Shown piece by piece: positions 1 through 14,508 of a stretch of DNA of 14,508 nt. The DNA comes from Gemmatimonas sp. (lineage in GTDB: Bacteria; Gemmatimonadota; Gemmatimonadetes; Gemmatimonadales; Gemmatimonadaceae). The stretch covers positions 1-14,508 of the forward strand of contig JANNVQ010000047.1 in NCBI GenBank assembly GCA_031414535.1, in the 5' to 3' direction. The position numbers and the translations under genes are program-made. Within the stretch, counting starts at the first letter, position 1. The number at the start of each line of letters is the position of its first letter. The notes below the pieces were generated by a model. The model was not told where the DNA came from. It saw only the letters and a list, made by a program, of their open reading frames with translations, and searched no databases.

Positions 1-567
1 GGAAACGTATAGCGTCAAGACTGCGAAGTAGTTGTTAATGTAGTCAAGCATACAAACTGACGCATTGACTTCAGAGCTCAATTGACCAACCATCACCGTA
101 AAGAAAATCATAGACAGACCGGCTCCAAAAAATATTTTGTCGATCATTTCTGGCATGTTCCAAAGTGATGCGTCTTCGAAAGCATGTCCGGCGTTGTTGA
201 TGGCAAAGACAACAAGCACAACCATGAACTGACGGCCCAACAAGAAACGTTTGAGATTGTCACCCGTGTAGGCAACTACATTGCACAAGTAGGCTTTTGG
301 GTGCGTCTCCTTGTACAGTTCTCTGTCCACGATTTCAAGACCAACGATAGATGCTTGGCTTCCCTCAATCATCGTAAGCCAAATGATACAAACCCAAATA
401 ACAACAAATGCAAGGGCAGGGTGAACATCTTCCGCGATCTTTGTTTGTCTGGTAAAGATAACACCCATAATCAGAGCAATTGAGAATATGAGTAGAAGCG
501 TCGAGTAGAGCGACTTGAAAAAGTAGAAGAAGTCGAAGCCCTCGGCATCTGGGTTACGATGTGACAT
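1..567 (-). CDS. SIT: Silicic acid (silicon) transporter, diatom SIT family; 5' part, continues off the left edge
   Basis: Hand translation of complement(1..567) gives 189 codons with no stop: MSHRNPDAEGFDFFYFFKSLYSTLLLIFSIALIMGVIFTRQTKIAEDVHPALAFVVIWVCIIWLTMIEGSQASIVGLEIVDRELYKETHPKAYLCNVVAYTGDNLKRFLLGRQFMVVLVVFAINNAGHAFEDASLWNMPEMIDKIFFGAGLSMIFFTVMVGQLSSEVNASVCMLDYINNYFAVLTLYVS. SIT hallmarks are EGXQ (366-355), GRQ (237-229), GQL and CMLD (54-43), with alternating hydrophobic helices. The ATG is in AAA-ATG context, and the nearest upstream in-frame stop is at 666-664 with no ATG in between. Absent from the supplied ORF track. Confidence 0.95.
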   Translation of the reverse strand, partial: MSHRNPDAEGFDFFYFFKSLYSTLLLIFSIALIMGVIFTRQTKIAEDVHPALAFVVIWVCIIWLTMIEGSQASIVGLEIVDRELYKETHPKAYLCNVVAYTGDNLKRFLLGRQFMVVLVVFAINNAGHAFEDASLWNMPEMIDKIFFGAGLSMIFFTVMVGQLSSEVNASVCMLDYINNYFAVLTLYVS

Positions 568-2070
568 TTTCGAAGCGTGTTTTCGTTCTTTCGATCTGTT
601 TACACCGTGATTATTAGTTGTGATAGAAGCCGCTGTTTTTGCGCTTCTGAAGTAATTGTGAGATCATTAATGGCGAAATGGCATGGTAAAATGAATGCAC
701 AATATCGAAGAAGAACTAGCGATTGACCTGTCGGCCGAAAGTCTATGAAATATGCTCTGCCGCTAAAATAACAGTTAAAAATGATAATCTCATTATCATT
801 GCAAGTATTTACCGTTATGGTGAGCGTCCAACAGCTATTATAACTCCAATGAGAGAAATAAAGAGCAAATAGTGAAGTTGCGACGGTTGCGGAGGCTGTT
901 ATGTTTACCGTTACGGTGGACTTCGGACCCTTTCTGACGGGTAACCCCGGCATCAAGAAGTCTACAGAACAGTACAAGTAGTACCGTCCTTGTACTAGCT
1001 CTCTGGCTAGCTAGAGAGAGTATACTGGAGTACGTCTATACAAGTACTGGCGGGAAACTTGTGTGATCCGTAATTAGCGGTTACGAATGCCCACGAACGG
1101 AAGCGATGATACATCAAAAATGCTCGCACAATATATAAAATAAAAAATTATTTTAACATATTCACAATATTATCTACAGTACAAGTAGGAATTCTACGAC
1201 GGTATCAGGACAATGAATGACGTATTCATTCGTACCTGGTACTTGTACTAGAGTAGTCGTGTTCGAAAAGGGAATCACGGGAGTACTTGTGTACTTGTAC
1301 AAGTACTTGAAGCGATGAGAAGTACTAGTACGGTACAGTACTACCGGTAGTACAAGTACCTGCACAGCTAGTACCTACAAGAGTACTTTGTACTTGTACT
1401 CTTGTATAAATATTTTTTCATTCCGATCGTCCGCACGGACATTAAGGCCTGTCCGTTCGAGTACTTATTGGACGTCTTATGGAATCCGCCGTCTTAAAAA
1501 GGATTGGCTACTGAAACCGTGCCGCCACATCGAGGACACACTGTGAGAAAGCTTTTGATGTAAGACATATTGCATGAAAGGCAAAAATAACTTTTATTGA
1601 ACAAATCAGAATATGTGAAACAGAAATGAAAATATTGACATATCATAACAAATAAACTTCATTTTTTGTACTTGATTCTTTGTGAGAGTTTTGAGACACT
1701 TCATCTTTCTACTAGAGGTTTATGTAGTGCAAACTTCAATTCCAATCATTAAGCTGAGATAGCTAGTCAACAATCAGAAAAAATACTCAGAGGCTAGCTA
1801 TGGCTATGGATGTGGCACTGCGTGGCACTTGTAAACAACAATTTTTTGTTTTTGTCAAGATTGTGTATAGCGAATCCTGAGCATTTCAAAAATCCCCGTA
1901 CAACTTCACGAACCTGATTTCTTCGTACGATCCCCAGTATTCAGTACTGTTAAAGTACAAGTAAGAAATGCCTAACACCCGCGCGCGGTCAGGCACCCGT
2001 AGTTATCCACAAACGACTTTAAGTAGTTGTAACTCCGGAACGACTTGCTCGAATTTCAAAATAAAACATA
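568..2070. other. AT-rich eukaryote-like non-coding region upstream of SIT (promoter/intergenic)
   Basis: No convincing ORF. GC is low (e.g. 13/60 in 1621-1680), with poly-A/T runs and low-complexity GTAC tracts. It lies 5' of the SIT start codon. Confidence 0.75.
972..1400. repeat. GTAC-rich low-complexity tract with short perfect palindromes
   Basis: About 23 GTAC tetramers counted by hand in about 430 bp. Perfect 16-bp palindromes GTACTTGTACAAGTAC (1291-1306) and GTACTACCGGTAGTAC (1338-1353). Near-palindrome CTCTCTGGCTAGCTAGAGAG (999-1018). Confidence 0.8.
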
Positions 2071-3992
2071 GTCGTCACTAGGCCGGGTAAATCATCGGTG
2101 CCATACGCCCGCTGCGCCTCGGCCACCTTCTTGTGCTTCTTGCCCCGCGTGCGTTCCGCGTCGCGCTCGGTGCTGCCGTCGCGCGCATCGGCCACGCGCG
2201 TGGAGAAGCGCACTTGGTCAAGCGACTTCGTCACGCCAGCCGGCACGATACCGTGGTCCTTATTGTGCGCTTCTTGCACGGCGCGACGGCGCGCCGTCTC
2301 GTCCAGGCAGCGCTGCATAGAACCGGTGATGCGATCGGCGTAAAATATGGCGCGTCCTTCCACGTGGCGTGCAGCGCGGCCCGTTGTTTGAATCAGCGAG
2401 CGGTCCGAGCGCAAGAAACCTTCTTGGTCGGCGTCGAGAATCGCAACCAGCGAGACTTCGGGGAGGTCAAGGCCTTCGCGCAGCAGGTTGATGCCGATGA
2501 GCACATCGAACTCACCGAGCCGCAGGCCACGAATGATTTCCATGCGCTCAATGGTCTCGATGTCCGCGTGCATGTAGCGGACGCGCACACCCACCTGCGA
2601 GAGATAATCTGAGAGATCTTCCGCCATCCGCTTGGTGAGCGTCGTGACGAGCACGCGCTCGCCCTTCTTCTCGCGCAGGCGAATCTCGTGCAGGAGATCA
2701 TCCACCTGCCCTTTCACCGGGCGAATCTCGATGATGGGGTCAATGAGTCCCGTCGGACGGATGATCTGCTCGACCACCACGCCTTCGCTGAGCTTGAGTT
2801 CGAGCTCGCCGGGCGTGGCGCTCACGTTCACCGCCCGCGGGGTCAGCCCCAAGAACTCATCGAACATCAGCGGGCGATTATCGAGCGCGCTGGGCAGGCG
2901 GAACCCGTACTCGACCAGCGTTGTCTTGCGCGCACGATCGCCATTGAACATCCCGCCAATCTGCGAGAGCGTGACGTGCGACTCGTCCACGACGACGAGG
3001 AAATCGTCGGGGAAATAGTCGAAGAGCACCGCAGGGCGCGCGCCAGGGGGACGACCCGCGATGACGCGCGAGTAGTTCTCGATGCCGGGGCAGGTGCCGA
3101 TCTCGAGCAGCATCTCGATATCGAAATTCGTACGGCTCTCGAGCCGCTGGGCCTCCAGCAACTTCCCCGCTTCCTTCAGCACCTTCAGGCGATCCACCAA
3201 CTCGAGACGAATCTCTTTCACGGCCTTCTGAATGGTCGGACGGTCCGTGACGAAGTGCTTGGCCGGATAGATCGCCGTGCGCTGCAGCGGAGCAATGGTG
3301 TGGCCCGTCAGCGGATCAATCTTGCTGATCTTCTCAATCTCATCGCCGAACATCTCGATGCGCACGCCCTGTTCTTCATACGCTGGCAGGACTTCCACCG
3401 TGTCGCCACGGACACGAAACGTGCCGCGCTCGAAGGCCACATCGTTGCGGCCATACTGAATAGCGACCAATGCCTTGAGGATGTCGTCGCGGGCGATGGT
3501 CTGCCCCACATGCATCTGCACCATGTTGGCGCGATACGTCTCGGGATCGCCGAGTCCGTAGATGGCGGACACCGTTGCCACGATAATTACGTCGTCGCGC
3601 TCCATCAGGCTCGACGTCGCGCGCAGGCGCAAACGGTCAATGTCTTCATTGATGGAGCTGTCCTTCTCGATGTACGTGTCCGACGAAGGCACGTACGCCT
3701 CCGGCTGGAAGTAATCGTAGTACGAGACGAAATACTCGACGGCGTTGTTGGGAAAGAATCCCTTAATCTCACCGTAGAGCTGTGCCGCCAACGTCTTGTT
3801 GTGCGAGAGTACCAGCGCCGGCCGCCCCCACTGCGCGATGACATTGGCCATCGTCATCGTCTTCCCCGAGCCTGTGACGCCAAGCAAGGTCTGAAAGCGA
3901 TCGCCGCGATTCAAGCCAGCGACCAGCTCCGCGATAGCGCGAGGCTGGTCGCCGGCGGGGGCGAAGGGGGCTTGGAGGTCGAAGGATGCCAT
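2019..3992 (-). CDS. uvrB: Excinuclease ABC subunit B, 3'-truncated at about 2071; the last ~16 codons read into foreign DNA
   Basis: Motifs [10 protein letters not shown] (Walker A), [22 protein letters not shown] (beta-hairpin region), [30 protein letters not shown] and GRAAR. The C-terminal UVR coiled-coil is absent. ATG at 3992 preferred over GTG at 3998. Confidence 0.96.
2060..2085. other. Eukaryote/bacterium junction (composition break inside the uvrB 3' end)
   Basis: Abrupt switch from AT-rich (...TTTCAAAATAAAACATA) to GC-rich sequence (42/60 GC in 2101-2160). The UvrB-like sequence ends at about DDLPGLVTT and is followed by the non-UvrB tail [16 protein letters not shown]. Confidence 0.85.
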
Positions 3993-4002
3993 AGGCACAA
4001 TG

Positions 4003-4053
4003 GACGGAAGACGGATGACGGATGCAACCAGCGTCCGTCATCCGTCATCCGTC
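4003..4053. repeat. Heptamer-array inverted repeat 1, (GACGGAW)3 hairpin
   Basis: Left arm GACGGAA GACGGAT GACGGAT GC (4003-4025), loop AACCA, right arm GC GTCCGTC ATCCGTC ATCCGTC (4031-4053). 23-bp arms with 2 mismatches. Confidence 0.93.
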
Positions 4054-4057
4054 GGGT

Positions 4058-4501
4058 TTACATCCCCGGGAACAGCGCCCGGTCCCACGGGATGCCGCCT
4101 AGGATTAGGGAGAGCGTCATGAAGGCAAAGACCACGCCAACCCTGTGCCGAACAGCATCGGTGGGACGGCTCTTCGCGGTGATGCTGCCGATCGTAATCA
4201 GGATGGCAGCGAGGACCATCATCGTCGGGTGCTCGACGACGACCTTCCGAAGTGCCGGGTCGGCCATCGTGGCCTCCATATCGCGCATCGCCGCCTTTAC
4301 GACGGGGCTGTTCATCAGCAGCAGCAGTCCGAGCAGCAGCTGGAGGTGGACGCTACCCATGAACATCGCCAGAGCACGGCGCGCGGCGACGAAGGGCCGG
4401 TCACCGCCGAGGCCTTGGGCAGTGCGCACGACAGCCAGCACGCCGAGGACGAGCACGACCCAGCGGAGAACGTTGTGCGTATGAAGGAGAGCGCTGTACA
4501 T
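4058..4501 (-). CDS. Conserved 4-TM membrane protein of unknown function, possibly cytochrome b-like
   Basis: 147 aa with four hydrophobic segments, H7/H9, H52, an EHP motif (H91), H119 and a C-terminal IPW. Same strand and codon style as its neighbours. Confidence 0.85.
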   Translation of the reverse strand: MYSALLHTHNVLRWVVLVLGVLAVVRTAQGLGGDRPFVAARRALAMFMGSVHLQLLLGLLLLMNSPVVKAAMRDMEATMADPALRKVVVEHPTMMVLAAILITIGSITAKSRPTDAVRHRVGVVFAFMTLSLILGGIPWDRALFPGM

Positions 4502-4506
4502 GGGGA

Positions 4507-4635
4507 GACGGGACGGATGACGGAGGACGGATGCTGACCGCGGACGTAGGGAAAGTTAGTCGCGGATGGCAATTTTGGTGCGCCGGAAAGCCTTGGCCAC
4601 ACTTCATCCGTCATCCGTCATCCGTCTTCCGTCCA
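4507..4635. repeat. Heptamer-array inverted repeat 2 with an inner spacer of about 70 bp
   Basis: Left arm GACGG GACGGAT GACGGAG GACGGAT G (4507-4533). Right arm C ATCCGTC ATCCGTC ATCCGTC TTCCGTC CA (4605-4635). Confidence 0.9.
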
Positions 4636-4645
4636 GTTTCAGGGA

Positions 4646-6832
4646 CTAATCTTCTTCCGCACTCAACCGTTCGCGCCGTGCCACCTCTGAGACTCCCTTC
4701 ACCCTCCGCGCCGCCTTCACGATGCGCTCGAGATGCGCGAGGTTCTCGACTTCGACGATTGCCGCCCCGGAGAATCGGCCATCCGTCGTTTTGAGCTCTA
4801 ACGAGCGGATGTCAGTGCCTGTGCCGCTGACGGCGGCGGCGAGGTCCGCGTAGAGCCCACGCCGGTCCGTGCCCTCGATTGCGAGTCGCACGGTAAAGCG
4901 CTCCCCCGCTGTTTCCTGCCAATCAATCTCCAGCCGGCGCTCCGGCTCGTGCACCAGCGTCAGGAGATTTGGGCAATCATCACGGTGAATGCTCACGCCG
5001 CGGCCGCGCGTCACGTATCCCACCACCTTGTCGCCCGGTACTGGTTGGCAGCACTGCGCATAGCGCACAAGCAAACCGTCGGCTCCCTGGATGCGCAGGC
5101 CTTTGGAATGTCTTGGCCCGCGCATACGGTCAATCAGGCGCTCAATCGGACTCGGCCGCAGGGCCGCATTGTCCGCTTCATCGAGGTCCGGATAGATCGC
5201 CTTCAGAAGCTGGGTGATGTTGATGTCACCCGAGCCGATGCTCGAATAGATGTGGTCCGGCCCATTCAGCTTGAGGGCCTCCACGCCGCGCGCGAGTTCC
5301 GCGTCAGTGAGCTTGGTGTGCTTCCGGCGCCTAAGTTCCCGGTCGAGAATCTCCTGACCCACGGTCACGAAGGTCTTCTGCTCTTCGTTGCGGAGCCATT
5401 GGCGAATCTTATGCCGCGCGCGGCCGGTGTGCACGTGGGCGAGCCAGTCGCGGCTCGGGCGTGCATTTGGCGAGCGGATGACCTCAACAGTCTCTGAATT
5501 CCGCAGCTCGCGCGAGAGCGGCACAATGCGCCCATTCACGCGCGCGCCCTGCGTGTGCAAGCCAAGCTGCGTGTGGACCGCAAAGGCGAAGTCAATCGGG
5601 GTCGCGCCCTTGGGTAACTGAATCACATCCCCATTGGGCGTGAAGACGAAGATTTCGTCCTGATACAAGTCGAGCTTCAGAAACTCGAGGAACTGATCCG
5701 GCGTCTCGGCGTCAAGCTGCAACTCCAACACCTGGCGGAACCACGCGAGGTGACGATCCAGATCCTTGCCGCCTTTGCCGTCGCCCTTGTAGACCCAGTG
5801 CGCCGCGATGCCGTACTCCGCCGTGCGATGCATGTCGCGCGTGCGAATCTGGATTTCAAACAGCGTGCCTTTGGGCCCGAACACCGTCGTGTGCAGTGAC
5901 TGATAGCCGTTACTCTTGGGCGAGGCGATGTAGTCCTTGATGCGCTCCTGCAGCGGCGTCCACGAGCCGTGAATCACACCCAGCGCGTGATAGCACTCGG
6001 GGATATTCTCCACCGTTACGCGGATGGCGTAAAGATCGTAGATTTCGTCGTAGGGCTTCGCACGCTTCTCCATCTTCTTGTGGATGGACCACAAGTGCTT
6101 GGGCCGCCCGCTGACCTCGTGCACCACGACCCCAGCCTCCCGCAGGCGACGCTCCAGCGGCTCCGCCATCTCGGACGTGAGCTTGTCGCGGTCGGCCCGC
6201 GTCTGCGCCACCATCTTGGCGAGCGTGCGGTACTCGTCCGGCTCCAGCCACTTGAAGGCGAGATCCTCGAGCTCCGCTTTCACGGAGTTCAGACCGAAGC
6301 GATGCGCCATCGGAGCGTACAGGTCGCGCGTCTCGAGCGCAATCCGGGTGCGCTTCTCCTCGGGCATCCACTCCAGCGTCCGCATGTTATGCAAACGGTC
6401 CGCGAGCTTCACCAGAATGACGCGCACGTCCTTGGCCACGGAGAGCAACAGCTTGCGATAGCTCTCCACCTGCCGCTCTTCGCGCGAAGCCATGGGCAGA
6501 TGGCCAATCTTCGTCAGGCCATCCACAATCTGCGCGACCTCACGCCCGAACTCGCGCTCCACATCCTCAACCGTGTACGCGGTGTCCTCTACCACGTCGT
6601 GAATCAGCCCACTGGCCACGGTGATGGAGTCCAACTGCAGATCGGCGAGAATCTTCGCCACCTGCACGCAATGCGTCACATAGGGGTCGCCGTTCCGGCG
6701 CGTTTGCCCCGCATGCGCCTTCTCAGAGAAGCGGTAGGCCTTGGCCAACAGGTCCACGTCCAAGCGCCCCGTCGCCGAATCGGCGGCCAGGTCCCAGTTG
6801 GGGATGATCTCGGAGAGGACGGGAGCGGACAC
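4646..6832 (-). CDS. rel: Bifunctional (p)ppGpp synthetase/hydrolase (long RSH, Rel/SpoT family), about 728 aa
   Basis: Intact HD hydrolase (HAGQTR, HDVVEDT, KLADRLHNMRTL). Synthetase motifs GRPKH, DLYAIR, RIKD (the RxKD type of bifunctional enzymes), KSNGYQSLH, EIQIRT and GIAAHWVYK. Also TGS, a CC...H...C zinc finger and an ACT domain. Start placed at GTG 6832, because the ORF-track extension to 7378 runs through repeats and radC. Confidence 0.95.
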   Translation of the reverse strand: MSAPVLSEIIPNWDLAADSATGRLDVDLLAKAYRFSEKAHAGQTRRNGDPYVTHCVQVAKILADLQLDSITVASGLIHDVVEDTAYTVEDVEREFGREVAQIVDGLTKIGHLPMASREERQVESYRKLLLSVAKDVRVILVKLADRLHNMRTLEWMPEEKRTRIALETRDLYAPMAHRFGLNSVKAELEDLAFKWLEPDEYRTLAKMVAQTRADRDKLTSEMAEPLERRLREAGVVVHEVSGRPKHLWSIHKKMEKRAKPYDEIYDLYAIRVTVENIPECYHALGVIHGSWTPLQERIKDYIASPKSNGYQSLHTTVFGPKGTLFEIQIRTRDMHRTAEYGIAAHWVYKGDGKGGKDLDRHLAWFRQVLELQLDAETPDQFLEFLKLDLYQDEIFVFTPNGDVIQLPKGATPIDFAFAVHTQLGLHTQGARVNGRIVPLSRELRNSETVEVIRSPNARPSRDWLAHVHTGRARHKIRQWLRNEEQKTFVTVGQEILDRELRRRKHTKLTDAELARGVEALKLNGPDHIYSSIGSGDINITQLLKAIYPDLDEADNAALRPSPIERLIDRMRGPRHSKGLRIQGADGLLVRYAQCCQPVPGDKVVGYVTRGRGVSIHRDDCPNLLTLVHEPERRLEIDWQETAGERFTVRLAIEGTDRRGLYADLAAAVSGTGTDIRSLELKTTDGRFSGAAIVEVENLAHLERIVKAARRVKGVSEVARRERLSAEED

Positions 6833-6838
6833 GCACGA

Positions 6839-6868
6839 AGTATAGGGAGGAGCGAAGAGCGATGGAAA
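6839..6868 (-). promoter_or_regulatory. Candidate sigma70 promoter for a leaderless rel transcript
   Basis: Minus strand reads TTTCCA-N18-TATACT-N6-GTG (TATACT at 6844-6839). No Shine-Dalgarno sequence before the start. Confidence 0.5.
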
Positions 6869-7032
6869 GGAGCGAGGTTTGAATAACGAGGTTTGAAAAG
6901 CGAGTTTGGAGGTCCGAAGGTCAAAGGAGATGACCCTCCCCACCTTCCCCTTCCTCCCTTCCCGTCTTCCGTCCCTATCGCTCTTCGTTACTTCGCTCTT
7001 CCATTTCGCTTTTCGCTCCTCGCTCTTCGCTA
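6850..7032. repeat. Degenerate inverted heptamer arrays (GAGCGAR / YTCGCTC family) around a purine/pyrimidine-skewed core
   Basis: Left (6850-6918): GAGCGAA GAGCGAT GGAAAG GAGCGAG GTTTGAA TAACGAG GTTTGAA AAGCGAG TTTGGAG GTCCGAA. Right (6977-7032): ATCGCTC TTCGTTA C TTCGCTC TTCCAT TTCGCTT TTCGCTC CTCGCTC TTCGCTA. Includes CCGTCTTCCGTCC (6962-6974), the reverse complement of 4002-4014. Confidence 0.85.
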
Positions 7033-7710
7033 GAGGAGTCCTAGCTCGGCAAAGGACACATACCGCCCTCTCCCAATCACCACATGATCGTGAATCGGGA
7101 TGTCCAAGAGCCGTCCCGCCGCCACGAGTTGGCTCGTAATGGCTCGGTCGTCTGAGCTTGGATTCGGGTCCCCACTGGGATGGTTGTGGACCAGCACGAT
7201 ACTGGCCGCTCGCTCGGCGATGGCTTCGCGGAACACCTCGCGCGGGTGCACGAGGCTTGAGTTGAGGATACCGCGGCTCACCAGCACGTCGCGCTCCAAC
7301 CGATGCTGCGCGTCCAACACGGCCACGTGGAACTCTTCCACGGTGAGCGCCTCCAGCCGCGGACCGTAGTAGCGCCACACATCGCGCGGCCCCCGCAGCG
7401 GCTCGCCTTCATCCGTGGCCTCCGCCGCGAGGCGGCGTCCGACCTCCAGCGCCGCGTGGATGGCCAGTGCCTTGGCCTCCCCAAGCCCATGCACGGCCGT
7501 GAGCGTGGCCACCGGCATCTGCATCAGTCGCCGCAGCGAGCCCCCAGCACGGTGGAGGATCTGTTGCGCCGAGTCTGAGGCTGAGTGCCCCGCTCCCCCG
7601 GTGCCGATGAGAAGCGCAAGCAGTTCCGTGGTGGTCAGCGCCTGCGCACCGTGTGCACGAAGGCGTTCCCGCGGGCGGTCAGCGGGTGGGAGTTCGAGGA
7701 TGGAGGGCAC
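7030..7710 (-). CDS. radC: RadC / UPF0758 family protein (HhH plus JAB/MPN domain)
   Basis: PRERL...GAQALTTTELLALLIGTG N-terminus, GLGEAKA helix-hairpin-helix, VHPREVF, HNHPSGDPNPSSDD JAMM motif and DHVVIG. Start is GTG 7710 or TTG 7719. Confidence 0.95.
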   Translation of the reverse strand: MPSILELPPADRPRERLRAHGAQALTTTELLALLIGTGGAGHSASDSAQQILHRAGGSLRRLMQMPVATLTAVHGLGEAKALAIHAALEVGRRLAAEATDEGEPLRGPRDVWRYYGPRLEALTVEEFHVAVLDAQHRLERDVLVSRGILNSSLVHPREVFREAIAERAASIVLVHNHPSGDPNPSSDDRAITSQLVAAGRLLDIPIHDHVVIGRGRYVSFAELGLL

Positions 7711-7775
7711 GCGGGGCAAACTGCGCGCTCATCAGGCTGGCGCTGACACCAAACTATTGCTCACGTCAGCAAATG

Positions 7776-7838
7776 GACGGAAGACGGATGACGGATGCGA
7801 ACCGCCCTGCAGTTCGCATCCGTCATCCGTCTTCCGTC
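7776..7838. repeat. Heptamer-array inverted repeat 3: perfect 27-bp stem, 9-nt loop
   Basis: GACGGAAGACGGATGACGGATGCGAAC (7776-7802) is the exact reverse complement of 7812-7838. 7772-7798 is identical over 27 nt to 3999-4025. Confidence 0.95.
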
Positions 7839-7843
7839 ACCAG

Positions 7844-11107
<3,264 letters not shown>

Positions 11108-11114
11108 TCTGGCT

Positions 11115-11699
11115 TCACTCGGTGGTAGTACGGTATAGCCCGTGAGCAGCGATATAGTCGGCGACGGCATCGGGCACGAAGCCCCGAATGCTGCGTCCAG
11201 CTCCCACACGAGTGCGGATCTCCGTGGCGGAGATGTCCACGCGTCGCGTCGGCAGCGAGCGGGCCCGGAAGCCCGTCGGCAGCGCCGGAGCTTCCGATCC
11301 ACGTCCCGCCACTGCAACCTGCACGAGCAAGGCTAATGCCTCAGGCTCGCGCCATTGTGGCAGGGTGGCCGCGGTGTCTGCTCCCATTAACAAGAACATT
11401 TCAACGTCTGACCGGGCAGCCTGTATAGCCCGCACGGTATCAATGGTGAAAGATAACCCACCACGCTCCACCTCCGAAGCATTCACTTGCAGTCGGTGAT
11501 CTGCGCTTGCGAGACATGCGGTCATCGCCAAGCGGTGAACGGGCGCCGACATCTCCACCCCACGCTTCAGGGGTTGGCGAGCAGCGGGTACCAGGATGAG
11601 CTCGTCTAGCTCGAGGGCGTCCACTGCGTCTAGGGCCAGCAACAGGTGCCCGTTGTGCGGCGGATCAAAGGTCCCGCCGAGGATCCCTACGCGCGGCAC
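11115..11699 (-). CDS. nadD: Nicotinate-nucleotide adenylyltransferase
   Basis: GILGGTFDPPHNGH (HxGH motif), SFTIDT, LLMGAD, LPQW and ISATEIR. Start placed at GTG 11699, 8 nt after the bamD stop. Confidence 0.95.
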   Translation of the reverse strand: MPRVGILGGTFDPPHNGHLLLALDAVDALELDELILVPAARQPLKRGVEMSAPVHRLAMTACLASADHRLQVNASEVERGGLSFTIDTVRAIQAARSDVEMFLLMGADTAATLPQWREPEALALLVQVAVAGRGSEAPALPTGFRARSLPTRRVDISATEIRTRVGAGRSIRGFVPDAVADYIAAHGLYRTTTE

Positions 11700-11707
11700 A
11701 CGCGGGC

Positions 11708-12484
11708 TCAGGGCCGGACGACCGCGGTGGAGTCGGCGGTCGGCAGTCGGCACGTGCTGAGGACGTCGGCATCCGTGGGGAACCCGGCACGCAACGCCGA
11801 GCAGAGCTCCGCGGCGTCTTCCTTGTAATCGAGCGCCGGCAACCGATAGACGCGCACCATCTGGAGCATGGCCAAGCGCGCCTTATCCGTGTTGGGATAG
11901 TTCGCCACGACGTCGCGGAAGTAGAGAATGGCGGAGTCGTAGGCCCGGCGACGCACATAGTGCATTCCAGTCTCGAAGTCCTTCTCAGCCAGCCACTCAT
12001 CGAGTTCGGCGAGGGCCTTGAGGCTAGAGTCCGCATAGGGCGAATCGGGGAATACGCCAGTCACGAGGCGAAACTGCGCTTGGGCAAGAATCGCGTACTG
12101 CGGATCAAGCGAGGGGCGCCGCCACATCTCGCGATACGAGCGTGCTGCCATGAACATCGCGTCGTCGGCGAGGCTGTCGTTGGGAAACTGCTCAGCCAGC
12201 CGATTGAAGCTCTGCGCCGCCAACAAGCGCTCGTCGTTGTTCCGTCGCGCCTGCCCGAGATACCAATGCGCGAGCGGCAAGAGGGTGTCGCGCGTCGGCA
12301 AATCGAAGGTCAGACGCTCGAACGCCGTCACCGCGTTGCCCCACTTCTCGTTGTCGTACTGCGCCTTGCCCGCCGCGAACAGAGATTGCGCGGACGGAAA
12401 GTTCCGCACATTGAACGGGCGGAAGCATCCCCCGAGCAGGGAAAGCGAGAGGAGAGCGACCAGCGACTTGCGAAGTGCGGACAT
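11708..12484 (-). CDS. bamD: Outer membrane protein assembly lipoprotein BamD (YfiO/ComL-like, TPR)
   Basis: Signal peptide with lipobox LGGC (Cys20), TPR-like helices, and the patterns FPDSPYA, LAEKDFETGMHYVRRRAYDSA and YPNT. Confidence 0.88.
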   Translation of the reverse strand: MSALRKSLVALLSLSLLGGCFRPFNVRNFPSAQSLFAAGKAQYDNEKWGNAVTAFERLTFDLPTRDTLLPLAHWYLGQARRNNDERLLAAQSFNRLAEQFPNDSLADDAMFMAARSYREMWRRPSLDPQYAILAQAQFRLVTGVFPDSPYADSSLKALAELDEWLAEKDFETGMHYVRRRAYDSAILYFRDVVANYPNTDKARLAMLQMVRVYRLPALDYKEDAAELCSALRAGFPTDADVLSTCRLPTADSTAVVRP

Positions 12485-13437
<953 letters not shown>

Positions 13438-13441
<4 letters not shown>

Positions 13442-14508
13442 TCGCCCCCCCGACCGATGGAGCGATACGTGAATCCCTGCGCCTTCATCTTCTCGGGGTC
13501 ATACAAATTGCGGCCATCAATTACAACGGGTTGCTTGAGCTCGGTCTTCAAGCGTACAAAATCCGGAAACCGATACTCATTCCAGTCCGTGACCACCACC
13601 ATCGCATCGGCGCCCTGCGCGGCCTCATAGCTTGAGCGCGCGTAGCCGATGGTGTTCCCGATACGACGTTCCGTCTCGTGCATCGCCGCCGGATCGTGCG
13701 CCACCACACTCGCACCCGCACCCAGCAATTGCTCGATGAGCACGAGCGCCGGGGATTCGCGCATGTCGTCGGTGTTGGCTTTGAAGGCCAAACCCCAGAG
13801 CGCGATGCGCTTCCCCCGCAGTTCGCCGCCAAAGACCTCGGACACCTTCTCAAACAGGCGCTGCTTCTGACGCTCGTTCGCCGACTCCACGGCGCGCAGG
13901 ATGCCCATCGGGGCACCGCGCTCCTCAGAGGTGCGCATCAAGGCCTGCACGTCCTTGGGGAAGCAGGACCCTCCGTAGCCGGGGCCCGGGAAGAGAAACG
14001 CCGACCCAATGCGCGAGTCAGAACCGATGCCCTTGCGCACGAGATCCACGTTCGCGCCGACGCGTTCGCAGAGGTTGGCGATTTCGTTCATAAACGAGAT
14101 GCGGGTCGCGAGCATCGCGTTGGCCGCGTACTTGGTCATCTCCGCCGAGGGAATATCCATGAAGATGACCGGCTTGCCCGTGCGTACGAACGGCGCATAG
14201 AGCTCGCCCATCCGCTCGCGAGCGAAGTCCGTCGCTACGCCAATGACGACGCGGTCTGGCTTCATGAAGTCATCCACTGCCGCGCCTTCCTTCAAGAACT
14301 CCGGGTTGGAGCACATATGGAACGGTACTTTGGCGAGTGGCTTGATGACCGCCGCCACCTTGTCCGCCGTACCCACCGGGACGGTGGACTTGGTGACGAC
14401 CACCACTTCCGTGGCAGCATGCTTTCCGATGGTCTCTGCCACGGCGAGCACGTACTTCAGGTCCGCCGAGCCATCCTCATCGGGGGGCGTGCCGACGGCG
14501 ATGAAGAT
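13438..14508 (-). CDS. ugd: UDP-glucose 6-dehydrogenase; 5' end lies outside the window
   Basis: The frame is open to the window edge ([20 protein letters not shown]...). Motifs [25 protein letters not shown], catalytic GGSCFPKD and [15 protein letters not shown]. Confidence 0.95.

Follow-up and report, generated by a model that had tools for sequence, protein, structure and literature searches.

The first 2072 nucleotides of the window (the whole stretch of DNA analysed, 14,508 nucleotides, which is the entire contig C47 of a Gemmatimonas genome) are almost certainly eukaryotic DNA that an assembly error fused at 2072/2073 to a bacterial uvrB gene, and thus ordinary contamination. This DNA carries the N-terminal half of a silicon transporter (SIT) whose donor was very probably a diatom (Table 1). 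The preliminary description of the stretch had singled out a SIT on the same contig as bacterial secA and rel as its most unexpected element; the arrangement is true of the deposited contig but, given five lines of evidence for a chimera, very likely true of no chromosome.

Table 1 Features of the window, with positions counted from its first nucleotide
Feature	Position	Strand	Basis
Diatom-type silicon transporter, N-terminal half (TM1-4 and the beginning of TM5), truncated by the contig end	1..567	-	PF03842 E 6.3e-68, trees, model
CMLD motif, aa 172-175, after TM4, within CMLDYINNYF (aa 172-181)	43..54	-	Translation; motif per PMC6114903 and PMC4912633 (available text)
Glu166, where the TM4 xQxxxQx motif has its second Gln; subclade marker	70..72	-	Homologue alignment; motif per PMC5100055 (available text)
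SSEVNAS, aa 164-170	within 1..567	-	Translation
GQL motif, aa 161-163	within 1..567	-	Translation
First GRQ motif, aa 111-113, within LLGRQFMV (aa 109-116)	229..237	-	Translation
First EGXQ motif, EGSQ, aa 68-71	355..366	-	Translation
Upstream DNA from the same eukaryote, AT-rich (39.7% GC) and apparently non-coding, with polymorphism between assemblies	568..2072	.	Composition, Logan, Pfam, Rfam
Junction of eukaryotic and bacterial DNA, inferred mis-assembly point	2072..2073	.	GC step, C46/C47 divergence, two Logan unitigs
121 bases forming the start of contig C46	2073..2193	-	C46:1-121 is the reverse complement, 100% identity
Bacterial uvrB, cut at 2073	2073..3998	-	Pfam, composition, profile match
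Bacterial block, 63% GC	2073..14508	-	ORFs, Pfam, composition

The junction at position 2072/2073

The GC content of 1-2072 is 40.9% and that of the remaining window 63.1%, and the best-fitting change points lie at 2070-2095. By comparison, 1753 tiles of equal size from elsewhere in the genome all have a GC content of 55.4% or more. The tetranucleotide distance of 1-2072 lies 14.6 SD from the genome mean, beyond every one of the 1753 tiles. The bacterial block on the other side encodes UvrB, a hypothetical membrane protein, RelA/SpoT, RadC, SecA, a nucleotidyltransferase, a BamD-like protein, an NAD-dependent sugar epimerase/dehydratase and UDP-glucose dehydrogenase. Its uvrB reading frame in the window (2019-3998) closes with a short false tail encoded by the foreign DNA, and the displaced end of the gene was located on a second contig of the assembly, C46, which after the 121 bases common to both contigs continues into the UVR domain of uvrB, a stop codon, tsaE and tsaB. 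Counted from the Walker A motif to the stop, UvrB has 647 residues with the C46 continuation, the same length as in seven of eight relatives (649 in the eighth), and 620 in the window frame. The first 0.6-1.6 kb of C46 aligned 3′ of uvrB in the loci of all nine relatives, whereas window 1-2072 matched none of these nine loci, and a PF03842 profile search of 400 other genomes of the order returned no SIT (0/400). Positions 1-1711 of C46 represent the true continuation of the bacterial DNA, running past tsaB to an acetyltransferase that we take to be RimI-like, and C46 and C47 from 2073 onwards can be merged.

The junction was also followed in Logan assemblies, which consist of contigs and unitigs rather than raw reads, for four runs that a single study made on freshwater sediment; one of them, X1, may derive from the source sample. 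In X1 a unitig of 2457 nt, and in X2 one of 616 nt, was identical to the window down to 2073 and then diverged for 2030 and 192 nt, respectively; we infer that these overhangs correspond to C46. No bridge across 2072/2073 was present among the 32 pieces and 15 joints listed, and a rare bridging contig may exist among the further 1848 pieces, 22 joints and 390 loose ends. Depth, a weak proxy that gives no copy number, was 7 at 1501-1800, 20 on the SIT coding sequence and 0 at 2101-2400 in run X3 (analysed to about 68% of the run), and the ratio of flank to bacterial depth in the four runs was 0.9, 1.4, infinite and 2.9. The SIT gene itself was about 1.9-2.9 times as deep as its flank and occurred as several variant unitigs, a pattern consistent with eukaryotic alleles or paralogues.

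Eight contig pairs of the Gemmatimonas assembly overlap by exactly 141 bases, which we take to be the largest default k of MEGAHIT. In the available text of a MEGAHIT benchmark, 444 of 640 near-complete metagenome-assembled genomes contained an interspecies chimeric contig (bioRxiv 10.64898/2026.10.15.759294). The present case likewise has foreign DNA joined inside one contig, but this DNA comes from a eukaryote, and the proper continuation that it displaced can be recovered as C46. A chimeric read would explain the join, as would an error in the assembly graph where two organisms have similar depth, and the near-equal depth of both organisms in X1 (flank 12.3, bacterial side 13.2) would mask it. 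The genome scores 98.4% complete and 1.9% contaminated despite the foreign 2 kb; marker-based quality scores do not reveal the mis-join.

A 10-TM SIT residing in a bacterium would be a striking eukaryote-to-bacterium transfer. Diatom DNA would recently have entered the 3′ end of uvrB by recombination in some of the bacterial population, and the assembler would have kept both branches. Such an event would agree with a deposited contig that contains no N, with the presence of both branches at 2073 in one assembly and with the similar X1 depths of flank and bacterial side, but the evidence goes against it and we regard it as very unlikely. The unitigs of two runs cross 2073 unbroken and off the window with no listed piece bridging to it, the SIT side is present in X3 where the adjoining bacterial bins have zero depth, and the foreign DNA varies between assemblies through allelic variants and indels. 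Transfer would also have brought in about 1.5 kb of apparently non-coding DNA, with no mobile-element feature in 1-2072 by Pfam, composition and Rfam searches, would have destroyed the UVR domain of a repair gene, and would have introduced a family found in none of the 400 relatives. No target-site duplication was apparent at the junction, the longest word common to 1801-2072 and C46:122-600 being 8 nt.

Within the foreign DNA upstream of the SIT, the reading frame at 600-977 had no Pfam match, an Rfam search of 1-2300 returned nothing, and blastn of 568-2072 against 81 SIT loci gave no matches; the closest JGI SIT locus encodes a protein with 61% identity to the fragment. An exact search of JGI metagenomes for the 32-base pattern just left of the junction gave no matches. 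Tetranucleotide distance to the SIT loci, which are mostly coding, was uninformative, at 0.034 for the fragment versus a minimum of 0.035 for bacterial tiles. TpA erasure was likewise absent, with observed/expected ratios of 0.58-1.38. A patch at 951-1450 is rich in GTAC, with 23 occurrences in 500 bases where the bacterial genome has about 2.9 per kb. Depth at 1201-1350 was raised 2-4 times in all four runs, and the patch is thus probably a repeat dispersed in the eukaryotic genome.

On the bacterial side, run X1 showed numerous loose ends and hairpin-like variants of a short intergenic element at about 4001-4053, and a repeat family of about 141 nt occurs at many contig ends of the Gemmatimonas assembly; both resemble REP-type repeats at which the assembly breaks off. 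Between rel and uvrB, the minus strand at 4058-4501 encodes a 147-aa hydrophobic protein that had no Pfam match and has a second copy in a Logan assembly.

The silicon transporter fragment

The minus-strand frame at 567-1 comprises 189 stop-free codons from an ATG at 567 to the contig edge, and it is missing from the track of closed reading frames because it is called only when open ends are allowed. The frame and its EGSQ, LLGRQFMV, GQL and CMLDYINNYF motifs are present as the preliminary description had reported them. The assignment to the silicon-transporter family that it had proposed was borne out by the Pfam profile PF03842, which matched the frame with 229.8 bits (E 6.3e-68; curated cut-off 26.8) over positions 7-180 of the 513 in the profile, which represent the N-terminal region of the family. 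The TIGR00811 score of 194 lies below the whole-protein cut-off of 1048, as expected of a fragment. Fifteen of 16 single-base variants of the SIT coding sequence in other assemblies were synonymous, and the fragment is therefore a real gene under selection.

A homologue search among longer proteins gave 248 matches from 905 candidates; the best 120 of the 248, all PF03842, were used, and exclusion of one 1441-aa triple left a set of 119 long homologues. The E, G and Q of the first EGXQ motif, as well as the first GRQ motif, were invariant in 119/119 of them, and the EGXQ-GRQ pair of the fragment is placed at TM2/TM3. The N-terminus, which had been described as very short, is of typical length: the fragment has 17 residues before the equivalent of K18, the median in the homologues is 11, and 91 of the 119 have as few or fewer. 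Hydropathy analysis gave four hydrophobic peaks and the AlphaFold model of the 189-aa half was confident and helical (pLDDT 90.5), and these predictions are in line with TM1-4 and the beginning of TM5.

According to the available text of PMC5100055, a SIT comprises 10 TM segments with two EGXQ-GRQ pairs, and a SIT-L five with one pair. Window 1-2072 is present once in the Gemmatimonas assembly and no 500-nt window below 49% GC was found on any other contig, and the remainder of the SIT is therefore absent from the assembly. Logan records from other assemblies extend the frame by 194-680 nt beyond the contig end, and, by analogy with its 19 closest relatives described below, the full gene would encode a 10-TM SIT of about 515-575 aa. 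Characterised diatom SITs are plasma-membrane Na+/silicic acid symporters that use paired GXQ motifs (PMC4912633, available text). Since both halves occur in all 19 of these clade-mates, the same architecture and role can be proposed for the fragment's protein, which in its real host would work like the characterised transporters, by Na+/silicic acid symport.

Among 48,161 chains, the best structural matches of the predicted half were to the TM domain of the CNNM/CorC/CorB Mg2+ transporters (PDB 7cfg and 7m1u; Z 11.2 and 11.0, next 5.5), with an rmsd of 3.1 over 126-132 residues at 7-16% identity and with Z values below the caution line of about 13 for helical proteins. The same group occupied the top six rows of a Foldseek search of the predicted half, with weak E-values of 0.1-0.4, and a CNNM cluster was also a lead in the Atlas. 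On the basis of the model, this likeness would hold at the level of the family rather than for the fragment specifically, and it would be no evidence on substrate. A literature search for a SIT-CNNM likeness found none, and an AlphaFold study by Knight et al. may report it. With a full-length clade-mate as the query, a PDB sequence search found no solved relative and Foldseek with its whole model gave nothing meaningful.

Phylogenetic placement and the Glu-type subclade

A FastTree phylogeny was built from 125 domains (19 Glu-type homologues, 11 named sequences, 30 of the 97 other top matches, 45 of 123 representatives, 16 C-terminal halves, two SIT-Ls, the SIT of JACUUV010000112.1 and the query), and an IQ-TREE phylogeny, with SH-aLRT as support, from 48 of them. 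Both trees agree in placing the fragment among SIT N-terminal halves, nested inside diatom sequences and apart from the C-terminal halves and the SIT-Ls, and the N-half clade had an SH-aLRT of 97 in the IQ-TREE phylogeny of 48 domains. The patristic distance from the fragment was 0.45-0.71 to its clade-mates and 0.89-1.09 to the seven named diatom sequences printed, compared with 3.5-4.2 to the C-terminal halves and 3.6 and 4.2 to the two SIT-Ls, which form a thin outgroup. The named members of the homologue clusters were Chaetoceros, Eucampia, Extubocellulus, Ditylum and Licmophora; a lineage look-up returned diatom for Licmophora, and the other four are presumably diatoms as well. Diatom SITs have been divided into clades A-E (Durkin et al. 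2016; PMC5129515, available text). In trees with low backbone support and no labelled references for the Durkin clades, the fragment lies close to sequences from Chaetoceros and Licmophora and apart from the multi-unit, clade-B-like sequences at the base.

The fragment shares EGXQ, GRQ, GQL and CMLD with the N-terminal half of diatom SITs (PF03842, TIGR00811; Group 1 of Marron et al. 2016, PMC5100055, available text) and is 53-62% identical to 100 homologues with Gln at position 166 and 57-69% identical to the 19 with Glu. Its nesting among diatom SITs thus supports the proposed eukaryotic, diatom-type identity over that of a bacterial SIT-L. The reading of the gene as a native 5-TM SIT-L, bacterial or eukaryotic, can draw on the single EGXQ/GRQ pair visible in the fragment and on the few bacteria that carry SIT-Ls (PMC5100055, available text), and it is nevertheless extremely improbable. 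Identity is 24% to the SIT-L of Rhodococcus opacus B4 plasmid pKNR (WP_012691913.1) versus 70% to a 553-aa two-unit SIT, the 19 clade-mates are all proteins of 515-574 aa with at least two GRQ motifs, and the frame reaches the contig edge without a stop and continues in the Logan records. The Rhodococcus protein belongs to the same Pfam family and has a GRQ motif, but it has the single unit of a SIT-L, is without CMLD and is distant from the fragment in both trees. Its domain as a query recovered one partial relative and nothing more, and no clear SIT-L was found among the 150 representatives listed of 577. An aquaporin-like protein that PMC12506029 calls 'SySIT-L' was left out of the comparison.

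The Rhodococcus SIT-L itself (NC_012523.1, plasmid pKNR, 1162-2751 of the fetched locus) is a 529-aa protein with an N-terminal extension and a C-terminal domain of about 240 residues of no known kind; it gave a weak CNNM Pfam match (E 6e-4) and its gene is flanked by one for a radical SAM protein and one for an ABC transporter.

The donor is likely, not proven, to be a diatom, because the clade-mates come without a named organism and dinoflagellate and ciliate sequences are reported to nest among diatom SITs (PMC5129515, available text). Another silicifying protist such as a chrysophyte is an improbable source, and one that would affect the identity of the donor only and not the verdict of a chimera. 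It would be compatible with a subclade in which the 13 of 19 members looked up were environmental sequences, none with a named organism, and with trees that held no named chrysophyte, haptophyte or choanoflagellate SIT. Against it, the subclade is nested among the N-terminal halves of Chaetoceros, Licmophora, Eucampia, Extubocellulus and a Ditylum cluster, the Atlas clusters closest to a clade-mate are mostly Bacillariophyta, and chrysophyte SITs form a separate group or an outgroup in the available text of PMC5100055 and PMC5129515.

The preliminary description had given Gln as the residue of most SITs at the position where the fragment has Glu, and this is what the alignment showed: position 166 is Gln in 100 and Glu in 19 of the 119 long homologues, and the 19 form one clade with the fragment (support 1.0 in FastTree; 99.2 for the eight included in IQ-TREE). 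The TM4 xQxxxQx motif, described as broadly conserved (PMC5100055, available text), retains its first Gln in the fragment and has Glu as the second. The missing second Gln does not exclude membership of the SIT family, because Glu also occurs in these 19 homologues and in 15 published clade B rows of Table S1 of PMC5129515. At the symmetric position of the C-terminal half, 19/19 clade-mates have Arg and 98 of the other 100 homologues have Gln, and Ala replaces Gly in the second EGXQ motif (EA-x-Q) of 19/19 clade-mates versus 9/100 others. All 19 are two-unit proteins, and they count as one event. Among 80 more distant representatives, Glu was accompanied by Arg in 7/7 and Arg by Gln in 43, and Arg therefore does not require Glu. 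A motif search of the first 400 characters of the cells of Table S1 of PMC5129515 found EVNA in 15 rows, all clade B, and QVNAS in 198; QLSSE, WRLAG and EATQI were in no row and EAMQI was in 31. Each change therefore has a precedent, while their combination in a derived clade is absent from that marine-dominated set.

Meaning for the public record and the SIT family

The fragment is part of a new member of the known SIT family, and the immediate consequence of its origin is a correction to the public record, in which the Gemmatimonas genome would be counted as carrying a diatom SIT and a truncated uvrB. A second SIT was found in the prokaryote genome collection on JACUUV010000112.1, a short contig (3447 bases) of a genome labelled 'Clostridia bacterium'. 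The contig is filled by a complete 562-aa two-unit diatom-type SIT at 1186-2874, which groups with diatom SITs, and it is very likely a second case of diatom contamination.

For the family, it is conceivable, though doubtful, that the fragment represents an undescribed diatom SIT subfamily with a rebuilt transport site, in which the TM4/TM9 Gln pair has become Glu/Arg, possibly forming a salt bridge, and the second GXQ has become AXQ. Substrate, affinity or the coupling to Na+ would then be altered in such transporters, perhaps because they are adapted to fresh water low in sodium. The Glu/Arg subfamily is a modest lead, and may offer a natural variant for probing the coupling of sodium to silicic acid.

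Follow-up and report, generated by a model that had tools for sequence, protein, structure and literature searches.

Does a contig on which a diatom-type gene lies directly against a bacterial one record a transfer of DNA between domains of life, or an error of assembly? The window considered here is an entire contig (C47, 14,508 nt) of a Gemmatimonadaceae genome of 3,695,498 nt in 58 contigs, scored as 98.41% complete and 1.89% contaminated. At one of its ends the 5' part of a silicon transporter (SIT) gene, together with its upstream DNA, adjoins a uvrB gene whose own 3' end is missing. The original prediction placed a chimeric contig first and regarded a real transfer as much less likely. 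This ranking is supported by a second contig of the same genome (C46) and by contigs from two public metagenome runs (X1 and X2) that leave the window at base 2073, and we consider it very highly probable that C47 is chimeric. The junction is not a biological feature.

The larger part of C47 (86%) is bacterial DNA. All genes from base 2073 onward lie on the minus strand and are ordinary bacterial genes of the Gemmatimonadaceae. Besides uvrB (2073..3998, codons 1-642, identified from Pfam domains and from its relatives), open reading frames and Pfam matches delineate relA/spoT (4646-7378), secA (7844-11317), a bamD/YfiO-like gene (11708-12484), a gene for a NAD-dependent epimerase (12485-13441) and one for a UDP-glucose/GDP-mannose dehydrogenase that is cut by the contig end (13438-14508), while a 147-aa open reading frame at 4058-4501 belongs to no family in the Pfam scan. 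The loci closest to this uvrB in a collection of species representatives are nearly all from metagenome-assembled genomes (MAGs) of Gemmatimonadaceae or Gemmatimonadales, with identities up to 90%, and the encoded protein is 84-93% identical to its counterparts in relatives from the same genus. The block had been described as free of tRNA genes and integrases, which agrees with our scans: it contains 0 tRNA genes, and no integrase family was detected among the 7 open reading frames scanned.

The other side of the junction is of a different nature. Bases 1..567 (minus strand) hold the beginning of a silicon transporter gene, 189 codons that run from the ATG at 567 to the contig end, where the gene is cut off. 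The fragment matches the Pfam family Silic_transp (PF03842) with an E-value of 6.3e-68, residues 16-188 being aligned to profile positions 7-180 of 513, and its score of 229.8 bits lies far above the curated cut-off of 26.8; the coverage of the profile is limited by the end of the contig. A search for homologues among longer proteins gave 248 matches at E<=0.001 from 905 candidates. PF03842 was found in all 120 of the 248 homologues that were listed, most of which are 450-575 aa long, and the few among these listed matches that carry an organism name come from diatoms (Chaetoceros, Eucampia). The Atlas clusters nearest to the fragment are 100% eukaryotic and most often assigned to Bacillariophyta. 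These results bear out the initial identification of a diatom-like SIT, and the accompanying warning against naming a bacterial SIT was right. The best identity is 70%, hence the diatom species from which the fragment comes is absent from the collections searched. Upstream of the SIT gene, bases 568..2072 comprise non-coding DNA of low G+C content (0.31-0.49) with scattered repeats of the GTACTTGTAC and GTACAAGTA types, in which we distinguished the repeat families D1-D3 and the inverted pairs I1 and I3; the one open reading frame of 125 aa in this region (600-977) has no Pfam match.

The transition between the two parts is abrupt. In 200-nt windows the G+C content stays between 0.31 and 0.49 up to base 2000, reaches 0.575 at 2001-2200 and 0.69 at 2101-2300. 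A two-segment likelihood fit places the best change point after base 2080, positions 2072 and 2070 being at most 0.15 log units worse, and separates a left segment of 0.409 G+C from a right segment of 0.623; the compositional flip originally noticed near base 2070 is thus reproduced, with a change point at 2070-2080. Divided at the junction itself, bases 1-2072 have 41% and bases 2073-14508 have 62% G+C. Across the genome, the mean G+C content of 7302 windows of 1 kb is 0.638 (sd 0.023), and only 4 of them fall below 0.50, all 4 within C47 1-2500, the next lowest value being 0.539. The tetranucleotide distance to the genome is 0.813 for bases 1-2072, as compared with 0.25 for the adjacent window 2073-4144 and with a maximum of 0.355 among 211 other windows of 2072 nt. 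C47 is also the only one of the 58 contigs with an end of low G+C content. This compositional step is far beyond chance. It coincides with an equally abrupt switch of taxonomic affinity, from a diatom SIT on one side to Gemmatimonadaceae genes on the other, as is characteristic of chimeric contigs.

The fate of the uvrB gene at this boundary allows the question to be decided. On the minus strand its open frame runs from 3998 to 2019 and reaches ...DDLPGLVT at residue 642, after which 17 unrelated residues and a stop codon follow; this spurious tail (2019..2072, minus strand) is encoded by diatom DNA. The window protein contains the Pfam domains UvrB_inter, Helicase_C, UvrB and ResIII, and the UVR domain is absent at E<=0.01. 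A protein search of the genome revealed, right at the beginning of contig C46, a further small match to UvrB. Positions 1-121 of C46 are 100% identical to window positions 2193-2073 on the minus strand (blastn, 121/121), and from the next base onward the two sequences differ, so that the break lies exactly between bases 2073 and 2072. Similarity to UvrB had been said to cease at DDLPGLVTT; that it ceases there is correct, with the amendment that according to C46 the true end lies one residue earlier, at ...DDLPGLVT. Read in the uvrB frame, C46 repeats the same 40 residues up to this point and then continues with 44 residues (RLEEEMKTAAKNLDFESAARLRDELFDLKAAMGERAEKTPRARR) and a stop codon, and these 44 codons match the UVR domain (PF02151, 2.3e-11). 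The search for an intact uvrB 3' end, which had been recommended as a check, therefore succeeded within the same assembly. The restored protein has 642 + 44 codons, i.e. 686 aa, and the open frames over uvrB in nine loci from the same genus span 684-965 aa, 684-706 aa in six of them. With the helicase core and the interaction domain in the window and the UVR domain in frame on C46, all the parts that define a UvrB protein are present. The organism has a complete uvrB gene, divided only by the assembly and not truly truncated.

The sequence that follows uvrB on C46 leads to the same conclusion. It encodes tsaE (4.4e-35), a TsaD-family tsaB-like gene and a GNAT (rimI-like) gene, and the first 1.3-1.5 kb of C46 are collinear, directly behind the uvrB match, in all nine loci from the same genus (L003-L011), so that the order restored by joining the uvrB end of C47 to C46 agrees with that in the relatives. 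The same data thus contain an uninterrupted continuation of the gene that starts exactly at the breakpoint, as expected if C47 is chimeric. The bacterial chromosome runs from C47 into C46; at this point the assembly graph forks, and the diatom DNA belongs to a side branch. A transfer in the reverse direction would mean that the contig derives from a diatom nuclear genome into which 12.4 kb or more of Gemmatimonadaceae DNA was recently inserted beside the SIT gene. The joined contig is all that speaks for it; the bacterial block is compact and intact and, where C46 overlaps it, is identical in 121 of 121 nt to the free-living genome, C46 carries on its gene order in the way found in 9/9 relatives, and the uvrB contigs of X1 and X2 proceed at 2073 into other sequence rather than into the diatom part. 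We regard such an insertion as the least probable of all explanations considered here, to the point of being negligible.

Public metagenomes provide a view of the junction from a different assembly. Parts of window 1-4200 occur in 16 public runs, of which four (X1-X4), all from one study of freshwater sediment, are the richest, with shares of 0.90, 0.79, 0.39 and 0.37 of the sampled words; the data for these four are Logan contigs, not raw reads. Record 4 of X1 (2457 nt) begins with 427 nt that correspond to window 2499-2073 with 0 differences and extends for a further 2030 nt off the window, and record 13 of X2 (616 nt) matches window 2496-2073, again with 0 differences, before leaving it for a further 192 nt. 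Beyond 2073 both extensions are presumably identical to C46. The diatom part is found on separate records (record 3 of X1, covering 588-1940; records 10-12 of X2, 17-23 of X3 and 25-31 of X4), and among the 32 records listed for X1-X4, beside which 576 more exist, none bridges 2072 and 2073. It must be added that X1 and X2 may be the source data of the window, in which case they represent a second independent assembly and not an independent sample.

The proposal that the two organisms shared a sample fits these data, as runs X1 and X2 contain both the diatom and the bacterial part; in other words, a benthic or settled diatom and a Gemmatimonadaceae bacterium co-occur in the same freshwater-sediment runs. 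On the other hand, the proposal that even coverage would refute an artefact would be misleading in X1, where the contig depths on the two sides are 12.3 and 13.2 (one figure per contig) and those of neighbouring bacterial contigs are 12.4; with depths so alike there is no usable step. In X3 the contigs cover 1-617 and 1262-2001 of the diatom part and in X4 they cover 1-1946; neither run has any depth in bins 2101-2380, and both have little elsewhere in uvrB save for conserved motifs. This looks as if the diatom were present without the bacterium, but missing contig cover proves nothing, and we do not count the pattern as evidence. Finally, bin 1961-2100 lacks any depth in X4, contigs from three of the runs (X1, X3 and X4) stop at 1940-1946, and over the last ~130 nt before the junction the Logan contigs show no continuity with the SIT locus. 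A copy of repeat D1 at 1951-1967 probably breaks contigs built with k=31 at this place, and it is conceivable that 1947-2072 represents a further separate piece.

The same observations must be weighed against a real event in the bacterium, in which a minority subpopulation of sediment Gemmatimonadaceae would have acquired nuclear DNA of a diatom, inserted by illegitimate recombination at the 3' end of uvrB, and would have been caught in the assembly before selection removed it. The fact that an assembled contig passes through the junction and the presence of both organisms in X1 and X2 are compatible with such an event. However, the uninterrupted allele is found in the same assembly, on C46, the contigs of X1 and X2 take the unjoined path, and the depth of 13.2 in X1 equals that of the neighbouring contigs. 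A real insertion would require the joined form to be a sizeable allele at least, yet it is neither the form of the chromosome nor a major form of it. Nor is the diatom DNA flanked by recipient DNA on both sides: with base 1, where the contig ends, still within it, only one flank is bacterial, and there is no second junction back to bacterial DNA, no mobile-element gene among the open reading frames scanned and no tRNA in the bacterial block. The piece itself consists of a promoter region and a truncated eukaryotic gene, for which the cell would have no plausible use, and no word of at least 18 nt that could have guided recombination is common to bases 1-2072 and the remaining genome. We consider an integration of this kind very improbable, and even if both directions of transfer are taken together they retain only a marginal share of the probability.

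Returning to the preferred reading of C47 as an assembly chimera, C46 as the true branch, the gene order of the relatives and the contigs of X1 and X2 together indicate that the assembly graph forks at 2072|2073 and that the wrong branch was taken. A short-read metagenome assembly based on a de Bruijn graph would have joined ~2.07 kb of diatom nuclear DNA to a 12.4-kb stretch of Gemmatimonadaceae DNA. The join would have fallen inside the 3' end of uvrB, where the real chromosome proceeds with 44 more codons followed by tsaE, the tsaB-like gene and the GNAT gene. Presumably the assembler continued along the diatom path, while C46, the start of which still overlaps the fork, was output on its own; the resulting C47, being 86% bacterial, was binned with the bacterium.

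The genome bears further traces of how it was assembled. Many of its contig ends overlap by exactly 141 nt, and other ends recur exactly in the interior of a different contig, over 121 nt (C46 in C47), 99 nt (C10 in C5) or 79 nt (C26 in C9); the end of C1 has an exact match of 82 nt in C30, 3 nt from the end of the latter. Overlaps of 141, 121, 99, 82 and 79 nt are the traces of a multi-word-size de Bruijn assembler stepping up to 141. The default word sizes of MEGAHIT include 79, 99, 119 and 141, which the overlaps of 141, 99 and 79 nt fit and the overlap of 121 nt does not, though the latter might be composed of 119 nt and 2 nt of extension. Since C46 starts 121 nt before the fork, it appears that only the diatom branch, and never the true one, was linked at the last word size. 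With a contig depth near 13, any given word of 142 nt would be contained in few short reads, which makes a chance loss of the true link plausible. The steps described here for the assembler at the fork should be read as a sketch.

How the false link arose in the first place is a separate question. Because the contig runs through the junction, some of the input, be it reads or contigs from an earlier stage, must have carried the joined sequence at the word size of the assembler. The first link may go back to chimeric library molecules or reads, one or a few in number; alternatively, it may have been made falsely at a small word size and then passed on to larger ones. The former possibility, a physical chimera formed in the library by ligation or by template switching during PCR rather than an error of the graph alone, is favoured by the very need for such an input at word size 141 and by the lack of similarity between the two parts: no word common to bases 1-2072 and the remainder of the genome exceeds 17 nt, a length reached in 2 cases, neither near the junction, hence no visible repeat that could have misled the graph explains the join. 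Yet interspecies chimeric contigs are reported to be frequent in MEGAHIT assemblies of CAMI benchmark data. CAMI reads are simulated and contain no library chimeras, so the assembler alone can make interspecies joins. A short word shared by both genomes at the fork is likewise possible, given that exact-pattern scans of the metagenome contigs for a 44-nt and later a 24-nt stretch of the sequence flanking the junction on its diatom side gave 0 matches to native diatom sequence beyond it. On balance we lean slightly away from a library chimera as the origin of the artefact, with the two origins not far from parity.

The practical consequences are a matter of data hygiene, since this genome, which a public collection uses to represent its species, carries 2.07 kb of diatom DNA to which its marker-based scores (98.41% and 1.89%) are blind. 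Automatic annotation would derive two false items from C47, namely a "bacterial" SIT fragment and a uvrB with a false tail of 17 residues and no UVR domain. For curation, we propose that C47 be split at 2072|2073, that bases 1-2072 be removed from the bacterial record and the remainder joined to C46 by way of the shared 121 nt, and that neither a bacterial SIT nor a truncated UvrB be annotated. The case also illustrates a cheap check that requires no reads: to seek, in the same assembly, another contig whose start overlaps the sequence that precedes the suspected junction.

It is instructive to compare the two halves of the problem, the transporter and the misjoin, with known systems. Like the members of the diatom SIT family (PMC5129515, PMC5100055), the fragment in C47 matches Silic_transp, and its homologues of ~450-575 aa are called silicon transporters by their sources; it differs from the diatom SITs in comprising the first 189 residues only and in its best identity of 70%. 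The SIT-like proteins (SIT-L) of Synechococcus are the one known case of a genuine bacterial relative of SITs (PMC12506029). SIT-L and the C47 fragment belong to the same wider transporter family; unlike SIT-L, the C47 fragment resides on low-G+C, eukaryote-like DNA and has its best matches among full-length eukaryotic SITs, a contrast drawn from its DNA context and its database matches.

With respect to the misjoin, C47 shares with genome chimerism of the type addressed by GUNC (PMC8201837) the mixture of lineages within one genome bin. GUNC detects chimerism and contamination of genomes, apparently from the lineage of the genes on each contig, and for an approach of this kind one truncated eukaryotic gene on a contig of 14.5 kb would be a very small signal. 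Interspecies joins such as the one described here are common. In the MAG misjoin with which we compared C47, as in C47 itself, the contig with the foreign sequence belongs to a MAG that marker-based quality control lets through, and the attached piece brings in a gene that is not the organism's own; the assembly of C47 bears the marks of a de Bruijn assembler with k=141. Unlike in that case, the foreign piece of C47 is situated at the contig end and is only 2.07 kb long. Moreover, the foreign piece in the compared MAG came from another bacterium, whereas that of C47 is eukaryotic, from a diatom, and for this reason the join is visible as a step of 21 points in G+C content.

Over the SIT coding part of the diatom-type DNA (window positions 1-580), the assembled (Logan) contigs of the four public freshwater-sediment runs, X1-X4, do not match the window at a dozen sites, which fall at 142, 217, 337, 400-454 and 573-579, and the commonest SIT version in these runs is other than the one carried by the window. 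The depth of the run contigs is 20-28 over this coding part, compared with 7-12 over the upstream region. Together, the differing sites and the higher SIT depth suggest that the samples contain several paralogues or haplotypes of the SIT gene, or several diatom strains.

The diatom upstream region contains many repeats of the GTACTTGTAC / GTACAAGTA type, in both direct and inverted orientation, at 960-1400 and again at 1940-1967. Each of the four runs has several contigs that break off at one or more of the positions 1232, 1249, 1290 and 1307-1311. Because the contigs that stop within 1232-1311 carry loose ends unlike one another, the GTACTTGTAC / GTACAAGTA-type motif seems to be a dispersed repeat in the diatom genome. 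Closer to the false join, a contig ends at 1940-1946 in X1, X3 and X4, and the contigs of X4 give no depth in the bin 1961-2100; consequently, continuity of the last ca. 130 nt before the join (1947-2072) with the SIT locus was not seen in the contigs of X1, X3 and X4.

On the bacterial side, the summed contig depth leaps to 360-975 at 2381-2520 in all four runs, a figure that is uninformative on copy number; this stretch of uvrB encodes conserved helicase motifs and is common, with at least 95% likeness, to many other bacteria of the samples. Between uvrB and relA/spoT, the minus strand contains an ORF of 147 aa (4058-4501), for which no Pfam family was found at E<=0.001.

The other end of the window (14508) cuts a UDP-glucose/GDP-mannose dehydrogenase gene. 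An overlap of exactly 20 nt (14489-14508) links this end to the end of C33, another contig of the same Gemmatimonadaceae genome, which is therefore probably the neighbour of the window on this side. Elsewhere in this genome, near-identical sequences of 135-148 nt are found at the ends of contigs C8, C12, C24, C31, C32, C35, C43, C46 (at its end), C53 and C55. Their partners are either other such ends or the interior of C12 or C35. These shared sequences resemble copies of a multi-copy element, or else collapsed repeats, at which the assembly breaks.
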